The notes under the pieces were generated by a model. The model did not search any database, was not told the origin of the DNA, and was given only the letters and a program-made list of their open reading frames with translations. Source: Promethearchaeota archaeon (lineage in GTDB: Archaea > Asgardarchaeota > Lokiarchaeia > Sigyniarchaeales > SOKP01). Taken from it: a DNA stretch of 63,511 nucleotides. The translations under genes were made by a program, and so were the position numbers. The stretch covers positions 1 through 63,511 of the forward strand of contig JBHLOI010000017.1 of assembly GCA_048940645.1 (NCBI GenBank). Direction: 5' to 3'. Below are positions 1 through 63,511 of this stretch, piece by piece (within the stretch, counting starts at the first letter, position 1; the number at the start of each line of letters is the position of its first letter).

Positions 1-1101
1 TCCCATTTTTGCAGTTTCTTCCATAATCTTTAGATATGAAGGCTCAAACTCTTTTATCCATTCCTTTTTAATTTTTATTTCATGTTTTGGAAATGCAAAC
101 AATTTACCGTTATGATCTCCTTGAATATATACCTCTGTGAGAGCATTAAATAACTTTAAACACTCCTCTTTATAATCCCCATATTTTCCAGCAGTTATAC
201 CATGAGGTCCCACAGCGGGAATACTCAATAATCCATCTGGAATAGTTGGAGTGCAAGATATTGAAGTAAATGGAACTTGGCCTCCCCTTGCAGCAAAAAT
301 TTGATTTGTTTCAAAAATTAGACACTGCATGGATTGTTCTATTTCCCTATTAGAAAGCCCTCTAGCGTAAGGAGCTAAAAATGTAGTTATATAATCATAA
401 CCTTGCCCACCACTAAATTCACCTTGAATGATCCCTAACCATTTAGCTAGATGAGTTACTGCCACTCTTAGACTTCCAGCGGGACCTGATCTGCTACAAT
501 GTACCCAACTATCAACGGGAGGTAAGCCATGTTCAAGAATCATTCGAGGATCCCATTCTTGACAAAATGGCCTTAGATCAAAATATCTAAGCATATGAAC
601 ATGAATATCACCATATAAATGAGCATGAGCTTCTTCTGAATCTAAAATTCTTAATAAAGCATATTCATCAGAAATTCTATTTGCTGCCCAGTGATGAATG
701 CTCTCTGGATTCATATCTTGATTCGCATTTTCATTTATACCTTTTTCTAAAATAGATTCATAATCCATTAATGGCATACCAATTCTGGTATATAGTTTGC
801 GTTCTTCTTCAAAATGCTGTTCTGATAAAATAGAACATACTATTTCTCTAATATGTGGTCCAGAAAGAAATTTAATCCCTGAAGATATAATCCTCCGAAC
901 TACTAATTCTGTTATTTTATCAGCAAATTTCTTATCTAATCCTGTCTCTCTTATTAAACTTTGTTCAATTTTAACAGGATCAAAGGATACAACATCACCT
1001 TCAGTTCTAAAAACTCTCGGTAATAAGTTTATTAAAATCCCATTAGTTAATTTTTGATCACTTTTTTCTTTAATAGTTTGAGAACCTGGCACTAAAACCA
1101 T
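1..1101 (-). CDS. nrdD: Anaerobic ribonucleoside-triphosphate reductase (class III), N-terminal part with ATP cone; runs off the window edge
   Basis: Not in the ORF track. Manual translation from ATG at 1101: MVLVPGSQT...PRVFRTEGDVVSFDPVKIEQSLIRETGL...SGPHIREIVCSILSE...RKLYTRIGMP...NENANQDMNPESIHH...AHAHLYGDIHVHMLRYFDLRPFC, typical of archaeal NrdD. Confidence 0.93.
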   Translation of the reverse strand, partial: MVLVPGSQTIKEKSDQKLTNGILINLLPRVFRTEGDVVSFDPVKIEQSLIRETGLDKKFADKITELVVRRIISSGIKFLSGPHIREIVCSILSEQHFEEERKLYTRIGMPLMDYESILEKGINENANQDMNPESIHHWAANRISDEYALLRILDSEEAHAHLYGDIHVHMLRYFDLRPFCQEWDPRMILEHGLPPVDSWVHCSRSGPAGSLRVAVTHLAKWLGIIQGEFSGGQGYDYITTFLAPYARGLSNREIEQSMQCLIFETNQIFAARGGQVPFTSISCTPTIPDGLLSIPAVGPHGITAGKYGDYKEECLKLFNALTEVYIQGDHNGKLFAFPKHEIKIKKEWIKEFEPSYLKIMEETAKMG

Positions 1102-1516
1102 AACAATCTATCACATTTTTCAAATTTTAATATTCTTATAGCTAAAAAAGGCTTAATATCTGATTAATAATCAAATTATTTTGTCGGCATCAATACCTGA
1201 GACAAAAGATTTATTAATTCTTTATTAACGTTAATATTTTACCTCTTCTGATATAAAAATTTATTTATCTTTTCAATTTAAACTTATTTTATTAATCTAA
1301 TATTTCAAATTTTCACTAAAGTTCTTATTATTTACGAAAAATTTTAATCCTTTTCTAATTAAATCGGGGATAATATCTACTTTTTCAATAATAGCATCGA
1401 AAATAAAAAAATGTCGTCCTTGGCGATTTTTTAATTTTTTATGAAATTTAAAAAGGAGTAATTATGAATATATTTAAACAAAAAAATATTCAAATTTCTC
1501 AAAAAGAGGATTTTAA

Positions 1517-1846
1517 ATGAAAAATAAATTATATAGTAAGGATAGCATTGAAGCAGTTAAAGTTTTAGATGGAGTCTACAGAAGAACTCTTAGTTATAGC
1601 GAGGATCTTATGTTGTGTCATTTTTTTCTTCAAAAGGGTTCAGAGATCCCAATTCACTCTCATAAAGAACATCAAATTGGATATATAATAAGAGGAAAAT
1701 TGAAGTTTTTTACAGAAAATGATGATTTTGTTGCAGGAGAGGGAGATAGTTATTTATTTAACTCTAATGAAAAACATGGAGCCATTATATTAGAAGATTC
1801 AGAAGTCATTGACGTTTTTAATCCGTCAAGAGATGATTATAAATGA
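1517..1846 (+). CDS. Cupin-domain protein
   Basis: Cupin motifs IPIHSHKEHQIGYIIRG and GDSYLFNSNEKHG; C-terminal IDVFNPSRDDY. Confidence 0.9.
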   Translation: MKNKLYSKDSIEAVKVLDGVYRRTLSYSEDLMLCHFFLQKGSEIPIHSHKEHQIGYIIRGKLKFFTENDDFVAGEGDSYLFNSNEKHGAIILEDSEVIDVFNPSRDDYK

Positions 1847-1878
1847 AAAAATTATAAAATAATAACAGAAAAAGTTTT

Positions 1879-2232
1879 TTACCATTGATATACGGCTATA
1901 ACAAAAATAGCAAAGATACTAAATAAAAGTTCTGCGATTACCCAGTCAAGGTATAACTTCTTTTTTTGATCTCTATTTTCTTTAATTTTTGAAGCTAATC
2001 CAAAACTAAAGGCTGAGTTAATACCAGTAAAAATTGTAATTGTGATGGTTGGAGCGCTATATTCTAATTCAATTAAATCTAATACAAAATCCAATAAAAA
2101 CCATCCTCCTAAAAAAAGGATTAAAGCAAATAGAAATATCCAACCTGAAAATTGAATGATCTTTTCGAATATCATATCCTCTTTTAATGAACTTTCTATA
2201 GGTTTTTTTGCTTTTTTCTCAACTTTTGACAT
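1879..2232 (-). CDS. Hypothetical membrane protein (about 3 TM)
   Basis: ORF with three hydrophobic segments; co-oriented with nac. Confidence 0.75.
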   Translation of the reverse strand: MSKVEKKAKKPIESSLKEDMIFEKIIQFSGWIFLFALILFLGGWFLLDFVLDLIELEYSAPTITITIFTGINSAFSFGLASKIKENRDQKKKLYLDWVIAELLFSIFAIFVIAVYQW

Positions 2233-2306
2233 CTTTTCATACCTATCTCAATATAATTGACTTTAATAATGGATGCTTCTTAATTTTTATTTTTTTCAAA
2301 TGATAA

Positions 2307-2789
2307 TTATAATGGCCTATTTTTAAGCTGTAAAATTGCCTTTGCAATATCTCCTTCACATTCAATCAAGATAGCTTTAGCTTCTTCTTTATCCACATTT
2401 GCTTGCGCAGCAACGAGCATAATATCATTTTCCGTTATGGTTGGTTTGGCTTCAATATCATTTGAGGATTCAAGCAGTTCTGTATCTTCTTTTTCTTCAA
2501 CCAATAGTTCCTCTGGAAGATATTCTCTTGCTTCTCCTAATACTTGGTAAATTTGCTGGCCCATTTGTTTCATAAGGATTACTTCTGGTTGTTCTATTAC
2601 AAGAGTTTTTTCTGTACCTTCAATAATTACTCTAGTAGCTTCAATTTGATCCATATCAATACCCTGTTGCTGCATTCGACGGCGCATTTGTCGTGAACCT
2701 AATTGACTCCCTTCTCTTTTTTTAACTGCTTGTGGTCTTTTTGGTTTGCTCTTTTCTTTTTTTTGCATTTCTTTAGGTAATTTTACCAT
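2307..2789 (-). CDS. nac: Nascent polypeptide-associated complex protein (archaeal NAC)
   Basis: RQMRRRMQQQGIDMDQIEATRVII NAC domain plus C-terminal UBA-like DIMLVAAQANV..EEA..IL....GDIAKAIL. Confidence 0.93.
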   Translation of the reverse strand: MVKLPKEMQKKEKSKPKRPQAVKKREGSQLGSRQMRRRMQQQGIDMDQIEATRVIIEGTEKTLVIEQPEVILMKQMGQQIYQVLGEAREYLPEELLVEEKEDTELLESSNDIEAKPTITENDIMLVAAQANVDKEEAKAILIECEGDIAKAILQLKNRPL

Positions 2790-2839
2790 TTTAAACTCAG
2801 ATTTTACTTTTTATTTAATAATATATAATTAAAAGAACT

Positions 2840-3331
2840 TTAAATTTTTGATTTATCAATTCCTCTTCTAACATTTACAGCAATTCCTCTCTTAAAACTT
2901 CTTAAATAGGGAACAGGAAACATTAATTTGCCTATTGCTAATAACTCATCCTTTTGATTCACAACAATAACCTCGTCTAAGGCTCTTAGATTATCATCAA
3001 TATCTATTATGTGCTTACAAAACACATTTCTACCCTTCTTAATAAATTCTGATATTTCATTTTGGACAATAACACGTAATATTGGTTTAGGGACACTTCT
3101 GATAATTTTTTTAGCGGAAAATATGCTTAAGGTAAAAAAACCATTAGTAGGTCTAAAATTCAATAATAGATTCTCATGATAATAAATATGTCTCATACGT
3201 CCAGTATTTTTGGAAAATTCAATATGTATATTATTATTATTGTCAAATAAAACATCAGTTATTAGAGGACCGAATTGGTAATCACAAATAGCTTTTACTT
3301 TCCTTAATGTTATTAGCAATTCTTGTTCCAT
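2840..3331 (-). CDS. PUA-domain protein (archaeosine tRNA-guanine transglycosylase C-terminal-like)
   Basis: DYQFG, SKNTGRMR, GRNVFCKH..D.D..LR..DEV.VV, GIAVNVRRG. Confidence 0.85.
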   Translation of the reverse strand: MEQELLITLRKVKAICDYQFGPLITDVLFDNNNNIHIEFSKNTGRMRHIYYHENLLLNFRPTNGFFTLSIFSAKKIIRSVPKPILRVIVQNEISEFIKKGRNVFCKHIIDIDDNLRALDEVIVVNQKDELLAIGKLMFPVPYLRSFKRGIAVNVRRGIDKSKI

Positions 3332-3419
3332 AATAATTTAAAAGAAATCTTCGATTTAAAAATAAGTTGATCTATTATTTATTAAGTGCTATAAGTTAGC
3401 ATAGAATAATATATTTGGT

Positions 3420-4628
3420 TTAGGAATAAAGTCTAGATTCAATTGCCTTTTCTTTAACTTTATGCATTACCTTTTCAATTGCATTAATAAAATCATCCTG
3501 AATTATCATCTCTGCGTCTTTTCTGATTGCGAACATTCCTGCTTCAGTACAAATAGCTTTTATATCTGCTCCAGTAGTGCCCTCTGTTAATTCAACTAAT
3601 TTTCTTATATTTATCTTATCTTCAGCGTTTAAGCTTCTCATATGGATTTGAAATATTGCTTTTCGTGCTACCTCATCAGGTATAGGAAATTCAATCATCC
3701 GGTCAAATCTACCTGGTCTTAATAAAGCAGGATCTAAAATATCAACTCTATTCGTTGCTCCGATTATTTTAACATCTCCCCTTTGCTCAAAGCCATCCAA
3801 CTCACTCAATAATTGCATTAAGGTTCTTTGAACCTCTCTATCACCTGATGTTGCTATTTTAAGTCTTTGAGATCCTATAGCATCCAATTCATCAATGAAC
3901 AATATTGTTGGGGATTTATTTTTTGCTAAATTGAATATTTCTCTTACTAGTCTAGCTCCTTCACCAATAAATTTTTGAACCAATTCAGATCCAATAATTC
4001 TAATAAAAGTTGCTTCTGTTTCATGAGCGACTGCTTTTGCAACTAAGGTTTTACCGGTACCAGGAGGGCCATATAATAACACTCCTTTAGGAGGCTCTAT
4101 TCCAACTTTCTTAAATAGATCCGGTTTAAGGAGTGGTAATTCCACAGTTTCTCTTACTTCCTGTAATTGTTGATTCAAACCACCTACATCTTGGTAAGAA
4201 ATATCAGGAATAGAATCAACAACTTCCATACCTTTAACAAACGGATCTAATTTTGTCGGTAATACTTCCATAATTGCGAAAGTCCTTTGATTTAAAGCTA
4301 CTCTCATTCCTGGAGATAATTTTTCATTTTTTACTTTCCTACTCATATTAACTACAAAACTAGGTCCTGTTGAACTCTTTACTATTGCTCGTCCTTTATC
4401 ATCTAATAAATCTATAATAGTTGCGGATACTAGAGGTGGTTCTCTTAAGCGATCAATTTCGTTTCTTAAACTATGTAATTCTTGCTCTAATCGTATCCTT
4501 TCAGCATCTAATAATTGTTTTTCAGTCTCTAAATTACGTAGTCTTTTTTCTAAATGCCTGGTATATGTTATTAAATATTCTCCATCCTTACTTTCTTCTT
4601 TTTTTCTTCTTTCTTTAGTTGTGGTCAA
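3420..4628 (-). CDS. pan: Proteasome-activating nucleotidase
   Basis: N-terminal coiled coil + OB domain, Walker A GPPGTGKT, Walker [17 protein letters not shown]-terminal HbYX (LYS). Confidence 0.97.
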
Positions 4629-4869
4629 AAAAAAAATACCCCTTTATGAATGTTTTAATTTTATAGACTATTGCTTAATTTTATAATAACCATTTATTCA
4701 TTTAAATTTAAGGTAATACCAATATATCATGAAAATGTCGCTTTCTAAAAAATTTATAGGTTATATTTTATAATGAATTACACTTTAAAACCAAAAATTA
4801 TAAGAGTTCTGAAACCAATTTTAATAATATAAAAATCTCCTCAATTAAATAATAGGCTAAATTGATAAT

Positions 4870-5397
4870 ATGGCAAAAAAAGGATTTAACGATCTCGATA
4901 AAGAATGCCCTATTTGCGGAAGTATAATATGGGGGAAGGGAGTCAAAGTTTTAATAGAAGGAGCAAAAATTACTGTATGCCAAGCATGTGCAAAACATGG
5001 AAAAAAAATATATATGCCCCAATTAAGTAAACCCAAACAAACAAAATCTTTACAATCAAAAAGGATTTCTAAAAAGTTAGAGCTCGACGACGGTTTAGAA
5101 ATTGTAAGTGATTACCACCATAAAATAAGGAGAGTGAGGCAATCTTTAAGCTTGAATCAGGATCATTTTGCACAAAAACTTAATGAGAAACCTTCTTTAA
5201 TAAGGAGAATTGAAGCTGGTAAAGTTGAACCCACTTTTAAATTAGCAAAGAAAATTGAAAATGTATATAATATTAGACTTATAAAAAAAAAAGATGAATC
5301 AGAAGGAATTGTGTCAACTGATAAATTTTTAAAAAGATCATCTGGTAGATCCTTAGGTGATATAGCTTTTATTAAAAAAAAAAATAAAAAATCATAA
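4870..5397 (+). CDS. mbf1: Archaeal multiprotein bridging factor 1 (Zn ribbon + HTH)
   Basis: CPICG...IEGAKITVCQACAKHG and HTH LNQDHFAQKLNEKPSLIRRIEAG; next to pan as in many archaea. Confidence 0.93.
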   Translation: MAKKGFNDLDKECPICGSIIWGKGVKVLIEGAKITVCQACAKHGKKIYMPQLSKPKQTKSLQSKRISKKLELDDGLEIVSDYHHKIRRVRQSLSLNQDHFAQKLNEKPSLIRRIEAGKVEPTFKLAKKIENVYNIRLIKKKDESEGIVSTDKFLKRSSGRSLGDIAFIKKKNKKS

Positions 5398-5420
5398 TCT
5401 TTTTTATCTAATTTTTTAAC

Positions 5421-7463
5421 TTACACCTTTTTCGATATTAAAATCTTTGCAGAATTATACGCACCCGAAAATCCCAATTCTTCTGGTTTACTAGAAGTAA
5501 AGATATTAACATTTACATTTTTTTCCAGACCTAACGGTGAACCAGAATATATAAGGGCTACGTTTGAATTTAAAGCATTATTTTCTTCTAAAAAATAAGT
5601 AGCGGATCCAAGATCATTAGAAACTAAAACTTTTTCACCTATTTTAAATCCTAGTTTCTCTATATCCAAAGAGCATAAAAATATTTTTTGAAAAACTTCC
5701 AAGTATTCTGGGTGTAGTTGACCAAATTGAGAATGGATATAGTATTTATGAGATGGTGTTATTAGTAAAAATTCATTTTTTTTACATTTTAAACGATCTT
5801 CTAATTGCTCATTTCCATAATAAAACTTGATATTATGGATTTGAATTCGCCCATTAGGTGTAGGAAAAAGGAGTTTCTTAAAAGGAACAGAATTTTGATC
5901 AAATAGTAAATAATAACCTTTATCTTCAACACTTTTTTGTATTTCGAGAGGCAATAATGTTAAACATTTTTTATAGATAGAAATTTCATCCTCATTAAAA
6001 ATCGAGTCATTTTCAAATCCAACTTTAGAGGCAAGGTGACGGAAAAATTCATAATTAGAGACACAATCCTCATAGGGACATGGCCCTCCCTGATTAATGG
6101 ATATTCCAGGGATATAATAAGGAGCAATTAAATCATTTGTCTCAAGATCGAATTTTGAAGGAATAACTATATTAGCATATTTTGTAGTTTCATTTAAAAA
6201 ACATTCTAGCACAACAACGAATAGATCCTTTCTCATTAATGCATCAATAATCTGTTTTTGATGAGGAAGTGAGCTTGCGGGATTAAAATTGTATATGAAA
6301 ACCATTTTATATCTATCAGAAGATAAAGTCGTACCTAATTTAATTAAATCAGTTTCAACCATATGCGAATCTGGAGTGTTTTGTGTAATATAATCCAATA
6401 GAGGTACTGTTAATTGATTATTGAAATCGCTTTGTGAGTAAATCAAACCCGTACCAGGGATCCCAAAATTTCCAAGGATAATTTGAATTAAAGCTATTGA
6501 TTGGATTATTCTACCACCATAAAAATCTTTTTGAACCCCATAACCTACATTAAAAATAGTTTGATGCTTAAACTCTATTAATAAATTTATAATCTTATTA
6601 AAGCTCTCATGTTTTATTTCTAATAATTCTCTAATTTTTTTTTCATTCAATTTTAAAGCTTGAGTTAATACCTGTTCATATCCATCAACATGATCTGATA
6701 AAAAAATCTTATCTATACAATTTGCTTGTATTAAACTCTTAACAATTAAGTTAGCCAACATGTGATCTGTACCAGGTTTGGTATAAATAAAATGATCAGC
6801 CTTCTGTCCAATCTCAGTTTTACGAGAATCAACTACAATTAACTTTACTCCTCTTTCTTGAGCCTGTTTTATTAAATGATATGCATGAACATTTCTATTG
6901 GAAAGGTCACTTCCCCATACAAAAATTAATTTTGTGGCTGGATTATTTAATTGAAAAGGATTAGTCGTAGAATAGGTGCCAAAAAGCTGTGTAAGTCCTG
7001 TGCATCCCCCTTCATTACAAATACCACCAGTAGTGACTGAACATCCTAATTTCCCAGAAAATCTTAATGGTGAAAATCTAGAGACCAAACCAAAATTCCC
7101 AGAATTAAAAGTTAAAAGAATTGATTTTGGTCCAAATTCGCGTTTAATATGCAACACCTTTTCTGCGATAATCTCTAGTGCGTTCTTGAGATTGATGATT
7201 TTAAATCGATTATTACCTTTACTACTATCACGAAGTAACGGTCTTTTGATTCTCTGAGGATGATAAATTAGCTTTTCTCTTTGATTATATTTAGCACAGA
7301 AAAAGCCTTTTGTAAATGGATGTTGTTTTAAAGCATTGGCTGATTTAAATTTAAATTCTGACTCGGTATCATCCCATTGCCCTAAAAAAACACACGAGCC
7401 ATAACAGTCTTTTGAGCATGTTCCAAATCTTACTTTTTTCGTTCTTTCTCCGTTTAATATCAT
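5421..7463 (-). CDS. Molybdopterin-dependent oxidoreductase catalytic subunit (DMSO reductase family)
   Basis: N-terminal CSKDCYGSC...C Fe-S motif, HPQRIKRPL, PGTD, VVLECFLNETTKYANIVIP, HSQF. Confidence 0.9.
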   Translation of the reverse strand: MILNGERTKKVRFGTCSKDCYGSCVFLGQWDDTESEFKFKSANALKQHPFTKGFFCAKYNQREKLIYHPQRIKRPLLRDSSKGNNRFKIINLKNALEIIAEKVLHIKREFGPKSILLTFNSGNFGLVSRFSPLRFSGKLGCSVTTGGICNEGGCTGLTQLFGTYSTTNPFQLNNPATKLIFVWGSDLSNRNVHAYHLIKQAQERGVKLIVVDSRKTEIGQKADHFIYTKPGTDHMLANLIVKSLIQANCIDKIFLSDHVDGYEQVLTQALKLNEKKIRELLEIKHESFNKIINLLIEFKHQTIFNVGYGVQKDFYGGRIIQSIALIQIILGNFGIPGTGLIYSQSDFNNQLTVPLLDYITQNTPDSHMVETDLIKLGTTLSSDRYKMVFIYNFNPASSLPHQKQIIDALMRKDLFVVVLECFLNETTKYANIVIPSKFDLETNDLIAPYYIPGISINQGGPCPYEDCVSNYEFFRHLASKVGFENDSIFNEDEISIYKKCLTLLPLEIQKSVEDKGYYLLFDQNSVPFKKLLFPTPNGRIQIHNIKFYYGNEQLEDRLKCKKNEFLLITPSHKYYIHSQFGQLHPEYLEVFQKIFLCSLDIEKLGFKIGEKVLVSNDLGSATYFLEENNALNSNVALIYSGSPLGLEKNVNVNIFTSSKPEELGFSGAYNSAKILISKKV

Positions 7464-7571
7464 AAGAACATCCGAATTAATTTAAGTTTCAAATTGTATG
7501 GGATATTTTTTAAAAAAATAAATATAAATATCTTATTTCGTAGAAATATAAAGATACGAATTATTATTCTA

Positions 7572-8201
7572 TTACTTTTTTTCAGTAATTTTAAAATGAC
7601 CTTTTTCAATACGAACGATTTTTTCTCTCAAAAATTGAATTAATGTTTCATTTTCTTGAGCTTCTAAAGGTTCACCGCAATCTGGACAACGAAAATTATG
7701 CTCAAAAGCGTCCTCAAAATTAAATTTTGTACGAGGCACTTCGCAATTTTTACAAATAAAAAAGTAATTATTTTCTTCAAACTGTAATCTATCTCTTAAT
7801 TTTCTCTCTAACAATTTCTTTTTTTCCATTAAAATTTCATCAAGTAAATCAAATTCGTGCCACCAATAATATATAAACCAACCAGTGGATTTATCCCTAA
7901 TTCTTCTAAATTGTGCTAATTTTTCACTATATAATTTATAGAGAGTTTTCCGTACAGTATTTAACTTTAAAATTTCAGTATCGTCTGGCTCAAAATCTAC
8001 GCCTTTCCCTTCTTTTTCAATCCTTTCTTTGATATTTTCTGTAATATCTTCATCTGTAATATCTTGATTTTCTGAATTTAATAATTCAATTCCAACTTCA
8101 ATTGCTATATCGCCCCCGATGATATATAAAAAGGATCTTAATAGTGAATTTAGTTCCTTCAAAGCCTTTCCTTCTAATAGATTTTTCTTTTTTTGATACA
8201 A
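7572..8201 (-). CDS. tfe: Transcription factor E (TFE alpha)
   Basis: LKLNTVRKTLYKLY..KLAQFRRIRDKSTGWFIYYW; Zn ribbon FICKNC...FEDAFEHNFRCPDCG. Confidence 0.95.
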   Translation of the reverse strand: MYQKKKNLLEGKALKELNSLLRSFLYIIGGDIAIEVGIELLNSENQDITDEDITENIKERIEKEGKGVDFEPDDTEILKLNTVRKTLYKLYSEKLAQFRRIRDKSTGWFIYYWWHEFDLLDEILMEKKKLLERKLRDRLQFEENNYFFICKNCEVPRTKFNFEDAFEHNFRCPDCGEPLEAQENETLIQFLREKIVRIEKGHFKITEKK

Positions 8202-8256
8202 ATAAATCTAATATAAAAATTAAATTTTTTCAAAATAATATTAGATAAAATCAATC

Positions 8257-9045
8257 TTAAACTACAATATCATACTGTTTTTCAATTATTTCACCGTCTA
8301 TATCCAAAGAACGTAAAAGTTTTCCGCTTCTTATAGCCATAATCCTTATTAATCTCGAATCTTTTATACTTTTTGGAAGTTCTATGTCTTTAATTTTGTA
8401 GTTGTTTGAAATTATAATTGCTTTCCATTTTTCAGGAAGCTCAGATTTAAAGTCAGGCAGAGTTTGTTCTATAACCGTGTTTAAATTTTGATTGGTATTA
8501 TTTATATAACCTGTACTAAATTGAATTCTTTTATTAACATCGTCCTCTCCTACTTTTTTCTTTGACGGTTGGGGAATGTTTTGTTTAGTTGTAACTTTAC
8601 AATTAGGATTGATATTAAACGATATTAAAAAATAACTATTCTTTCTAAGAGCTTCAATAGTTTCTAATAATGATTCTTTTTTTATTTTATCTTTAACCTC
8701 AGTTGTATAATTTTTTGTTTGCCCAGTCGACCTCTTTAAATCCCAATTTAATCCCAAATTAGATAATAATTCACTAATATCAGTTCCCGTAATTAGTTTA
8801 CCTTTTATTTCAATATCTTGATTTAACTTAGAGATTGATCTAGTAACAAGTTCTAAAATCACATCCTCATATTCATGAGATCCCTTTAAAGTAATTTTTG
8901 TGCTAGTTTTTGAAATCTTTAATGCTGGACCTATAAAGAAACCTCTCGAATACCTATAAAAATGACGGTGGACGTTCATGTAATTCTTGGCAGGTTCGGA
9001 TAAAATAGGTGATTCAATTAATTGTTTTAAAAAATGCATTTTCAA
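8257..9045 (-). CDS. Conserved hypothetical protein
   Basis: Long ORF with motifs VHRHFYRYSRG.F.GP and IRIMAIRSGKL; function not recognised. Confidence 0.75.
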   Translation of the reverse strand: MKMHFLKQLIESPILSEPAKNYMNVHRHFYRYSRGFFIGPALKISKTSTKITLKGSHEYEDVILELVTRSISKLNQDIEIKGKLITGTDISELLSNLGLNWDLKRSTGQTKNYTTEVKDKIKKESLLETIEALRKNSYFLISFNINPNCKVTTKQNIPQPSKKKVGEDDVNKRIQFSTGYINNTNQNLNTVIEQTLPDFKSELPEKWKAIIISNNYKIKDIELPKSIKDSRLIRIMAIRSGKLLRSLDIDGEIIEKQYDIVV

Positions 9046-9200
9046 ATCTTGTTATTGTATTGATTATCTAATATTAATCTTATATTAAATTTTAAGGTTA
9101 ATATTCAAAATTTTATTTAATTAGAGAATAATAAATCGAAATCTTGAAAAAATTAAAAAAAAATGATAAATTTGATATAGTAAATTTATAAATATATTTA

Positions 9201-9437
9201 ATGATACTAATGCTTTATACATTTTTTATGCTCAATCAGTTTCAAGTACCTTCATTACCATTATGGATTTTAGCATGGATTTTTCTTATAATTGGATTAA
9301 TTGCTTTAACGATCTTAATAGTATACACGAAATATGGAAGAGAAATATCAATTAAACTCTCAGTAATCGCAGTTATCATCACTGCTGCATTTTTAGGTTT
9401 TGCTACTCATTTCTTTCTCCTCAATTTCGGAATTTAA
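9201..9437 (+). CDS. Small membrane protein (2 TM)
   Basis: Two hydrophobic helices; true start may be an internal ATG. Confidence 0.65.
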   Translation: MILMLYTFFMLNQFQVPSLPLWILAWIFLIIGLIALTILIVYTKYGREISIKLSVIAVIITAAFLGFATHFFLLNFGI

Positions 9438-9603
9438 AAATAAGAAAATAGTTTTTTTCCTTATAGTTTTTGAAAAATTTGCTTATCTACCGAAAAAATT
9501 TTTTTAAAAGATCACTAAAATAATTTGTTAATATTTAAAAAAGAAGAAATCTATTCTTCTTTTAATCTATCTTTAACTTAAACCATAATTGTGAGAAAAT
9601 AAA

Positions 9604-10041
9604 ATGTTATTTCAAGAATTTGATACATTAATTTTTATAGTAGGGTTGATTTTAGCAACAATAGTCGTTACTTTGATAATGTATATCGCAGTACTTGTCG
9701 TTGTTTCTAAAACTAAAGCCTCTGACAAGAAATTTTTAATTCTGCTTTTAGCTTTCATCGGTGTTTTAGTTCTTCCTATTGTAGTTAATGCAATAATGAC
9801 AGTTTTAAATATTATTGGAAATGGTATAGCAGCAATTAGAAATGCAATAGATGGTGGAGGGCGAAACTTTCTAGTAAATTTTGGTCCAATTATCTTCTTT
9901 CTACTACTTTTAGTTTTAACAAAATTTTTACTTGATGTAACTTGGGATCATGCATTATGGATTTCATTGTTAACACTATTTATACTGTATATTATATACT
10001 CTATAGTGCCAGAATTATACGAACTTGTTCCATTCGGGTAA
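9604..10041 (+). CDS. Hypothetical membrane protein (about 4 TM)
   Basis: Four hydrophobic segments. Confidence 0.75.
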   Translation: MLFQEFDTLIFIVGLILATIVVTLIMYIAVLVVVSKTKASDKKFLILLLAFIGVLVLPIVVNAIMTVLNIIGNGIAAIRNAIDGGGRNFLVNFGPIIFFLLLLVLTKFLLDVTWDHALWISLLTLFILYIIYSIVPELYELVPFG

Positions 10042-10145
10042 GTAACTTTTTGAATAAAAAATATAAGCCATTAAAAAATTAATAACAATTTTTTTTAATT
10101 TTTCAAAAATGGCAATCTTAGAATAATATAAATAATAAAAAGAAA

Positions 10146-13100
10146 TTATATTTTTTCCTTTAATTTAAGTCTAGGAGCTAAGCCTAAACTCATCATTTCT
10201 TGGAGAAGTAATTTAAAAGCATATGAGCAAACAACTTTTGAAATGATAGTGCCCTCACCACATACAGGGCAATAACGCTTGTCCCTATTTCTATCATAAA
10301 CTGCTAATAAGCCACATTTTTCACATACTAAAATAACTGTTTTATCCGATTCATCTAATAACCTTTCTTTCAATAATAAGGCTGATCCATGACCGACTAA
10401 ACAATCGCGTTCCATTTCTCCAAAACGAAGTCCACCCTCACGTGCACGTCCTTCAGTTGGTTGTCTTGTCAGAATCTGCACTGGACCTCTTGCTCTCGCA
10501 TGTAATTTATCTGCAACTAGATGATATAATTTTTGGTAATAAATTGGAGCACAATAAATACCCGCCTCATACTTTTCACCTGTAATTCCGTTATACATAA
10601 CTTCTCTTCCGTTGAATTCAAAACCTGATTTGACCAACTGCTCTTGGAGTTTAGTGATTTCTTTCCATTCAAACGCAGTTGCATCGCCAAGTTTTCCAGT
10701 AGTACAAGATATTTTTCCACTAATTCCCTCAAATAATTGTCCTAAAGTCATTCTGGATGGCATAGCATGAGGATTTACAATAATATCAGGTATTACTCCC
10801 GATGAGGTAAAAGGCATATCCTCTTGAGGTTGAATTAATCCCAGAACTCCTTTCTGACCATGACGAGAAGAGAATTTATCTCCTAACTCTGGAATTCGTA
10901 AATCTCTTACTTTTATCTTAACCAATTTATTACCATCTACAGTTTCTGAAATTATGACAGTATCTACAATACCCTTTTCATTATGTCTCATATTTTTGGA
11001 AGTTTCTCGTCTATTAGGTTGCATTAATTCAAATTCTTCATATGATTTTATAAATCTTGGGGGTGAAGTCCTCCCGATTAAAACATCACCTCCATTAACG
11101 GCAGTTTCAGGTTCTATAATACCATCATCTTCTGATAATAATCTGTAAGACTCAGCAGATTTAAATCCTCTTACTCCTCTTTCCGGGATTTCAAATTTAT
11201 CAATCTCTCCTCCAGGATACTTTCTTTCTTCTGCATCGTACGTTCTAAAAAAGTGACTCCTGGCAAGACCACGATTTATTGAAGCTTTATTAATAATTAT
11301 TGCATCCTCAATATTGAAACCTTCATAGCTCATCATTGCAATAATAAAATTTTGTCCAGCTGGTCGTTTATTGATTCCAATAATTTCCATTGGACTTGTT
11401 TTTACTAGAGGTTGTTGTGGATAATGTAGAGTATGACCTCTCGTATCAAGTCTTAAATGCATATTTGCTGCAAACAAACCTAATGCTTGTTTTACCATTC
11501 CAGCCTCATAAGTATTTCTTGGAGATTGATTATGTTCAGGAAATGGGATTATTGAAGCACAAATTCCTAAAATAGCCGCTGGTGAAATCTCCATATGAGT
11601 ATGCTCAGCACTTACATCTTTTTCAAACATTGCTATATAAGCATTTTCCTCTTCTTCAGCATCTAAATATTCAATTACACCTTTTTGGATTAAATCTGAC
11701 CATGAATATTTATTTTGCTTCAATTTCTCAATATCTTCTTTTAAAATAAGCATTTTTTTATTCTTAATTACAAATAATGGTCTAGTTGCTCTTCCAGCAT
11801 CACAGTTTATTTGAATTTCTCTTGAATCATGATAATATCCAATATTTACATGTTGACCTATTTCTCCCTTTCTCCTTTTTTCTCTAAGTTGATGGATGAA
11901 AGGATTATGTTTTTGGTGAATGCCAACCAATTTTCCATTTAGAAAAACTTTAGTCTTTACACCCTTAACATTTTTAACTTCATTTATAGGAATTACACCT
12001 AAATCAATCAGAATATTTTCAATTATTCGTTCATCAGCTCCAACTGAAATAATCGATGCTAATCCAAGATTTTTTACCAAACCACAATTTGGTCCCTCTG
12101 GAGTTTCTGCAGGACAAATTTTCCCCCATTGCGTAGGATGTAAATCTCTGGCTTCAAAATGAGGTTGACTTCTACTTAATGGAGATATTACCCTTCTTAG
12201 ATGACTTAATGTGCCAACATGATTTGTTCTATTTAATAACTGACTAACTCCTGCTTTACCACCAACCCAATTCCCTGTTGCTAAAGCATGTCTTATTCTT
12301 TCGGTGATAACATCTGCTCTTACAGCTGTTTTTATATTGGGTGCTCTTCCTCTAACGGCAGTTCTTTCTAATTGATACTTAATATCTTTTACTAGATTTA
12401 AAAAAGCAACTCTAAATAAAGAAGTAAATAACTCTCCAGCCAATTTTAATCTTTTATTAGCATAATGATCCTTATCATCTGGTTCTCTTAATCCTAAAGC
12501 AAGCTCCATAACTTTTTGTGCCATTTGTCCCAAATAATAAGCTTTCTTTATCCTATCGTCTTCTGAATTACCAATGTGAGGTAAAAGATACCTATCTAAT
12601 ACTTGAAGTGCTCGACGAATACGATAATCTTTTGTTTGACCTATTGCAACTCTTTTTCCAATATAATCAAGAGCATTTTGTTGAGATTTTTCAGCATCCT
12701 TTAATACTTGTATTTCAGAGGCTACATCTATAACAGGGATTAATTCTTTTTGAATCTCGTCATTTTCAGAAATAGCTTCAAATATTTCTCTATCAGAATG
12801 TAATCCTAATGAACGCATGAGAATTGCTAAAGGAATTTTACCTGGGACAGAAGGAAATGATACTCTTAAATTACCATCTTTTTTCCTTTCAATTGTTACT
12901 GGAGCTCGGAAGCCACTTCTAGTTGAAAATACCTTTGCTTGATGAGTTGCACTTGAACTCCTACTGGCTTCCTCTGCAAGGATTCGATTTGGAGCTAAGT
13001 CTTCTTGTGTAACGAGAACCCGCTCAGTTCCATTTATAATGAAGTAGCCTCCTGGATCTAAGGGATCTTCTCCCCGATTTATTAATTCCTGCTCGGATAA

Positions 13101-13517
13101 ATTTTCTAAAGGACATCGACTGCTTTTTAACATAATAGGGATTTTTCCTATATAAATTTCTAATGTTTCTTCAGCCTCCTCCCTTTGAGTACGCTCATCA
13201 ATAGTTATTGGCGTCATTTCTAATGTAATGTCTGCAGCATAACTCAATTCTCTGATTCTAGCTTCGATTGGAGTTATTTCCATTGTTGCTCCATCAGCTT
13301 CTCTTACTTTGGGGACCCCTACTTTAATTTTACCAAACTTTATCTTAAATCCTGGGATATCAGGTATTACTTCTCCTGATTCATCAACGATTTCCTGCAT
13401 TTCAAGTTCAATAAAATTATTATATGAATCTAGATGTTGACGAACCAGACCTTTTTCGTCAAATAAGCTTTTTAAAACAACCCATTTATCACTATTAGAT
13501 AAATTATCAGAACTCAA
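10146..13517 (-). CDS. rpoB: DNA-directed RNA polymerase subunit B (Rpo2), unsplit
   Basis: DPGGYFIINGTERV, CPAETPEG, GDKFSSRHGQKG, REGGLRFGEMERD, C-terminal Zn finger. Confidence 0.99.
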   Translation of the reverse strand: MSSDNLSNSDKWVVLKSLFDEKGLVRQHLDSYNNFIELEMQEIVDESGEVIPDIPGFKIKFGKIKVGVPKVREADGATMEITPIEARIRELSYAADITLEMTPITIDERTQREEAEETLEIYIGKIPIMLKSSRCPLENLSEQELINRGEDPLDPGGYFIINGTERVLVTQEDLAPNRILAEEASRSSSATHQAKVFSTRSGFRAPVTIERKKDGNLRVSFPSVPGKIPLAILMRSLGLHSDREIFEAISENDEIQKELIPVIDVASEIQVLKDAEKSQQNALDYIGKRVAIGQTKDYRIRRALQVLDRYLLPHIGNSEDDRIKKAYYLGQMAQKVMELALGLREPDDKDHYANKRLKLAGELFTSLFRVAFLNLVKDIKYQLERTAVRGRAPNIKTAVRADVITERIRHALATGNWVGGKAGVSQLLNRTNHVGTLSHLRRVISPLSRSQPHFEARDLHPTQWGKICPAETPEGPNCGLVKNLGLASIISVGADERIIENILIDLGVIPINEVKNVKGVKTKVFLNGKLVGIHQKHNPFIHQLREKRRKGEIGQHVNIGYYHDSREIQINCDAGRATRPLFVIKNKKMLILKEDIEKLKQNKYSWSDLIQKGVIEYLDAEEEENAYIAMFEKDVSAEHTHMEISPAAILGICASIIPFPEHNQSPRNTYEAGMVKQALGLFAANMHLRLDTRGHTLHYPQQPLVKTSPMEIIGINKRPAGQNFIIAMMSYEGFNIEDAIIINKASINRGLARSHFFRTYDAEERKYPGGEIDKFEIPERGVRGFKSAESYRLLSEDDGIIEPETAVNGGDVLIGRTSPPRFIKSYEEFELMQPNRRETSKNMRHNEKGIVDTVIISETVDGNKLVKIKVRDLRIPELGDKFSSRHGQKGVLGLIQPQEDMPFTSSGVIPDIIVNPHAMPSRMTLGQLFEGISGKISCTTGKLGDATAFEWKEITKLQEQLVKSGFEFNGREVMYNGITGEKYEAGIYCAPIYYQKLYHLVADKLHARARGPVQILTRQPTEGRAREGGLRFGEMERDCLVGHGSALLLKERLLDESDKTVILVCEKCGLLAVYDRNRDKRYCPVCGEGTIISKVVCSYAFKLLLQEMMSLGLAPRLKLKEKI

Positions 13518-13557
13518 TTTTCTATTAACCTATAAAATATTTTTATTAAAATAGTAA

Positions 13558-13815
13558 TTAGACTTTTTCTTTTGTAACATATCTGTAATAATTTACGAAC
13601 TTTACAGTTGTGTGAGAATCTCTTATAATTTTAACTATATCCCCTTCTTTTGCTCCAACAGCAAGAGCGACTGGATCCTTTTCAGACATTTGAGGTAAAT
13701 CAATTACGCTGATCTGATATTTTTCTAGTAATTTTTGTGATTCCTCTTTAGTTAAAAGGTGGTGCTTAGGTACCAACTCATGAAGTAAGACATCTATTTT
13801 ACGTTTTTTTGTCAA
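13558..13815 (-). CDS. rpoH: DNA-directed RNA polymerase subunit H (Rpo5)
   Basis: HELVPKHHLL...LP....DPV....G...GDIVKIIR.S.T....YYRYV. Confidence 0.97.
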   Translation of the reverse strand: MTKKRKIDVLLHELVPKHHLLTKEESQKLLEKYQISVIDLPQMSEKDPVALAVGAKEGDIVKIIRDSHTTVKFVNYYRYVTKEKV

Positions 13816-13903
13816 GAAAAAATCCTCTTATCTAATAAATTATTATTAATAAAGTGTAAGATTTCTAAAAAATTTTACTATTTACATCTGTATCATTTTA
13901 AGA

Positions 13904-14548
13904 TTAATTTTTTTGGGTTATTTTTTGTTTATACTTGAAAATCCAATATCCGCTTTTCTTACATATAATTTCGATATTTTCCTCTGAGAATTTATTTTTT
14001 AAATATTTTGAAATAAATTCTGCTCCCATTTTTCTTTTAATTACAAATTGAAATAGTCCATTTGGCTTTAAATATAAAGGAATCTCATCAAAAAGATCTA
14101 AAAATTCTTTTCTTCCTTTTCTTAAAGGAGGGTTCATATAAATTCCATCAAAAATTACTTTTTTATTCTTTATTGGCTCAAAATAATTTCCAGTTAAAGC
14201 AAAAGTGCGATTTTTGCTTTCTGGTAAATTGATTTTAATATTTTCTTTTGCACACCATATTGCTCTTTTATTTATATCAATTAAATAGACTGTACTCTTA
14301 GGAGATTCATAGGCTAAAACAATTCCAATAACTCCATACCCACAACCCAGATCTATAATAGTACTTGATTTTGGAGGTATTAACATATTTTCTACAAGAA
14401 TTTTTGTACCTAAATCTAATTTTTTATAAGCAAATACTCCTGTAATTGTTTTAAAAATAAATAAATGGCGCCTTAAACTTACTGAAAGAGATTGAAATTT
14501 AACTTTGGCATCGGGGAATGGGCTATAATAATGCTTATCATTATACAT
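13904..14548 (-). CDS. Class I SAM-dependent methyltransferase (RsmC/MTS-like)
   Basis: HYYS, GVF...LDLGT, IIDLGCGYGVIG, NPPLRKG, KSGYW. Confidence 0.9.
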   Translation of the reverse strand: MYNDKHYYSPFPDAKVKFQSLSVSLRRHLFIFKTITGVFAYKKLDLGTKILVENMLIPPKSSTIIDLGCGYGVIGIVLAYESPKSTVYLIDINKRAIWCAKENIKINLPESKNRTFALTGNYFEPIKNKKVIFDGIYMNPPLRKGRKEFLDLFDEIPLYLKPNGLFQFVIKRKMGAEFISKYLKNKFSEENIEIICKKSGYWIFKYKQKITQKN

Positions 14549-14565
14549 AATGATTTAATGATATC

Positions 14566-15579
14566 TTACTTTTTTGTTTTAGATTCATTCCAATGAGGAT
14601 AAATACCACGTTCCATAAACACTTTATTAATTTTTACCATTATTCCTGATTTTGATTTGTAAATCTTCATAGCGTTCATTTTAGCAATACCAAATCCAAT
14701 TAATTCCTTCTTCAGCGTCATTAAAGCTACTAGAGCACCTAAATTTATTTTAGCATCAATGTAACATGCTCCTGCAGCAGCAAGATCTGCACCATGACAT
14801 ATTGCATCGACAGCTGTGTCTCTGACATATATCTTGGGAAGATGGGATACCATTTTTTCCATTGGAGAAATTATCCCCCTTAAATAATACTCATCTCCCT
14901 CATTTTTATATAAACTAAAAGCATCCTTTATATTTTGTAAGGTAACAAGACTATTATCCTCCTCAAAATTACCTACTCTTGTTCTTCTTAATTCAAGCAT
15001 ATGAGCTCCTGAACATAAGGCTTCACCTATATCAAAACATAATTTACGTATATAAGTACCTGCCTCACAACCAACTCTAAATAGAACATGATTTTTATTA
15101 ACTTCAAGAACTTCACTGTAATATATCTCTCTTATTCTTAATTTTCTCAAAACTGAAGATTTTAAAGGAGGTGTTTGATAAATCTTTCCTGTAAAAACTT
15201 TAAATATTTTTTCAATTTTTTTCTTTGGTTCTGGATTATGCAGATACATGACTCCTATATATTCTTTACCTGCATCGAGCAATGCTGATAAAACCCGCGT
15301 TGCTTTTCCAAGAGCACAAGGTAATACTCCTGTAACTTTAGGATCTAAAGTTCCACCATGTCCAGCGTTCGATACCTCCAATATTTTACGCACCCAAGAA
15401 ACTATCTCATGACTTGTTGGACCTTTAGGTTTATCTAAGTTGATTACCCCATACTGAAGTAAATCTTCAATTTTCCGTTTTTCTGGGTCACAACCATAAT
15501 TATAATTAGTAGTATCTTGAGATTTTATTAATAACTGCTCAGGCTCATCAGATGGTAATTTTAATTCAGAATATTTCAT
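14566..15579 (-). CDS. cbf5: H/ACA RNA-guided pseudouridine synthase Cbf5
   Basis: LDKPKGPTSHE, GHGGTLDPKVTG, CEAGTYIRKL, C-terminal PUA. Confidence 0.97.
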   Translation of the reverse strand: MKYSELKLPSDEPEQLLIKSQDTTNYNYGCDPEKRKIEDLLQYGVINLDKPKGPTSHEIVSWVRKILEVSNAGHGGTLDPKVTGVLPCALGKATRVLSALLDAGKEYIGVMYLHNPEPKKKIEKIFKVFTGKIYQTPPLKSSVLRKLRIREIYYSEVLEVNKNHVLFRVGCEAGTYIRKLCFDIGEALCSGAHMLELRRTRVGNFEEDNSLVTLQNIKDAFSLYKNEGDEYYLRGIISPMEKMVSHLPKIYVRDTAVDAICHGADLAAAGACYIDAKINLGALVALMTLKKELIGFGIAKMNAMKIYKSKSGIMVKINKVFMERGIYPHWNESKTKK

Positions 15580-15730
15580 CTTAAAATTGTTGAAGAGAAT
15601 TTTCTATATGTAAATTAGGGTAGATTTAAATTTTATTTTTATTAATTTAATTTCTGTTTGAAATGACAAAATGTAAAAAGAGGTTCTCTAAACCTTATAA
15701 ATTTGTGACATGAAAAAATATTATATAGAA

Positions 15731-15804
15731 CGGGCTATGGGGGATTCGAACCCCCGACCTTCAGGTTAAAAGCCTGCTGCGCTACCTGTCTGCGCTAATA
15801 GCCC
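15731..15804 (-). tRNA. tRNA-Lys(UUU), intronless
   Basis: Reverse complement GGGCTAT-TA-GCGC...GCGC-A-GCAGG-CT-TTT-AA-CCTGA-AGGTC-GGGGG-TTCGAAT-CCCCC-ATAGCCC-G forms a cloverleaf. Confidence 0.95.
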
Positions 15805-15935
15805 AAACAATAATTATACTAAAGATCTATTATTAATTTTGAAGTAAAATTACAATATAACAAATCTATAATAATATAAAATTTTTTCTGTATTTTTTTG
15901 GATATAATCAAGAATTATTCATAATTAAATTTAAT

Positions 15936-16952
15936 CTACTTAAAATGCTCAAAACCTCGACTTTTTATTTCCAATTTGGTCTTATTCTTTTTAAAATATA
16001 TTTTTTCTTCTGAAATTACTTTTCCTATTTTAAACAACTTTCCCCCTCCTTCTTTAGCCTTTTTTTGAGCGGTTTCAATGTTATTAGAGTTAATTGTAAA
16101 TATTTGAATAAATTCTTCCCCCCCTTCAAATATCAGTTTTTCTAAAGGAACATTAAACTCTTGTGCGTATAAGAGAGCCTCTTCATGAATTAAATTATCA
16201 TTAAAGTCAATTTCAAAACCAGTATGAGGATTAACTAACATTAAATCTCTCAAGGATTTTGCTAAACCATCTGATGAGTCGATACTTGAAGTTGCTAAAC
16301 TATTATTAGCTAAAATATAGGCTTCCTCACCAGGATCTGTTGGTTCCAATACACTTAGAATTGATCTTTTATATTTTGGATACTTTTTTAGATTACCTTT
16401 TTTTCTTACAAGAATATCAAAACCCACACCAGTCAAACCAAATTTACTATTTACAACCAAAATATCCCCTCTGTTTATTCCACTTCTAAATATTAGCATT
16501 GAAGGATCTTTAAAACCAAATACAGTAGGATTGATAATTAATTCTTTGGTTTTATTAATGTCACCACCTATATAATCAAGATTCCACTTCTTACAATAAT
16601 CGATTATACCAATCATCAACTCATCAAAAAAATTCATACTCAAAGTCTTCGGTATGCCTAATGAAATGATGATTCCTTTTGGTCTTACACCTTTAACCAT
16701 TAAATCACTTATATTCATAAGAACAGATTTACGCCCAATCTGATGAAAATTCATTTGTTTGGGAGCATCGGTTGTGGATACAAACATATCTGAATTAAGA
16801 ATTAAATTACTTTGAAAATCCAGCTCTTTAAGCGAAAAAAAGAAACTATCATCTTGAATTAATTCTTTACCAGTTTTCTCAAAGATTAAATTATCAATAA
16901 TTTTGATAATTTTTAGTTCTCCAAAATCTCTTATATATTTTTTTTGACTCAT
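15936..16952 (-). CDS. thiL: Thiamine-monophosphate kinase
   Basis: GELKII, SDMFV, GRKSVLMNISDL..KG, IGGD, SSIDSSDGL, GGEEF, GFEHF. Confidence 0.93.
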   Translation of the reverse strand: MSQKKYIRDFGELKIIKIIDNLIFEKTGKELIQDDSFFFSLKELDFQSNLILNSDMFVSTTDAPKQMNFHQIGRKSVLMNISDLMVKGVRPKGIIISLGIPKTLSMNFFDELMIGIIDYCKKWNLDYIGGDINKTKELIINPTVFGFKDPSMLIFRSGINRGDILVVNSKFGLTGVGFDILVRKKGNLKKYPKYKRSILSVLEPTDPGEEAYILANNSLATSSIDSSDGLAKSLRDLMLVNPHTGFEIDFNDNLIHEEALLYAQEFNVPLEKLIFEGGEEFIQIFTINSNNIETAQKKAKEGGGKLFKIGKVISEEKIYFKKNKTKLEIKSRGFEHFK

Positions 16953-17003
16953 TAGAAAAATTTTATAATTTTTAAAATTTATATTTAATTAGTTTAAAAT
17001 CTT

Positions 17004-17134
17004 GCCTCTGTGGCTTAGCGGTATAGCAACTATCTTGTTATTTCTGATAAGATTGCTAAAGATTCGTAATCTGTAGGTCGGGGGTTCAAATGCAGAGAAA
17101 GTCCTTCTCTAAAGAATAATTCCCCCCAGAGGCT
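17004..17134 (+). tRNA. tRNA-Thr(CGU) with two non-canonical introns (about 17031-17059 at 28/29; about 17090-17119 at 58/59)
   Basis: Acceptor stem GCCTCTG/CAGAGGC. Removing the inserts gives anticodon arm ACAGA-TT-CGT-AA-TCTGT and T arm GGGGG-TTCAATT-CCCCC. Both inserts have BHB-type junctions. Confidence 0.9.
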
Positions 17135-18152
17135 ATATCTCTATATCCTCAGCGGTTAAATATTTCTTTATCATTTGTAATGCTAGCATTTTAAAGGCAT
17201 CATCTATATTTTCTCCCGTTTTTGCTGATGTCTCTACATATGATAATTCAAGTTTTTGGGAAATTGTTTCACCTTCTTTAGTTGAAATTACTCTATCATC
17301 TTTTAAATCAATCTTATTTCCCACTAATATCAGTGAGATTCTTGGTGAAGCTTTACTTATTTCATTGAACCAATTTTCAATATTTACAAACGAATTTTTG
17401 TTAGTTACATCAAAAACAAGAATTCCTGCTTCTGCATTGGCTAAGTAAGATTGTCTAACCCGCTTAAATTGTGCTTGGCCTGCTAGATCCCAAATTACAA
17501 AACGTACAGCGCTCTGTAAACCCTCAAATTTACATTCTTTTTTCATGATTGAAGTTCCAATTGTTGATTTGTAATCTTTAGCAAATGTGTTTTCTACGAA
17601 CCTGTGTACCATACTGGTCTTACCAACATTACCATCTCCTCCTAATATTAATTTAAATGCATACTCACCAGATTTTATTTTAACTTTTTGGAGTTTATCT
17701 ACTTTTCTTTGAATATTCTTAGTATCTTTTTTGTTTATTAATTTCGGGATAACTGGACTTACCGATCGTCCATCAAAAATTCTAGCAATTTTTTCAGCGG
17801 CTAAATATGCATAAGGAAATATTGGATCAACTCCAGCAATCGCATCTAAAATAGTTACAAATACTGCTTCTGGTCCAGCTTCACAAAAAATTAATCTATA
17901 TTCTTCAGTATCAAAAGTACCTGTTCCAAAAGAACCAGAACTAAACTCTTCAGTAATTCTTGTTAATACAGGTTCTACTAACGCACTAACACCCCCCACA
18001 ATTTCTTCATCCAAAATATTCTTAGATGATTTAGTTAAAGCATCAATCACTAACCCTTCTCTATTTACAACAAGTACAGCAACTAAATAATCTCCAACAT
18101 TTTGCGAATACCATTCTAGTAATGCCTTTAATTTTTTTGTATCAATTGACAA
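17133..18152 (-). CDS. Roadblock/LAMTOR-like domain fused to Rab-like small GTPase
   Basis: N-terminal roadblock pattern AVLVVNREGLVI...EEIVGGVSALV; G1 GDGNVGKTS, G2 STIG, G3 WDLAGQ, G4 NKID, G5 ETSAK. Confidence 0.92.
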   Translation of the reverse strand: MSIDTKKLKALLEWYSQNVGDYLVAVLVVNREGLVIDALTKSSKNILDEEIVGGVSALVEPVLTRITEEFSSGSFGTGTFDTEEYRLIFCEAGPEAVFVTILDAIAGVDPIFPYAYLAAEKIARIFDGRSVSPVIPKLINKKDTKNIQRKVDKLQKVKIKSGEYAFKLILGGDGNVGKTSMVHRFVENTFAKDYKSTIGTSIMKKECKFEGLQSAVRFVIWDLAGQAQFKRVRQSYLANAEAGILVFDVTNKNSFVNIENWFNEISKASPRISLILVGNKIDLKDDRVISTKEGETISQKLELSYVETSAKTGENIDDAFKMLALQMIKKYLTAEDIEI

Positions 18153-18363
18153 AAACTACAACTCTTTGTGCAATTAGAGAATGTTGAAATAAGAACCTTA
18201 TAAATTATATAACTAGTTAAATATATTCTAATAAAAATTTTTTTAAAAGAAAGGGAGAAAGATAAAATAAATTTTTTAAAATTTATAGTATTAAATTTCA
18301 TTAACTTTTAATGGAAAATAATTTTAATTCATCGAATTTGCGTGAATTTTAAATTTAATTCTA

Positions 18364-18448
18364 GCAGGAGTAGCCAAGCCTGGTTAACGGTGCTAGACCG
18401 AGGCTCTAGTCTCATAGGAGTTCGAGGGTTCAAATCCCTCCTCCTGCA
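18364..18448 (+). tRNA. tRNA-Leu(GAG), long variable arm
   Basis: GCAGGAG/CTCCTGC acceptor stem, CTAGA-CC-GAG-GC-TCTAG anticodon arm, GAGGG-TTCAAAT-CCCTC T arm, discriminator A. Confidence 0.93.
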
Positions 18449-18519
18449 TTATGATATTTATTCCTGGTTTATAAAGTTTTCATGGTTCTTTAAGGAATAT
18501 TAATTGATGTATAGAAGAA

Positions 18520-21500
18520 TTAGAAGAAATCAGATAATTTCTGTTGTTTTATTCTGGGATTATTGGTTAAACTCTCTACATATTCCTCAATCAATTCCAT
18601 TCGCTGAATAGTATACTCATCTAAATTAAATTGTTTACATAATTTAATAGCACGAGGAATATATTTTTCAATTCCCCCCCTATTAACTGTTAATATTACT
18701 CTATTTCCACATTTAGGGCAATTACCTGCATTAGAAAGAGGTGGTCTTCTGTATTTTTCATTACATTTTACACACCTAAATTCTTGTATAGAAAATTTCC
18801 TTAAATTACCTAAAATATCTGGATTGAAGTGACTAGTTAATATTTTTTCTGCGACTTTTTTAGCATTTACAGATTTAATGATTTCAGCTAGATGTAATTG
18901 AGCATCTATTTTATTATCCATAGATTCATATGTTTTATATGCAGTGACTGTTGGTCCTTCATTAATGTTTTTAGTAGGTATGTTGAATCCAATGTTTTCA
19001 TATTGTTCAGGAGTACCTAATCGGCTTTCTACAAGCTTCATCAATGTTTCAACTTTCGATGGAGAGACAAATTTTTCGCTTGCTTCATAAAACTCTAAGG
19101 GGTATTTATAAAGCGTATCTACATTATGTGCCTCAACATCTATTTCATTTGGGTCTAAAAATGTACCAATAACCAATGTAGCATCCATTCTTCCACCAAT
19201 TTTACTTGGTAAATAATGCCTAGAAAAATTCAAAAGAGGATCTAAAAGTAACATTATCCCATCTTCATCTCCATCACAATTCCTCCTTTTTGCCGCATGC
19301 CAATAAGGATGCGCATAAATTGATCTAGCGGGAGAAAATCCAATGATACGGCCGATAATTCCTGCACTTGTATGAGGCGCTAATCCCACCAATAAATGTC
19401 CTACCAAATCTATTTTCTCAGAAATATTATAAAATCTATCCAGTTCATAAAAATACTCTAATTCATCATCTAAAAACCGAGAAACTTTAATTAAATAATC
19501 AGCACAATCATTTGAGATGATAACATCTTGTACTCTCAATTCAACAATTTGTTTTTTGTCATGTAATGGATCACCCTTATAATCATGCGTATATCCCAAA
19601 TCTCTTAATCTTTCAATGGGGACTCCAATTTCTTCTGCTTTAAAATGGGTTAAAGGTATATCAGTAGCATCGTACCTTATTTCAGCAGTTTTATATACCA
19701 AGACGTCATTTTTTGCTCGTAAAATGCCTTTTTCTATAGGTTCTGGTATCTTGAATGTATTTGTTAAACCAAAAATACCCTTTATTTTTTTTGGAAAAGA
19801 TACTTGAAGAGAATTTAAGACTGAATCTATATGAGATTTAATATTGAATATAGCTTCACTTGAAGATTTCAGTGTTTCCCCGCATTTAGGGCATTTTTCA
19901 TTTTCATTAGGATCTGATGCGGGAAATAAATTTTTACATTTTATGCAGATAGATTTTAACTCAGTATGAGTTTTACACTTTGGACATAAATTAAATATAC
20001 TTACTGCACCACATTTAGGACACATTCTCCTGCATACATCTATCTGTACTTTTTGTAATTCTCTTGCTTTTTCTACTGATCTAGAATTACCAACTTTATC
20101 GCTTAGAGGGAATAATGTATGAACTCCCTTCATGCTTTTTCTTTCGGATTTCTCAGGGCGTCCCATCCTCGTACCCATAAAATAAGGTGCTTTATTCTTC
20201 ACTATAATGGAAGATGCCTTGAAAAAATAACTGAATACATCATCTTCCTTACTATATTTAATTGATTTTTTGTCTTTGAGATTAAATAACACCTTATAGA
20301 TCTTATTCATGGCTTTTTTAAAAAAAATTTTATTATCCTTAACTTTATGTAAAATAAATGCTTTTTCCAGAACATCTTTAATTTCCTTGGTATTGTCTAG
20401 GATAATTTTCTCATTTTGTACTGAAAAATTAGAAATGAATGCCTTTCTTAAAAGATCTAATTCTTCTATTGAGATATTACCCCAAAAATCAATATATGAG
20501 GGGTGTAGAGGTATATTGTAATTTAATGATATTTCTATCGCTTCATCAGCTGTAGGTCTACACTCAAAAGGATTAATTATATAATTACGTATTTTTTGAT
20601 CTATATTTTGTAGATTCTCAACGGCTTTTTCTAATTCTAAAGCCCACCATTCTTCCACATAACCAGAAGGTACTAAGGTATGATTATTTTCTGCGAATTC
20701 TCCAAAACCGAAAAGAATGTCTCCTAAAAATAATACTTTTTCTAATTTAGGAAAATAATCGTTTGCCATTTTATAACTGTTTATTTTAATCACATTACCA
20801 TTTTTCAATTTAACAATAGGAGGTTCAATTGAATTAACAGGACAAACACTGGTGCTTTTACCAGGCCTTTCAATTCTTAATTGTGTACCAATTGAGATAA
20901 AATCATCTAAAATTCCCATAGTTGCGGGATTAATTCCTGCTGCAGCTAAACCAGTATTCCTAGATCTTCCATACCTTATCCTATGACCACCTATTTCAGA
21001 TGGATGACTAAAAACAGGTCTTCCTGCTATAATATCAGCAACAAACTTTGAATTTGGGAGAATTTTTATTTTTTCTTCTTTATTTCCATTTTTTACCCCT
21101 GTTTTATGTACAACTAGATTTTTGTTTTCTCCTTTATTAGCAACTTTTTTTAAATCGGCTAACCAATTCCAACTTTCTAAATTCATTGACTTTGCGATTT
21201 TTAAAAGTTTTGGTGCCTTTAGAAGAATTCCATCATTTAAGACTAAGCAAGCGCCTCCTCGGATTTTATTTGTTTCAATTCTTGGCAAATTTCGAAATGC
21301 TGAGACTTCTTCATCTTCTGTTGAGTCCCCATTTATTTCTACAGGTAAGTGTTTTACTGCGAATCGTATCTCATCATTGGAAGATGGATACTGTAAATGA
21401 ACTCTTCTATCATACAATTTTACTTCTTCGACATATCTTCCAATTTCAGCTTCTGTAGCTTCAAATTTAGGTATTCTTGTTTTTTCTCTTACATAATCAG

Positions 21501-21984
21501 CTATTAGAACGCATAGTGCTTGTGTTGTTCCTCCAGCGGCTCTTATTGGTCCGGCAAAATATAGTGATAAATATTTGTTTCCTTGCTTGTCATTTCTTAT
21601 AAGAATCTTTGAAATTCCTTCTAGGGGAGCACTGACAACACCCATGGTTTTTATTGCTAAACCTACTCTAATAGATCTTTCCACTCTTTCTTCTAATGAT
21701 TCAATATTTCCAATTTTTTGATCTAAAATATCTGAAACTACTTGAAATACTATTTCATCATCACTTTTCCCCCTAACCTTAAGTTCTCTTATGGTTTCAG
21801 CGATTCCTTCTGGTCCGACAAGTTTCTCAACCCTTCCAGCTAAATCTCTCGCTTGCGGAGACTCTACATATAGTTCTGGGTCTAAACCTTTTTTACGGGC
21901 TTTTTCTGCAAGATCATAACATTTATCAACTTGTTTTTGAATCGCTACAAAGTAATCTTCCATTTCTCTGCTCATTTCGACCAT
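18520..21984 (-). CDS. polC: DNA polymerase D large subunit DP2
   Basis: FAGPIRAAGGT, RIRYGRSRNTG, GTRMGRPEK, HAAKRRNCDGDED catalytic motif, C-terminal Zn finger. Confidence 0.98.
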   Translation of the reverse strand: MVEMSREMEDYFVAIQKQVDKCYDLAEKARKKGLDPELYVESPQARDLAGRVEKLVGPEGIAETIRELKVRGKSDDEIVFQVVSDILDQKIGNIESLEERVERSIRVGLAIKTMGVVSAPLEGISKILIRNDKQGNKYLSLYFAGPIRAAGGTTQALCVLIADYVREKTRIPKFEATEAEIGRYVEEVKLYDRRVHLQYPSSNDEIRFAVKHLPVEINGDSTEDEEVSAFRNLPRIETNKIRGGACLVLNDGILLKAPKLLKIAKSMNLESWNWLADLKKVANKGENKNLVVHKTGVKNGNKEEKIKILPNSKFVADIIAGRPVFSHPSEIGGHRIRYGRSRNTGLAAAGINPATMGILDDFISIGTQLRIERPGKSTSVCPVNSIEPPIVKLKNGNVIKINSYKMANDYFPKLEKVLFLGDILFGFGEFAENNHTLVPSGYVEEWWALELEKAVENLQNIDQKIRNYIINPFECRPTADEAIEISLNYNIPLHPSYIDFWGNISIEELDLLRKAFISNFSVQNEKIILDNTKEIKDVLEKAFILHKVKDNKIFFKKAMNKIYKVLFNLKDKKSIKYSKEDDVFSYFFKASSIIVKNKAPYFMGTRMGRPEKSERKSMKGVHTLFPLSDKVGNSRSVEKARELQKVQIDVCRRMCPKCGAVSIFNLCPKCKTHTELKSICIKCKNLFPASDPNENEKCPKCGETLKSSSEAIFNIKSHIDSVLNSLQVSFPKKIKGIFGLTNTFKIPEPIEKGILRAKNDVLVYKTAEIRYDATDIPLTHFKAEEIGVPIERLRDLGYTHDYKGDPLHDKKQIVELRVQDVIISNDCADYLIKVSRFLDDELEYFYELDRFYNISEKIDLVGHLLVGLAPHTSAGIIGRIIGFSPARSIYAHPYWHAAKRRNCDGDEDGIMLLLDPLLNFSRHYLPSKIGGRMDATLVIGTFLDPNEIDVEAHNVDTLYKYPLEFYEASEKFVSPSKVETLMKLVESRLGTPEQYENIGFNIPTKNINEGPTVTAYKTYESMDNKIDAQLHLAEIIKSVNAKKVAEKILTSHFNPDILGNLRKFSIQEFRCVKCNEKYRRPPLSNAGNCPKCGNRVILTVNRGGIEKYIPRAIKLCKQFNLDEYTIQRMELIEEYVESLTNNPRIKQQKLSDFF

Positions 21985-22255
21985 TGATAACCAACTTAAA
22001 AATGGATTATGTTAAGTTTTCTAAGAGAGTTAATCTTGTTAATAATCCTAAACCAATAAATTGATTTATTAATAGGCTAATTGAAACCTTATTTTTTAAT
22101 AAATAGAGATAAAAGATTTTTAGTTGTTTCAATAATATTGATATTTTAAACACTCCCTATTTATAAAAAGTAAAAATTTGTTTTTTGTTTAATAATAAAC
22201 CATTAAATTTTGTCTCCACATTAATACAATAATTAATATTCTGGTAGAGAAAAAA

Positions 22256-24016
22256 TTGGAAAAGGATTTGACAGACGAAAAGCGAATAATAATTAATGCA
22301 CTCGTTAATTCTGGCATAAATATTACACCTCAAAGTTTGAAATCAATATTAGATTTAAAAAACCCTCTAAAAGATTTGAGTAATCTAATAAAGGAATTAA
22401 GCTTTATTCCAAATTTTAATAGTCATTTAACAGAAAGTATTTTAAAAAAAATATCAAATGAAGAATTGCAAAAAGTACTGAAAAGAACAATTGAAAAATC
22501 AAGGGATTTACAGGTTGAAAAGAAATCTACCGTAGATAATAGAAAATTGAAGAAACTTAAAAGTTCTAACCTTGAGATAAAAACTCAAGAATCAAAAGTT
22601 CAAAGGGAGGAAATAGCCACACAATTGCATAATAAATTAGAAGATATAAGCTATAATTCTACTGAGAGCTTTTTTACAAAAGAAAAGTTAAAGATTCAAC
22701 AATTTGGATCAACTAAATCCAATATAAAAGTCAATCCTGTTGCTAAAGACTTTGAATTTGACTATACAATTTTAAAAGATCCAACAGGGAAATTATATAC
22801 CAATGGAGAGTATTCTGATTTTTATCAGTTAACACTAGATAAGTTCAAAAAATTACACACATTAATGAGAAAAAGACCCGAGGTACTTTCTGCAGTTTCC
22901 ATTAAGAATATTCTTAGATTGTCAAGAGATGTGGAAATATCCACTATAGGATTAGTTAAAAATATTCGTCAAACCAAAAATGGGAACTATTTCTTAGAAT
23001 TGGAAGATTTAACAGGTAGAATTAATGTACTTGTTAGAAAAGATTCTGAAGATCAGGAATCGATAAAAACAGTTAAAAGAATTGTTTTTGATCAAATGCT
23101 ATATGTAAAAGGAATGTATAATTCAGGTGAAAAGTTTAAAAATGGAATAATTTTTGCTGAATACATCTCAAAAATAGATATACCCACAGACTATCAACCT
23201 AATAGATCTACTTTTCCAATTTCTCTTGCATTAATTTCAGATACACATATTGGCAGCAATGAATTTGAAGAACCCATGTTTAAAAGATTTTTAAATTTTT
23301 TAAATGGTAAAGTCGGTAATAAGAAATTAAGAGAAATTGCGGGGAGAGTAAAGTATATAATAATAAATGGTGATCTAGTTGATGGGATTGGAGTCTATCC
23401 AAATCAACAAAATGATTTAATAATTTCTGATATTTATAAGCAATTTAAAAAAGCTTCAGAGTTACTATCCGAAATTCCCGATTATATTAAAATTTTTTAT
23501 GTATCTGGTAATCATGAACCAGTTAGGAATGCATTACCTAGACCCGCAGTGCCAAAAAAATATTGCGGAGCTTTAATTGATCTAAATGTTACATGTTTAG
23601 GAAATCCTTCTTTACTCAAAACTCATAATGTAAACACACTTATTTATCATGGAGAAAGTATTCATGATATGAATTTGTTAATTCATGATTTAGATATAAA
23701 TAAACCTATTGATGCTATGAAAGAATTTCTCATTTGTAGACATTTAGCACCAATTTTCGGTGAAAAAACACAAATTGCACCAGCAGAAAAAGATTTTCTA
23801 GTAATAGATAAAATTCCTGATATTTTTCATACTGGTCACATTCACATAAATGGAAGTGGGAAATACAATAACGTAACCTTGATTAATTCTGGATGCTTTC
23901 AAGCCCAAACAGATTTTATGAAAAGTTTTGGAATAGATCCAACTCCTGGAATTGTTCCGATTATTGAATTAGATACGTTGAAGGCATTTGAATTAGATTT
24001 AAAAAGTAATAATTAA
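22256..24016 (+). CDS. polB: DNA polymerase D small subunit DP1 (3'-5' exonuclease)
   Basis: OB fold LELEDLTG; phosphoesterase motifs ISDTHIGS, GDLVDGIGVYP, GNHE, YHG, HLAP, GHIH. Confidence 0.96.
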   Translation: MEKDLTDEKRIIINALVNSGINITPQSLKSILDLKNPLKDLSNLIKELSFIPNFNSHLTESILKKISNEELQKVLKRTIEKSRDLQVEKKSTVDNRKLKKLKSSNLEIKTQESKVQREEIATQLHNKLEDISYNSTESFFTKEKLKIQQFGSTKSNIKVNPVAKDFEFDYTILKDPTGKLYTNGEYSDFYQLTLDKFKKLHTLMRKRPEVLSAVSIKNILRLSRDVEISTIGLVKNIRQTKNGNYFLELEDLTGRINVLVRKDSEDQESIKTVKRIVFDQMLYVKGMYNSGEKFKNGIIFAEYISKIDIPTDYQPNRSTFPISLALISDTHIGSNEFEEPMFKRFLNFLNGKVGNKKLREIAGRVKYIIINGDLVDGIGVYPNQQNDLIISDIYKQFKKASELLSEIPDYIKIFYVSGNHEPVRNALPRPAVPKKYCGALIDLNVTCLGNPSLLKTHNVNTLIYHGESIHDMNLLIHDLDINKPIDAMKEFLICRHLAPIFGEKTQIAPAEKDFLVIDKIPDIFHTGHIHINGSGKYNNVTLINSGCFQAQTDFMKSFGIDPTPGIVPIIELDTLKAFELDLKSNN

Positions 24017-24049
24017 TAAATTTAAATAAACAGAACAAAACTATTCTTT

Positions 24050-24733
24050 ATGTCTTTTTCAATTCCTCGTCAAAACATATCAGAAATGGTATTATATATA
24101 TGGAAAATCATAAACTTTCCAGAGATTACATATGGAAATCTACTGTTTAAAATCACTTTTGAATTATTTCTTTATTCTCCGGATGAAGCAAAAGTTTTCA
24201 TTGAAGATGCTATAAAAAATGAACTTCTTATTCAGGATGATCATAAAAATCTTAAATTATCCGAGAATTTGAATTCCAAATTTCAAGCTTGGCAAAAGAA
24301 TCGTAAGAATGAAATTTTACGAAAAATAGCTTCTTATCATAAACAAAGTGAACTTAAGGATACTCTAGAACAAAATAATAAGGATGAATTTAATATTCTT
24401 TTAAAAGGATTCACAAACAAACTAACTCTTAATCGAGCGGTAGGAGTTTTAGAATCTGCGTTTAATTTAAATAAAGTTGATTTAAATGAAGGATTAATAC
24501 TTGGCAAAGTTATAGGATCGAAAGAAGAACCTTATCTGTTTAAAATAGATGTAAATAAAAAAGAGTTAAAACACAATTGCCATGATTTTCAAACAAGAAG
24601 AGCCAAAGAAAAAAAATTCTGTAAACATTTAATTAGATTATTCTTATTATTAAAAGAAAAAGACCAAAAAATAGCAGTTTTTTTTCTTAAAAAAATTAGT
24701 GATAATATTGAAAAATGGGACTTTTCAGATTAA
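24050..24733 (+). CDS. Hypothetical protein with C-terminal SWIM-type Zn finger
   Basis: V.GSKEEPY...ID......HNCHDF........FCKHL pattern. Confidence 0.75.
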   Translation: MSFSIPRQNISEMVLYIWKIINFPEITYGNLLFKITFELFLYSPDEAKVFIEDAIKNELLIQDDHKNLKLSENLNSKFQAWQKNRKNEILRKIASYHKQSELKDTLEQNNKDEFNILLKGFTNKLTLNRAVGVLESAFNLNKVDLNEGLILGKVIGSKEEPYLFKIDVNKKELKHNCHDFQTRRAKEKKFCKHLIRLFLLLKEKDQKIAVFFLKKISDNIEKWDFSD

Positions 24734-26052
24734 ATTAGCTTTCTAAAAACACTATTCTTTATTTTAACCTTATCAGTCAATAAAACTATGGGCTTATGGT
24801 TTAAAATACCACTGATTCGAATTTTTTCTATTTGAGATAAAGCCCGCTCGACTAAATCTTTTTCAATATCAAAATTAATCAACTTTGTCCTTCCGTAATG
24901 TCCCATGGATTTAGTGTTTGCGGTTATTATTCCTGCTAGAGATAATTCATTTATATAATCACTTATCCTTCTTTGGGTTAATTTTTTTATACCAGGTACT
25001 TTTTCAGCTAATTCTGAATGGGTTTCATATATATCTCCAGAGGTGATGATATGACCTTTTCCAAACTTTATTAGAAGATGAATTGCCGTTAATGTCAATT
25101 GTGCTTGAAGTGGCATCGATAAAATATATTCTACTACATGATCTTTTTCGAGATCTTTTTGCGCCTTAGTTATATCTGATTCTGAAATCACTTTGTGCTG
25201 TTTTCTCTCAGCAAGCTCTCCTGCTTTTCTTAATAATTGAAGCGCTTTTCTAGCATCCCCGTGCTCTTTTGCAGCTAAACCAGCACAAAGCTTTATAACA
25301 CCTTGATCTAACACTTTTTCATTAAAAGCAATTCTTGAGCGTTGGATTAATATATCAGCTAATTCATTAGCATTATAAGGATGAAATACTATTGGTTCTT
25401 GCCCTGACAATCCAGATGTAACTCTTGAATCCAAATATTCCATGAACCTCAATTTATTTGATATGCCTATTATACATGCTCTGCATGAATCTAAGTTCTC
25501 ATTCAACCTTGTTAAATCATATAAAATTTCATTTCCTTCTCTTTTTTTAATAAGAATATCAATCTCATCTAAAACAAGAAAACAAACGCTATTTTTGATG
25601 CGTATGTCTAATAATCCTAATAATTTTTTAAAAATTATATCTTTTGGCAATCCAGTTGGTGGTATTTTTTCTTTTCCTTCTATCGTATTATATATATGAG
25701 CTAGAATACGATAAGGAGTAGAAACGATGTTGCAGTTTATATAAATCCACCATGGAAGATTTTTTTCACAATGTTGAGCTATTTTTTGACTGATATACCT
25801 AATCGTAGCAGTTTTACCTGTACCAGTCATACCATAGCATAAGAAGCTAGGAGGTACATCTCCTTCTAACGCGCATGCTGTTATCCCTGCAATTTTCTTT
25901 ATTTCTTTATCTCGATGTGGTAATTCTTCAGGAACATATGAAGGTTCTAAAGCTTCACGCATTTTAAATATTTTTGGTCCTTTCAAATATTTCTTATAAA
26001 ACCTATCAATATTAAAAGAGTGATTATCATTATTCTTTGTATTAGTCAACAA
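24730..26052 (-). CDS. cdc6: Orc1/Cdc6 replication initiator
   Basis: L.PSYVPEELPHRD, GMTGTGKT, YINC, LVLDEID, GDARKA, C-terminal wHTH QRRISDYINEL...G..GRT. Confidence 0.97.
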   Translation of the reverse strand: MLTNTKNNDNHSFNIDRFYKKYLKGPKIFKMREALEPSYVPEELPHRDKEIKKIAGITACALEGDVPPSFLCYGMTGTGKTATIRYISQKIAQHCEKNLPWWIYINCNIVSTPYRILAHIYNTIEGKEKIPPTGLPKDIIFKKLLGLLDIRIKNSVCFLVLDEIDILIKKREGNEILYDLTRLNENLDSCRACIIGISNKLRFMEYLDSRVTSGLSGQEPIVFHPYNANELADILIQRSRIAFNEKVLDQGVIKLCAGLAAKEHGDARKALQLLRKAGELAERKQHKVISESDITKAQKDLEKDHVVEYILSMPLQAQLTLTAIHLLIKFGKGHIITSGDIYETHSELAEKVPGIKKLTQRRISDYINELSLAGIITANTKSMGHYGRTKLINFDIEKDLVERALSQIEKIRISGILNHKPIVLLTDKVKIKNSVFRKLI

Positions 26053-26315
26053 ACAATTACACCTACTTTATAATTTTTGATAATAAACATTTAAAAATAT
26101 CATGTTAACCGACAAATTAATTGAGAGCAATTAAGCCCTTAATATATATTGATTTGCCTTATCCGTAATTTTTAATATTACAGTCTCACTTTTAAAAGAT
26201 AATTATTTATCGAATAATATTATTAATGATTTATTATTTAGCTTTTAATTTAACAATATTTATTTTAAATAAATTATTATTTTATCTAATTTCTCTTATA
26301 GCTCACTTAATAAAT

Positions 26316-27089
26316 ATGTCAAAAACGGAAAATAATGCGATTCTCATAAAGAGAAATACAAAAATAGCAAAAATTTTAGCCTTAAGTTTTGCCTGTTTGT
26401 TTATTATGAACTTTGCTATTATCTCCATCATATTTACATGGACGGATTGGGTGGCTCTTCTAATTTTTAGTTTGTTATTTATAACACCAGGTTATATATC
26501 AAACGCAGGAATGGTGATAGTTGGTAAAGGTAAACCGATAGATGGAGGCAAATTCTGTAAAGATGGGAGAAGAATACTAGGAGATCATAAAACATGGAGG
26601 GGATTAATTTTTGGCCCACTCTATATAGGTATACCGATCTCTTTTGGAATTTTTCTATTATTCCTTGCATTATGGCCCGCAATTGAGGTAATCCCTGTTT
26701 CTGGAGCAGCACAAGGAATTTATAAACTCTATTCCGATATATTCTATTATAAATTCTATTTTATTGGAGGAGAATTCCCAATTGGATTATTAATGATATT
26801 AATTAGAATAATTCTTTGTTCTTACGGAGCGGCTATTGGAGACTTAATTGGGTCTTTTTTTAAAAGAAGGTTAAACATTCAAAGTGGAGCACCGTTTTGG
26901 ATAATTGATCAACTTGATTTTGTATCAATAGCAATTCTTTTGGGATCTATACCGACATTAATTTTCCCAGGGACTTATTTAGCACCCGATATTTACATAA
27001 TAATATTTTTATTGATTTTAACCCCTACAGTGAGTATTATTGCAAATACCGTAGCCTATATTGTAGGTTTAAAAGATGTTCCTTGGTAA
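26316..27089 (+). CDS. carS: CDP-archaeol synthase
   Basis: PGYISNA, PIDGG....DGRRILGDHKTWRG, GDLIGSFFKRRL, IDQLDF, GLKDVPW; start moved to ATG 26316 because upstream is AT-rich intergenic-like. Confidence 0.93.
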   Translation: MSKTENNAILIKRNTKIAKILALSFACLFIMNFAIISIIFTWTDWVALLIFSLLFITPGYISNAGMVIVGKGKPIDGGKFCKDGRRILGDHKTWRGLIFGPLYIGIPISFGIFLLFLALWPAIEVIPVSGAAQGIYKLYSDIFYYKFYFIGGEFPIGLLMILIRIILCSYGAAIGDLIGSFFKRRLNIQSGAPFWIIDQLDFVSIAILLGSIPTLIFPGTYLAPDIYIIIFLLILTPTVSIIANTVAYIVGLKDVPW

Positions 27090-27090
27090 T

Positions 27091-27642
27091 TTAGTGTTTT
27101 AGTTTCATAACTTTACACGAAATCTTTATCGGAGACCCACTATTTTGGAATATGATATATCTCTCAAGTAACTTATTGACGGCTTTTATATAATCTCCAT
27201 TTCTTCCTATAGCTATTCCTCTATCTTCAAAGGTAAGAAAATTTACTGATATTTCTCGTTTGCCAGAATAAATGTTGAATTCAACTTTGATATCATGAAT
27301 ATAAATATCTGGAAAAAAACTATGTACTAAATTAATAAGAGTATTCTCTGAACGAATTAATGCTAGTTTTCTGCAGAATTTTAACCTTATGGAATTCAAA
27401 TGTGTCTTTGCTTCAAAATAATACTTATTATCCACAAAATAAAAAACAAATTGATTAATTACTATAATATTTTTAGGATAAATTTTAGTCTTATTATAGA
27501 AATAATCATATAATTTAAGTTCAAAATTAGAATATTTTCTGATAAAAGTCAAAGTTTGATAAAAAATTAAATCATCTAAAATTGTGTAAAGCATACAAAA
27601 GAATTTTATCATGAAGAGATTTAAAGTCCTAAGAAAATTCAA
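27091..27642 (-). CDS. Divergent archaeal NusA-like KH-domain protein
   Basis: EDRGIAIGRNGDYIKAVNKL KH motif; first KH domain degenerate; start uncertain. Confidence 0.75.
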   Translation of the reverse strand: MNFLRTLNLFMIKFFCMLYTILDDLIFYQTLTFIRKYSNFELKLYDYFYNKTKIYPKNIIVINQFVFYFVDNKYYFEAKTHLNSIRLKFCRKLALIRSENTLINLVHSFFPDIYIHDIKVEFNIYSGKREISVNFLTFEDRGIAIGRNGDYIKAVNKLLERYIIFQNSGSPIKISCKVMKLKH

Positions 27643-27713
27643 GATATAGACAAAAAATTTAATAAAGTAAGATATTCTTTTTGAATTAATTGTATCTAAA
27701 TAGTTTTCAGATA

Positions 27714-28151
27714 ATGAAAAAGGCTGGATTTGAATTTAAAGACCATACAGCAGATGTACAAGTTAGAAGTTGGGGTAGAACATTAGAAGAAGCTTTCTCG
27801 CAAACAGCATTAAGTTTAATGTCTACAATTACACCTAATTTAAAAAAAATTTCCCCCCTCATCATAAAAAGTATTGAAATAAATTCTGAAGATATATACG
27901 CTTTATGTTTTGACTTTCTTTCTGAATTTCTTTATTTATTTGATGTAGACGAATTAGTTTTTAATGAAATTACTGTGGAGTTCATTAAAAAAAAAAATGA
28001 TGGATATAAGCTAAAAGCAACTGCTATAGGAGAGAAATTTGATCGAAGTAAGCATGAAATAGGAACAGAAGTAAAAGCAATAACCTATTCATTTATGAAT
28101 ATTGAAGAAAAAAAAGATAAAATTGAAATTGATATTACTTTTGATATATAG
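27714..28151 (+). CDS. Archease
   Basis: FEFKDHTADV, G.TLEEAF, GTEVKAITY, terminal FDI. Confidence 0.95.
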   Translation: MKKAGFEFKDHTADVQVRSWGRTLEEAFSQTALSLMSTITPNLKKISPLIIKSIEINSEDIYALCFDFLSEFLYLFDVDELVFNEITVEFIKKKNDGYKLKATAIGEKFDRSKHEIGTEVKAITYSFMNIEEKKDKIEIDITFDI

Positions 28152-28163
28152 ATCAACTATTTT

Positions 28164-29636
28164 TTAACCTTTCACAACACCAACAGGGACTAATCTAACT
28201 ACTTTTTCTACAATGTCTAAGTCATGGCTTACCTGAACAACTTGATCAATGTCTTTATAAGCTCCAGGTGCTTCTTCTGCTATTACTTTCATCGAAGCAG
28301 CTTTTACTAAAATTCCTCTATTACTTAAATCATCCTTTACCCTGGCACCCCAATATTTCTTCGTCGCTTTAGATCTAGACATAACTCTACCAGATCCATG
28401 AGCGGTAGATCCAAAAGAAAGTTCCATCGCTTTAGGCTTTCCCACACATAAATACGATGCACTTCCCATTGTACCTGGGATTAATGCTGGTTGTCCAATT
28501 TCTTTATATTCTTGAGGAAGTACTGGATGTCCTGGTGGAAATGCTCGAGTAGCACCTTTCCGATGCACATTTAATTTCATTTTTTTGCCATCGATTATAT
28601 GATCCTCGATTTTTAAAATATTATGACAAACTCCATAAATTAAATGTAAACCCAACTCATCAAAATTCTTATTAAAATGATGTTGGAAGGACTCTCTTAT
28701 CCAATGAGTTATCAATTGACGATTTGTAAACCCAAAATTAGCAGCACAAGCCATTTGACTAATATAATTCTGTGCTTCTGGAGTATCTGCAGGAACACAA
28801 GCTAATTCCCTATCTGGTACCTTAATATTATATTTTTTCATTGCTCGTTCTATGCTACGTAGTGAATCAGTGCAAACTTGATGACCAATTGCTCTTGAAC
28901 CAGTATGAATCATAACCATGATTTGGTTCTTTTCATATATTCCTAACTTTTTCGCAATGGATTTATTGTATATCTCATCAACTTTCTGAATTTCAAGAAA
29001 ATGATTACCGCTTCCTAATGATCCTAGTTGTTTAATTCCTCTTTCTTTAGCTTTTTTAGAAATTAGACTTGCATTAGCGTCTTTTAAACAACCCTCTTCT
29101 TCACAATGTTGAAGATCTTCTTCAATCGCATAGTCATTGTCTAAAGCCCAATTCATTCCTGTGTTTAATACTTTATCTAAGTCCGAATAGCTAATGTTGA
29201 GTTTTCCCTTTGAACCCAGACCTGAAGGTATATTTTTAAAAATTGTACTTAATAGGTTTGGAATGCTGCTTTGTATATCTTTAAACATTAAATTAGTTCT
29301 TAATAACCTAACTCCACAATTAATATCATACCCTACGCCCCCTGGTGATATCATTCCCGTATCTGCATCTGTACCAGCAACTCCACCAATACAAAAACCA
29401 TATCCCTGATGAGCATCTGAAAGTGCAATTACATGTTTTTCAACTCCTTGTAAACAAGCCACATTTGCTATTTGATCAAGAGTTCTGTCTCCCTTGATTT
29501 TTTCAAGAATGTATTCATTAGCATATATATGTACCGGCACTTTCATTTGAAACTTCTCAATTCTACCTTCAACTCGCGCCATCAACGTCTTAGGTGGTAT
29601 CTCGTATACATTGTCAGCAACTTTATTCACATTCAT
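28164..29636 (-). CDS. rtcB: tRNA-splicing ligase RtcB
   Basis: DAHQGYGF.IGGV, PGGVGYDINCG, GSLGSGNHFLE, HTGSR, HRKGAT, HGSGR, EEAPGAYKD. Confidence 0.98.
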   Translation of the reverse strand: MNVNKVADNVYEIPPKTLMARVEGRIEKFQMKVPVHIYANEYILEKIKGDRTLDQIANVACLQGVEKHVIALSDAHQGYGFCIGGVAGTDADTGMISPGGVGYDINCGVRLLRTNLMFKDIQSSIPNLLSTIFKNIPSGLGSKGKLNISYSDLDKVLNTGMNWALDNDYAIEEDLQHCEEEGCLKDANASLISKKAKERGIKQLGSLGSGNHFLEIQKVDEIYNKSIAKKLGIYEKNQIMVMIHTGSRAIGHQVCTDSLRSIERAMKKYNIKVPDRELACVPADTPEAQNYISQMACAANFGFTNRQLITHWIRESFQHHFNKNFDELGLHLIYGVCHNILKIEDHIIDGKKMKLNVHRKGATRAFPPGHPVLPQEYKEIGQPALIPGTMGSASYLCVGKPKAMELSFGSTAHGSGRVMSRSKATKKYWGARVKDDLSNRGILVKAASMKVIAEEAPGAYKDIDQVVQVSHDLDIVEKVVRLVPVGVVKG

Positions 29637-29784
29637 AATACAATAATTAATAAAAGAATTTTCATAAATTTTTTCCTTTAATTTAAAAATAATATTTCTT
29701 TACACTCCTTTAGATCATTTATTTGACAAAATGCCCACAAACAGAAACTACTAAAAAAGAGCTTTTAGATTAGCTAGAAGGTAT

Positions 29785-30870
29785 CTATTTAAGAAAATAC
29801 TGGCCATCTACTTTAGAAATTTTTGCATAATCTGAAAGTTCCTTAATTAAGAATGCTCTCTCAAGCTGAAATTTCTTATCATCTAATCTAATTCGAAAAG
29901 CAAGTTTCTTTTTATCGATTATTTCAATCCAATGAAGTTTTTCAAATAATTTTAAAATTTTTAAACCAAACTTTTCTTTTTCACTATACTGTTTTATATC
30001 ATCTATTATAGAATTCAATTTTTTTCTAAAAACATTCTCATTGTTAAAGTTAATAAGAAACTCTTTCTCCTCAGCTAAATTCATCCATAAAAAATAATCG
30101 TCATCATCTAAAATCCTACTGTAATTTAGAAAGTATCTTAAATTTTCATTCATTAACTCTATTCTTTTCTTTTTCATTATTTTCTCCTCAAAATATAAAT
30201 CTGTTGGTTTTAAATCCATTCTGCAATAATTGTCATGCTCTGAGTAAATAGCATTAACTAGTTTTATTCCAATAAAACCAAGCGTTCCTACGAAAAATTT
30301 ATAACTTTCATAACTTATGTTCCTGTAAATACCAACAATCTCCCAAATTAAAGTTGGATATTTGCTACTCTTATCTGTAATGATCTCAAATCGATAATCT
30401 TTCGCAGTTTTGTTCGCTAAAGCATAATTTTTAAATCGTTCAAGAAGATTCTTGATGGTCGAAAAATCTCGCATCTCAATATTTTTTAGAAGATACTTTC
30501 TGAAGCTAAATAGATAACTGGTTATCCTTCCAAATGTCAATCCACTATATCTATTCTTTTCCAATGATGGTTCATGTTGGGGTATTGTCGCTCTAAAGGA
30601 AAAACCCTCATAAAAACTGCTCATTCCAATATCAACGAATCTCTCAAAATCATCTAACCCCTTCCCCTTTTGGAATATATCCATAACCTTTTCCATCACA
30701 TAATTATAAAAGGCAGATACACTCCTAAATCTATCATCCTCAGGATTCTTCTGCCGATTCACACTTACATATCTCTCAATCCAATCCTTAAGAGCTGGAG
30801 ATATCGAAATTGACTGGTGAGTTGTTCTCTTTTCGGATAAAAATCTTTTTGATGTCATTTTTTTGAACAT
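29785..30870 (-). CDS. Hypothetical protein with possible N-terminal ribbon-helix-helix
   Basis: SISISPALKDWIERYV...FRSVSAF resembles RHH; remainder not recognised. Confidence 0.7.
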   Translation of the reverse strand: MFKKMTSKRFLSEKRTTHQSISISPALKDWIERYVSVNRQKNPEDDRFRSVSAFYNYVMEKVMDIFQKGKGLDDFERFVDIGMSSFYEGFSFRATIPQHEPSLEKNRYSGLTFGRITSYLFSFRKYLLKNIEMRDFSTIKNLLERFKNYALANKTAKDYRFEIITDKSSKYPTLIWEIVGIYRNISYESYKFFVGTLGFIGIKLVNAIYSEHDNYCRMDLKPTDLYFEEKIMKKKRIELMNENLRYFLNYSRILDDDDYFLWMNLAEEKEFLINFNNENVFRKKLNSIIDDIKQYSEKEKFGLKILKLFEKLHWIEIIDKKKLAFRIRLDDKKFQLERAFLIKELSDYAKISKVDGQYFLK

Positions 30871-31316
30871 TTTGTCTATTGTTCTAAGTTTCTAGTAATC
30901 ATGATGCTATAAAAACATGCTGGATTTTTTTGAAGCGCTAAATTAACCTATGCTTTCTAATAATAGAAGATTCAATTCAATTGAAATAGACAAAAAATTC
31001 AATATTTGATTAGAGGATGAGACTGCTCTTTTTTCTTTAATAAAATTAGAAAATATTATTGTAGAACTATAAGGATTTAGTTTTGGTACCGAAAGGTAAA
31101 TTCAGAGTCTGATTTCAATGAAAATTCCATTGAAATAAATCTTCACATTTATGTGTATAATGTGTTATTTATTCGATTTAAATCGAAGGAGGTCTTTATT
31201 TCCCTTTATTTCTTCTAAAATTGAAAGTTGAGTGTTATATTTAACTTGCCATTCTGAGAGAGTGAATGAATTGGTCATGAATTCTTGTCCCATGTTATTA
31301 TAAGAAATCAGATATT

Positions 31317-31862
31317 TTAAGTTATTGAAGAAGTTTCTTCCCGAGTTTTTGTAGGATGAAAGAAATCTAGAATAGCTGATTCTACTATCAAAAAACCTCC
31401 TATATATGGCAAGATTAATCCTACAGAAGGATCGTATATATCCCAGTCGAAATACTCATCAAATTCAAAAGACTGCACCGCCTCTTCATATGAGAGAGTA
31501 AACGCATCAATCCCAATAGTAAAAATGATTGTCGAGAAAAGAATTGCTATTCCACAAATCAAAATAACGGGTCTTGAATAACCATGCTTCTTACCAAATC
31601 CCCTTACACCATATAATATCGCAACTATCGCACTAATTAACAATAAAATAGGTATGATAATCGATAATATAAGACCGGTCCCTTTCATAAAACTTATATC
31701 AATAGGCGCAGGGGATTCAAATACCCTATATCCAAAAAAGAAAAATCTATCGAAGTTTTTCGTAAAAGCTACTGGAACAAATAATGCAATAATTGTTACA
31801 ATACTACCAACAATTGGTAGAATCCAAATAATTAGCTCTTTCTTTACTACTATACACGTCAA
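31317..31862 (-). CDS. Hypothetical membrane protein (about 4 TM)
   Basis: Four hydrophobic segments. Confidence 0.7.
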   Translation of the reverse strand: MTCIVVKKELIIWILPIVGSIVTIIALFVPVAFTKNFDRFFFFGYRVFESPAPIDISFMKGTGLILSIIIPILLLISAIVAILYGVRGFGKKHGYSRPVILICGIAILFSTIIFTIGIDAFTLSYEEAVQSFEFDEYFDWDIYDPSVGLILPYIGGFLIVESAILDFFHPTKTREETSSIT

Positions 31863-32053
31863 CTCTTTACTATATTGTATATCTTTGTATTTTTTAAACT
31901 CAAAATATAAAATTAAATCTTATTATTTATTTTTTTCTCCACTTTATTGAGCTTCATTTTTAAAAATGTACTTTTCAAATTGTTAAAAACAATTATTTTT
32001 CTCTTATATTGTTTATTAAAGATAGGAGAAAATAGGTAAATAACCATAAAATG

Positions 32054-32113
32054 AGAGAATAAGAATTACTTCAACAAAAACCCCTTATCTTATTTCGATA
32101 AACTTCAAAAGGC
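32054..32113 (-). repeat. Diverged copy of 33085-33142 (3' end and downstream flank of the longin gene)
   Basis: agagaataagaatta...aaacttcaaaag shared; minus strand encodes LLKFIEIR* here versus LLKFIEIK* in the longin gene. Confidence 0.75.
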
Positions 32114-32307
32114 TTACCATTTAATTTTTTTCTTTTTTTTAGCAAAGAAACTCCCTCAGTTTTCTTTCGCGAATTATTCATGTTATTTTTAAACGTTACT
32201 AAATTTTATTACTCATTTCATATCACCTAAAATATGTATGGAAATCAATAAAAACATATTTAAGTTTACAAGACATTTTTTGAATTGGACATTTTAATCT
32301 AGATTTA

Positions 32308-32892
32308 TTGAAAAATTATGAAGGGGGAGTTGCATTGGAAAAAAAAAAAATAGGTAATTGGTTGATAACTAGAGGGAGTATGATATTTATTATTGGTTCT
32401 CTGTTATGGATAATTTTTTTTTCCATTTTTACTATATTTTCATGGGAATTTTATATAGGTTTAGTTGTAATTCCAACAGCCATTGGGTTATTATGTATTA
32501 TAACTGGGTGTATACTAAATGAAAAAAAGAGAAAAATGGGGATATTGTCTGAAAAAAAATATCATATTATTGGTGAAGTACTTATTATTCTTGGGGTATA
32601 TATTTGTTTGGGATTGCTACTTGTGGATAGTCCTATTGGACTTCCGATATTAGGCACCAGTACTATAAATGTTGATACATTCGATAGTGTATTTTTGGTA
32701 TTTATGTTTGGTTCTGTATTTATGACATTTTTAAGTGGTTTCATGTTGTTGTTTAATGATTCGAAAACGTGGTTAATCATAGGACTTATTGCACTAGTGA
32801 TAGCTGTAGGGGTATTTCAAGGCTGGGGAGGTGAAATCATTTCAATTTATAACAAGGTAATGGGTGGTGGACCGCCTGGACCACCTATTTAA
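32308..32892 (+). CDS. Hypothetical membrane protein (about 5 TM)
   Basis: Hydrophobic ORF ending GGGPPGPPI. Confidence 0.7.
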   Translation: MKNYEGGVALEKKKIGNWLITRGSMIFIIGSLLWIIFFSIFTIFSWEFYIGLVVIPTAIGLLCIITGCILNEKKRKMGILSEKKYHIIGEVLIILGVYICLGLLLVDSPIGLPILGTSTINVDTFDSVFLVFMFGSVFMTFLSGFMLLFNDSKTWLIIGLIALVIAVGVFQGWGGEIISIYNKVMGGGPPGPPI

Positions 32893-32994
32893 CAAGGCAC
32901 GCAAATTACCTTCCTACAAAGTAAGAATGAAAGATTTATTATCCATCCTATCTGTTTAAATATTGGAGGCACCGCATTATAGTTATTCATAATC

Positions 32995-33039
32995 ATGATG
33001 GAATATTTATTTAAGATTCTCTTATTAGGAAATCCCTAA
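32995..33039 (+). pseudogene. Possible remnant of a small-GTPase N-terminus
   Basis: MMEYLFKILLLGNP* resembles the Rab-like YLFKILLLG strand before G1; stops before the P-loop. Confidence 0.4.
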
Positions 33040-33115
33040 AAAAGACCAGAACTTAGGTGAAAGGGAGAATATAATCATTAAATAAGAGAATAAGAATTAT
33101 TTTGACAAGACAATA

Positions 33116-33900
33116 CTATTTTATCTCAATAAACTTCAAAAGACCAAGATCATCCAAATCATCCATCATAACCTGTATCTCCGCCTCTGGTTTGCCACTC
33201 TGCTCGGCTATCTCTTCTATTGTGTGAAACCCGTCGGCTAAATGTGCTATCTTGTACATTTCCTTATCTAAAAAACCCTGCGTAATTACCTGCTTCGGCA
33301 ACCGCTTTGAGGTCCACCCTGGCTTCTGGTCTCTCGACTGACGTAAATCTTCCTCCGTAAGAACTAACCCCCTTTTCGCGATTTGCTTCCGAGACTTTAA
33401 AAAATCCTTCTCAAAAATCTTTAAAATCGGAATCTTTAACTCAACCTCCGCAATCTTTCCATTTTTCAACATGTCGTCAATCATAGGCTCAAAGCCCCTG
33501 AAAAGACGGACATCACCGCCCCAATTTTTGATTGTTTCTCCATATCCAGCAATAAATTTGTCAATAATATCACTTAACGCCTTATGCGTTATCTTAGCAT
33601 CATCATTCTTATCAGCCGCCGCCGTACATAACACACCCTCCTTAAAGACTAACAACAGGTAAAAAACCTGCATATTTTTACTTATGAATCGATGTTATCC
33701 ACAATCTATAATTTTGAGTTCCCCACTGCCTTTCGAGAACTCAACACTAAAGTCTTTAAGGGCTGTTAAAAATCCTGAAACTAAATCTTGATTGAACTCA
33801 ATAGTTCCATATTTTCTATGGATCAAACAGATTCAGGAAAAGGAGGAAAACTCCGTTTTTTTCCGGTGAATTGATCGATTAAATAGAAATTATGGAGCAT
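33116..33900 (-). CDS. Longin-domain protein with C-terminal HTH-like region, interrupted by two putative BHB introns (exons 33900-33861, 33831-33706, 33675-33116; 241 aa)
   Basis: Spliced translation MLHNFYLIDQFTGICLIHRKYGTIEFNQDLVSGFLTALKDFSVEFSKGSGELKIIDMQVFYLLLVFKEGVLCTAAADKNDD...FI..YGETIKNWGGDVRLFRGFE matches the Asgard longin/AP-sigma-like pattern. The ORF track shows only the last exon. Alternative: pseudogene. Confidence 0.75.
33676..33705 (-). other. Putative BHB-type mRNA intron 2 (30 nt, contains in-frame UAA)
   Basis: UUAU-AG|A-UUGUGGA-UAACAUCGA-UUCAUAA-GUAA-AA|A; central helix UUAU/GUAA, 7-bp inner stem; excision gives ATA GAT ATG (IDM). Confidence 0.7.
33832..33860 (-). other. 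Putative BHB-type mRNA intron 1 (29 nt)
   Basis: CCGG-AA|A-AAAA-C-GGAG-UUUUC-CUCC-UUUU-CCUG-AA|U; central helix 3/4 paired; excision gives ACC GGA ATC TGT (TGIC) and repairs a frameshift. Confidence 0.65.
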
Positions 33901-34066
33901 TTCTTACGGCACACCTCTTAGATTTATTGTATTATTAAACCAATACATTTTTTTTACCTTAATTTTATTCACAATTGAGATAATAATAGCTCTAATTTTA
34001 GTTTTAATAATAATAAAACTTCCAATATTTATAATTTCTTTTTCAGTAAAAATTATAGAAAGGGAT

Positions 34067-36595
34067 TTAGTATGGATTCTTTTTTTGATAAATTCTGAAC
34101 TGTTCAGTAGAATAGTTTAAATTATTTTCACCAGATTTAATAGCTTTGATACTTAAAAAGGCTTTCTTCCTAATTATTTGTTCTGATACTTGTCTGAAAG
34201 GCGCTTTCCTTGCTAATTCGACGTTCGTTATAAATTCATTACGAATCTTCCCATTATAACCTATAAAATCAGCAAAAGTTTTAGGATCAAGAATAAAAAC
34301 ATTAGAAATATGAGGTAAATCATATTTAACCTTTTGAGGTTTTTTAGCATTTATCGGTACAAGAATTAATGCTTTATTTTCTCCTTGATAACCTCTATAA
34401 CCATGTTCTAATACTTTTCCTTCTGCAGCGCTTAAATAGTAATCAATATTTACAATTTTGATTTTAGGATGATTCTGAACAAATTTTTCAGCAAGAGGTG
34501 ATAGTTTTCTGAAGTTTTCATCAATAATTATTGAGTTATCACTATTACCTTTTACCTCATAAAATGAATTACAACTTTTTTTTCTAGTATGCTCTAAAAA
34601 TATTTTTTCAGCATTCCAATGAAAATTAATACCAATTTCAGACATCTTATTAGCAAAATTAGGTTCATATCCTACTTCAACAAGTAATTCATTATATTGT
34701 AATCCCCTCTTACTAATAGCCTTGAAAAAATCATGATGTCCAAATTTTTTCAAAATCTTTGTACTAGGATTTTGTTCCTTTAATATGGCTTTTTTATTAA
34801 TTAAGTCTGTTAATACGACTTCTTTGAAATAATTAGCTGCAACTTCAATTATTTTATTGTAAGAAAGAGGCTTCATATTTTTATCATAAAAAATCTTCCA
34901 CTTTTTATGATCTTGGGGAAATTTTGGTTCAAAACCTGCTTCTCTGATTAGCTCATTGAAAGAAATTGTAGGCTGTTTACCATTAATAGCACTTATGAAA
35001 TCTTGATAATCATTATTGATTAAATCCATTTTTGCGGGAGGTTCCCCCTTTTCAATTACTCCTTTTTGCACTAAATCGGGATAAATGGTATTATTAAAGT
35101 AATCTACGGTTTTTTTCATTTTTTCTTTTAGAGATAAAACTTCGCCATCTTGACCATATTTTAAAAAAGCCCATTTTTCGTGATCAATATTAATTTCATA
35201 GCCAGCTTTAGCTAATAATTGGTTAAATCTGATTTTTGCCCCTTTATTTATAAGGGCATGCGTAAAATGTTGAAACCCATTTTTTTCAATTATGTTCCTT
35301 GTGATTTGTTCTCCTTCTTTAAATTTTCCTTTGCTTATTAAAGTAGGAATTATCTTTTCTTTGAAATGCTTAACTGCAAGAATTAATTTCTCTTTAGAGG
35401 GTACAGGGCCGTTATTTTTATCATAATTTAAAAATTTATATTCTCCTCTTGCTACATTGGGTCTAAAGCCTAACGTTCTCAATAATTCATTGTATTTTAT
35501 TTTAGGATTTTTCTGACTTAAGGGTCCAACAAATCCGGGATGACCATAACATCTAAGATCTTTATCTGTGGGGGGTTTTCCCTTATTTAATCTATCTTTT
35601 ACTTCTGGTACTTTTTCCAGATCTGGTAGAATTACCTTTATGAAGTGTTTTTCGGCAATTTCCATTTTTTCTTGTTTAGTTAACCGGTTTCCACTTTGGT
35701 CGTAATTGAGGAATCGGTATTTATCTTGGTTGATATTGATTTTATATCCTGCGAATTCTTTAAATTCATTCCATTTAATCTTAGTTCCATATTCCGTAAG
35801 AGTATGGTAGAACATACTAAATCCATGGGCATTAAGGTCCCGAGTGCCTATTCCTTTTCCTGCAGCTAACTTTTCTTGAATTTTGGGATCAGCTTTTAGT
35901 TTTGTTAGGATTTTATTGTTGTAATATTCAAGTGCAACATTTAATTTTTGCTCGCGAGGGAGGGGGTTTCCCTTTTGGTTAAAACTAATAGATATCCAAT
36001 CATTGGGTTTTGAGTGAGTATTTGGTTCTGAGGTGGGTTGCGTTGTTAATTTTTCGATTTCCTTTTTATCTATAGGTTTAGTTGGACTAATCTTATTTTT
36101 AGGGGTGTAATTTGGCTGGAGTTTTGGTGGTGTAATTTTATTTTTAGAAATATAGTGAGGCTCGAGAGTGGGTTGTTCAATTTTATTTATGGGCTTGTGG
36201 GCTGGTTTATTCTTTAGCGGTTCGATTTTATTTTTGGTTATATGATTAGACGGAAGTTTGGGCGGTCTGATTTTATTTTTGGGCATGTGGTGAGGTTCGA
36301 GGGGGTGCTGTTCGCTTTCTTGTATCGGTTTGTCGGTTAGTATATTTTGTGGCGGTACAATTTTATTTTTAGTTTTGTAATTAGGCGGCAGTTTTGGAGG
36401 TTTTATTTTATTTTTGGGCGCGGATCGAGGGTCGAGGTAGTGCTGCTCGATATATGTTGAGGTTTTGTGGTCTGGTTTGCTTTTTAGCTGGTCACTTTGA
36501 CCAGTGAGGATATCTACCTCTCTAAATTGAGGGTTGAGGATTTCTTCTTTCACATCTTTTTTGGGGTGTTGAGGTTTCGATTTGATTTGAGTCAT
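34067..36595 (-). CDS. Large repeat protein: three Pro/Lys-rich ~45-aa repeats, five ~85-90-aa helical repeats, possible C-terminal PD-(D/E)XK-like domain
   Basis: Repeats visible in the translation (KNKI.PPKLP.NY..KNKI.P; Y.FLNYD..G..L...EK...A..HF...I.P.L...G...F..A......YNELL...G..PN). Confidence 0.75.
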   Translation of the reverse strand: MTQIKSKPQHPKKDVKEEILNPQFREVDILTGQSDQLKSKPDHKTSTYIEQHYLDPRSAPKNKIKPPKLPPNYKTKNKIVPPQNILTDKPIQESEQHPLEPHHMPKNKIRPPKLPSNHITKNKIEPLKNKPAHKPINKIEQPTLEPHYISKNKITPPKLQPNYTPKNKISPTKPIDKKEIEKLTTQPTSEPNTHSKPNDWISISFNQKGNPLPREQKLNVALEYYNNKILTKLKADPKIQEKLAAGKGIGTRDLNAHGFSMFYHTLTEYGTKIKWNEFKEFAGYKININQDKYRFLNYDQSGNRLTKQEKMEIAEKHFIKVILPDLEKVPEVKDRLNKGKPPTDKDLRCYGHPGFVGPLSQKNPKIKYNELLRTLGFRPNVARGEYKFLNYDKNNGPVPSKEKLILAVKHFKEKIIPTLISKGKFKEGEQITRNIIEKNGFQHFTHALINKGAKIRFNQLLAKAGYEINIDHEKWAFLKYGQDGEVLSLKEKMKKTVDYFNNTIYPDLVQKGVIEKGEPPAKMDLINNDYQDFISAINGKQPTISFNELIREAGFEPKFPQDHKKWKIFYDKNMKPLSYNKIIEVAANYFKEVVLTDLINKKAILKEQNPSTKILKKFGHHDFFKAISKRGLQYNELLVEVGYEPNFANKMSEIGINFHWNAEKIFLEHTRKKSCNSFYEVKGNSDNSIIIDENFRKLSPLAEKFVQNHPKIKIVNIDYYLSAAEGKVLEHGYRGYQGENKALILVPINAKKPQKVKYDLPHISNVFILDPKTFADFIGYNGKIRNEFITNVELARKAPFRQVSEQIIRKKAFLSIKAIKSGENNLNYSTEQFRIYQKKNPY

Positions 36596-36735
36596 GAAAA
36601 TTGGTATTTATATGGTAGTTATTCTTAAAAGGGAGAAGATGCCAGAGGTTTATAAAGAAAAAATGAGTGTGGAAAATATTTAAAAATCATAAAGACCCTT
36701 TGAAATATCAAAGGCAAATATAGTAATAGTTATGG

Positions 36736-39267
36736 GTGGTAGTTATTTTTTTAATTTTAATAGGGACTGCTGGGATTTTGCACACAATTCTTGCTTTTTT
36801 TCTTCTTATAAAGAGAGATAAGTTTATTGGGAGAATAAGAGATTTTAAGCTTACTGATAAAATAATTGTTATATTTCTCTACACCTGGTCTCTATCATCT
36901 TTAATTATAAGTTTGTTAGATTATTTTGGCATATTTGGGGAATATTCTCTTCCTTTTCCAGGAGTAATCATTGTGTTCTTTTCTCCACTTATCTCACTAG
37001 TATGTTTTGGGCTCACGTTATTATTGTGGAAATTTCCACACTCAAAATCATTTCTATCAAGCTCAAGTCCAAAAATAGAAACTAAGAGATTTGGGGAGGG
37101 AAAATTTCTTGAACTTCTTGAAGTAGAGAATATAGAAGGGGATGGAACCGAACAAAACCCATTTATTATTACTGATTCAGCTATTTTTCCTCAAGATGCG
37201 GATGTAATATCAATCAAGAATGTAGCCACTTATATTATTTTTATAAACTGTATTTTCAAATCTGTTAAATTAAAAAAATGTATAAATCTCATTTTTAAAA
37301 ACTGTGAATTCTCGGGTTTTTTGAATCTGAAGAATTGTGATGTGATAACCATTCAGCAATGCGTTTTTAGGAATTTAGAGTTGTATTCCTCAACTAAAAT
37401 CATTATAAAAGATTCAAAAATATATTGGTTAAGAATTTATTTCTCATTTCTGAATGAAATTAAAGATTGCTTCGTAACTAAGGTTGTGAAAAGGCACAGT
37501 CCAGATAATATTCTTGATATAAAGGGAGGTATAGAGGATAAAGGTAAGAAGAGTAATGTATTTGTTAATTATTACCCCTTGATGATAATTCTTTTTCTAG
37601 CCTTATTCGTCTCGGGCAATGTTCTGTATTTTATGATCCTACTAGGTATTTCTGAATTTTTATACGTCTTCATTCCTATTGTAATAATAATAACGATTAT
37701 TCTATTTCTTGTGCTTTTAGTAAGAGATACTACAATCTTGAATAAAAAAATAAAGAAATACTATCCTCTTGAAAGCCTTATTCGTTTTCGTCAAGCTAAA
37801 TTAATTGTGGGATATTTTTTAATAATTATTAGTATAATAGCAATAGATTTTGTATTTACAGCCTCGATATTAAACCCTCTTGTATGGAACAGCCAATTAG
37901 GATATATAATTATACTCACATCATTTTTTTCAAGTTCACTAATAATTTCTGTGGGGATTACTCTTTTTTTAAAGAATATTAGCTCTCTAAGAGAAAAATT
38001 TATTGAAACTAACAACCCATTATATCCATATTTTATCATATACAACTTATTTGTGATATGCTTTTTAATATTTTTAGGAATTGGTACACATTTAGAGCTA
38101 TTGGAGGGTATGTTTTTTGTTATTACCCTCATATTGATTGGATTAGAGTTTATAGAATTAATGATTTCTGTTATTACTTATTATAAAATTAAGAAGATTG
38201 AACAAATTCCACCCGAAGAAAGAGATATTTCCTACAATGAATATAAAAATACCTTTAGTGCTGTGTTAATAGTATTAGCTACAATTTTTATTTACGTTTG
38301 TTATAATGTTATACCTAGTTCAATCCTTCTTGAAGGATTATTATCATATCCGGTAGAGGCACTATTAGTATTTCTAGTTATTATTTTTGGTCTTGCTTTA
38401 GGTGTCATTGGATTTTTAAAACTCTCATTTCTTTCAAAGTCTGCTTCCGCTTATTTATACCAAAAGGGAGAAAAATATGATAAGGCAATAAAAACCTATG
38501 AGTCTGAATTAGAGAGTGAGCCAAATAATTATAATGCTTGGTCTAATCTGGGAGTTGCTCATTTTAAAAAGGGAGAATATTTACAAGCACGGGAAGCTTT
38601 TAGAAAAGCCCTTGAAATTAACAGTGAATTAAAGGCTGCTATAGTAGGATTAAGTCTTGTTTATGCTGAATTGGGAGAGTTTGAATTAGCTCTAAATACG
38701 TGTAGAAAAGCATTTGACATTAAAGAAAAACCCACGATAGCAACAAAAATAAGTGAAATTATTGCTCAGGCTTTTGATCGACCTGGTGATGAATATCTTT
38801 GGGGCTCTTTAAGTTATATATATACAAAAAAGGGAGATTATCCACAAGCTATAGAAGCTATTGAAAAAGCCTTAGCAATTAAGCCTAGATCAAAACAAAT
38901 ATGGTCAAATCTTGCAGCTATTTATAATAAAGCTGGTGAATATGACAAGGCGATTGAAGCAAGTAAAAAAGCAATGACAATTGATAAGAAATATGAACAT
39001 GCTTGGGGGCAAATGGGATTTGCCTATCATAGGAAGGGGAATTCAGAACATGCTCTTGATTTACTGAGTAAGGCAAATGCCTTGAATCCTAAATCTCCTG
39101 AGATATGGTATATCTTGTCAAAATTTTATTTTGAATTAAACCAGTATGATGATGCTCTCAATGCTGTGAATACTTGCTTAAAATTTAAATCCCATTTTAA
39201 AGAAGCACTAGAACTTCGCGAAGAGATAGATAAATCAATGCCAAAAGACATGGTTAACAAGAATTAA
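36736..39267 (+). CDS. Multi-pass membrane protein with beta-helix-like domain and C-terminal TPR repeats
   Basis: GDGTEQNPFII followed by I.F.NC.F repeats; many TM helices; TPRs (AWSNLGVAHFKKGEY..A.EAF.KALEIN). Confidence 0.85.
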   Translation: MVVIFLILIGTAGILHTILAFFLLIKRDKFIGRIRDFKLTDKIIVIFLYTWSLSSLIISLLDYFGIFGEYSLPFPGVIIVFFSPLISLVCFGLTLLLWKFPHSKSFLSSSSPKIETKRFGEGKFLELLEVENIEGDGTEQNPFIITDSAIFPQDADVISIKNVATYIIFINCIFKSVKLKKCINLIFKNCEFSGFLNLKNCDVITIQQCVFRNLELYSSTKIIIKDSKIYWLRIYFSFLNEIKDCFVTKVVKRHSPDNILDIKGGIEDKGKKSNVFVNYYPLMIILFLALFVSGNVLYFMILLGISEFLYVFIPIVIIITIILFLVLLVRDTTILNKKIKKYYPLESLIRFRQAKLIVGYFLIIISIIAIDFVFTASILNPLVWNSQLGYIIILTSFFSSSLIISVGITLFLKNISSLREKFIETNNPLYPYFIIYNLFVICFLIFLGIGTHLELLEGMFFVITLILIGLEFIELMISVITYYKIKKIEQIPPEERDISYNEYKNTFSAVLIVLATIFIYVCYNVIPSSILLEGLLSYPVEALLVFLVIIFGLALGVIGFLKLSFLSKSASAYLYQKGEKYDKAIKTYESELESEPNNYNAWSNLGVAHFKKGEYLQAREAFRKALEINSELKAAIVGLSLVYAELGEFELALNTCRKAFDIKEKPTIATKISEIIAQAFDRPGDEYLWGSLSYIYTKKGDYPQAIEAIEKALAIKPRSKQIWSNLAAIYNKAGEYDKAIEASKKAMTIDKKYEHAWGQMGFAYHRKGNSEHALDLLSKANALNPKSPEIWYILSKFYFELNQYDDALNAVNTCLKFKSHFKEALELREEIDKSMPKDMVNKN

Positions 39268-39307
39268 TGCTTATTATCATTAGAGTTATTTTATGATGTA
39301 ATGGAAA

Positions 39308-39762
39308 ATGATAGTAGAAAAAAATGATTTAGAGCTCCTTCCCGATGAAGAGGTATTAATGGAGCTCAATCTTAGTCAAAAAATTGTCGCTAAAGAAAGG
39401 GAAAATATGAAATCTACATTATATTTAAAAATTTATATGAATTAAGTAATGAGATGACAAAAATGTTAGGTGGTTTAAAATAGAGGATTTAGAATTTTTA
39501 GATGAGCCTGAGATTTATGAGCCATTGGAAGAGTCACATTTAATTAACATAATTCCCTCAGAAGATAAAATTTTTTATAGTGCTATCTTTAGGATCAGAT
39601 ATATTGTAGATAAACAATCAGAGAAAAAATCAAATATTTTCAAAGATACGTGATTTCTTTTCATTTATTCCTGAGACAGTTTGTCCAAAATGTGGTAATG
39701 TGCAAGATAAAAAGATTCTTACATGTGAAAAATGTGGCAAAGCTTTGAAGTTTTGGAAGTAA
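39308..39762 (+). pseudogene. Fragmented gene ending in a double Zn ribbon
   Basis: Pieces in different frames: MIVEKNDLELLPDEEVLMEL..., and terminal VCPKCGNVQDKKILTCEKCGKALKFWK*. Confidence 0.55.
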
Positions 39763-39782
39763 TTCTGGTCTAGATCTTTATA

Positions 39783-40163
39783 TTAAACCTTTCCGTTCAA
39801 TTTTATCGCAAAAGTTTTGAGAAAAGATAATGCTTTAGGTGGATTTGCTTGAGGCATGGCATATGCTACAAGTATACCTCCTTGAAAAGGAGCGATTATT
39901 ACATGTCCCATCACATCATTGTTAGTTCCAATAATTCCTTCAGGAGCAGTTTCAACAACTGAAAATTCTAAATTGTTAAAGACAAAAGAGCGGGCTCCTT
40001 TAATGGCATTTAATATATTGTTCGTTTGATTGGTTAGATCCCAATTTTCTGTCTGGAAAAGTATAACCCCCGTATCAGACACAACTGCGACTGAAGCAAT
40101 TTTTATATTAGTCTCGAGGGCGGTAATTCCCAATTCATCAATGATCTTTTTTATTTCATCCAT
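39783..40163 (-). CDS. Asgard (Loki-type) profilin
   Basis: I..IIDEL...VAVVSDTGVILFQTENWDL...F.VVE...E..IGTN....GHVIIAPF.GG.LVAY..P.A.P...L..L..FA.KL follows the Loki profilin pattern (QTENW, IGTN, GH). Confidence 0.9.
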   Translation of the reverse strand: MDEIKKIIDELGITALETNIKIASVAVVSDTGVILFQTENWDLTNQTNNILNAIKGARSFVFNNLEFSVVETAPEGIIGTNNDVMGHVIIAPFQGGILVAYAMPQANPPKALSFLKTFAIKLNGKV

Positions 40164-40295
40164 ATTAAGTATTCATAGAGTTTATTGTTTTTGAACATTA
40201 TTTTTACTTTTACTCTTAAATCTAAATTTATACTGATATACGTAGAAACAATTACTTTTCTCTTAAAAAATGACCGCAGTTATAATTGAGAGAAT

Positions 40296-40475
40296 TTAAG
40301 AATACTTGTAATAACTTATATATTGTTTAATTGCGGGATTATATCGTAAACCTTGTTCATAACGGTAATAACACTTAGGGCAGGTAAAAGTAGTAGCTGT
40401 TCCCCCCTTTAAATCTTTGCGTACTTCATAATTCATTAAGGTTCCGCATCTATCACAATAGGAATGTTTTTCCAT
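40296..40475 (-). CDS. Small Zn-ribbon protein (59 aa)
   Basis: Below the ORF-track cutoff: MEKHSYCDRCGTLMNYEVRKDLKGGTATTFTCPKCYYRYEQG... Confidence 0.7.
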   Translation of the reverse strand: MEKHSYCDRCGTLMNYEVRKDLKGGTATTFTCPKCYYRYEQGLRYNPAIKQYISYYKYS

Positions 40476-40571
40476 ATATAATTTTTTATTTTTAAGAATT
40501 TAAACTCCTTTTAATTAGCTATTAAACAGAAATAAAGTAAAAAATCGTAATAAGTTATTAAAACTATTATA

Positions 40572-41165
40572 ATGATAGTAAATAATGTTAAATTATTAAG
40601 ATTTAAATCAAAAGTTTTAAAGGTGTTAAAAAAAATTACAGAAATACCTGAAGGTTTTACGAATGATGATTTAATGGAGGTACTCAAAGGTCAGACAGAA
40701 GTTGGCTCTAAATATAAAAGCCATTTCTTTGCGATGTTTGCCCAATTATTCTGTACAATAGCAGAGGTTATCATTTCTGAGTTTGCAGAAAAGGGGAGAG
40801 AAGCAATGGTAAATGCAGTGAAGAAGTACGGAGAAGAACGAGGTAGGAGAATTGCCGAGATTGTTAAATCACAAGACAAGGAGTTAAATTTAAAAAATTT
40901 CTTTATTTATGGCGATTTAGATGCCAAAAATACATTAAAATACACACCAAAAATAGTTGATGGGAATATAGAGATCGTGGGAAGGGATTGCGTATTCTGT
41001 AATGGATGTAGAGAGTGGGATAAAGTAGAGTATGGCAAGATTTACTGTGAATATATTGATATCTCCATATTGAAAGGTTATAACCCGAATCTTAGGATAG
41101 AAGTTCCTTCAACGCTGACCAAGGAAAATAGGAGATGCATATTAAGATATATAGTAAAGGAGTAA
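40572..41165 (+). CDS. L-2-amino-thiazoline-4-carboxylic acid hydrolase-like / V4R-like protein
   Basis: AVKKYGEERGRRIA, DCVF...W....YGKIYCEYID..I..GYNP, TL......C; start uncertain. Confidence 0.8.
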   Translation: MIVNNVKLLRFKSKVLKVLKKITEIPEGFTNDDLMEVLKGQTEVGSKYKSHFFAMFAQLFCTIAEVIISEFAEKGREAMVNAVKKYGEERGRRIAEIVKSQDKELNLKNFFIYGDLDAKNTLKYTPKIVDGNIEIVGRDCVFCNGCREWDKVEYGKIYCEYIDISILKGYNPNLRIEVPSTLTKENRRCILRYIVKE

Positions 41166-41201
41166 AATGGAGATTATTAAATGGAATTAAACAGGCAGGA
41201 C

Positions 41202-41390
41202 TTAAATTTGAAAAGATTCATAAATACTCTTAACATCAATAGCAAATTCTTTACAGATAACATATAAAACGTTTAATTTTGAGATTTCTTTGAGGTCTTG
41301 TTGTTTTTTAGCAATAAGATGCTCAATTTCTCTGCGCGATAAACCGGTTTGTTTTATTATGTTAGCAATATAATTATCCTTAAGATCCAT
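41202..41390 (-). CDS. Small helical protein (DUF2240/RPA N-terminus-like)
   Basis: YIANIIKQTGLSRREIEHLI..K...L..IS....L.VICKEF.ID. Confidence 0.6.
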   Translation of the reverse strand: MDLKDNYIANIIKQTGLSRREIEHLIAKKQQDLKEISKLNVLYVICKEFAIDVKSIYESFQI

Positions 41391-41622
41391 TTTCTCGTAA
41401 ATTAATCAGAGTTTTGTTATTTATTCTAGAATAGTATCTAAATAGTACACGTTTTCCTCTTTTATTGAAGAATAAAATTAAATACATATCGAATTTAGAT
41501 TACTAAATTATATTTCAAGATTAATCAGAAAATTATTGACAGATTAACTATACAGACACTTAAGTTAACCAATAAAAAATAGAATAAGTATTTAATAACC
41601 ATAAAAAATTAATTTAAGCATT

Positions 41623-41970
41623 ATGGAAGGTAAATATATTAGTCTCATAACCTACAAAAAGAATGGGGATCCCATAGCCACTCAGGTATGGTTCGTAGAA
41701 GGAGATGAAAAAGTGTATATCGTAACATTACAAGGAAGATATAAATTTAAACGAATTAAAAATAATTCAAATGTTAAAATTGCGCCTGCTAGCATGCGAG
41801 GTAAACCTAAGGGTGATTATTTTGATGGAACTGCTCGTATTCTCTCAGATGATGAGTCTAAACCTATTATCGTATTATTTAAGAAAAAATATCGTATGTT
41901 TAAAATGATGTTTAAAGAAGACCGGGAAGGAGAAAAGAAATCAATTTTTATTGAAATTACATTAAAATAG
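41623..41970 (+). CDS. PPOX-class F420-dependent oxidoreductase
   Basis: YISLITYKKNG.P.AT.VWF, K.KRIKNNS.V.IAP...RG. Confidence 0.9.
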   Translation: MEGKYISLITYKKNGDPIATQVWFVEGDEKVYIVTLQGRYKFKRIKNNSNVKIAPASMRGKPKGDYFDGTARILSDDESKPIIVLFKKKYRMFKMMFKEDREGEKKSIFIEITLK

Positions 41971-41985
41971 AAAGAATTAATTAGA

Positions 41986-42279
41986 CTATATTAATAACGT
42001 ATCTTTTAAAAGTTCTTTCAATTTATCTCTCTCATTTTTGGACAGATACCTTGAATCCTTACCTGCTTTTTCAAATCTATCTAGTGGAAGGTCCCCAATA
42101 AGATTAAGCAGAATGATTAAACTATTTTTCACTAGGGATGTATCATTCGTAGTATCTAACAAGAACATAAGCTTTCTAAGGGTTTTACATAGCCAAAGAG
42201 TTTCATAACGTTTATTTCGCGCTTTAGCATACCCTCTTAAGATTTTATTGTACCACCAGTCTTCATAATTACTAATCAT
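41986..42279 (-). CDS. Hypothetical protein
   Basis: ORF with plausible composition; no motif recognised. Confidence 0.6.
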   Translation of the reverse strand: MISNYEDWWYNKILRGYAKARNKRYETLWLCKTLRKLMFLLDTTNDTSLVKNSLIILLNLIGDLPLDRFEKAGKDSRYLSKNERDKLKELLKDTLLI

Positions 42280-42409
42280 TATCTTTATTCTAAACCTAAC
42301 TTATTATTATCCACTATATTTTGTGAATAGAGAATCTATCATAAATCTTAAAAGACTTGTAAATCAGTATAACAATATTAGATAAATGGATATAAACCAA
42401 GGGATTAAA

Positions 42410-42724
42410 ATGAGTTATTATATCTTTTTAGTTACAGTTCCTAATCTAGAGGAAAGCAAAAAAATTGCGAAAACGTTAGTAGAAAACAAAATTGCGGCAT
42501 GTGTAAATATTATTCAAGGTATTATTTCTATATACAGATGGAAGGGAAGAATTGAAGAGGATGGGGAGCAACTACTTGTAATTAAGACGAATGAAAGAAA
42601 TAGTGATCAGCTAATTGACAAGATTAATGAGATTCATAGCTATGACACCCCAGAATGTATAGGATTTAAGATAGAAAAAGGATCGGAAAAATATTTGAAC
42701 TGGATAAATCAAGTTGTAAAATAA
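42410..42724 (+). CDS. cutA: Divalent-cation tolerance protein CutA
   Basis: LVENKIAACVNI, SIYRWKG, IKT, HSYDTPE, YLNWI. Confidence 0.95.
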   Translation: MSYYIFLVTVPNLEESKKIAKTLVENKIAACVNIIQGIISIYRWKGRIEEDGEQLLVIKTNERNSDQLIDKINEIHSYDTPECIGFKIEKGSEKYLNWINQVVK

Positions 42725-42748
42725 AAAATATATTTCTAATGAATTATT

Positions 42749-43567
42749 ATGGCATTTGATATCTTCCAAGTAGATTGGATTTTAGTAGATAGTATAATAA
42801 TTATATTATTAATTCTATTACTTATAGGTGTTAGAATATTTAAAACCGTAAATAGATGGAGATACTCATTATCTAATGAAAGATTATCGAGAATAGTGTT
42901 TAAAGGCTCCGCTATTCAAAGTCAGAATAAAAATATTTTAATTAAAAAATTTGAATTAACAAAGCATCCTAATGAAAACAAGAGCGCTAATTCGAAGCCC
43001 ACATTAATATTAGTTAAATCTAAGAACAGAGGAAAGCTATCTAGCGCTTTAGCTGAAGGTATAAGCAGCTATGGAATGGATGTAATTAATTTAACGTGTA
43101 AAGCTCTAAAAAAACCCAAAAATAATAATAGTAGGGTTGAAGTTCAAAAAGATATTATGAAATTAATCAATTCCTTATATGAATTTTTCAATCAAAATAG
43201 AATTAAAATAAGCACGAAGTATTATCTTGTGAATTTTATTCAAGCAAATCTAATTTATAAACCATTTATAAACGATATTAACAATAATAAGCTTATTTTA
43301 ATTAATCCAAAATTAAATAGATTTAATAAAACACAAATTATTGAAATTTTAAATTCAAATAATTTAAGATCGCGACTATGTTTAGTATATAGTGGTAAGA
43401 TAAATCGATTTTTAAGAAAACATTCATTGAAAAAATTTATTGAAAAAATTACTTCGAACAACGAATCCGATTGGAGATTATTTATCTTTAAAAAAGCTTC
43501 AAATTCTTTCAAATATTATGAAACTATCCTTTTAGGCACCATAATTAACATTGTAGAAAAAAAATAA
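42749..43567 (+). CDS. Membrane-anchored hypothetical protein (possibly degenerate alpha/beta-hydrolase fold)
   Basis: N-terminal TM; LAEGISSYGMDVINL and KLILINP fold hints, no GxSxG. Confidence 0.6.
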   Translation: MAFDIFQVDWILVDSIIIILLILLLIGVRIFKTVNRWRYSLSNERLSRIVFKGSAIQSQNKNILIKKFELTKHPNENKSANSKPTLILVKSKNRGKLSSALAEGISSYGMDVINLTCKALKKPKNNNSRVEVQKDIMKLINSLYEFFNQNRIKISTKYYLVNFIQANLIYKPFINDINNNKLILINPKLNRFNKTQIIEILNSNNLRSRLCLVYSGKINRFLRKHSLKKFIEKITSNNESDWRLFIFKKASNSFKYYETILLGTIINIVEKK

Positions 43568-43595
43568 ATATATTGCAAAAAGCAAATCTTTACAT

Positions 43596-44303
43596 ATGAA
43601 AAAAGCAAAAATTTTAAGAGAACATCACCAAAAAACGATATATTTAGAAGATAATTGGAAACTCCTGAAATCAAAAAGAACCCGAGCAGCTGAATTATTA
43701 TCTATTTTCGTAAAAGAAGGATTGAAACCATTTATTTATGGGAGTGTTGCTCGCGGTGATGTTCATATAGATAGCGATATTGATATTATTTTCACGCAAT
43801 TAATTCCTTCTTTCCAAGTTGAATACATTTTGAATAAAAATGGATTTGATAATTATCTTCGAGAAATTCTTATGGCAACTCCAAATGATTCACTAAAGTT
43901 ATACATTTATTTAAGCGAATTAGAAAGTATAACAGTTCCACTTTCTAAATTCGAGGCTAATACCTTAGAATTTTATGATTTTGGTGGTAAAGTAAATTTA
44001 AATGATTTAAAAAATAACATTAGGGTGCCTGGAGTAGATAAGAGATTAATTTTAATCAAACCGAATAAACAGGGCCATGAAGAATACTCAATCATTGGAA
44101 ATGAACATTTAGCAGCAAAAGAGTTAAAAATAAGTTTAAATACCATAAATGAAAGAGTAAAAGTTTTACTTAAAAGAGAAAAACATGGAAGAACTGGAGT
44201 ATTTTTAAGAAGAACTATAAATATTCAAGAAACAACGGAAATTGTGTTAAAAAAGCTCGCTAATAAGAAATCTATTGTTAGAAAAAAACTCTATCAAAAA
44301 TGA
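43596..44303 (+). CDS. Archaeal pol-beta-type nucleotidyltransferase
   Basis: YGSVARGDVH.DSDIDI, EFYDFGG, RVPGVDKRL, ERVKVL.KR...GRTGVF. Confidence 0.9.
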   Translation: MKKAKILREHHQKTIYLEDNWKLLKSKRTRAAELLSIFVKEGLKPFIYGSVARGDVHIDSDIDIIFTQLIPSFQVEYILNKNGFDNYLREILMATPNDSLKLYIYLSELESITVPLSKFEANTLEFYDFGGKVNLNDLKNNIRVPGVDKRLILIKPNKQGHEEYSIIGNEHLAAKELKISLNTINERVKVLLKREKHGRTGVFLRRTINIQETTEIVLKKLANKKSIVRKKLYQK

Positions 44304-45460
44304 AAAAATCAAAAATTGCAAAATCAAAAGCAGAAACATATTTCATTAAAGGTAGAGGTATTCCAAAGGGATGCCGGTTATGCTTAATAGGTGCAAAAAC
44401 AGTTTTATTTATAAATGGACTATGTCAAAACCCTAAACATTGCTATTGGTATTGTCCCATCTCTGATGAAAGAAAAGGAAAGGATTTTACTTATGCCAAT
44501 GAAATTAAAATTAAATCTAAGGATGAATTAATTAATGAAATTAATATAATGAATGCAAAAGGGATGAGTGTAACAGGTGGAGATCCTCTCTTTGATAATA
44601 ATTTTGAAAAGACTCTAGATTTTATTAAATATGTCAAGAAGAAAAAAGGCAAAAAGTTTCACATTCATCTCTATACAAACGGATTAAATTTTAGTGAAGT
44701 TATTGCTAATAAATTGGCTGAAGCCGGATTAGATGAGATTAGATTTAATCCTCCAAAAGAAAAATGGAATGTAATTCAATCCGCATTAAATAAAGGAATT
44801 ATTGTTGGAGCAGAAGTACCGGTTATTCCCAATAAAAAATATATAAAGGAACTCGAAGAATTTATAATTTATTTGGATAGAATTGGAGCAGAATTCGTAA
44901 ATCTAAATGAATTTGAATTTTGTTTTCCAAATAGCCAAAATCTAAAGGAAAGGGGTTTTAAACTGAAGAAGGGATCAATTGCCTCTGTAGAAAATAGTAA
45001 TGAGATGGCTCTTGAACTATTGCATAAGATTCACGATAAGGTTTCTCTTCAAATCCACTTTTGCCCGATAAGAGCTAAGGATTATTGGCAACTAAAGGAA
45101 AGATACTTACGACGAGCAATATCAATTAAAATGCCTTATGAAGATATATCAGAAGAAGGTCTATTATTATATGCTAAAATTGAGGGCAATGAAACGTCTT
45201 TAATAGAATTTAAAGATTTTTTACTGAATGAGATAAGGATTCCTCAAAAGTATGTATATTTTGACAAGAAGCAAATAAAAATACCATTAGCTTTTGCGCT
45301 AGAAGAAAAATTCATAGGATTACTCGAAGAACGTGAATTAAAAGGATTTATTGTAGAAATAACTCCATTTAGGGAAGATGATTATTGTCAAATAACAGAA
45401 AAAACCCCCATTAAGGTTTTTAAACAAGAGATGAATATAGATGGAGATCAAGAAGGTTAA
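44300..45460 (+). CDS. Radical SAM protein (archaeal conserved family)
   Basis: PKGCRLC..GAK.VLF..GLC.....C.WYCP, TGGDP, HIHLYT, LDEIRF, NLNEFE. Confidence 0.9.
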   Translation: MKKSKIAKSKAETYFIKGRGIPKGCRLCLIGAKTVLFINGLCQNPKHCYWYCPISDERKGKDFTYANEIKIKSKDELINEINIMNAKGMSVTGGDPLFDNNFEKTLDFIKYVKKKKGKKFHIHLYTNGLNFSEVIANKLAEAGLDEIRFNPPKEKWNVIQSALNKGIIVGAEVPVIPNKKYIKELEEFIIYLDRIGAEFVNLNEFEFCFPNSQNLKERGFKLKKGSIASVENSNEMALELLHKIHDKVSLQIHFCPIRAKDYWQLKERYLRRAISIKMPYEDISEEGLLLYAKIEGNETSLIEFKDFLLNEIRIPQKYVYFDKKQIKIPLAFALEEKFIGLLEERELKGFIVEITPFREDDYCQITEKTPIKVFKQEMNIDGDQEG

Positions 45461-45887
45461 TTTAGATGATTTGGATGAAATTATGAAAATGGAAAAAGAA
45501 ACCTTCAAAAGTGATTCTTTTTCGAAAGAAACGATGAAACAATTGATCTTACAAAATACATTATTTTTAAAATTAATTAAAAAGCAAGATAAACAGAAAA
45601 TATTAGGCTTCATAATTATCATACAAGATGATCTTGATAGGATGAACATAATTAATTTTTTAATTAATAAAAAAAATCAAAATAAGGGTTATGGTTCTTA
45701 CTTATTAACGAAAACACTAGAAATAGTTAAAAAAGTAAGTGGAATAAAAAAGATCGTTTTAAATGTTAAAACAAAAAATAGAGCTGCAATAAAATTATAT
45801 GAAGAATTTAATTTTCGAATTATAAGAAAAATTGAAAATTACTATAGAAATCAAGAAAATGCTTACTTAATGGAATTAAATCTCTAA
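45441..45887 (+). CDS. GNAT N-acetyltransferase (RimI/Ard1-like)
   Basis: QNKGYGS.LL, LNV...N.AAI.LY...F, NYY...ENAYLM. Confidence 0.9.
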   Translation: MEIKKVNLDDLDEIMKMEKETFKSDSFSKETMKQLILQNTLFLKLIKKQDKQKILGFIIIIQDDLDRMNIINFLINKKNQNKGYGSYLLTKTLEIVKKVSGIKKIVLNVKTKNRAAIKLYEEFNFRIIRKIENYYRNQENAYLMELNL

Positions 45888-46013
45888 ATTTTATCGATTT
45901 TTAAATATTTTTCTATACCCTTAAACTTATAAATAAAAACTAATATAATATCTGTAAATTAAATTTTATAATTTCCTCAGAGAAATTATTAACTGTAAAG
46001 GAGATGAGGAATA

Positions 46014-46163
46014 TTGCCGATTGATAAAGAATTACAAGAAGAAATCAAGAAAGGGGTTTCTCTCCAAAAGGTTGATGAGGAAGAAATAAGAAAACGAGAA
46101 GAAGAAAAAAAGAAACGCATGGCAGAACTTGAAAAGATCAAAGCAGCCTTAGGAGAAAAATAA
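46014..46163 (+). CDS. Unannotated 49-aa protein with WH2-like actin-binding motif
   Basis: TTG start after purine-rich GGAGATGAGGA; MPIDKELQEEIKKGVSLQKVDEEEIRKREEEKKKRMAELEKIKAALGEK*. Confidence 0.75.
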   Translation: MPIDKELQEEIKKGVSLQKVDEEEIRKREEEKKKRMAELEKIKAALGEK

Positions 46164-46290
46164 TTAAAACTTAATATTTTTGTTTCCTTTTCCTTTTTTT
46201 TATTCATTCCATATGAAAAATTAAGCTTTTCTACGATCTATTCCTTAATAAATTTAAGGAAAATGTAAATTAGATAAGTTGATTTAATAT

Positions 46291-47364
46291 TTGAAGATTC
46301 TTGAGATAGATAATAAAAATCAAGAGATTACTCTTAAAACGGAGAATTTAAATGATTTATGGACACTCTATAATGTTATTTCTAAAAATGATAATGTCTC
46401 CACTCGTACCTCTAGAAGAGTGGTATTAAGGGAAGGTACAAAGGGAGACCGAAAACCTATGCGGTTAAAATTAAACGTGGAATCAATCTCATTCCATGAA
46501 TTTTCAAACAGATTACGAATTAAAGGGACTATTATTGAAGGTCCTGAGGATTTTGTAAGCTTTGGAACATATCATACGTTTAATATTGATATAGGTCAGA
46601 AAATGACAATTAAAAAGGAAAAATGGTTAAGGAGTGAAATAAAGAGGTTAAAAGAATCTTCAAAATTTGAAGTTAATTTTATATTATTAATAATTGCTAT
46701 TGAAACAGGATTAGCAACCGCATCTCTTATAACTAATTTCAGCCATAACAGAATAGCAACAATTAGAAAAACCATTCCTGGAAAAAGATATAAACAAACT
46801 TACCGAAATAAGGCATATGAGGAATTCTTTGATGACATTAAAAAAATTATTGATGAGAATATCAAAAACATAAATATTAATCTAATAATTTTATGTGGAC
46901 CGGGAAATACTAAAGATAATTTCATTAAATACTTGAAGGAAAAGAAAAATCCAGATTATATTTCAAAAATCAATAGTATCCATGCTAGTTCTGGTACTGA
47001 AAGTGCGATTTTAGAGACTTTAAAATCTACTAAATTAAAAAATTTAAAGAAAAATGTAAAAATATTACAAGAAGCAGAAAATATTGAAAAAATTTTCACA
47101 TTGTTCGCTACTGATGCTGATTTGATTTCAATTGGAATAAATGAAGTCTCCAAAGCTTCAAAAAAGGGAGCAGTAGAAGAATTATTCTTGGCTGATATTT
47201 TGATAAGAGGTACCTCAAAAGAAAAAAAACTTCAAATCGAAGAAATTTTAACTAATGTTGAAAATTCTGGGGGAAAGTTTCACATTTTAAGTAGTGAGCA
47301 TCCCACTGGGCAGCAAATTATTGATTTAGGAGAGATTGTTGCTATTCTAAGATATAAAATTTAA
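46291..47364 (+). CDS. pelA: mRNA surveillance protein Pelota
   Basis: ENLNDLWTLYNVI, FHEFSNRLRIKG, GTYHTFNI, IPGKRY, GPG, SSEH..GQQI..LG.I.AILRY. Confidence 0.96.
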   Translation: MKILEIDNKNQEITLKTENLNDLWTLYNVISKNDNVSTRTSRRVVLREGTKGDRKPMRLKLNVESISFHEFSNRLRIKGTIIEGPEDFVSFGTYHTFNIDIGQKMTIKKEKWLRSEIKRLKESSKFEVNFILLIIAIETGLATASLITNFSHNRIATIRKTIPGKRYKQTYRNKAYEEFFDDIKKIIDENIKNININLIILCGPGNTKDNFIKYLKEKKNPDYISKINSIHASSGTESAILETLKSTKLKNLKKNVKILQEAENIEKIFTLFATDADLISIGINEVSKASKKGAVEELFLADILIRGTSKEKKLQIEEILTNVENSGGKFHILSSEHPTGQQIIDLGEIVAILRYKI

Positions 47365-47395
47365 AGTTAAAAGGAAATTATTCGCCTTATTTAAT

Positions 47396-48430
47396 ATGAC
47401 TAATAATTTAATATATGTAGATAAGAGTTCTCAGATACCTCTCATGGGTGTAGATTTTATTGGAGTAGTAGATCGAGGCACAAATGTTATTGAAATAAAA
47501 CCTTTAACCTTATGTAATTTGAAATGCAAATATTGTTTTGTTAGTGCAGGGGATTATGAAACTAACTTTTTAATAAATTCTGATTATTTAATTGAAGAAA
47601 TTAGAAAAGCTATAGTTATTAAAGGGAATCATGATATTGAAATTCATATTGCTCCTTATGGTGAAATTTTATTATATTCAGAATTATATGAATTAATATA
47701 TCAACTTTGGGAAATTAAAGGAATAAAAACTATTTCAATGCAGACTAATGGGTTACTATTATCAGAAAAAATTATTAAGAAACTGAGCAATCTAAAACTT
47801 ACACGTATAAATATAAGTTTGAACTCTTTAGATGAAGAAAAAGCGAATTATTTATGCGCATGTAAGCAATATAATGTTAAAAAACTTATTGAAAATATTC
47901 ACACATTATTAAATTCTGAAATTAATGTATTAATTGCTCCTGTCTGGTTTCCGAAGCAAAATGATAAAGATATTGAAGACATCATAAAATTCATTGTTAA
48001 CCTAAGAAATCTTGGATTTTCTGAAAATAGAATTCAAATTGGAATCCAGAAGTACCTAATTTATAAAACTGGGAGAAAATTAAAAAAAATTCGGCCAAAA
48101 TCATGGGATTATTTTTATAATCAATTAACTAGATTAGAAAATAAATATAATATCAAATTGAAACTTGGACCTTTAGATTTTGGTATTCACAGGCGTTTAG
48201 GAATTTCAAATATTAATTTAAAAAAGCATGATATTATTGAATTAGAAATTGTATCAAAAGGACGTTGGAATCGTGAATGCATTGGCAGAATTGATGAGAA
48301 TTATGGAATAAAAGTTCTATTGAAAAAACCTCTAATATATTCAGATGAATTGTTGAATAAAACGATTGAAGTAAAAATTATAAAGGCAAATTATAAAGAT
48401 AATATTATTACAGCTTTATTTCCAATATAA
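47396..48430 (+). CDS. Radical SAM protein with C-terminal TRAM-like domain
   Basis: IPLMG..FIGVVDRGTNVIEIKP...CNLKCKYC, SMQTNG. Confidence 0.9.
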   Translation: MTNNLIYVDKSSQIPLMGVDFIGVVDRGTNVIEIKPLTLCNLKCKYCFVSAGDYETNFLINSDYLIEEIRKAIVIKGNHDIEIHIAPYGEILLYSELYELIYQLWEIKGIKTISMQTNGLLLSEKIIKKLSNLKLTRINISLNSLDEEKANYLCACKQYNVKKLIENIHTLLNSEINVLIAPVWFPKQNDKDIEDIIKFIVNLRNLGFSENRIQIGIQKYLIYKTGRKLKKIRPKSWDYFYNQLTRLENKYNIKLKLGPLDFGIHRRLGISNINLKKHDIIELEIVSKGRWNRECIGRIDENYGIKVLLKKPLIYSDELLNKTIEVKIIKANYKDNIITALFPI

Positions 48431-48526
48431 TTATGATTTAATAAAAAACTAAAAAATATAATTATGTAATACCATAAAAAACATACTAATAATTAATATA
48501 AATTATTTTTTTATAAATTGATTAAT

Positions 48527-49150
48527 ATGAGTCCAATTATTACACATGAAGATGAGCTTGAATTAGCAAGAACAGAAAAAGAGGTAGTGAGTCATATAAA
48601 ACGACTAGCAAAAGCACAAAATGACCTCATAAACTCTCAAAAAAAGTATGCTGAGAATCTTGCTAAAGCAAATCTAGTAAGAGAAATGTTAAATAGATCG
48701 TTTAGAGACGTCATAAAGCAGATGCAAACCTTACTTAGAGAGAAGAAATCAAATGTTCAAGATGAAGAAGTAAATTTATATCAAGATATTATACATAAAA
48801 ACGATGGTTATATCGAAGTAAACAATAAATATATTGATGCAATAAAAAATCTTACATTAAAAAAAGAATATTTTATTGAGAAAAAAAATGAATTCGCGGA
48901 TGCTTTAAGTGATGTAGCCGATAAAAGGAGTGCCGTTATTAAAAAAGCTTTAAGTGTTGAAAAAATGAAGAATAAATTAGTTGAAGGTGAAAAGTTAAAA
49001 AAGTTAGATTCTGAATTCAATGACTATCAAAGAGATTTTGATATAGCTAGGGATGTACTAATAAAGAAAGTTCATCAATTTTTAGAGGTAAGAAACGAGT
49101 TAGATGATTTATGGACGATTTTAAAAGATTCAGTATCTAAATCAAGCTAA
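48527..49150 (+). CDS. All-helical coiled-coil protein, BAR-domain-like
   Basis: About 207 aa, three long amphipathic helices, Lys-rich tip (KKALSVEKMKNK...EKLKKL); BAR call is inference. Confidence 0.6.
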   Translation: MSPIITHEDELELARTEKEVVSHIKRLAKAQNDLINSQKKYAENLAKANLVREMLNRSFRDVIKQMQTLLREKKSNVQDEEVNLYQDIIHKNDGYIEVNNKYIDAIKNLTLKKEYFIEKKNEFADALSDVADKRSAVIKKALSVEKMKNKLVEGEKLKKLDSEFNDYQRDFDIARDVLIKKVHQFLEVRNELDDLWTILKDSVSKSS

Positions 49151-49292
49151 TTTAATCTTTTTATATTTTTTTATACTTTTTATTGGGAAGTGTCTTAATT
49201 CCTACGGGCTTAAATTTATTAAACAATTCAAATATATAATTATTAGAAAAATTATTGGATAATTCTTTAATAATAAAAATTGAGAATAAAAA

Positions 49293-49757
49293 ATGGCAGA
49301 AGAATTCGCAAATTTCATGCAAGAAACTAGAAGGGCTCCTCTTGAAGAGAAATTAAACGCATTTGGAGATATAGTTGAAAGGATGATGTCAATGATTCTC
49401 AGAATTCCTGATCTAGTTGATCAGTCTTTATTAACTCTTAACCAAAAAATTTCAACTTTAGAATCCCAAATTAATACATTGAATAATAATATGGCATCAA
49501 TTAAATCAACTGGAGGAAATATAGCCCCTATGATATCAGCCCCCACTGCTCCTAGCAGTATACCTCCTCCACCTGGCGGTCCACCTAGCACTTCGTCTCC
49601 TGGAGGTTCAAGACCTCCTCCTGGCGGTCCTCCCCCACCTCCCGGCGGTCCACCTGGAGGACCTGGAGCTAATCGCCCTGCCAGTCCGATTAGTTTAAGA
49701 GGCGCTATAATGAGTGAACTTAAACAACTATTTAATAAACGCAAGACCCAAGGTTAA
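49293..49757 (+). CDS. Coiled-coil / polyproline protein with C-terminal WH2- or VASP-FAB-like helix
   Basis: Heptads LNQKISTLESQINTLNNNM; IPPPPGGPP, RPPPGGPPPPPGGPPGGPG; terminal LRGAIMSELKQLFNKRK. Confidence 0.8.
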   Translation: MAEEFANFMQETRRAPLEEKLNAFGDIVERMMSMILRIPDLVDQSLLTLNQKISTLESQINTLNNNMASIKSTGGNIAPMISAPTAPSSIPPPPGGPPSTSSPGGSRPPPGGPPPPPGGPPGGPGANRPASPISLRGAIMSELKQLFNKRKTQG

Positions 49758-49921
49758 AAATTTAAAATCTTTTTTCTCAAAATTATTACCCAAAAAGCAA
49801 TTCTCCACATCTTATTGGAGATTCTCTTTCTAGTTTTCTAATGCGAATTTTAATTAAAATTATAATGGATTAAAGATATAGATATATAAGGATAAAATAG
49901 GATTTTTGCTGGTTAAGTTCA

Positions 49922-51649
49922 TTGGAGAAATCTAGTAGTAAAGACGCTACAAATAATACAGTTAAAGTTGTTCATGACCTCAAAAGACAAATTTTAGAGA
50001 TACCCTCTCTAATCAGAGTAATGAATAACTATTATTATAAAAAAAATCAAGGACAAAATCAAATTAAACCAATTCTTCGAAAGAAAATTAAAGAAAATAT
50101 AAAGTTTTTAAAAGATAAGAGAGATTTGCTTTATTCAATACCCACTGCTTTGGATACTTTAAGCGATGATCTCATTAGCAGAAAAGATTCATTTAAGTTT
50201 CCTGATAGCATCATTTTATTCGAAGCTTGGATGAATTTAGGCTATAATGCTCTTTATCCTAAACTTGTCTTACATTATAAGTTTCCGGGATTTTTAAAAG
50301 GGGAAAAAATAAGACATTTATTTCAATTTATCTTTTCTACATCTCGTGGTTTTGGGTTTCCTATCTATTTTGGACCCGAATTTTATGGATATATCCTAAC
50401 ATATGGTAAAATTTTAGAACCAATTCTAAAATGGAGTCATACAGTATGCCATAGAGCAAACCAAGCAATTTTCCTAGTAGGTAAAAGATATAATGTAAAA
50501 AGACACCATCCGGGAGAATTTGAATCTATAATAATTTCTGAGTATAAGGATAATATCTATAAAGGTATTGATACGCTCTTACATGGTTATTTTACGAACG
50601 ATCCAAAAAATTTAGGAAAGTTTTCCTCCCTAAAAGAAGTTCTTCAGAATATAACGTTTTCTTACTCAATAGGAGATCACGCTATGAGCATTGAATCAAA
50701 ACCTACTAGCAAAATTTTGAATGTTCATTTAATTACATATGATAAAATAATGGAAAAATATAATGTAGATTTTTACAACTACATCAAAAAACTAATATCT
50801 TTTAAAAAAATGCTGATAAACAAAATTTTGTTCTATAAAAACCAAAAAAATTCCCTTAAAAATCAATTGAGTAGACTAGATAAGCTAAAACTATTTTTAA
50901 ATAGATCTAAAAGATTTAAAGTTTCAGCACTTAATTCTTCTAAAAATATTTTTGAAATAGAGAAAATTAATCTTTATATTCATGTTATGGAAAAAGTTTT
51001 GGAATTGATTTGGACAACCCCTCTCTATACTCATACTTTACATGCTTTAACAGATAAAGAAAAGAAGTTTTTGATTCAAGATAAGAAAATTAAAGAGAAT
51101 TTTGAACAAAAATCTATAAATTCGATATTTTTTTTATGTTTGAAATATTATGAAGAAAAATATAACTTTAATTTTGAAGAAGAAGATATAATTAGAAAAG
51201 TGGATGATTTAAAAGATTCTATGGCAAAAATGTGGTTATATTTCAAAGAAAGCCAATTTAACCTTGCGATAAAAGAATTAAGTGAAATTTCTAAGTTATC
51301 AATCGAAGATCAAAATTATGATTTAAAAGTGAATGAAATCTTAGATAAACTTATACCAATATTTTCAATTTATGAAATATTTAATAGATCTCTGTCCGAA
51401 TCCGTCTACCCTGAGTCTATTCCCCGCACAGAAAGATTAGGTGCATATATAGCAAGTTTTTTAACTTCAAAATATAATTTATTTGGTATTAACTTAATGC
51501 ATCTCTTTAATAGACTAGCCTTTTATAATTGGAGCTATTACATTTTTAAAAATAAATTAAATCGAAAAAAATTATATAACTTCATTTTAAAACTGCCAAT
51601 CTGGAAAAACATTCCCCAAAGTATTAAATTAAAGATTTTAAAAATTTAA
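49922..51649 (+). CDS. Hypothetical protein
   Basis: 575-aa ORF; no family recognised. Confidence 0.75.
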   Translation: MEKSSSKDATNNTVKVVHDLKRQILEIPSLIRVMNNYYYKKNQGQNQIKPILRKKIKENIKFLKDKRDLLYSIPTALDTLSDDLISRKDSFKFPDSIILFEAWMNLGYNALYPKLVLHYKFPGFLKGEKIRHLFQFIFSTSRGFGFPIYFGPEFYGYILTYGKILEPILKWSHTVCHRANQAIFLVGKRYNVKRHHPGEFESIIISEYKDNIYKGIDTLLHGYFTNDPKNLGKFSSLKEVLQNITFSYSIGDHAMSIESKPTSKILNVHLITYDKIMEKYNVDFYNYIKKLISFKKMLINKILFYKNQKNSLKNQLSRLDKLKLFLNRSKRFKVSALNSSKNIFEIEKINLYIHVMEKVLELIWTTPLYTHTLHALTDKEKKFLIQDKKIKENFEQKSINSIFFLCLKYYEEKYNFNFEEEDIIRKVDDLKDSMAKMWLYFKESQFNLAIKELSEISKLSIEDQNYDLKVNEILDKLIPIFSIYEIFNRSLSESVYPESIPRTERLGAYIASFLTSKYNLFGINLMHLFNRLAFYNWSYYIFKNKLNRKKLYNFILKLPIWKNIPQSIKLKILKI

Positions 51650-51664
51650 TTAATTTCTCCAAAT

Positions 51665-52246
51665 TTAAAATTCTAAAAATCCAGGATCATCAAATATATC
51701 TTCTATTTTTTTTTCCTTTTTTATACTACTTTCGTCGTGTTCAGTAAATAATGATTCTTCATCTGTTTTTATCCCTTTTTCCATCTCCAGTGTTTCTAAA
51801 TGAAGCAAAGCATCTTTTTCCATTTTTTTAAATTCTTCAGCTTTTAATTTCCATTTGTTAACATCATCTATATTTACATCTTCTTCATCTGCTAATAATT
51901 CTGCTGCCTTAACTCTACAAAGATCAGATAAAATTGAATAACATAGGACTAATTCTCCCCATTCATTTTCTTTTTTCAACTTTTCAATTCTTCGTTCTAA
52001 TCTTTGCATTTCTTGATCAGCATAATAGATATCAATAAAATCTCCAAAAGCATCAACAGGTTCAGATATAGAATTGACTAATACTTCCTTTGTTAAACCA
52101 CAATAACCACATTTCACTGTTGCGATAGGACCTTTTCTCATGCCTTCAACCTTTACAGATTTTTCACCGCATGAAGGGCATGTAAAAATTTTTGGTACCT
52201 TCTTCACTCTTTTGTATGTTTGTTGCTTTCTTTTTCTTCTACCCAT
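51665..52246 (-). CDS. elf1: Transcription elongation factor Elf1 with helical/acidic C-terminal extension
   Basis: MGRRKRK...VPKIFTCPSCG..SV.V......A.V.CG.CG........SEPVDAF..FID; ATG at 52246. Confidence 0.9.
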   Translation of the reverse strand: MGRRKRKQQTYKRVKKVPKIFTCPSCGEKSVKVEGMRKGPIATVKCGYCGLTKEVLVNSISEPVDAFGDFIDIYYADQEMQRLERRIEKLKKENEWGELVLCYSILSDLCRVKAAELLADEEDVNIDDVNKWKLKAEEFKKMEKDALLHLETLEMEKGIKTDEESLFTEHDESSIKKEKKIEDIFDDPGFLEF

Positions 52247-52446
52247 GGAAAAACACTTCAATTTAAAATTTCTAAATACATTAACTTAATCAATAACTAA
52301 TTAGAAATTAAAACTAAAAAATTTTCGCTTTTTTAATTGTAAGTTAGAGGAAATCGTAAGATTTTTTAGGAATGTTTAATTACACTAATTACTTTTTTTA
52401 ACCGAAAGAAATATAATGATTTTAATATATTTAGTGGATTTTAGGC

Positions 52447-53547
52447 ATGGAGCATAGAAATTTAACATTGGATTATGATAGAGATTTAATTGATAAAATT
52501 TTTGACGATTTTGATATGAGATATATCATTTTGTTTTTATATATTATTAGAAATGATTTATTTAAAAACTTGGCTGATATTAGCCTTATAGAATCCTATG
52601 AGAGGATTCTAATATTAGATGAAATTTATAAAAGTAATATTAAAAAATTTTGGCAAAAAGAATTTACTGAGATTGCTATTGATTTGGGATTATTTAAAAA
52701 TATTCGAAGTATAATAGAATTTGATCAAAAAGATGATGATTTCATTATTAAATTAGGAGATGAAACCATAACCATAGAAAAAGATACGATTTCTGTGCCT
52801 GTTGATACCCTTTTCTTAATGATAAATAAAAAATTCCAATCGTCATCACGGAGAAATTTTAATCTAGCTCTTACTAAATTAAAAGGAGTTAGATGTGAAT
52901 CGAGTAATGTTATTCATTCTTTAATTTATGAAATAGGAGATCATGATTATACCTTATCTGATGATTTATATTACATTTTAGATCAATATGGTAATATTTA
53001 TCAGGCGATTAAAATAGAAATTACTATTGAAGGGTTTTTTCAAAGATTTAAAGAAATTCAAGATAAAGTCAAGGAATTAATTAACATTTTTGAACCAATC
53101 TTGAACAATAAACCTGTTTTAACAAAAATTTATAAAGCAATAAATGAAGTTAAAGAAATTATAGATTTTCTTAAAGAGGAAAAAGTACAACTCTCTGATA
53201 AATTCAATTTTGATAAAATAGATATTAACAATGAAATTTTCAAAAAGTGGAAGTCATTATTACTTAGTTTACTTAATTTTAGTTTTAAATTAAATGAAAT
53301 TGAAAAAAAAATCCTAGATATTAAGAGAACCTATTCTGGGAAAGGAAAAAAAAATACTTATCTTAAATTTATTGAAAAAGTATCATTTAATGAAGAAAAT
53401 ATTGTTGATAATATTCAGGAATCCTTAGTAAAACTTAGAGGAGATTTGGTTTTAATTAATAATGAAATTTCCAACTTATCTAAAAAGCAAGTAAAATTAT
53501 TAAATCTGGATTATGAAAGATTTATAATAACAAGTAGTGTTGATTAA
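52447..53547 (+). CDS. Hypothetical protein (wHTH-like N-terminal half + coiled coil), first gene of operon
   Basis: RRNFNLALTKLK...LIYE.....YTLS wing-like segment followed by heptad repeats. Confidence 0.75.
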   Translation: MEHRNLTLDYDRDLIDKIFDDFDMRYIILFLYIIRNDLFKNLADISLIESYERILILDEIYKSNIKKFWQKEFTEIAIDLGLFKNIRSIIEFDQKDDDFIIKLGDETITIEKDTISVPVDTLFLMINKKFQSSSRRNFNLALTKLKGVRCESSNVIHSLIYEIGDHDYTLSDDLYYILDQYGNIYQAIKIEITIEGFFQRFKEIQDKVKELINIFEPILNNKPVLTKIYKAINEVKEIIDFLKEEKVQLSDKFNFDKIDINNEIFKKWKSLLLSLLNFSFKLNEIEKKILDIKRTYSGKGKKNTYLKFIEKVSFNEENIVDNIQESLVKLRGDLVLINNEISNLSKKQVKLLNLDYERFIITSSVD

Positions 53548-53549
53548 TC

Positions 53550-54506
53550 TTGAAATGTCCTTCATGTAATGTTGAAATGGAACCATTAGTTGCCGGAATA
53601 TTTCAATGTCCGCAATGTAGAAAAATATTAAAGCAAAAGGAAGAAATAATTGAAAAGATAGAAAAAGAAATCATTAAAGAAGGTGAATTTCGAGATGGTG
53701 AATATTTCCATAAAGAACTTACTTTAAATAAGAAGTATGAAGTCTGTAAAAAGGGAATAGTTATTAATAAAACCTCTAACCGTGTTTTTGCGGTTTTGAT
53801 TTGCGAAAGCCCATATAAAGAAAAATATGTAAGAGTTTCATGGTGGAAAAATTATCAACATGCAGGCATGTTTAAAATTTACGACAGAGATGTACTTAAC
53901 AATACTATTAAAGCATTAGAAAAAATTGATGAATCTTTTGACGATCTATGGCGCTGGTCAGGTAAATATGGAAAATCTGAACCAAAAACCGAAGAAGATT
54001 TAGAAAAAGAAAAAAAAAATGCAATTATTAAAGCTAGAATAATTGAAAATCGTACTTGTCCAAATTGTCAGAAAAAAATGGAAAAAAATAAAACTCATTA
54101 TATATGCCAAAATTGCTCCGAAATTGTAATATTAGAAGGGTATAATCAACCCATTTTTAGTGTTTCTCCAGTAGATCTTGATTTACGTTTTCATAGTAAT
54201 TTTCCAATTAATTTTTACATGCCAGTAAGTGGTATAACTGTGAAGTGGTTAGTAGGAGAATGGAAGGCAATAACAATTATTTATTCTAAAGATAATCCAA
54301 ATAAAAGATGGCTAAGATTTTATTGGTGGATTCGAGATTTAAGTAGTTTTATTAAATTCGGAAAGAGAGAAATGGGTGAAGGGATTCAAATGGGTTGGAA
54401 AGCTCAAAAAGGGATCTCCTCCCCAAATATCTATGATAAGAAATTAATAAAGCCATTAATCAAGGCGCTTAAAAAAACATCTATAGAATTGAATTGGGTC
54501 AATTAA
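53550..54506 (+). CDS. Tandem (Zn ribbon + PC4-like) x2 protein
   Basis: CPSC...CPQC and CPNC...CQNC, each followed by a similar domain (YVRVSWWK...IYD...IKALEK / WLRFYWW...KAQKGIS..IYD...IKALKK). Confidence 0.75.
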   Translation: MKCPSCNVEMEPLVAGIFQCPQCRKILKQKEEIIEKIEKEIIKEGEFRDGEYFHKELTLNKKYEVCKKGIVINKTSNRVFAVLICESPYKEKYVRVSWWKNYQHAGMFKIYDRDVLNNTIKALEKIDESFDDLWRWSGKYGKSEPKTEEDLEKEKKNAIIKARIIENRTCPNCQKKMEKNKTHYICQNCSEIVILEGYNQPIFSVSPVDLDLRFHSNFPINFYMPVSGITVKWLVGEWKAITIIYSKDNPNKRWLRFYWWIRDLSSFIKFGKREMGEGIQMGWKAQKGISSPNIYDKKLIKPLIKALKKTSIELNWVN

Positions 54507-54537
54507 TAAAAGTTTAAATGATAAACAGGTTTAAATT

Positions 54538-55677
54538 ATGTCTGAAATAGAGGATCTGACTTGGAATAAATTACTCCAAGAGTTTGGAAGAAGTTTAGAA
54601 AATGCTATTGAGCATCTTGAAACTAAAGATATTGAAAACATTCCCGGTGCAAAAGAAGCTTTAATCCAAAGATTAAATGATATGAAATTAATTTTCCCTA
54701 AAAATAATGGAGATATATTTATAAAATCTATTAATGATAAGATACAAAATGCTTTTTTTCCAAATACCAAAACTTTTTCTAAGGCCTTTGAGAAGATTTT
54801 AAAATCCAGAACTCATGAACAAGACTTTATTATAAATGAATTATTAAATGGTTTTGTTTCTTCAAAAGCAAAGGCAATTGCTTCAGGAACACAAGCCCCG
54901 ATAATAGATAGGATGGTTGAGGCTTTTAGTAAGAGAAATGATTTTCATATTGTAGATCACCAATTTTTTGCAATGTTTGGAGATCCTAATAAACCTAGAC
55001 ACTTTGTGAAGAAACAGCTCGAAGAATTAATAAATATGTTTGGCTTAATTTCAAAAGAACTTGTTGTAGAAAAAGATGTGAGAACTAGTGAGCAAAAAAC
55101 TTATACTTTTTATACTTTTCCAGGTGATATTATCAAGTTACTTGAAGAAAAATATTTAAATATTGACCAAGAACTAGGATATGCTTATGTTTCAGATGCC
55201 TTTGATAGAAATGTATTCATTTGTATGTTCTTAGCAAATATTGCGATTAATAGGGATGATATGGAAAAAATTGGAGGTGCTTATACTATTAATGGTATTT
55301 CTGCAATATTCGCATTAATAATATTACTGAGTTTTTTACCCAAAATATCAGTCGATGAAACAAACCCAATATTAAATGATCCTAATTATGATGAAACTAA
55401 TATGAGTATTATTCCAAAATCTTGGATGATGAAACAAGTATTAGAATCACTATTCGAACCTCTTATTAAAATTATTGCCTATAGGTTAGGGGGAGGATTA
55501 TGGTTGTCCAAAATAATTGACTCTGAAGTTAATAAAAAAATTATAAACCAGATACGATTTTTGATTAAAGATGTTAATAAATGGATTCTTGGACAGCTAG
55601 TGAGAGTTGAAATACCAATCTTCATTAGTATAGGTAATATACTAACTGAAGTGTTAGTAGGATATGAAGAGGAGTAA
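54538..55677 (+). CDS. Hypothetical protein
   Basis: Long ORF in operon; possible central wHTH (KKQLEELINMFGLISKE...YTFY). Confidence 0.75.
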   Translation: MSEIEDLTWNKLLQEFGRSLENAIEHLETKDIENIPGAKEALIQRLNDMKLIFPKNNGDIFIKSINDKIQNAFFPNTKTFSKAFEKILKSRTHEQDFIINELLNGFVSSKAKAIASGTQAPIIDRMVEAFSKRNDFHIVDHQFFAMFGDPNKPRHFVKKQLEELINMFGLISKELVVEKDVRTSEQKTYTFYTFPGDIIKLLEEKYLNIDQELGYAYVSDAFDRNVFICMFLANIAINRDDMEKIGGAYTINGISAIFALIILLSFLPKISVDETNPILNDPNYDETNMSIIPKSWMMKQVLESLFEPLIKIIAYRLGGGLWLSKIIDSEVNKKIINQIRFLIKDVNKWILGQLVRVEIPIFISIGNILTEVLVGYEEE

Positions 55678-55693
55678 AAAATTATAGTTATCG

Positions 55694-57010
55694 GTGAAAA
55701 GAATGAGTTATAAAAAAAAATCAACAAGAACGGTGAAACCGGGAAGAAAAAGAGAAAAGTGGACTGATTTATTTCCCCGATATTTAACTTTCATTAGTCA
55801 TATGAGACCAATTCTTAGAGAAACCCGAAGAATTATAATTAATCTAGATGCTGATCTTTTATTAGATACAGAAATCTTAGATAAAATTCGCCAAGAAGAA
55901 GAAAAAAGAAATATTCGAAAAGTGAGAGCATTATCAGAATTCTCAGCTATGTACAGATCAAATATTTACGAAATTATTAAGGATTTTATTATAAAATATA
56001 GAGAAAAAATACCGATAATTGATATAAAAGATTATATTGTAGATTTTCTATATGAAGCTGTCAATGCATTAAACGTTTTAAGGCATATCACTAATCCAGA
56101 CGAAGCTAACTTAGAAGATACATACTTATATAATATAACTAAATTTATTGAATCGAGGTTATTTCCGAGAGGTGCGAATTTAAAAATAATCTATGAAAAA
56201 TTATTAAAATTTTCTCAAAATTTTTATGAATGCCAACGCCATACTCTCCAACCACATACTTATTATCGTGAGTTATTAGAAAGCCCTGACTTCTTTGAAA
56301 TACCCGGGATATCTCCGAAAGTATATCAAATTATTAATAATATTATTTCACTTTATAATCTTGATCCGAACTTTGGTGAATTTCCAGAAAAGGAAAATTA
56401 TGAGATCCCCATGATATTAAAGAGTGATATCTTCTTACCTTATATCGATTCAATAGCCAATGCTGAAGAAGAAGCCATAGAAAGCATTGCGGAACGTTTA
56501 GGCCTACGTTTAATTGATAATATTTTTTTAGCTCCCAACGAGGATCTTGTGAAAATATTGTTAGAGAATAACTTTTTACGCGAAAGTAAACAATCTGATG
56601 GTAAAATGAGATTATATCCTCAATTTAGTAATGAAACTTTGTTATTGTATTATTTAGCTTTCGCTTCACAAAGACGTGGATTTCTATCGAAAGAGTTGAT
56701 TAATTGGATATCAATGAATTTTGCTTTTCTGATATATATGGGCATCTTGAAATGGAAATTATCTGATGAAAACATTTTTTACCCAATTTTTAAAGATCTA
56801 CAAACTAATGAGAAAGTTCTTCCATATTTAATGAAATTAATTTGTTTTCCGAATTATTTAGGTCTAGACAAAATGAAAATAAGAGATTCCCCCCAATACA
56901 GAAAAGAAATTTTTAACTTTATGGGAGCTGAAATAGACAATCTGAAAAACCTAATCTCAGAAATAGCAGATTTTTGTGAAAAATTTGATAAGGAAAGAAA
57001 AAATAATTAA
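55694..57010 (+). CDS. Hypothetical protein
   Basis: Long ORF in operon, basic N-terminus. Confidence 0.75.
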   Translation: MKRMSYKKKSTRTVKPGRKREKWTDLFPRYLTFISHMRPILRETRRIIINLDADLLLDTEILDKIRQEEEKRNIRKVRALSEFSAMYRSNIYEIIKDFIIKYREKIPIIDIKDYIVDFLYEAVNALNVLRHITNPDEANLEDTYLYNITKFIESRLFPRGANLKIIYEKLLKFSQNFYECQRHTLQPHTYYRELLESPDFFEIPGISPKVYQIINNIISLYNLDPNFGEFPEKENYEIPMILKSDIFLPYIDSIANAEEEAIESIAERLGLRLIDNIFLAPNEDLVKILLENNFLRESKQSDGKMRLYPQFSNETLLLYYLAFASQRRGFLSKELINWISMNFAFLIYMGILKWKLSDENIFYPIFKDLQTNEKVLPYLMKLICFPNYLGLDKMKIRDSPQYRKEIFNFMGAEIDNLKNLISEIADFCEKFDKERKNN

Positions 57011-57033
57011 CATACAAAAAAAAGAGATGAGGA

Positions 57034-58104
57034 ATTATTAGTAATGAGAAAAAAATTACATATACAGACGATGTTATTAAAGACCGTATAGGTAAATATG
57101 GAGCTGTATACTTTCCTAATGATATTAAAGAAACTGTTGAAGATATACTAGGAAATGAAGTAAAAAAGGAAATATTAGATGATTTTTTCAAAGCTTTAAA
57201 AAAGTATGATGATTTTACAGAACAATTAAAAGAAACTAAATTAAATCCCAGTCTTACAGTTCTTTTATATGGACCGCCTGGTACAGGGAAAACTTCCTTA
57301 ACAAGAGGTTTTGCCAAGAAATATAAAATACCAATATGTGTAGTTGAAACCGATCGACTTGTATCACCTCTATTGGGAGACACTATTAAACAAATAAGAA
57401 GAGTTGTTGACCTGGCTGCTGAAATTGCTCGTGAAAGAGCAGCTTTTATAATATTTTTTGATGAAATTGATGCAATTGGATCTGAACGCTCCAATATTCA
57501 TGAAGTAGGAGAAATTAAGAGAGCTGTCATATCTTTTTTACAGGTTATCGATAGAATTAACTATGAAGGAGTCCCACTAGCAATTTTTGGAGCCACTAAC
57601 CATCAAAACCAATTAGATTCTGCTATTTGGAGGAGATTCACCTTCCATCTTCGATTTGATTTTCCTGATTTCCATTTAAGAAAAAAGATAATTGAGTCAT
57701 TTCTAAATAACATAAAAAAGGCTAAAATTGGCATTGATGAGACAATTTTTACCAAATTAGAAAATGAATATAAGGAACTTCACTCTTTTGAAAAAGATGT
57801 AAAGCGCAAAGTTGGTCATAGAATATCGGAATTTGATAATGAAATCTTATGGAATGAAATAGTTAAAAGAAATAAAGCAGATGGAATTCTAAAACTAACC
57901 CATGGATATTCGGGTTCTGATATTGAAAGAGGTACAAAGGTTTCTCTACTGAAGGCCATGAACACGGAAATTTTAACATACGATATGTTTTATGAAGCAT
58001 TAAAATTAGTTGGCGGAACAGCTATTCATGTTGATCGTCAAAATAATTTGTCAGGCAAATATGGTAAAAAAGTAGAAGAAATTGAGGGTCCTCCAGAAAT
58101 TTAA
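57034..58104 (+). CDS. AAA+ ATPase (classical clade); probable non-canonical ATT start at 57034 or 57037
   Basis: Frame open from stop 57028-57030; contains Walker [13 protein letters not shown] upstream of the ORF-track start, Walker B IFFDEIDAIG, GATN, LDSAIWRRF, GYSGSDI. Confidence 0.9.
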   Translation: MISNEKKITYTDDVIKDRIGKYGAVYFPNDIKETVEDILGNEVKKEILDDFFKALKKYDDFTEQLKETKLNPSLTVLLYGPPGTGKTSLTRGFAKKYKIPICVVETDRLVSPLLGDTIKQIRRVVDLAAEIARERAAFIIFFDEIDAIGSERSNIHEVGEIKRAVISFLQVIDRINYEGVPLAIFGATNHQNQLDSAIWRRFTFHLRFDFPDFHLRKKIIESFLNNIKKAKIGIDETIFTKLENEYKELHSFEKDVKRKVGHRISEFDNEILWNEIVKRNKADGILKLTHGYSGSDIERGTKVSLLKAMNTEILTYDMFYEALKLVGGTAIHVDRQNNLSGKYGKKVEEIEGPPEI

Positions 58105-58113
58105 ACTCAGATT

Positions 58114-59178
58114 TTGAAATATTTTTATTTAACGGAAAAGATGAACAGCACTTTATTTGATCTGGATAAAATTAAGGAATTAACCTTACCAATTGAAGAT
58201 CTTCAGATAAAAATTAATAAATTGAATGATCTTAAAAAAATACTAGTTCAGGATAAAGATAATTTAATAGAATATATTAATGATAATGAGTTAATGAATC
58301 AATATCAAGAACTAATTGTTAATATAGAAAATTTCCATAATCAATTAATTAAAGTTTCAAAAGAAAATTTAAATACTTACTTTCTTTATCAAGACAAACT
58401 TATAAATAAATATAAAGAAGCATTTAAAGAGAAATTAAGAATTGCAAAAATAAATCAAAAGGTTACTAAAAATATTGGAGTAAAATTAATTGAGAATAGA
58501 GAAGTTTGTAAGCTTATTGACAAAGTTTCATTTATCCCCTCAATTGAATTAAACCAATGGCTAGATATAATAGATTCCTTGAATCAATATTCAATTTTTT
58601 TAAAAACTATAAAAAAAGTATCAAAATTCTATAATGTATTAATTAATGAGAAGTTTAATAAGAAACTGAGTGAAATTCCTAAAGACACAGATGGTAAATT
58701 GATAGAAAATTATAAAAAAGCATTTTTAAAAAACAACAATTTGAGTTTTGTTGAATTTATCCAAGAGATGGAACGTAAACTCTCACAAGAAGATTTAAAA
58801 GTTCAGGAGCAGATTATTCAAAAAGCTAAAGAAAAAGAAGAGATTGAAAAATTAAAAAAAAAGCAAAAAGAACAGCAAGAAGGTTATCAAAATTATCTAA
58901 ATTTATCTGAAAGTGAATTTGAAAGATTGAGACGAAGGAAGAAAAGGGAAAAGTTGGAAGATGTTTCTATTAAACCAAAAAAGCTTAATGAAATCGAAAT
59001 ACCAGAAGATATCTCTAAAAAGATTGAGGAGTTTAAATCTAAATTTGAAATTTCTTTCCATAAAAATCATTTGATTGAAGAAAATGAAAATAGAGACCCA
59101 TTAGAGTTAATTCGGGAAAGGAAAAAACAGAAGGAAAAGGAATATAAAAAGTTTAAAAAACATTTTGAAGATATATAA
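58114..59178 (+). CDS. Coiled-coil, highly charged hypothetical protein
   Basis: Heptads; motif YL.LSE.EFERLRR; start may be ATG 58141. Confidence 0.75.
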   Translation: MKYFYLTEKMNSTLFDLDKIKELTLPIEDLQIKINKLNDLKKILVQDKDNLIEYINDNELMNQYQELIVNIENFHNQLIKVSKENLNTYFLYQDKLINKYKEAFKEKLRIAKINQKVTKNIGVKLIENREVCKLIDKVSFIPSIELNQWLDIIDSLNQYSIFLKTIKKVSKFYNVLINEKFNKKLSEIPKDTDGKLIENYKKAFLKNNNLSFVEFIQEMERKLSQEDLKVQEQIIQKAKEKEEIEKLKKKQKEQQEGYQNYLNLSESEFERLRRRKKREKLEDVSIKPKKLNEIEIPEDISKKIEEFKSKFEISFHKNHLIEENENRDPLELIRERKKQKEKEYKKFKKHFEDI

Positions 59179-59201
59179 AAAATTATTAAAGTGATTTCAA
59201 A

Positions 59202-60803
59202 ATTCAGAAAATTAATTTTACATTAATCCTAGGTACTGAAAAAATAGCCATTAAAGATAACTTCACCCTAATAAAAGGTAAATTCAAAATTAATGCGGTA
59301 GATCAATATCAAATGAATAGCTTTTTAGAATTTTGTGATGATTTAAATTTAATTCCACTTGAAAATTTTCTTAATATTCTAAATAAAAATACAAACAATT
59401 TTAGAGATTTAGAAAAAGCTCTAAATCTTCTAAAATTAATTACTAATCAATCTAAAGTTATAAAAAGTAATGTAGAGCTTTTATCTGAGTATATTGATAT
59501 TTTGGAGTTATTAATTCTAACTACAAAATTTAAAATATTAGAGAGGAAAAAAGAAAAGTTAAAATTAGAATTGGAAATAGCAAAAAATTATAAAAAGTCA
59601 AGCGATTTAACTGCAGTTTCAGATTTATTGAAAAAGTTAAATAAATCCATAGAAAATAATAAAATAAAGGCCAAATATTTAGAGGAAGATTATTATCACC
59701 ATAAAAACCAAGTTGATCAAATTAAAAAAACTATAGAAAATCATAATTTAGAAATCAAACATTTAAATGATCAAAAGAAGATGATTTTCACCCAAATTAA
59801 TAAAATTTCGCGTCAAACTGAAGACTCAGCAGCTTTGAGTAAAGATGATGCTTTAAAAAACTTAGGAATTAAGATTAACATTCCAAATTCAGAAAAGATT
59901 CGTAAGCTACAATTAAAAGCCAAAGAACTTTCATTTAATATTAAGCAAATTGAATCTAAGAAGGAAAAAACTAATTTAAAATTAGAAGAAATAAATCCTA
60001 AATATGAAATTTATAAAACCGATTATGAAAAACTCTTAAACATAATTACTAGAGACGAAGAAAAAGCTAAGGAATTACAATTAGAATTAAAAAAAAAATT
60101 AGAAGAAACTGATAAAGATTTGGTGAAAGAAAAGGATACAATAGATTTAACAACGCTAAGATCTCTGACTCAAATTGATGAAGATATAAAAAGAGTTGAT
60201 TTAGAATTGACTGGGATAATAAAATCAGGGAATTTAGATGATATTAAAAGTAAACGAGATTTTTCATTTATCAATGAAAAATTAGAGACATTGTCTAAAC
60301 GTTTTACTCAAAAGTTTAATAAATTAGATATAACCTCAAATAAGAAAAAATTTTTAAAAGCTTTTGAGAGTTATCGGAAATTTGAGCTCATTTTGGATGA
60401 TTTAGAAAGATTTCTTAACATTATGCTATCACAAATTAATTTAATAATAAAGTTTCAAATTCTTATTGACAAAAAACATACTAAATTTTTCATAAATCCT
60501 TTCTTTAAAAGAAATAATAAAGAAGAAATAAAATTTGATGAATTAACAACTCCCGAAAAGGTTTTCTTTATAGTAGTTTTATACATTTCAATAAATATTA
60601 TTTTAGATGAAAAGAACATTACTTTTTCAAATTTATTTATTCCAAAGGATTATAATAAAGGGGGTTCTATTTTAAGAACAATTAGAAAGATTCTACCCCT
60701 TTTTAGAAGTAAAGAGAATTTGAAAGATTTTAAATTAATTTTCATAATGTCAAGCATTGAAATCAAAAAGGAAATTAAAAATATAAAAATAATTCAAATT
60801 TAA
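59202..60803 (+). CDS. Degenerate SMC-like protein (split ABC-head remnants flanking a long coiled coil)
   Basis: Frame open from 59190: FKIQKINF.....EKIAIKDNFTLIKGKF (SMC N-lobe-like, no GKS); C-lobe IKFDELTTPEKVFFIVVLY...ITFSNLF replaces LSGGEK and Walker B; start uncertain (ATT 59202 or ATG 59313). Confidence 0.6.
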   Translation: MQKINFTLILGTEKIAIKDNFTLIKGKFKINAVDQYQMNSFLEFCDDLNLIPLENFLNILNKNTNNFRDLEKALNLLKLITNQSKVIKSNVELLSEYIDILELLILTTKFKILERKKEKLKLELEIAKNYKKSSDLTAVSDLLKKLNKSIENNKIKAKYLEEDYYHHKNQVDQIKKTIENHNLEIKHLNDQKKMIFTQINKISRQTEDSAALSKDDALKNLGIKINIPNSEKIRKLQLKAKELSFNIKQIESKKEKTNLKLEEINPKYEIYKTDYEKLLNIITRDEEKAKELQLELKKKLEETDKDLVKEKDTIDLTTLRSLTQIDEDIKRVDLELTGIIKSGNLDDIKSKRDFSFINEKLETLSKRFTQKFNKLDITSNKKKFLKAFESYRKFELILDDLERFLNIMLSQINLIIKFQILIDKKHTKFFINPFFKRNNKEEIKFDELTTPEKVFFIVVLYISINIILDEKNITFSNLFIPKDYNKGGSILRTIRKILPLFRSKENLKDFKLIFIMSSIEIKKEIKNIKIIQI

Positions 60804-60816
60804 GAGAGATAGAATT

Positions 60817-61311
60817 ATGGAAAACAATGAATATGAAGAAACTGTTAAATTAATTACAAAATTAATTTTAACCCAACCACAAAAAATGATTAGAGAAGAG
60901 GATTTACAGAATCTATCAAAAAATTTTAATTTTGAAAAAATTATGAGTAATGTCTATCTGAGTTTAAAAAATGTTGGTTTTGAATTTATTAAAACAAAAT
61001 TACACAGTGATACGTACTACATTCTAACATCTGAAGGAAAAGATGATAATATTTCACCTTCACAATATGGAACATTAGCTTTACTTATAGCTATGAGCAA
61101 AGAAGTCGATGAGAATTTAAAAATTAAAGATTTAAAGGAGATTTTTTCTGAAGTATGGGAATCAGATGTAGAATTTTTACTTAAAAATGATTATTTAAGA
61201 AAAATAGAAGATTTAGGTGTTATAGTAGTGAGCCCTTTAGGCAAAGCACTGATGAAAAATATTATTCAAGACCTAGATTTAAAGAATCTAATAGATATCT
61301 TTACAAATTAA
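60817..61311 (+). CDS. Tandem winged-helix protein, KITE-like (ScpB/MukE/Nse1-3-like)
   Basis: MSNVY.SLKNVGFEFIK......YYIL....ISPSQYGTLALLI.....LKI.DL......VEFLLKNDYLRK......VSPLGK. Confidence 0.6.
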   Translation: MENNEYEETVKLITKLILTQPQKMIREEDLQNLSKNFNFEKIMSNVYLSLKNVGFEFIKTKLHSDTYYILTSEGKDDNISPSQYGTLALLIAMSKEVDENLKIKDLKEIFSEVWESDVEFLLKNDYLRKIEDLGVIVVSPLGKALMKNIIQDLDLKNLIDIFTN

Positions 61312-61345
61312 ATATCCTTTAGAAAATAAAAAAAAATAAACTAAT

Positions 61346-61765
61346 TTAAGAACTTTCAATATCTAATTTAAATTGATCAAAAATTTTTTTCACACGTTCA
61401 GCAGATGGACCTGTTCCCCTAACACCATTTTCATCTACAAGAATCTTTCCATTTAAAATAGATATAACATTCTGATCCTCAATATAATTTACATGTCCTT
61501 TTGAAAAGATAGTAGCAATTCTATCTGCTAAAGATTGCATAGGAAAAGGTTCCTCTTCGACTGTAACATAATGATAATAGCTTCCCCTAATTAATATTTT
61601 AGGAAATACTTTATTTTTTTCGTTCTTTGCATTCATTAAAATAAGGTCTAGGGTTTCGGAGACACCTTTAAGAGCTCCTACAAAAAATTTATCTTTATCC
61701 AGATATACCTTAACGATTCTATCCAATAAACTTTGTAATTCAGTATTATATTGTCTTAGTGACAT
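61346..61765 (-). CDS. Lsm/Sm-like protein with C-terminal extension (SmAP3-like)
   Basis: ELQSLLDRIVKVYL....FVG.L.G....LDLIL.NA...ILIRG plus C-terminal domain G..AERVK.IF. Confidence 0.88.
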   Translation of the reverse strand: MSLRQYNTELQSLLDRIVKVYLDKDKFFVGALKGVSETLDLILMNAKNEKNKVFPKILIRGSYYHYVTVEEEPFPMQSLADRIATIFSKGHVNYIEDQNVISILNGKILVDENGVRGTGPSAERVKKIFDQFKLDIESS

Positions 61766-61861
61766 TGTAAATCAGTATTTTTATTATTAATATAAATAAT
61801 ATATTCTTTTACTTTTATTCTTAATTTAAAAATAACGTAATCAACCATCTTATAATTAATT

Positions 61862-62515
61862 TTAAAATAATGTCTTTGTTAATTCGGGTATTCCTTCTCC
61901 AGTTATTGCACTTGTTTTGATTATTTTAAGATTTGGATTTATTATTTTTGCATCCTTTACCATTTTATGAATATTAATATCCATAACATCTAATAAATCG
62001 ATCTTATTGATTACAGCGATATCTGACATCTTAAAAAGCATAGGATGTTTTTCAATAACCCATTCACCCTCAGTAATAGATACAACACAAATTCTTTTTT
62101 CTGCTCCTAGAATAAAATCGGATGGGCAAATTAAATTCCCCACATTTTCTATGAAAACAACGTCATATCTACTTAAATCCTGATTTTTAATGACTTGAGA
62201 GATATGGTAGGAATTTAGAGCACATTCTCTCCCAGTATTAATCTGTATAGTTTTAACTCCATGCTTCTCAATACGATCCGCATCCACTCTGGTTGTTACA
62301 TCTCCATTCAAAACTAAAATTCTCTTTTCTTTTGAAAGAATTTCAACCAATGCTTCGATTAATGCCGTTTTACCTGCACCAATTGCCCCCACGATGTCAA
62401 TTGACTGAATATTGTGTTCTTTAAATAGTTGATTATTTTCAGCAGCTAATCTTTCATTGTTTAAAATTAAATCCTCGTTTAATTCAATGATTTTCATTTT
62501 TTTTTCTCTGGGCAT
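61862..62515 (-). CDS. hypB: Hydrogenase nickel-insertion GTPase HypB
   Basis: GAIGAGKTAL, GDV.T..DA.RI, QINTG.EC, IENVGNLICP, VS.TEG....KHP, NKIDL. Confidence 0.93.
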   Translation of the reverse strand: MPREKKMKIIELNEDLILNNERLAAENNQLFKEHNIQSIDIVGAIGAGKTALIEALVEILSKEKRILVLNGDVTTRVDADRIEKHGVKTIQINTGRECALNSYHISQVIKNQDLSRYDVVFIENVGNLICPSDFILGAEKRICVVSITEGEWVIEKHPMLFKMSDIAVINKIDLLDVMDINIHKMVKDAKIINPNLKIIKTSAITGEGIPELTKTLF

Positions 62516-62542
62516 GACATTTTAAAAGAATATTATTTTAGA

Positions 62543-63505
62543 TTAGCGAGCAAATAATTGATATTTAAATACTAGAAATGAACCCAATATTCCTCCTAAT
62601 TCAGGTAAATAAAATAAGAAGTATATAGGAGAATAAAATAATCCATATAACAACCCTGGAATTAGTCTAAATAAAATGATAATAAGTAAAAATGATCTTC
62701 CTTTCATTCTTATGGGTATTATTGCAACTAATCCTGTTAAATCTCTTTGCATTGCTGGAAAAATGGTGTAAGAAATGATACCATATATTCCCCCCCACAC
62801 TAAACCAACTCCATCCCAGAATCCTAAATTAAAGTTTGGATCAAAAGAAATTAAAGCAAATCTTAAAAGAAAATAAAAAATTATAGAGAAAGCTCCACTA
62901 AAAAAGAAGAGTTGGAATAGAAATTTAGACCCTTTACTCATTTCTATAATTCTGGCTATCATGTAAGTGAAAAATAACATTACAAAAATTAAAATTATTG
63001 TAAACATAAAGAATGGATTAAATAGGTCAATTGGGTTAATAAAAAGAGAAGTGATAAGAGTATGGACTGTATATTTGGAAACAAGAGCATTTAAGCTTAA
63101 ATATATATATTCTCCAATATTAAGGCTAACAAAAATTACACCTAATATTGTAAAAGAGATTATCATAATCATCAAAATTTTAGTTCCTAAATATTGAGTC
63201 GATTGAAAGATAGATCTCTTCTGCCTTTTTATAGTATATCTTGCTTGCTTCTCTTGCCTTTTTAAATATTTCTTCAACTCCTTAGAAGCTTTATATTCAA
63301 CATCTTGAGAAATAGATTGTCCAGAATGTTTATAATCAACTGCTATTTCCTTCCTATCAATCGGAGCTAGAGGTATATGTTTTAATTCAAATGAACATTG
63401 ATGGTTTTCAGGCAATCTATGCTTTTTGCAAAAGGTTCCACCACAATATTTGCACTTAAATGGTAAATAACCAATTTGATCTCCACAGTTTTCACAGTAA
63501 GTCAT
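62543..63505 (-). CDS. AN1-type Zn finger fused to rhomboid-like membrane domain lacking catalytic residues
   Basis: C..C.....LPFKCKYCGG.FC.KHRLPENH.C; TLITSLF, then GLVWGGIYG and PELGG at the GxSG and HLGG positions. Confidence 0.8.
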   Translation of the reverse strand: MTYCENCGDQIGYLPFKCKYCGGTFCKKHRLPENHQCSFELKHIPLAPIDRKEIAVDYKHSGQSISQDVEYKASKELKKYLKRQEKQARYTIKRQKRSIFQSTQYLGTKILMIMIISFTILGVIFVSLNIGEYIYLSLNALVSKYTVHTLITSLFINPIDLFNPFFMFTIILIFVMLFFTYMIARIIEMSKGSKFLFQLFFFSGAFSIIFYFLLRFALISFDPNFNLGFWDGVGLVWGGIYGIISYTIFPAMQRDLTGLVAIIPIRMKGRSFLLIIILFRLIPGLLYGLFYSPIYFLFYLPELGGILGSFLVFKYQLFAR

Positions 63506-63511
63506 TTTTCT

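Follow-up and report, generated by a model that had tools for sequence, protein, structure and literature searches.

A 49-residue microprotein of Lokiarchaeia as a candidate WH2/beta-thymosin-like actin-monomer binder

A microprotein of 49 amino acids is encoded at positions 46014-46163 (+ strand) of the window, the whole 63,511-nt stretch of Promethearchaeota archaeon DNA that was analysed, and is probably a WH2/beta-thymosin-like binder of actin monomers, which is the best-supported explanation from sequence comparison and structure modelling. This reading is drawn from the conserved signature residues, the matching anatomy of the peptide, reciprocal profile similarity and the fusion of the same module to profilin. 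The gene itself is, with near certainty, genuine and under purifying selection.

The gene and its selection

The reading frame starts with TTG and ends with TAA, and its 49-residue product is identical to the one given in the original prediction. The gene's neighbors are a GNAT acetyltransferase gene at 45441-45887 and, across a gap of approximately 400 nt that contains the microprotein gene, a Pelota/eRF1-type gene at 46291-47364. The G+C content of the window is 24-33%, and a single copy of the microprotein gene was found in the source genome (3.83 Mb, 126 contigs, 89.6% complete). It had been described as unannotated, which held for the ORF track used at the time, where the antisense strand carries an overlapping ORF of 72 codons (45989-46207, - strand; confirmed here), but not for the databases, where the identical protein is present on 8 contigs and its homologs carry the name "hypothetical protein" in NCBI and JGI assemblies. 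The case shows that gene-calling tracks can miss functional microproteins in these genomes.

Among 5.8 billion proteins searched, 111 homologs of 42-51 residues were found, with 67-100% identity and encoded on contigs of up to 265 kb. A comparison of 32 distinct orthologs at the DNA level gave a pS of 0.65 and a pN of 0.085 (ratio 0.13) for the sense frame, with non-consensus fractions of 0.089, 0.044 and 0.256 at codon positions 1, 2 and 3. The sense frame was open in 32 of 32 orthologs and stops accumulated in every other frame, including 18 in the frame of the 72-residue antisense ORF, which is a shadow and not a gene. The shortness of the ORF, its TTG start and its position inside an intergenic gap might suggest that it is spurious, an accident of an AT-rich intergenic spacer, or that the region is non-coding and regulatory and is conserved as DNA or RNA. 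Such an explanation is effectively refuted by the low pN/pS ratio with synonymous change at saturation, the concentration of variability at third codon positions, the stops in all the other frames, the conserved start paired with a Shine-Dalgarno sequence, at which ATG, GTG and TTG interchange at a fixed position across orthologs, and the occurrence of the module in frame inside larger proteins.

The features that had been described around the ORF, namely an AT-rich region upstream, a leader rich in purines and a T-rich tract downstream, were all present and were conserved in orthologs. The upstream element (TATTATAAT..TGTAAA) is located about 55-72 nt 5' of the start with its spacing kept in most of the orthologous loci compared, and in the window it includes a TATA-like TAATATAAT followed by ATCTGTAAA (45941-45958, +; about 56-73 nt before the start codon) that may act as the promoter. 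The leader contains the Shine-Dalgarno-like GGAGATGAGG 5-14 nt before the start (46000-46009, +), with GGTG or GGAG at -14 to -8 in the orthologs, and the T-rich tract 3' of the stop (46177-46201, +) is a likely archaeal terminator, T-runs being found after the stop in orthologs. The recurrence of the promoter element, Shine-Dalgarno sequence and T-runs indicates that the gene is a separate transcription unit.

The GNAT gene immediately precedes the microprotein gene and has the same orientation, both in the window's family (45441-45887, +) and in genomes G132 and G138 (L050:882-1367, +, and L046). Beta-thymosins and actin are both N-acetylated in eukaryotes. The order GNAT-microprotein-Pelota was found in family f1 and in one genome of family f3, while in G138 the downstream neighbor differs and in family f4 the neighbors are BtpA and MoxR/VWA genes. 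Gene neighborhood was rejected as a clue to function since the f1/f3 context is replaced in f4.

Conservation, range and likeness to WH2 and beta-thymosin

Conserved positions were identified in an alignment of the close family (A1) and in a broader alignment (A3) of 41 representatives, each standing for a cluster at 50% identity. The invariant columns of A1 were I11, K12, K13, G14, L17, K19, R28 and R35, and L7, V15, E29-E31, K32, K34, E38, L39, K43 and L46 were conserved at a level of at least 90%. The A3 consensus reads DDELKxEIxxGxxLxKVD and then REEEKKKRxEELxKxK; R35 and E38 are invariant across this broad family and E31, K32, K34 and L39 reach at least 90%. An exact LKKV is present in many members, while in the window's genus Q18 takes the place of the first lysine.

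The WH2 domain (Pfam PF02205, consensus LLxxIxxGxxLKKV) consists of an amphipathic helix ending in glycine followed by an extended LKKV segment, and a C-terminal helix is found in the beta-thymosins. The microprotein has L7, I11, G14, L17, K19 and V20 at the canonical spacing of this signature, V20 being counted with L7 and V15 among the WH2-signature positions of the family. An AlphaFold2 model of the free peptide based on A3 (mean pLDDT 90) predicted a helix at residues 5-13, a non-helical segment at 14-21 and a second helix at 22-48. The first of these (KELQEEIKK, 46026-46052, +; pLDDT 85-89) is a short amphipathic N-helix that would be the equivalent of the WH2 helix, with L7 and I11, and the non-helical segment (GVSLQKVD, 46053-46076, +) contains the LKKV-type LQKV and the invariant G14, L17 and K19, so that the predicted secondary structure follows the WH2 order. 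Residues 22-48 (46077-46157, +) form a long charged helix without a WH2 counterpart, in which R28 and R35 are invariant and E29-E31, K32, K34, E38 and L39 nearly so, and which occupies the same place as the C-terminal helix of a beta-thymosin. The overall form is also that of a beta-thymosin, with 49 residues, its own transcription unit and an N-helix, LKKT-type motif and C-helix in succession. A Foldseek comparison of the 49-residue model with the PDB returned no match, as expected of two helices.

The range of the family was established by a tally of 400 genomes of the phylum grouped into GTDB-based families, and the broader A3 profile gave the same range. Almost every genome of one order of the window's class encodes the microprotein (142-143 of 153). 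Strong matches were found for 125 of the 134 genomes in the window's family and for 1 of 1, 13 of 14 and 4 of 4 genomes of the three other families, or 18 of 19 for these three combined. None was found in 7 genomes of other families of the same class, outside the order there were marginal matches at most, and almost none of the other Asgard families sampled among the 400 genomes contains the microprotein. Nearly all f1 genomes have the stand-alone form, mostly as a single copy, with extra matches in longer ORFs of some of them, and no tandem-array form was seen in this family. The marginal matches of family f19 are to a related protein of approximately 60 residues that all 19 genomes of this family encode (L094-L101), which has an acidic N-terminus, keeps the N-terminal half (EELKREIKKGAKLEHV) and ends in LLEKLRAEGKLEEED, a C-terminal tail common to some members of the main family, while its middle differs. 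The motif, whose lack of conservation in orthologs would have refuted the original prediction, is clearly kept in them, with I11, G14, L17 and K19 invariant, but the family is confined to one order plus the related form in one other family and is not Asgard-wide.

The NCBI names on near-identical homologs include Prometh-, Hermod-, Hod-, Heimdall- and Thorarchaeota. An Asgard-wide range taken from these names was rejected, as the GTDB-based tallies place all strong matches in one order, and the names were accordingly regarded as unreliable for phyletic range. A separate observation concerns a 258-residue protein of family f31 (genome G368, L054:1195-1971, +), which contains an internal AELKASILSGVSLKKVDEE with a marginal match to the family profile (E 8.5e-4) and is otherwise unrelated and helical.

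The proposed likeness to WH2 and beta-thymosin found a mixed outcome at the level of sequence models. The window protein matched neither WH2 nor Thymosin (PF01290) in Pfam at E-values up to 10 (hmmscan), and by sequence is formally outside both families. A six-frame scan of its own genome with the WH2 model did not pick the microprotein ORF, the best match being a recombinase-like ORF (as read by eye) that was considered a chance match. Recombinase-like and dehydrogenase-like ORFs, also read by eye, were returned by the motif regular expressions and the WH2 scan in the same genome and were set aside as chance matches and controls. The pattern L...I..G..L.K[VT] was observed once among ORF segments of at least 40 residues in this genome versus 0.8 expected after shuffling, and the motif match alone is therefore not significant in a proteome rich in K, E, I and L. 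The part that exceeds chance is the conservation, as the residues of the motif are invariant columns of the family.

Other comparisons linked the family to WH2 domains. Among the 41 representatives, 5 matched Pfam WH2, which was the third most frequent Pfam family in this set, although P0143 (23.7 bits) alone was above the gathering score of 23.1 bits; PF01290 was not among the top 25 Pfam families for these relatives. The best natural match of the family profile in the PDB was 3m3n_W, which contains three tandem N-WASP WH2 domains (E 0.006), followed by the MIM WH2 peptide 2d1k_C at E 0.7, both chains having been solved on actin, while the top match overall was a de novo repeat protein. A search of 1.84 billion proteins with the same profile gave 58 matches at E up to 0.001, of which the only ones outside the family were P0157 (E 3.1e-5), P0163 (E 2.3e-4) and P0165 (E 3.5e-4), with 2-3 WH2 repeats each, the E-values of the profile matches to WH2 proteins being improved by summing over tandem repeats. 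P0165 (45.8 bits) and P0163 (25.8 bits) passed Pfam WH2, and WH2 proteins of the eukaryotic type aligned to profile positions 2-21 only. In a language-model feature search the nearest named clusters carried PF01290 Thymosin with a score of 0.86, which is regarded as a lead only. Taken with the profilin fusions described below, the invariant motif, the anatomy, P0143 and the profile matches uphold the likeness, while the Pfam result for the window protein and the C-helix do not.

The module in larger proteins and actin-related genes

The module was also found inside larger proteins. A homolog search for longer proteins with the family alignment returned none, K/E-rich words crowding out relatives in such a search. 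Profilin-module fusions (P0164, P0134, P0133 and L044:1017-1793, +) were found in a single genus within the window's family as well as in metagenomic relatives, and have an N-terminal domain followed by 1, 2 or 4 modules and a small C-terminal domain. Matches of the N-terminal domain to Pfam Profilin were sub-threshold (E 2.5e-4 to 8.5e-3). In a fold of P0164 from a 28-sequence alignment, the N-terminal domain had a pLDDT of 84-90 and the module region was below 50. The first Foldseek match of this domain in the PDB was 5zza_P, an Odin profilin solved with rabbit actin (E 7.9e-10, TM 0.87, 28% identity), followed by Loki profilins 2 and 1, and all of the listed PDB matches were profilin, profilin-like or profilin-containing chains. 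The structural match of the N-terminal domain to profilins indicates that the module is physically linked to a member of an actin-binding family.

In three further proteins (P0153, P0162 and P0166), leucine-rich repeats are followed by one module and then by a Zn-ribbon/RING or ribbon-helix-helix domain, an arrangement that recalls the LRR-plus-WH2 architecture of leiomodin, and P0152 consists of a ribbon-helix-helix domain and the module. The ribbon-helix-helix and RING contexts give no indication of actin and leave room for a non-actin reading. Array proteins of 479-497 residues with 9-10 modules at a period of approximately 46 residues were found in the sister family (L042:2309-3748, -, 479 residues; L043:1861-3327, -, 488 residues; P0121), including closed genomes of 4.32 Mb and 6.04 Mb, and exact look-up returned no accession for them. 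In G138 an array gene lies at C1:4726360-4727826 and the small gene at C1:2869212-2869421.

Six actin-family matches were found in the genome that contains the window. The best was a lokiactin of 378 residues (contig C57, 45550-46659, -) that has 57-62% identity to eukaryotic actins and gives near end-to-end alignments with solved eukaryotic actins (E ~1e-155). Conserved in it are the segments of the cleft to which WH2 domains bind (SLYASGRTTG, IYEGFAL and the C-terminal SVWIGGSIL..L.TF..MWI), as well as an acidic pair after FGG.

Several other genes of the window and its genome relate to actin or lie near the microprotein gene. A canonical Asgard profilin of 126 residues is encoded at 39783-40163 (-), 6 kb upstream of the microprotein. 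In a phmmer search of the PDB it matched Loki profilin-1 (E 2.6e-12), Loki profilin-2 (~3e-12) and the Thor and Odin profilins, and it aligned with the profilin-domain alignment A4 at an hhalign probability of 95.8%, while no match was found in Pfam. Downstream of the microprotein, the gene at 49293-49757 (+) encodes a 154-residue protein, for which no Pfam family passes, that is helical in its N-terminal part, has a Gly/Pro tract with the sequence GGPPPPPGG in it and carries a short amphipathic helix at the C-terminus; the same downstream position in related loci is occupied by genes for proteins of 150-154 residues (L009, L010) or 121 residues (L012).

Elsewhere in the same genome, a 400-residue protein (contig C57, L003:232-1434, -) is encoded beside the lokiactin gene (L003:1495-2631, -). 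Its N-terminal 130 residues align with the A4 profilin domain and the rest resembles a winged-helix DNA-binding part, and relatives of approximately 400-450 residues are present in several genomes of the window's family. The location of this putative profilin/DNA-binding fusion suggests actin-sensing transcriptional control. Paralogs of approximately 200-205 residues with a profilin-type N-terminal domain were also found (contig C43, L076:1504-2112, +; L067-L091). These differ from the classical Asgard profilins of 120-135 residues and have a conserved C-terminal extension that ends in IFGV in most, and a query with the L076-type N-terminal domain gave 1-5 matches per genome across the order.

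Proposed function and comparison with known systems

We infer every step of the proposed mechanism that involves actin. The microprotein would form a 1:1 complex with monomeric lokiactin, in which its N-helix would occupy the hydrophobic cleft formed by subdomains 1 and 3, while the LQKV segment would run up the actin surface beside the conserved acidic pair E26/D27 of this genome's lokiactin, which corresponds to D24/D25 in rabbit actin. The C-helix, which is conserved, would be directed toward the pointed face, as in thymosin beta-4. The free peptide could then buffer or sequester actin monomers, in competition with profilin for the barbed face, and in the profilin fusions, LRR proteins and 9-10-module arrays the module may serve as an actin-monomer handle that could deliver or line up monomers.

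Residues 22-48, with R28, R35 and the E/K pattern, equal the first half of the module in conservation and are not a WH2 feature, and the function could therefore lie in the C-helix. The main alternative is that the microprotein is a charged helical adaptor unrelated to actin, in which helix 22-48 is the functional part and the WH2-like N-terminal half a coincidental amphipathic cap, with nucleic acid, the ribosome or translation-quality-control machinery, or a membrane surface as candidate partners. The most widely conserved positions of the broad family (R35, E38) are indeed located in the C-helix, ribbon-helix-helix and Zn-ribbon/RING domains are among the fusion partners of the module (P0152, P0162, P0153, P0166), the gene is placed between GNAT and Pelota in f1 and one f3 genome and beside GNAT in G138, weak sub-threshold coiled-coil matches were found (DUF3006, H-NS N-terminal domain), the motif alone is at chance level in the genome, and the window protein has no Pfam WH2 match. 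We nevertheless regard such an adaptor as rather unlikely, as it leaves the invariance or near-invariance of G14, L17, K19, I11 and L7 unexplained, the f19 protein keeps the N-terminal half and exchanges the middle of the C-terminal half, the module is joined to profilin in several lineages, and the gene context varies, as the BtpA and MoxR/VWA neighbors in f4 illustrate.

An improbable further alternative retains actin as the partner but not sequestration. The module would bind or stabilize the side of filaments, occurring once for each subunit in the manner of nebulin repeats, or would be a building block for nucleation, the 9-10-module array being the working form and the single module a competitor or regulator of arrays. 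Tandem WH2 proteins nucleate actin in eukaryotes and as bacterial effectors, the arrays have a regular period of approximately 46 residues and were found in closed genomes of the sister family, and a helix of approximately 27 residues could extend along much of the actin subunit. The stand-alone form is however near-universal and mostly single copy in f1, where no array was seen. The sequestering monomer binder remains the reading that we favor.

In the full texts searched, which came mostly from outside subscription journals, no archaeal WH2-like protein that stands alone, no tandem array and no fusion of the module with profilin was found described. The papers found dealt with the LKKT-type motif of Asgard gelsolins, reviewed the known Asgard regulators, or concerned trypanosomatid profilin and arcadin-2 for comparison, and the Asgard actin regulators described in them were profilins and gelsolin/cofilin-type proteins only. 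The proteome and a lokiactin Co-IP of L. ossiferum are tabulated in Supplementary Table 2 of bioRxiv 10.1101/2025.11.30.690169. If the proposed function is correct, a WH2/thymosin-type monomer binder would be a third class of Asgard actin regulators, and the array and profilin-fused forms would be candidates for monomer delivery and for the nucleation of lokiactin filaments, which bears on how much of the eukaryotic actin machinery predates eukaryotes. A wider and more tentative possibility is that one order of Lokiarchaeia possesses a toolkit of WH2-type handles comprising a free sequestering peptide, profilin fusions, LRR proteins reminiscent of leiomodin and arrays of 9-10 modules, which might serve to nucleate lokiactin filaments or to measure them. 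Homology of the module with the WH2/beta-thymosin domain of eukaryotes would mean that this domain is older than eukaryotes, and would give Asgard filament nucleation concrete candidates, although simple vertical inheritance into eukaryotes is not favored by a range restricted to one order and one other family.

The microprotein shares with the WH2 domains of WASP/WAVE, WIP, MIM, Spire and Cordon-bleu an amphipathic helix that ends in glycine and is followed by an L-(K/Q)-K-V segment, predicted to be non-helical here and extended in WH2, and the spacing L-x3-I-x2-G-x2-L-x-K-V is identical. The similarity extends to profiles in both directions and to the use of the module singly, in tandem and beside other actin-binding domains. 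It differs in that the window protein falls short of all Pfam WH2 thresholds and is an archaeal, free-standing protein of 49 residues. The WH2 helix normally begins with two adjacent hydrophobic residues (LL), whereas the helix of the microprotein has one N-terminal hydrophobic residue and Q or K as the second, and the module has an extra, strongly conserved charged helix of 27 residues. At such a short motif length, sequence is compatible both with homology to eukaryotic WH2 and with convergence.

Beta-thymosins such as thymosin beta-4, ciboulot, tetrathymosin and actobindin are similar in that they include free peptides of 43-50 residues with an N-helix, an LKKT-type motif and a C-terminal helix, as well as repeat proteins of the same unit. 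The C-helix of the microprotein is longer, far more charged and differently conserved, and its contact with the pointed face is proposed by analogy.

Two systems outside the Asgard archaea offer further parallels. The profilin of Leishmania and Trypanosoma contains a WH2-like insertion, and the profilin and the insertion both contribute to actin binding (PMC10907219). The combination of profilin and a WH2-like element in one polypeptide is paralleled by P0133, P0134 and P0164, although the trypanosomatid motif is an internal loop insertion while the Asgard fusions have 1-4 whole modules after profilin and then a small domain. In crenarchaea, the C-terminal peptide of arcadin-2 binds the hydrophobic groove of crenactin at the site used by thymosin beta-4, ciboulot and the WASP WH2 (PMC5173319). 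This is also a short helical archaeal peptide on an archaeal actin, but it has no sequence relation to the microprotein and is part of a larger, crenarchaeal protein encoded in the crenactin operon.

Within the Asgard archaea, the LKKT-type motif of two-domain gelsolins (LRRV, LKHV, LVDV, LKDV) contacts rabbit actin in crystal structures (PMC9433394, PMC7444086) and is the only WH2-like actin contact so far shown in Asgard proteins. That motif is a four-residue linker inside gelsolin, without a preceding WH2 helix and not encoded by a separate gene, whereas the microprotein holds the whole helix-Gly-LxKV signature without a gelsolin domain.

Follow-up and report, generated by a model that had tools for sequence, protein, structure and literature searches.

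A predicted BAR-like dimeric protein family and its proline-rich gene neighbour in a Loki order of Asgard archaea

The window, by which we mean the whole stretch of 63,511 nucleotides analysed here, is AT-rich (26–33% G+C) and carries on its forward strand a gene for an all-helical protein of 207 aa, followed in the same orientation by a gene for a shorter, proline-rich protein. We refer to the former as BARL, for BAR-like helical protein gene, and to the latter as PRO, for proline-rich partner gene, both names being coined here. The features of the two genes, with the evidence on which each was delimited, are as follows.

48527–49150, + strand: BARL gene, encoding the 207-aa BAR-like helical protein, stop codon included (open reading frame, translation, homologues of the same length)
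48527–48544, + strand: BARL N-terminal peptide M-S-P-I-I-T, residues 1–6 (conservation, predicted dimer interface)
48545–48742, + strand: BARL helix 1, residues 7–72, the predicted antiparallel dimer seam (AlphaFold2 secondary structure, dimer contacts)
48761–48973, + strand: BARL helix 2, residues 79–149 (AlphaFold2 model)
48926–49000, + strand: most conserved BARL stretch, residues 134–158, running from the basic end of helix 2 through the turn into helix 3 (invariant columns, local charge)
48986–49144, + strand: BARL helix 3, residues 154–206, the shortest helix, bearing W196 (AlphaFold2 model)
49151–49292, no strand assigned: spacer of 142 nt between BARL and PRO, with a T-rich run right after the BARL stop codon (sequence read directly)
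49293–49757, + strand: PRO gene, encoding 154 aa with a helical N-terminal region, a Gly/Pro-rich arm and an invariant C-terminal helix (translation, alignment A3)
49692–49745, + strand: invariant PRO C-terminal peptide S-L-R-x-x-I-M-x-E-L-K-x-L-F-x-K-R-K, residues 134–151 (alignment A3)

The open reading frame containing BARL (48518–49150, + strand) opens at a TTG codon, and the ATG at 48527 yields the 207-aa product. Since all homologues begin at the equivalent M-[SC]-P-I-I-T, the gene of about 207 aa that the sequence-only reading of this DNA had placed at 48527–49150 was correctly delimited, as is also borne out by the translation. The three segments quoted in that reading are present as well, LARTEKEVV at residues 13–21, KYIDAIKNL at residues 101–109 and KMKNK...EKLKKLDSEF at residues 146–164. 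Two antisense open reading frames on the minus strand, at 48808–49020 and 49421–49744, are shadows of real genes, and a spurious gene opposite the proline-rich tract of PRO, on the antisense strand, was predicted by one gene caller. Given that BARL has 372 homologues and that the antisense frames are mere shadows, its reading frame is a real gene, beyond chance.

These 372 homologues were retrieved from a search of 5.8 billion proteins, and the 120 of them listed have lengths of 206–214 aa and identities of 70–96%; most are unnamed or annotated as 'hypothetical' and come from metagenome-assembled genomes labelled Promethearchaeota, Lokiarchaeota or similar. When 1.84 billion cluster representatives were searched exhaustively with a profile, only 40 BARL clusters emerged. 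In the alignment of 32 close homologues (alignment A1), the mean column identity is 81%, and residues P3, I4, I5 and T6 of the N-terminal peptide are invariant. In the diverse alignment built from the 40 clusters (alignment A2), where identities fall to 17%, W196 is the sole invariant residue. We found no published description of the BARL family in the literature.

Among 400 Asgard genomes, BARL was detected in 141, all but one of them within the order to which the window belongs. The order comprises families that we number f1 to f4, and BARL is present in 121 of 134 genomes of f1, in the single genome of f2, in all 14 of f3 and in three of the four of f4. Outside the order, the only detection in these 400 genomes is a weak partial match (genome G051, E 6e-5). 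BARL is usually present in single copy, as it is in the genome of the window, and a second, divergent paralogue occurs in part of family f3. No longer or fused form of BARL was found, which by the search tool's own statement is weak evidence; one 344-aa protein (P0139) bears an N-terminal extension that is uninformative. A distant branch is formed by three proteins of 208–209 aa (P0153, P0157 and P0160), which align with BARL over the full length (hhalign probability 98.3%, E 1e-14) and are true relatives. Scanning contigs from genomes and metagenomes for sequence patterns confirmed no further members of this branch.

Sequence and profile searches connected BARL to no BAR family. Pfam assigned no family to the protein of the window, for which the best E-value was 0.016, far under threshold, and it gave no BAR-clan family at E ≤ 1 among all 8 families reported for this protein or, for 16 members of the BARL family, among the best 25 of 130 families. 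The sub-threshold matches of the BARL members are to families of coiled-coil type, namely FlgN, COG6_N, Sec10_N, Mod_r and Syntaxin_2. Sequence and profile searches against the PDB returned only designed coiled coils and IncA, with amphiphysin at E 0.25. When the BARL profile was aligned by hhalign with 22–26 FAM92-like BAR proteins of Loki archaea, the probability was 3%, and 0.6% for a reversed-sequence control. The Pfam models for Vps5, FAM92 and BAR gave no match in the genome of the window (89.6% complete), and over the 400 Asgard genomes the Vps5 model gave 11 weak matches, one of them above the cut-off and none overlapping BARL. The sequence-only reading had seen in the three segments a resemblance to eisosome Pil1/Lsp1 and to sorting nexins; as there is no BAR-clan match in Pfam and the hhalign probability is 3%, this by-eye likeness does not constitute evidence of homology, and no search of this kind supports it.

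The AlphaFold2 model of BARL, computed from alignment A1, has a mean pLDDT of 90.2 and a pTM of 0.74, and consists of exactly three long helices at residues 7–72, 79–149 and 154–206, with lengths of 66, 71 and 53 residues. The earlier description of the product as all-helical with three long helices thus holds in the model, which is an antiparallel coiled coil of about 200 aa. Foldseek found no match to this model in the PDB at E ≤ 0.001, the top of its list being occupied by arfaptin, Lsp1 and SNX1 at E of about 1e-2; in a second look at this list, ranks 1–21 were all BAR domains. In an unbiased VIA-align search of 48,161 chains, BAR domains accounted for eight of the ten best matches, with arfaptin first (Z 13.0, rmsd 4.0 Å over 186 residues), SNX5 among them (Z 12.7, rmsd 2.9 Å over 172 residues), and further matches to Lsp1 (Z 11.7), Vps5 (11.3), FAM92A1 (11.2), SNX1 (11.1), I-BARa (11.1) and ACAP1 (11.0). 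A designed bundle came next after the BAR domains at Z 10.8, and the non-BAR matches at Z 10–10.8 comprised de novo bundles, an Smc coiled coil, SipB and bMERB. Vipp1/PspA, ESCRT-III and CdvA were also considered as counterparts of BARL and were rejected, their matches being partial and, at Z 9.1–9.3, beneath those of the BAR domains. Among the language-model neighbours of BARL, those that bear a family name all belong to the BAR clan, with scores of 0.81–0.85 that count as leads only. A shape search of the ESM Atlas returned heterogeneous matches (DUF632, XopK, a BAR cluster at TM 0.67 and a PcsB coiled coil) that do not discriminate between folds.

The weight of these matches can be gauged from a positive control, a Pfam-detectable FAM92-like BAR protein of Loki archaea of about 215 aa that was folded and searched in the same way. 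Its model (pLDDT 92.9) has helices at residues 2–53, 57–127 and 138–205, that is, of 52, 71 and 68 residues with a short helix 1, and it matched arfaptin at Z 17.6 (rmsd 2.8 Å over 197 residues), FAM92A1 at Z 16.4 and SNX5 at Z 16.2 (rmsd 1.6 Å over 184 residues), with 36 BAR-type matches ahead of the first other fold. Since the scores of BARL are weaker than those of the control, BARL is BAR-like, though plainly to a lesser degree than a true Asgard BAR protein. Its modelled helix layout, with a long helix 1 and a short helix 3, is also unlike that of the true BAR proteins of the same organisms. The BAR fold proposed earlier therefore stands in part: the model is a three-helix coiled coil that, of all solved structures, matches BAR domains best, but its Z of 13.0 lies at the level of helical-bundle noise (17.6 for the control), and the modelling partly supports calling the fold BAR-like without making it a proven BAR domain.

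This leaves room for a different reading, in which BARL is a generic coiled-coil adaptor, a protein–protein hub with no membrane role akin to the small helical subunits of eukaryotic complexes of BLOC-1, WASH or Ska type, and its resemblance to BAR domains is merely the common geometry of long three-helix bundles. Several observations suit such a hub. By the stated caveat of VIA-align, Z values below about 13 are common for long helical bundles by arrangement alone, and BARL, at 13.0, sits at that level, with non-BAR bundles following at Z 10–10.8. BARL has no profile relation to BAR families, the weak Pfam noise of its members is of coiled-coil type throughout, and its helix lengths depart from those of the control BAR protein. 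The very high conservation of the entire surface, with the 81% column identity mentioned above, would also fit a protein with several partners. On the other hand, the first 21 ranks of the second look contain BAR domains and nothing else, and the family-bearing language-model neighbours are all of the BAR clan. Together with what follows on pairing and charge, we regard the hub as the main rival account of BARL, though less likely than not.

BARL is predicted to form a homodimer. The dimer score was 0.76 in all three runs, the best of three controls reaching 0.16, and the score exceeds a pass mark that was attained by 20 of 30 proteins solved as one-chain pairs and by one of 23 solved as single chains. 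At least 83% of contacts were shared between runs, with a partner pLDDT of at least 84. In the predicted interface, helix 1 contacts helix 1' over residues 13–66 at positions whose sum is about 78, which places the dyad near residue 39 and makes the pairing antiparallel; helix 2 also takes part with its beginning and helix 3 with its C-terminal two-thirds, and residue 6 of the conserved N-terminal peptide and residues 9–10 lie within the interface. The hydrophobic heptad positions of helix 1 that are conserved in the family all fall inside it. Antiparallel pairing centred on helix 1 is the BAR mode of dimerization, and its prediction here speaks against the hub, although the passing score may be owed in part to the model's memory of BAR-like dimers. 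Because helix 1 spans the whole molecule and is contacted along its full length, the dimer would form a compact bundle, about 11 nm in length, with fully overlapped helix 1 and no long BAR arms, rather than a winged crescent. Of the crescent-shaped antiparallel six-helix dimer that had been anticipated, the antiparallel, helix 1-centred pairing is thus retained in the prediction (0.76 against 0.16), while the contacts and helix lengths imply a compact shape.

The distribution of charge is likewise two-sided. In the most conserved stretch of the protein, R134, K139, K146, K148 and K156, around the turn between helices 2 and 3, are invariant in the 32 close homologues, G154 is likewise invariant in alignment A1, and the local net charge peaks at residues 134–158. 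Further basic residues lie at the loop between helices 1 and 2, where R71 is conserved and K73 and K74 are present in this copy. The basic tip described in the sequence-only reading therefore exists as a conserved cluster at the turn between helices 2 and 3, but overall the protein is close to neutral, with a net charge of +1 here and of -6 to +4 across the family. A net charge of about 0 would suit the hub, whereas a conserved basic cluster at the ends of the bundle would not be expected of it. There is no amphipathic N-terminal helix of the N-BAR type in BARL, residues 1–18 being acidic with a hydrophobic moment of 0.07.

Considering these data together, BARL is best explained as a separate family of BAR-like fold, an orphan at the sequence level, limited to one Loki order of Asgard archaea. 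Even if the BAR reading fails, BARL would rank among the most conserved uncharacterized proteins specific to this order and would likely be a dimeric hub.

The second gene, PRO, starts 142 nt downstream of BARL, at 49293, and the co-oriented proline-rich neighbour announced in the sequence-only reading is thus present. In eight diverse members of the PRO family, S134, L135, I139, M140, E142, L143, K144, L146, K149 and R150 are invariant, and the consensus of the terminal peptide is S-L-[RK]-x-x-I-M-x-E-L-K-x-L-x-x-K-R. This peptide is moderately amphipathic (hydrophobic moment 0.27–0.39) and basic (net charge +2 to +4). A design of WH2 type, which had been attributed to the neighbour, found no support, since Pfam WH2 was absent at E ≤ 1 from the PRO protein of the window (P0002; all 10 families) and from each of the eight diverse members (best 25 of 29 families). 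The PRO family occurs in 270 of the 400 Asgard genomes and is thus far more widespread than BARL, which indicates that PRO does not depend on BARL. In the f2 genome G130, a 448-aa protein combines a GTPase domain of Gtr1/RagA and Arf type with the complete PRO module (coiled coil, proline-rich arm, terminal peptide) as its C-terminal part.

The arrangement of the two genes differs across the order. In family f1, BARL is followed by PRO in 37 of the 37 loci that extend far enough, with spacers of 118–326 nt. Two f3 genomes (G131 and G132) have PRO followed by BARL, family f4 has PRO, a Roadblock/LC7-like gene and then BARL, and the two genes are convergent in G130 and at one further locus (L096). 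The Roadblock assignment in f4 rests on language-model features (0.90) and on structure (TM 0.78–0.83). In three other f3 genomes that are single contigs (G135, G138 and G143), BARL and PRO lie 200–400 kb apart, and in most other genomes of that clade they are on different contigs. In G138 (contig C1), BARL occupies 3020645–3021262, its paralogue 3452537–3453139 and PRO 2628799–2629236. No fused form of the pair was found. The spacers of 118–326 nt in the 37 loci and the T-rich run after the BARL stop codon make it probable that each gene has its own promoter and transcript.

It could be argued that this adjacency is purely historical, BARL and PRO being members of a stable housekeeping block (Pelota, radical-SAM, BARL, PRO, a 575-aa gene and Elf1) whose products do no joint work. 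The entire block is syntenic in f1, the promoters are probably separate, the genes are 200–400 kb apart in three single-contig genomes, and PRO is widespread without BARL, all of which would agree with such an origin. However, the pair persists while its surroundings and its own order and orientation change, with four arrangements in four families; this would be difficult to account for unless linkage were under selection, so that we consider a purely historical origin distinctly unlikely. Conservation of the adjacency, which had been proposed as a check, was found in the sense that the pair is kept through four arrangements, and it is lost in the clade of G135, G138 and G143. That the pair has outlasted four rearrangements points to a functional tie between BARL and PRO, and the separated clade, together with the much wider range of PRO, speaks against this tie being obligatory.

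The genes around the distant relatives of BARL raise another possibility, that BARL is a helical factor associated with ESCRT, either a BAR-like accessory or one resembling the ESCRT-I stalk. The gene of P0157 lies directly upstream of a Vps4 gene (MIT-AAA-Vps4_C) and a gene for an ESCRT-II subunit (locus L091), two BARL members have weak Pfam matches to Mod_r (Vps37) with a best E-value of 0.002, and a link between BAR and ESCRT-I has been reported in Thorarchaeia (PMC10307638). Yet ESCRT genes occur in only one of the five distant-branch contexts, being absent at L093, L108, L090 and the contig of P0192, and none is present at any of the order-level BARL loci examined; nor does any Snf7, Vps28 or Vps37 family rise above the Pfam threshold. 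As the other four distant-branch contexts have no ESCRT genes, the P0157–Vps4 context counts as a lead only, an ESCRT neighbourhood was rejected as a general feature of BARL, and we regard an ESCRT-associated role as very improbable.

The reading that we prefer, to which we give a probability of about 0.45, is that BARL is an antiparallel, dimeric, BAR-like scaffold that acts with PRO at the cell cortex, where it presents the proline-rich arms and terminal helices of its partner. Each BARL chain would be a three-helix coiled coil, and two identical chains, paired antiparallel, would make a small, rigid, dimeric scaffold that works together with the PRO product. By docking the helical N-terminus of PRO, the dimer would bring at least two proline-rich arms, each with its terminal helix, to the cortex, where the basic ends of BARL helices 2 and 3, the basic terminal helix of PRO, or both, might contact the membrane or Lokiactin. 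Binding of BARL to PRO, binding to membranes or sensing of their curvature, and a link to actin or a small GTPase are the conjectural parts of this scheme, and a role of BARL in cell protrusions may be envisaged on the same terms.

A bolder version can be formulated, in which the BARL dimer docks the PRO coiled coil and the terminal helix of PRO binds Lokiactin or the membrane, so that the pair would be a two-gene prokaryotic counterpart of couplers of the BAR–Ena/VASP or IRSp53 type, possibly controlled by a small GTPase. A hint of GTPase control comes from the Roadblock gene that stands between the pair in f4 and from the fusion of the PRO module to a Gtr/Arf-like GTPase in G130. The two-gene design of MIM/IRSp53 type suggested in the sequence-only reading holds to the extent that a helical dimer is predicted and the linked gene is proline-rich, but Pfam WH2 is missing and I-BAR structures score lower than classical BAR domains. 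We consider this specific coupler unlikely; if true, it would help to build the actin-filled protrusions of these cells.

To our knowledge, the known actin regulators of Loki archaea are essentially profilins and gelsolins, and we know of no tie between actin and the membrane in these organisms. BARL and PRO are a concrete, bench-testable candidate pair for the question of how actin and membrane are connected. The filament-nucleation machinery of Asgard archaea was described as 'yet to be discovered' in 2022 (PMC9433394), and cultured Loki archaea display dynamic, Lokiactin-dependent protrusions and crawl (PMC13716822).

Among known systems, the closest in shape to BARL is the BAR domain of arfaptin-2 (PDB 1I49, 4DCN), its best match, which likewise consists of about 200 aa in three long antiparallel helices. 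Arfaptin forms an antiparallel dimer. The two differ in that identity is 8% with no profile match, in that the predicted BARL dimer is fully overlapped, and in that the match of BARL is 4–5 Z units weaker than that of the true Loki BAR protein to the same chain. The sorting nexins SNX1 and SNX5 and Vps5, of retromer and ESCPE-1, resemble BARL at Z 12.7 for SNX5 and 11.3 for Vps5, but BARL has no PX domain, and the Pfam Vps5 model finds nothing in the genome of the window and almost only sub-threshold matches across the phylum. Vps5-BAR proteins have been described in Asgard archaea, and those of Thorarchaeia are frequently fused to Vps28 (Eme et al. 2023, PMC10307638). Eisosome Pil1 and Lsp1 match at Z 11.7–12.0, with an rmsd of 2.7–3.5 Å over 166 residues, while sharing 11–13% identity with BARL and no profile match. 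The I-BAR (IMD) proteins IRSp53 and MIM offer a parallel in composition, with a helical dimer, a proline-rich arm and a short terminal helix that are here spread over two genes, although their structures, at Z 9.5–11.1, score lower against BARL than classical BAR domains.

The comparison that bears most directly on Asgard biology is that with FAM92. FAM92A/CIBAR1 matches BARL at Z 12.7 (9UHD) and 11.2 (8CEG), and of the named language-model neighbours of BARL the closest is a FAM92-like cluster from Promethearchaeota (0.85). The FAM92-like BAR proteins of Loki archaea have a similar length (about 215 aa) and are carried by the same organisms, but they differ from BARL in profile (hhalign 3%) and in helix lengths (52/71/68 against 66/71/53 residues). 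Among them is a tandem form of 451 aa, and their occurrence is patchy, in 45 of 400 Asgard genomes and not found in that of the window, whereas BARL is near-universal in its order. There are therefore no fewer than two unrelated BAR-like families in Loki archaea. A co-immunoprecipitation with Lokiactin from L. ossiferum yielded two 'BAR-domain proteins', both short of significance (PMC13716822), and when proteomic studies list proteins under this name, the two families should be kept apart.

In both loci of family f4, one of the four families of the window's own order, the proline-rich partner gene (PRO) is separated from the BAR-like gene (BARL) by a single 150-aa gene of Roadblock/LC7/MglB likeness:

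L043:2552-3007, plus strand: Roadblock/LC7/MglB-like gene
L044:6731-7183, minus strand: Roadblock/LC7/MglB-like gene

The likeness was recognized from language-model features (0.90) and from structural comparison (TM 0.78-0.83), while a Pfam search with this gene returned no match. Its position between the two genes hints that the BARL-PRO pair may be regulated by a small GTPase. In family f2, a PRO-type module is itself joined to a small GTPase domain, forming the C-terminal part of a single 448-aa protein (genome G130, L053:523-1869). The GTPase domain is of Gtr1/RagA and Arf type (Pfam E 2.5e-23 and 2.2e-20), and the module comprises a coiled coil, a proline-rich arm and a terminal peptide, S-L-R-x-x-I-M-E-E-L-R-x-x-F-A-K-R-R.

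Two single-contig genomes of genus g12 lack an intact pair. In G188, BARL is reduced to its first 58 residues (C1:1210568-1210741) and PRO is absent, and G189 lacks both genes; these losses are consistent with removal of the adjacent pair by single deletions.

The strand opposite the proline-rich tract of PRO forms an open poly-glycine frame (window 49421-49744, minus strand). On one public metagenome contig, the gene caller annotated this 180-aa antisense shadow (L005:5645-6187, minus strand) and missed the real plus-strand PRO gene. Elsewhere in the window lies a further small ORF:

46014-46163, plus strand: 49-50-aa ORF flanked by the acetyltransferase and Pelota genes

A 50-aa gene is called at the same position in four relatives (L001, L003, L004 and L005). 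The sequence-only reading of this ORF as WH2 or thymosin found no support in Pfam, where the sole match was a chance one to DUF7067 (E 0.007). The sequence-only reading also proposed a 126-aa ORF (39783-40163, minus strand), 8.4 kb upstream of BARL and on the opposite strand, as a candidate profilin.

A second and far more divergent BARL paralogue (profile E 1e-15 to 1e-28) is present in some genomes of family f3, in unrelated neighbourhoods:

L040:5995-6636, minus strand: divergent BARL paralogue
L041:5986-6621, minus strand: divergent BARL paralogue
L042:5992-6621, minus strand: divergent BARL paralogue

P0157, a 208-aa protein, is a distant but genuine relative of the BARL family, and its gene immediately precedes Vps4 and one ESCRT-II subunit gene (L091:421-3556); ESCRT genes were not found in four other contexts of its branch. 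Loki archaea additionally encode a second BAR family, unrelated to BARL (L060-L089 and L057). These proteins, undetected in the window's own genome, are present in 45 of the 400 Asgard genomes; they are ~215 aa long and match Pfam FAM92, and in the 6.04-Mb single-contig genome G138 two such FAM92-like domains stand in tandem within one 451-aa protein (L057:811-2166).

Follow-up and report, generated by a model that had tools for sequence, protein, structure and literature searches.

A proline-rich small-protein family of Asgard archaea, paired with a BAR-like gene and homologous to the tails of Arf/Rag-like GTPases

The locus and the architecture of the encoded protein

The DNA analysed here (the window) comprises 63,511 nucleotides of contig JBHLOI010000017.1 from a Promethearchaeota archaeon (assembly GCA_048940645.1), within which a gene on the forward strand encodes a protein of 154 amino acids. 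This gene is single-copy in its genome and is preceded by a co-oriented gene for a BAR-like protein, with a profilin gene further upstream. The protein is small and looks soluble. The gene, the segments of its product and the surrounding features are as follows.

39783-40163: profilin, 9 kb upstream (Loki profilin structures 5YED/5ZZB, E 3e-12)
48518-49150, forward strand: gene of a 210-aa BAR-like three-helix protein, upstream and co-oriented, ending about 140 bp before the start of the next gene
49293-49757, forward strand: gene of the 154-aa protein, with ATG start and stop codon included (open reading frame list)
49293-49427, forward strand: helical head, residues 1-45 (MAEEF..F, FGDI.E..M, IPDL), from invariant columns and the AlphaFold2 (AF2) model
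49428-49508, forward strand: heptad coiled-coil stalk, residues 46-72, from the AF2 model and PDB profile matches
49509-49685, forward strand: Pro/Gly-rich disordered arm, residues 73-131 (pLDDT about 45-55)
49563-49574, forward strand: PPPP tract, residues 91-94, from reading of the sequence
49629-49643, forward strand: PPPPP, residues 113-117, inside GPPPPPG (112-118), from reading of the sequence
49686-49751, forward strand: C-terminal basic amphipathic helix, residues 132-153, a putative docking helix (AF2)
49421-49744, reverse strand: antisense 107-aa open reading frame with a poly-Gly/Pro translation, not a gene

An AF2 model computed from a 61-sequence alignment consisted of helices at residues 2-14 and 17-72 (pLDDT >90), a disordered stretch at residues 73-131 and a further helix at residues 132-153 (pLDDT about 85). 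The N-terminus, where Ena/VASP proteins have EVH1, is an all-helical head made up of helices 2-14 and 17-38 followed by the conserved Pro39, and the stalk at residues 46-72 shows a regular a/d heptad within one long helix of the model. The coiled coil is N-terminal and left-handed-heptad-like, and a search of the PDB with the family profile returned trimeric coiled coils (adhesin stalks, Lpp and sigma-1; E 6e-5 to 0.02) and nothing beyond coiled coils. A fold search with the AF2 model similarly returned only generic coiled coils and helices, limited to residues 1-80 (Z <=6.1), and the end helix was not packed on the head in this model. The initial annotation had described a helical/heptad N-terminus, a Gly/Pro tract including GPPPPPG and a terminal helix, and all of these elements are present as judged from the sequence, the AF2 model and the PDB profile matches. 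The weak coiled-coil similarity suggests that the head and stalk may form oligomers.

The core motif of the C-terminal helix is SLRGAIMSELKQLFNKRK (residues 134-151), and the chain ends in KRKTQG. The DNA encoding the Pro/Gly arm forms a GC island, with 60-66% GC against about 20-35% around it, and runs of at least five prolines occur in just 7 of the 9,300 open frames (60 aa or longer) of this 3.8-Mb genome. The GC island and the rarity of such proline runs, together with the existence of more than 199 homologs and the retention of the terminal helix, indicate that this architecture represents more than chance. The antisense reading frame was rejected as a gene and is a mirror artefact of the CCN/GGN-rich arm.

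An Asgard-wide family with a conserved terminal helix

The homologs are about 135-180 aa in length, all are annotated as 'hypothetical', and all derive from Asgard (Promethearchaeota) assemblies or MAGs. When one genome per prokaryotic species was scanned using the two most conserved peptides as query, 117 relatives were obtained, and these belonged to Promethearchaeota save for bins of unclassified archaea and a single contig with the label Nanopelagicaceae bacterium. Conservation across Asgard archaea, proposed in the initial annotation as a check, was borne out by a wide profile (match E <=1e-5, phylum genomes at least 85% complete), which matched in 223 of 268 genomes and 26 of 28 families, including genomes of 1.3-1.4 Mb; the sparse or negative families in this count stood at 3/21, 6/15 and 0/5. 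A family member was recorded in Odinarchaeia, and the range of the family within the phylum matches that of actin, profilin and gelsolin. A search of the ESM Atlas returned unnamed Asgard clusters only, and no description of the family was found in the literature. These data confirm a real, previously undescribed family of small proteins restricted to Asgard archaea.

In Loki-type members the invariant columns of the head are A2, E3, E4, F5, F8, P16, K20, F24, G25, I27, E29, M32, L36 and I38, and those of the terminal helix are P132, S134, L135, R136, G137, A138, I139, E142, L143, K144, L146 and F147. The end helix is the best-conserved part of the family. Across 107 unique tails the motif positions were occupied by R in 99, I in 88, M in 87, L in 105, K in 103 and F in 94, with E in all 107 under an extraction pattern that permitted only E or D at the E142 position. 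A lack of conservation of the terminal helix had been named beforehand as an observation that would count against the initial annotation; the helix proved invariant in Loki-type members, and both the overall architecture and the end motif persist in homologs with heads only about 30% identical.

The arm is more variable in sequence and length, with a family-wide composition of 35% P, 19% G, 12% A and 11% S and a median length of 53 residues (range 15-98). Runs of at least five prolines are present in 127 of 180 members and Gly-flanked runs of at least four in 130 of 180. Such P5 tracts are best retained among the Loki-type members; in Odin-type and other deep members the helix is kept, and the arm is of Pro/Thr/Ala composition and lacks P5. 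Head, stalk, disordered proline-rich arm and end helix are universal in the family, and oligoproline is a trait of many lineages but not of all. The end of the chain beyond the helix ranges from basic, as here, to strongly acidic (KRRTDDDDDD in Lokiarchaeum ossiferum) around a fixed helix, and acidic ends such as DDDDDD, DDDDED and SGDE occur in many lineages, none of them with Trp.

A BAR-like partner gene and GTPases carrying the same tail module

In 78 of 80 species loci the family gene is immediately preceded by a co-oriented BAR-like gene, too little flanking sequence being available at the remaining two, and in two further families the order is swapped, with the BAR-like gene just downstream or one gene away. 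The AF2 model of the BAR-like protein (pLDDT 91.7) consists of three long helices, and its best Foldseek matches were arfaptin (1I4T/1I49), the IRSp53 I-BAR domain, SNX1/5, Lsp1/Pil1, MIM and F-BARs, with E-values against these BAR-superfamily domains of only about 0.01-0.08. Since the BAR-like gene is confined to Loki-type lineages whereas the family of the 154-aa protein is phylum-wide, this pairing cannot explain the ancestral function of the family. The other conserved neighbour encodes an Elf1-type Zn-ribbon protein with an acidic helical extension. Small neighbouring genes in two distant lineages appeared Roadblock-like by eye and gave no Pfam match.

A BLASTP comparison aligned residues 20-152 of the 154-aa protein with residues 312-425 of the 426-aa protein P0184 (E 2e-11, 33% identity), the tail of which ends in SLRGAIMGELKELFAKKK, an end motif identical to that of the 154-aa protein. 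P0184 and P0207 are Arf/Gtr1_RagA-type GTPases, and the tails of Asgard Arf/Gtr1-RagA-like GTPases (about 415-465 aa, 'ADP-ribosylation factor-like protein') are homologous to the 154-aa protein over the whole module. This tail module has a colinear head, heptads, proline-rich arm and an end helix of the form SLRGAIM.ELK.LF.K, to which the 154-aa protein conforms, differing from the GTPases in having neither a GTPase domain nor an N-terminal extension. The best explanation for these data is that the 154-aa protein is the free-standing form of the Arf/Rag-like GTPase tail module. The tails of these GTPases are themselves uncharacterised and the relation therefore names no function. A Ras-like GTPase, P0155, has the head and stalk without the end helix. 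The genome under study also encodes a GTPase of this kind, located as follows.

C11:135372-136619: 415-aa GTPase of this genome (Pfam Gtr1_RagA/Arf), with a tail matching both ends of the module

The tail of this GTPase gave the second-best match in the genome to the helix PSSM (10.3 bits), and its region 294-353 was aligned with the head by hhalign at E 0.0024, with a probability of only 12%. The tail ends in a polybasic stretch, KKNKRTKKK, and is barely hydrophobic (mean hydrophobicity 0.045). The neighbouring genes encode redox enzymes and are uninformative.

One explanation for the end helix is that it is a membrane-targeting helix of the MinD/FtsA type, in which case the 154-aa protein would be a peripheral tether and the GTPases would be anchored by the same tail. 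The helix has a hydrophobic moment of 0.30-0.35, a mean hydrophobicity of 0.21-0.26 and a net charge of +4, values that fall within the limits by which lipid-binding helices were called in Asgard Arfs (PMC11914678) and that to this extent count against docking on a protein. Its six hydrophobic residues fall on a single 140-degree face and it occupies the very C-terminus, after a flexible linker. Other observations also favour an anchor: in the tail-bearing GTPases a different N-terminal region, as judged by eye, stands in place of an evident Arf-type amphipathic helix, the tail of the GTPase in this genome is polybasic, and the partner gene is BAR-like. Lipid anchors, however, normally conserve only amphipathic character, whereas the polar residues of this helix are as strict as the hydrophobic ones, with K144 in 103/107 tails, R136 in 99/107 and E142 in 107/107 (where the pattern allowed only E or D). 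Furthermore, the acidic chain ends of many lineages would be unfavourable on anionic membranes, and the GTPase tail in this genome has very little hydrophobicity. On balance a membrane anchor is rather improbable.

The explanation we prefer, though tentatively and with somewhat less than even confidence, is that the 154-aa protein is a multivalent adaptor of a GTPase/BAR membrane module which docks via a specific protein partner. Such a partner, rather than plain lipid binding, is favoured because polar and hydrophobic residues of the helix are alike near-invariant and because the helix surpasses every other part of the protein in conservation; docking on a protein also fits better than electrostatic lipid binding given that the chain end varies from basic to acidic while the helix is fixed. 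The helical head and heptad stalk would join two to four chains, with a trimer hinted at, each chain would extend an arm of about 55 residues, flexible and rich in Pro and Gly, and the 18-residue basic amphipathic helix at the tip of each arm would dock on a conserved target. The 154-aa protein would act in this way as a multivalent adaptor or tether, probably in cooperation with the upstream BAR-like protein in a small-GTPase-linked membrane-remodelling module. Both the docking role of the end helix and action at membranes are inferred. Gene order ties the family to a BAR-like protein and gene fusion ties it to Arf/Rag-like GTPases, among the three ingredients with which eukaryotes couple membranes, switches and cytoskeleton. 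Whatever the nature of the helix's partner, its identification would reveal an element of cell organisation that is conserved and specific to Asgard archaea.

Actin as a candidate partner and comparison with known systems

Actin is one candidate partner of the end helix, although not the favoured one, and we consider it unlikely. The 154-aa protein would then resemble Ena/VASP or MIM/IRSp53 in function without being homologous to them; its coiled coil would cluster the arms, the oligoproline would recruit profilin-actin and the helix would bind the filament in the manner of the VASP F-actin-binding segment (FAB), so that with the BAR-like partner a curved membrane could be coupled to Lokiactin growth or bundling. 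The set of elements is ordered as in eukaryotic factors, and a BAR-like partner, proline arm and end helix together resemble MIM/ABBA. A genuine profilin is encoded 9 kb upstream, the Lokiactin of this genome is encoded at C57:45550-46659, the range of the family is that of actin, profilin and gelsolin, and the very rare runs of at least five prolines (the 7 frames above) have been held against AT bias. Actin, profilins and gelsolins of eukaryotic type are present in Asgard archaea, and the literature, extending to Nature 2026, names no filament nucleation or elongation machinery for them (PMC9433394; PMC13716822). For certain Asgard profilins, binding of polyproline at 0.2-0.5 mM has been described (PMC8410842). 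However, Loki profilins are reported not to bind polyproline, as the initial annotation noted and as is stated in the passages of PMC9433394 and PMC8410842 that cite this result, yet it is in Loki-type members that P5 is best kept. The absence of P5 with retention of the helix in Odin-type and deep members also argues against an actin factor, as does the lack in the 154-aa protein of a Pfam WH2 match, an LKKT motif or a second G-actin-binding site.

The helix had been aligned by eye with the VASP FAB in the initial annotation, and a comparison with the human FAB sequence as quoted in PMC10340426 gave mixed results. The pattern [IL]-M-x-E-[LM]-x-x-[LM]-[LF]-A-[KR]-R-[KR] is common to the family helix and the FAB, and under the PSSM of the family tails the FAB scored -1.1 bits, which just 19 of 1.62 million genome positions attain, although VASP was picked after the fact among many possible motifs and the background was an AT-rich proteome. 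The VASP G-actin-binding site (GAB) scored -18.7 bits under the same PSSM. In one lineage the tail has GGLMGELKSLLAARRKK, which by hand count agrees with the FAB at 10 of 17 residues. By BLOSUM62, in contrast, the tail of the 154-aa protein scored about 21-27 against the FAB (hand count) whereas the eight best segments of a six-frame translation of its own genome scored 27-37, and the tail was not among them. The likeness of the family helix to the FAB that had been proposed by eye is weak, with the shared pattern and the rank under the family PSSM no more than suggestive.

A closed genome of the same order (G138; 6,035,313 bp), which we take to be that of L. ossiferum, consistent with the mass matches given here, contains a family gene at position 2628799. 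A study of crawling motility in this organism includes a proteome and a table of Lokiactin co-immunoprecipitation (co-IP) results (bioRxiv 10.1101/2025.11.30.690169; PMC13716822). The mass column of the co-IP table is monoisotopic, with calculated values for Lokiactin (42.747) and 2DGel1 (36.601) matching the entries 42.75 and 36.60. On this basis GNAMCCOK_02218 (24.01 kDa) corresponds to the Elf1-like open reading frame at 2628036 (24.013 kDa) and GNAMCCOK_02268 (53.82 kDa) to that at 2682682 (53.824 kDa), these two anchors being 50 tags and 52 predicted open reading frames apart, so that the family gene, 143 bp downstream of GNAMCCOK_02218, should be GNAMCCOK_02219. This protein was quantified in 16/16 proteome columns with a mean log2 value of 18.47 (Lokiactin 21.69), and it was absent among the Lokiactin co-IP rows listed, which span log2 ratios from +10 to -1.06. 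The proteins enriched in the co-IP include profilin, gelsolins and a WH2-like repeat protein of 56.41 kDa that ranks among the most enriched, and the neighbouring GNAMCCOK_02218 was modestly enriched (log2 1.36, adjusted p 0.034). The L. ossiferum ortholog is made, and it is not among the Lokiactin-pulled proteins listed. We regard this absence as weak negative evidence on actin binding, since a co-IP may fail to retain factors that are end-bound or of low affinity. An 'ARF GTPase' enriched in the co-IP, GNAMCCOK_04696 (38.10 kDa), was considered as a carrier of the tail module and rejected, being a 329-aa Arf/Rag-like GTPase with no family-like tail. The C-terminal part of GNAMCCOK_04696 looks roadblock-like by eye.

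In its spread across the phylum the family equals actin, profilins and gelsolins, it is expressed in a cultured organism, and were actin its partner, archaea would have their first VASP-like factor. In the most far-reaching form of this proposal, which we think unlikely, the family would be the missing Asgard factor for actin assembly or anchoring, ancestral, phylum-wide and VASP/MIM-like, in which oligoproline would recruit profilin-actin and the helix would hold filaments, with the BAR-like partner and the GTPase-fused versions placing Lokiactin growth at membranes under small-GTPase control.

The initial annotation called the protein Ena/VASP- or WASP-like; the architecture it described is real, but membership of the Ena/VASP, WASP/WAVE and WH2 families was rejected. 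A Pfam search with the whole protein gave nothing above cut-off, including no EVH1/WH1 and no VASP_tetra, a search with the tail alone gave no match even at E <=10, and the 154-aa protein has no second helix or G-actin-binding site with an LKK motif. The WH2 profile PF02205 gave no match to the whole protein at E <=1, nor to the last 29 or 43 residues at E <=10, the HMMER filters being liable to lose very weak matches. For Ena/VASP, the absence of EVH1, GAB/WH2 and VASP_tetra is accompanied by a coiled coil at the opposite end of the protein; for WASP/WAVE and WH2, there is no PF02205 match, no LKK[TV], no VCA and no acidic end with Trp. A separate and more WH2-like module is present within the same window at 46014-46163.

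That the protein is a true homologue of Ena/VASP or of WAVE/WASH/BRK1, resembling the ancestor of a eukaryotic actin assembly factor, is highly improbable. Hints in this direction came from Pfam CCDC53, a WASH subunit (E 0.11), and Mito_fiss_reg (E 0.0034), both below cut-off, from the BRICK1 chain 3p8c_E (E 0.53) and from Brk1 3pp5_A (Z 5.7 over 63 residues), the last tied with dozens of unrelated coiled coils. As signs of the N-terminal WAVE/WASH homology domain, a coiled coil shared with BRK1 and CCDC53, the BRK1 and CCDC53 hints are all sub-threshold; they rest on the same heptads and were given no weight. No eukaryotic family was matched significantly by sequence or by profile, the relatives are all Asgard archaea, and EVH1, WH2 and an acidic region with Trp are all absent. 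A comparison of residues 108-154 with longer proteins scored 0 of 5,597 candidates, this query being too short to inform.

Compared with known systems, the 154-aa protein shares with Ena/VASP a coiled coil, putatively oligomerising in the Asgard protein, Gly-flanked oligoproline and a short basic amphipathic helix, and the GP5-type proline region of Ena/VASP has its counterpart in GPPPPPG (112-118) and PPPP (91-94). However, the coiled coil of VASP, a protein of about 380 aa, is C-terminal whereas that of the 154-aa protein is N-terminal, EVH1 and GAB/WH2 are lacking, and there is no detectable homology. The end helix resembles WH2 in being amphipathic, with hydrophobic residues at i, i+1 and i+4 (I139, M140 and L143), and in following a proline-rich region, but differs in that it is followed by L-F-x-K-R-K, a basic cluster three residues early, in place of LKK[TV]. 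The acidic run that ends some homologs recalls the VCA region of WASP/WAVE, from which the family differs in having neither a C helix nor a Trp-bearing acidic end. A MIT-interacting (MIM1-like) helix was also considered and set aside, as the hydrophobic spacing fits but the charges would be reversed, with E where the MIM1 consensus has R.

In MIM/ABBA and IRSp53 an I-BAR domain is followed by a Pro-rich region and a C-terminal WH2 or WH2-like motif. The BAR-like gene together with the gene for a coiled coil, proline arm and end helix reproduces this MIM order of elements in two chains, and the I-BAR domains of both MIM and IRSp53 are among the fold matches of the partner protein. The differences are that two genes are involved here, that the BAR likeness, with E about 0.01-0.05, is at the level of fold only and that the end helix is not WH2. 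The linker and C-terminal peptide of FtsZ and the membrane-targeting helices of MinD and FtsA combine a core, a variable disordered linker and a conserved C-terminal docking helix. These tether designs have the same layout as the Asgard family without being homologous to it, and the family is set apart from them by its oligoproline arm and by the stricter conservation of its helix.

WH2-like proteins and the Lokiactin co-immunoprecipitate

A microprotein encoded in the window was found to have a repeated counterpart in a closed genome taken to be that of Lokiarchaeum ossiferum.

Window 46014-46163, +: WH2-like microprotein, 49 aa, ELQEEIKKGVSLQKV
L144:1360-2826 (G138:C1:4726360-4727826), -: 488-aa L. 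ossiferum ORF with WH2-like repeats

The 488-aa ORF contains approximately seven tandem copies of the 49-aa microprotein, and its monoisotopic mass of 56.414 kDa matches that of GNAMCCOK_04085 (56.41 kDa). In the Lokiactin co-IP this protein ranks among those with the strongest enrichment, at log2 4.53 with 44 peptides (adjusted p 0.002). The Pfam WH2 model gave no match at E values up to 0.01, and WH2 is not mentioned in the text of the co-IP paper (PMC13716822). Also enriched with Lokiactin was GNAMCCOK_03085, a protein of 4.41 kDa detected at 87% coverage (log2 2.66, adjusted p 0.0005) and abundant in the L. ossiferum proteome (mean log2 21.7).

Neighbours of the 154-aa polyproline protein gene

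Window 49922-51649, +: 575-aa protein, directly 3' of the polyproline protein gene
Window 51665-52261, -: Zn-ribbon protein of the Elf1 type bearing a long, acidic helical extension, a conserved neighbour
L036:7238-7858: Elf1-type counterpart, also with an acidic helical extension

The gene for the 575-aa protein lies directly 3' of the polyproline protein gene in 56 of the 80 species loci compared and is absent from the remainder; a Pfam scan of its product returned no match. The proximity of the Elf1-type gene to the polyproline protein gene is conserved in two families, and its L. ossiferum ortholog, GNAMCCOK_02218 (24.01 kDa), shows modest enrichment with Lokiactin in the co-IP, with a log2 ratio of 1.36 (adjusted p 0.034).

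Further oligoproline proteins and the profilin

L140:1147-3114 (contig C64 of the window's own genome, G000), -: 655-aa GTPase with oligoproline arm
L139:1058-2443 (contig C106, same genome), +: 461-aa protein
Window 39783-40163, -: profilin

The 655-aa protein, one of only seven frames genome-wide with a run of at least five prolines, comprises a small-GTPase core, then a long Pro/Lys/Glu-rich region in which both PPPPP and PPPPPP occur, with a coiled coil at the C-terminus. It is a further GTPase bearing an oligoproline arm. In the 461-aa protein an acidic stretch is followed by APPPPPGGPLPAP, a G-flanked oligoproline in the style of the 154-aa protein's arm, and by apparent C-terminal transmembrane segments.

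The profilin gene product was not matched by the Pfam Profilin model. It is a genuine Asgard profilin, matching the Loki profilin structures 5YED, 5YEE and 5ZZB (E 3e-12).

Follow-up and report, generated by a model that had tools for sequence, protein, structure and literature searches.

What does a cell gain from an SMC-shaped protein that seems to have lost its ATPase, encoded in one operon with a classical AAA+ ATPase? The question is raised by a 63,511-nucleotide stretch of a contig from a Promethearchaeota archaeon (the window). A first-pass annotation, made from the letters alone, described eight co-oriented genes at positions 52447–61311 as a divergent SMC–KITE system for chromosome maintenance or defence. 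All eight (g1–g8) do lie on the + strand (Table 1), and they are packed as tightly as was described, although the upper bound on the gaps needs correction, from 31 to 36 nt (from g1 to g8, the gaps are 2, 31, 16, 26, 36, 23 and 13 nt). Our reading, to which we assign a probability of roughly 0.7, is that the operon is a derived, motor-less member of the SMC–kleisin–kite group, that it descends from an Asgard operon with a Smc5/6-like SMC, and that it probably serves chromosome organization or maintenance; we infer this function from the architecture.

Table 1 Genes of the operon, with positions in the window
Gene	Position	Strand	Description
g1	52447..53547	+	366 aa; N-terminal region read as wHTH-like, C-terminal half helical
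g2	53550..54506	+	318 aa; internal duplication, each half a CxxC...CxxC zinc ribbon followed by a Trp-rich beta domain
g3	54538..55677	+	379 aa; highly conserved; one strongly hydrophobic stretch (254–272)
g4	55694..57010	+	438 aa; most conserved of the operon's proteins without family assignment
g5	57037..58104	+	predicted classical-clade AAA+ ATPase; Walker A GPPGTGKT and Walker B DEID intact
g6	58141..59178	+	345 aa; N-terminal helical domain and highly charged basic tail
g7	59202..60803	+	533 aa; SMC-shaped pseudo-ATPase; reduced head, no hinge, ATT start
g8	60817..61311	+	164 aa; predicted tandem winged helix, Nse3/MAGE-like kite type

The outline of g7 is that of an SMC protein. Its AF2 model (pLDDT 83.5) has strands at residues 6–26, long helices at 68–204 and 229–412 and a C lobe at 414–532, and thus the N- and C-terminal head lobes bridged by an antiparallel coiled coil that define the SMC architecture; each arm measures about 135 residues, and the N lobe is much reduced, to about 65 residues ahead of the arm. 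The top 50 Foldseek matches were all Rad50, JetC, Smc5/6, Smc, LmuB, MukB or cohesin (E 1.7e-7 to 2e-3), and in VIA the head aligned best to Smc5 and Smc6 heads (8i4w_A, Z 12.7, rmsd 5.0 over 284 residues). An ABC/SMC-type head, which the first-pass annotation had expected here, was therefore found by all three approaches. A large share of the structural score of g7 comes from its long helices. The model has no globular hinge; at the apex, some 25 residues (205–228) form a turn with one short helix, and Pfam SMC_hinge has no match in the protein.

The ATP motifs, suspected earlier to be dead, are all gone from g7. Walker A (GxxGxGK[ST]) is absent, with GKS/T in 0 of 41 sequences, and its position is taken by G26-K-F-K (variants GRLR and GNIK), which is too short. 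An invariant LTTPEK (448–453) stands in place of the LSGGQ-like ABC signature, and an invariant S476-N477 occupies the D-E position of the missing Walker B (hhhhDE); this register was confirmed by hhalign against intact SMCs. Direct HMM searches with g7 found no SMC, and PADLOC returned a marginal coiled-coil match to JetC (0.004). Comparison of the g7 profile with the long SMC of related operons (below) gave E 1.5e-4 at first and then 4.3e-5 (probability 69%) in a colinear hhalign alignment that places LTTPEK on HSTGQK; in the first comparison, YNKGGS was also aligned on the D-loop FDKGLD. The protein keeps the split head and the antiparallel coiled coil; the hinge, roughly half of the arm and all motifs for ATP binding or hydrolysis have been lost. 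On the basis of its fold, its operon position and a moderate hhalign score, we hold with moderate confidence that g7 is homologous to SMC proteins.

A protein altered to this degree could be a decaying remnant, with g6 and g7 drifting to pseudogenes and only the g3–g4–g5 block working, in a non-SMC role. The fast evolution of g6 and g7, the fastest in the operon (32–60% identity), would fit such decay, as would the loss of all ATPase motifs from g7 and the partial erosion of those motifs in one long SMC of a distant operon (L125). Yet g7 is intact, at 532–537 aa and free of stops, in every sampled genome; its fold is predicted with confidence; and 21 invariant and about 48 near-invariant positions (41 sequences) cluster where the motifs used to be and at the apex of the arm. 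Its translation start is maintained as well. The reading frame is open from 59190. At the start proposed earlier, near 59202, 11 of 15 aligned orthologues have ATT as first codon and one has ATG, and a Shine–Dalgarno-like element (GGAGTGA/AGTGAT) lies 7–9 nt upstream; both the ATT and this element are conserved. We consider decay improbable and prefer the reading of g7 as a motor-less SMC relative.

The origin of such a protein is suggested by less closely related Asgard genomes, a Helarchaeota contig among them, that share the g1–g3–g4–AAA+ block. On its 3' side, these operons carry an SMC of 1034–1087 aa, followed by a multi-wHTH protein, a kleisin-looking protein (protein Y) and a homologue of g8. 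The motifs GxNGxGKS, HSxGQK and IDEFD are kept in the long SMC at four of five distant loci and are partly eroded in L125; at one locus (L109), the SMC also matches Pfam SMC_hinge. The best PDB relative of the Helarchaeota SMC (L124) is Smc6, over its full length (2.2e-14), with canonical Smc heads at 6e-14. HMM searches link g1, g3, g4, g5 and g8 across short- and long-SMC operons. Homologues of g1 head the distant operons (E 2e-9 in L124, 5e-9 in L125, 2e-6 in L108 and 7e-4 in L109), g3 has matches in all of them (E 1e-11 to 1e-141), g4 is constantly placed between g3 and the AAA+ gene, and g8 homologues terminate the long-SMC versions (HMM 6.5e-15, 3e-9 and 2e-5; hhalign 2.8e-6). The gene g2 is also linked to both versions in varying orientation; in L128, L124 and L108, g2-like genes adjoin the long-SMC operons and are encoded on the other strand. 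Protein Y occurs only in the long-SMC versions, and g6 only alongside the short SMC. The same order of g1, g3, g4, g5 and g8 is thus found with the short dead SMC and with the long SMC of other Asgard archaea, which supports the view that g1–g8 derives from an Asgard operon with a Smc5/6-like SMC.

The last gene of the operon points the same way. The AF2 model of g8 (pLDDT 84.4) contains the tandem winged helices predicted by the first-pass annotation (WH1, 2–70; WH2, 81–138). The eight best Foldseek matches were MAGE, Nse1 or Nse3 (best E 1.6e-4), with ScpB and JetB lower, and the five best in VIA were Nse3/MAGE (Z 9.9–10.5 over 141–150 residues), single-WH matches reaching Z 8.4 at most. The closest structural relatives, at moderate scores, are kites, matched over both WH domains, and in its modelled structure g8 is of the Nse3/MAGE-like kite type. 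The divergent SMC–KITE system originally proposed is supported by predicted structures, fold searches, aligned motifs and synteny alike.

Winged helices beside an AAA+ ATPase could also belong to an ESCRT-II/Vps4-like or other winged-helix assembly, in which g8 would resemble Vps25/Vps22 and g5 Vps4, and the SMC likeness of g7 would be superficial. Such an assembly would account for Vps22 in the Foldseek list of g8 (E 6.6e-3), for the similarity of g5 to CdvC/Vps4 (4e-23) and for the contribution of long helices to the g7 score. It would not account for Nse3/MAGE kites standing above ESCRT-II in both aligners with both WH units covered, for the fit of the g7 head lobes to Smc5/6 heads or for a true SMC at the place of g7 in the distant operons, and Pfam finds neither a Snf7/ESCRT-III protein nor a MIT domain in the operon. 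We give this assembly very little credence, and return to an SMC–kite arrangement.

Such an arrangement would ordinarily include a kleisin, for which the first-pass annotation had considered a wHTH protein. The better candidate in the window is the charged coiled-coil protein g6, which starts at the ATG at 58141 (a TTG at 58114 was rejected by start-codon analysis) and evolves about as fast as g7 (36–60% identity within the genus). A model of the g6–g7 complex reached an ipSAE of 0.61, against 0.00 for the best control; that mark is attained by 58 of 80 solved complexes and by 2 of 110 mismatched pairs, counts that are approximate for custom alignments such as the shallow ones used here. Long helices may also be bundled spuriously in such models. 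At least 66% of contacts are shared between model runs, and the partner pLDDT is about 60. Residues 11–99 of g6 are placed on residues 76–119, 353–392 and 419–429 of g7, with no confident contact past residue 99; the charged C-terminal tail is missing from sister-family orthologues. In this model, the N-terminal helical hairpin of g6 would pack on the g7 neck (the head-proximal coiled coil) in the manner of a kleisin N-domain. No C-terminal winged helix is seen in g6, no Pfam, NCBIfam or PADLOC match places it in a kleisin family, and we found no sequence similarity to any kleisin, nor to protein Y by hhalign (E 0.14–0.48). We regard g6 as the best kleisin-like candidate within the window, one that may act in place of a recognizable kleisin.

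The first four genes are less readily classified. There is no match to g1 (60–75% identity within the genus) in Pfam, PADLOC, NCBIfam or PDB. The double zinc ribbon noted earlier in g2 is borne out by Pfam (Zn_ribbon_6, 1.7e-5; also DZR), and its Cys pairs and WW motifs are invariant. For g3 (75–86% identity across the genus), neither PDB nor Pfam gave a match; its hydrophobic stretch (Kyte–Doolittle 19-residue mean 2.27) is possibly a membrane anchor. The sequence of g4 is 79–88% identical within the genus, and a set of 1.84 billion proteins contains no more than 34 representative clusters of it.

The AAA+ ATPase seen by the first-pass annotation, g5, starts at a conserved ATT at 57037, where four orthologues have ATG, and is 71–82% identical within the genus. 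It matches Pfam AAA (1.2e-25), and its sequence motifs mark it as an intact classical AAA+ ATPase. It is also the sole significant PADLOC match among the eight genes (IetA, 1e-57). An assignment as a true IetA of IetAS was rejected: the NCBIfam IteA score is 177.5 bits, against an equivalog cut-off of 510, and a peptidase domain was found by Pfam in 0 of 8 genes.

With the defence ATPase IetA as the nearest relative of g5, the operon might be an anti-virus or anti-plasmid system akin to Wadjet, Lamassu or IetAS, in which an SMC-like sensor of foreign DNA is joined to an AAA+-driven response. Short SMC-like proteins are typical of Lamassu, JetC and LmuB are in the fold list of g7, and the long operon SMC matches LmuB models (1.4e-18). 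However, the effector of such a system is absent: there is no nuclease, protease or other effector among the eight genes and, as noted earlier, no recognizable Toprim (JetD) nuclease; beyond the AAA+ gene, whose IteA score falls far under the cut-off, PADLOC offers only the marginal coiled-coil match of g7. Whereas defence systems are, as a rule, patchy and mobile, this operon shows no mobile-element marks and has a fixed chromosomal position among housekeeping genes, flanked by Elf1, Lsm, a HypB-like GTPase and a radical SAM enzyme. Its gene order, expected from the start to be conserved, is identical, as are both flanks, in all 14 genus genomes that were sampled, and two complete sister-family genomes share it; since conservation extends to the flanks, part of the agreement within the genus is plain synteny. 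The gene g7 is single copy in 23 of 24 genus genomes, and g4 is present in 115 of 134 and 12 of 14 genomes of two families and in 0 of 252 genomes from 31 other families sampled in the phylum. Strong conservation of g3, g4 and g5 (71–88% identity within the genus) also counts against defence. The operon is a resident, lineage-specific gene set of Loki-type Asgard archaea that behaves as core genes do. Of the two functions first offered, we favour chromosome maintenance, on the grounds that the genes occur in single copy, are near-universal in two families and have housekeeping genes as neighbours; defence is unlikely, and the operon is probably not a defence island.

We suggest that g7, g6 and g8 could form a passive scaffold that holds or bridges DNA, with nucleic-acid contacts from g1 (wHTH-like) and g2 (zinc ribbons) and with g3 tethering the assembly to the membrane. 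The AAA+ ATPase g5 would already have been a partner of the ATP-driven ancestor, and would now be the sole source of nucleotide-driven action, which probably loads, releases or remodels the scaffold. An Nse5/6-like loader role for g3 and g4 is speculation. The likely role of such an assembly would be chromosome organization or maintenance, rather than phage defence. We found no paper describing this operon, in keeping with the initial impression that it is not a described system; that impression has to be qualified, since SMC5/6-related archaeal operons have been published. The operon appears to be a branch of the SMC5/6 chromosome machinery not described before, in archaea closely related to eukaryotes.

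Among known systems, IetAS (the AAA+ ATPase IetA and the protease IetS) is the one whose models g5 most resembles, but g5 is under the equivalog cut-off, no subtilase partner is encoded in the operon and the gene context is wholly different. Lamassu (LmuB) and Wadjet (JetABCD) likewise have a short or divergent SMC-like protein, to which Wadjet adds a kite and a kleisin, and both appear among the folds similar to g7; the long operon SMC matches LmuB models. In contrast to g7, their SMCs have retained active ATPase motifs and work together with a nuclease effector, and those systems are patchy and mobile, whereas the operon here is effector-free and core-like. PADLOC found no JetD Toprim nuclease and no JetA or JetB family member, its only Jet match being the coiled-coil one of g7 to JetC.

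The operon can also be compared with the eukaryotic Smc5/6–Nse1–Nse3–Nse4 complex. The best structural matches of g8 are Nse3/MAGE and Nse1, the g7 head aligns best to Smc5/Smc6 heads, and the modelled placement of g6 on the g7 neck resembles the kleisin-on-neck arrangement. The operon differs in having no SMC ATPase motifs, no RING/SUMO ligase subunit and no heterodimer of SMC paralogues; to our knowledge, no AAA+ ATPase is among the parts of Smc5/6.

SMC5/6-related SMC–kleisin–kite operons have been published for TACK and Asgard archaea, and an additional Asgard copy whose kite is Nse3-like has been proposed (Yoshinaga & Inagaki 2021, PMC8665677; van Hooff et al., bioRxiv 10.1101/2024.01.07.573240). 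Neither study mentions the AAA+ ATPase or g1–g4, and the phylogenetic analyses of the former used only sequences that cover conserved N- and C-terminal motif blocks (PMC8665677), a requirement by which g7 would be excluded. The operon described here differs from the published ones in that g7 is half-length, without hinge or ATP motifs, in that g1–g8 include no recognizable kleisin, and in that the AAA+ gene, g1, g3 and g4 are always present, with g2 usually nearby. It resembles them in its SMC-type gene adjoining an Nse1/3-type kite and in its host lineage, and its long version has the same plan: an SMC whose best PDB match is Smc6, then a kleisin-looking gene and a kite.

SMC complexes are thought to act through their own ATPase heads, so a conserved and evidently selected SMC-shaped protein that lacks ATP motifs, permanently coupled to an AAA+ ATPase, is unexpected. 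Such a protein, g7, is encoded in an operon of eight genes (g1–g8, 52447–61311), all on the + strand. The operon is real, and its interpretation in the first-pass annotation, as a divergent SMC–KITE system with an AAA+ ATPase, is essentially right. The arrangement proposed there, of co-oriented and tightly spaced genes with the SMC-like gene starting near 59202, was borne out by start codons that we read from the aligned junctions of 14 orthologous loci (counts include the window, for 15 genomes); given these starts, intergenic gaps are 2–36 nt. The open frames of g5 (the AAA+ ATPase) and g7 have no ATG, GTG or TTG at their heads. At the position of 59202, g7 orthologues mostly have ATT (11 of the 15); one has ATG, and the others have ATC, ATA or GTT. 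A Shine–Dalgarno-like GGAGTGA/AGTGAT precedes this codon by 7–9 nt. ATT also predominates at the g5 codon corresponding to 57037 (11/15), beside four ATG and one ATA. A homopolymer error at the g5 start (an A7 run, 57049–57055) was considered and dropped in view of the conservation of the ATT/ATG start across the alignment. The charged coiled-coil gene g6 starts at a conserved ATG (58141); other non-ATG starts are a TTG in g2 and a GTG in g4. These start codons may set subunit stoichiometry. Annotators have mis-started or truncated both g5 and g7.

Locations of features in the window, elsewhere in its genome and in related loci (L, fetched locus)
Feature	Location	Strand or orientation	Remark
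g5 start codon, conserved ATT	57037-57039	+	
g7 start codon, conserved ATT	59202-59204	+	
Elf1-type zinc-ribbon transcription elongation factor, coiled-coil tail	51665-52261	-	divergent from operon
g3 hydrophobic 19-residue stretch, residues 254-272	55297-55353	+	Kyte-Doolittle mean 2.27
Second SMC operon, 419-SMC-216-175 aa	L121:5629-11535 (own genome, contig C57)		SMC of 1156 aa with hinge
334-aa protein, Ish1/HeH-LEM-like motif	L123:4941-5945 (own genome, contig C68)		Pfam 8e-6
g2-like zinc-ribbon gene	L128:4483-5460	opposite to long-SMC operon	
g2-like zinc-ribbon gene, half-length, single-repeat	L124:18018-18464	opposite to operon	
g2-like zinc-ribbon gene	L108:9603-10607	opposite to operon	between AAA+ and SMC genes
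1034-aa SMC	L125:12876-15980		same operon context

The SMC assignment of g7 comes from structure. Searches of Pfam, NCBIfam, PHROGs and PADLOC returned no family, only weak coiled-coil matches, and a profile search against PDB sequences gave nothing significant. A confident AlphaFold2 model (pLDDT 83.5, from a 41-sequence alignment) has three N-terminal strands, long antiparallel helices (68–204 and 229–412) joined at a short apex, a C-terminal alpha/beta lobe and no hinge. Its top 50 Foldseek matches are Rad50, JetC, Smc5/6, Smc, LmuB, MukB or cohesin (E 1.7e-7 to 2e-3), and both lobes of the head can be overlaid on Smc5/6 heads by VIA-align (8i4w_A: Z 12.7, rmsd 5.0, 284 residues). The suspicion that the motifs of this SMC-like protein are dead was correct for all three: the Walker A site reads G-K-F-K, the signature-motif position is an invariant LTTPEK, and the Walker B D-E is replaced by an invariant S-N. 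Because invariant residues are concentrated where these motifs once lay, within NKxGSIxRT (485–493) and around the apex (163–240), the pattern of conservation argues for selection on g7 for a non-catalytic role.

Relatives of the operon elsewhere in Asgard archaea carry a long SMC. On contigs with distant g4 members, g3-like, g4-like and AAA+ genes always occur in that order, and five loci (L124 from Helarchaeota, L109 from a soil metagenome, L108 and L125 from Promethearchaeota metagenome-assembled genomes, and L128 from a complete sister-family genome) then encode an SMC of 1034–1087 amino acids. HMMs from the genus of the window recognize g1, g3, g4, g5 and g8 in these long operons. The long SMC keeps GxNGxGKS, HSxGQK and IDEFD in four of the five loci; that of L109 has a Pfam hinge match, and the best solved relative of the Helarchaeota protein is Smc6 (2.2e-14, full length). 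Downstream lie protein X (~290–320 amino acids), which reads by eye as a multi-winged-helix protein, and protein Y (~280–325 amino acids), whose N- and C-terminal patterns, also judged by eye, suggest a kleisin; a g8 homologue (162–176 amino acids) ends four of the five loci, and the L108 contig stops inside X. Profile–profile comparison linked g7 to the long SMC at E 1.5e-4, improving to 4.3e-5 (probability 69%) when sister-family sequences were added; the alignment is colinear and places LTTPEK on HSTGQK, and in the first comparison YNKGGS aligned on the D-loop as well. The fifth SMC, in L125, has partly eroded motifs (Walker A GKYEVDKK, signature HDDLHKQ, Walker B LDLS) and may mark a transition from the intact long form to the dead short one. 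The family of the window carries the short, dead form with g6, and so does most of the sister family, where two of the genomes with it are complete. Related genomes hold two forms of the operon, one long and motif-intact at most loci, the other short and dead.

The tandem-winged-helix, KITE-like identity proposed for g8 is supported by its fold: the model (pLDDT 84.4) comprises two winged helices, and its best matches in both Foldseek and VIA are the Nse3/MAGE and Nse1 kites, spanning both domains, with ScpB, JetB and ESCRT-II Vps22 ranked below them. The classical AAA+ ATPase was also confirmed, the Walker motifs of g5 being intact; IetA is the family closest to it, with a score far under the equivalog cut-off. 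Neither g1, g3, g4, g6 nor g8 matched Pfam, NCBIfam, PHROGs or PADLOC; profile searches of g1, g2, g3, g4, g8, X and Y against PDB sequences gave nothing significant, and ESM Atlas look-ups of g6 and g4 returned no usable match. The strongly hydrophobic stretch of g3, to which an equivalent was seen by eye in a distant homologue (L107), might anchor the complex in a membrane, or it might be a buried core helix.

In short operons g6 stands in place of X and Y. It has no similarity to any kleisin family, and its being a relocated X or Y is not supported (hhalign E 0.14–0.74); g1, another kleisin candidate, has no similarity to Y. Complex modelling supports binding of g6 to g7, with the caveat that such models can bundle long helices spuriously: the ipSAE was 0.61, against 0.00 for the best control. 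Among solved complexes, 58 of 80 attain the 0.61 mark, as do 2 of 110 mismatched pairs (rough counts where custom alignments are used). At least 66% of contacts agree between runs, with a partner pLDDT of ~60. In the model, two long helices of g6 (residues 11–99) pack on the g7 neck (76–119 and 353–392) and head strands (419–429), which is the position of a kleisin N-domain on an SMC neck. Residues 16–164 of g6 (window 58141–58650) also weakly match the long SMC over its distal arm and the beginning of its hinge. If true, this match would be consistent with g6 having arisen from the middle part that the SMC lost; as evidence for an excised arm and hinge it is a weak lead (E 0.006–0.01, probability 4–6%), and the likeness is probably coiled-coil noise.

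All eight genes and their flanks occur in identical order in 14 of 14 fetched genus loci, and g7 is single copy in 23 of 24 genus genomes (34–80% identity). Within the genus, identity is 71–88% for g3, g4 and g5, 54–80% for g1, g2 and g8, and only 32–60% for g6 and g7. When 400 genomes from the phylum were surveyed with a g4 profile, g4 turned up in two families of a single order (115/134 and 12/14 genomes), nearly always as one copy, and at E 1e-5 in none of 252 genomes of 31 other families; in an exhaustive profile search of 1.84 billion proteins, the matches came to just 34 representative clusters. Pattern scanning of genome contigs with g3 reached no relatives below 71% identity. Flanking genes are housekeeping (Elf1, Lsm, a HypB-like GTPase and a radical SAM enzyme), and this context, with the single-copy, two-family distribution, fits a core gene set rather than a defence island. 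In each of the 13 genus loci reaching that far, the Elf1-type gene and the operon are transcribed divergently.

Because the genome also encodes true SMCs, g7 is an additional, specialized paralogue and not the sole SMC of the cell. The L121 operon may be another SMC–kleisin–kite set; its 175-amino-acid protein has only a weak likeness to g8 (hhalign E 0.017). There is also a 1482-amino-acid SMC_N protein, and a fragment of an SMC located at the edge of its contig, ~6 kb from ScpB. Near this fragment, directly upstream of ScpB, lies the 334-amino-acid L123 protein, which may be a divergent ScpA with a eukaryote-like DNA-binding motif; the genome (89.6% complete) yielded no Pfam ScpA match at all.

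A bolder reading, less likely than not (probability about 0.3), is that the operon encodes a chromosome-organizing machine of Loki-type Asgard archaea in which the SMC is purely structural and all energy comes from the dedicated AAA+ ATPase. The lineage-specific subunits g1–g4, one perhaps membrane-anchored, would serve as DNA-binding, loading or tethering modules. If true, an SMC–kleisin–kite complex would here operate on a new principle, the ATP-competent sister operon would provide a natural before-and-after pair in other Asgard genomes, and accessory factors might be seen joining Smc5/6 before eukaryotes. The operon is a test of what an SMC scaffold can do without its motor, and if either short-form complete genome of the sister family is from a cultured strain, the question is open to experiment.

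SMC5/6-related archaeal SMCs have been described (PMC8665677), as have SMC–kleisin–kite operons in TACK and Asgard archaea, with a possible third Asgard copy that has an Nse3-like kite (bioRxiv 10.1101/2024.01.07.573240). Text searches of these two papers found no dead or degenerate SMC in either and no AAA+ partner in the latter, and our literature search found no paper uniting Asgard, kite, SMC and AAA+. The system bears on how eukaryotes came by their SMC repertoire and its accessory subunits, since its hosts belong to the archaeal lineage closest to eukaryotes and the operon is related to the Smc5/6 branch. Compared with the described systems, we infer a motor-less member of the SMC–kleisin–kite kind, derived from an Smc5/6-like operon and coupled permanently to an AAA+ ATPase and four further proteins.
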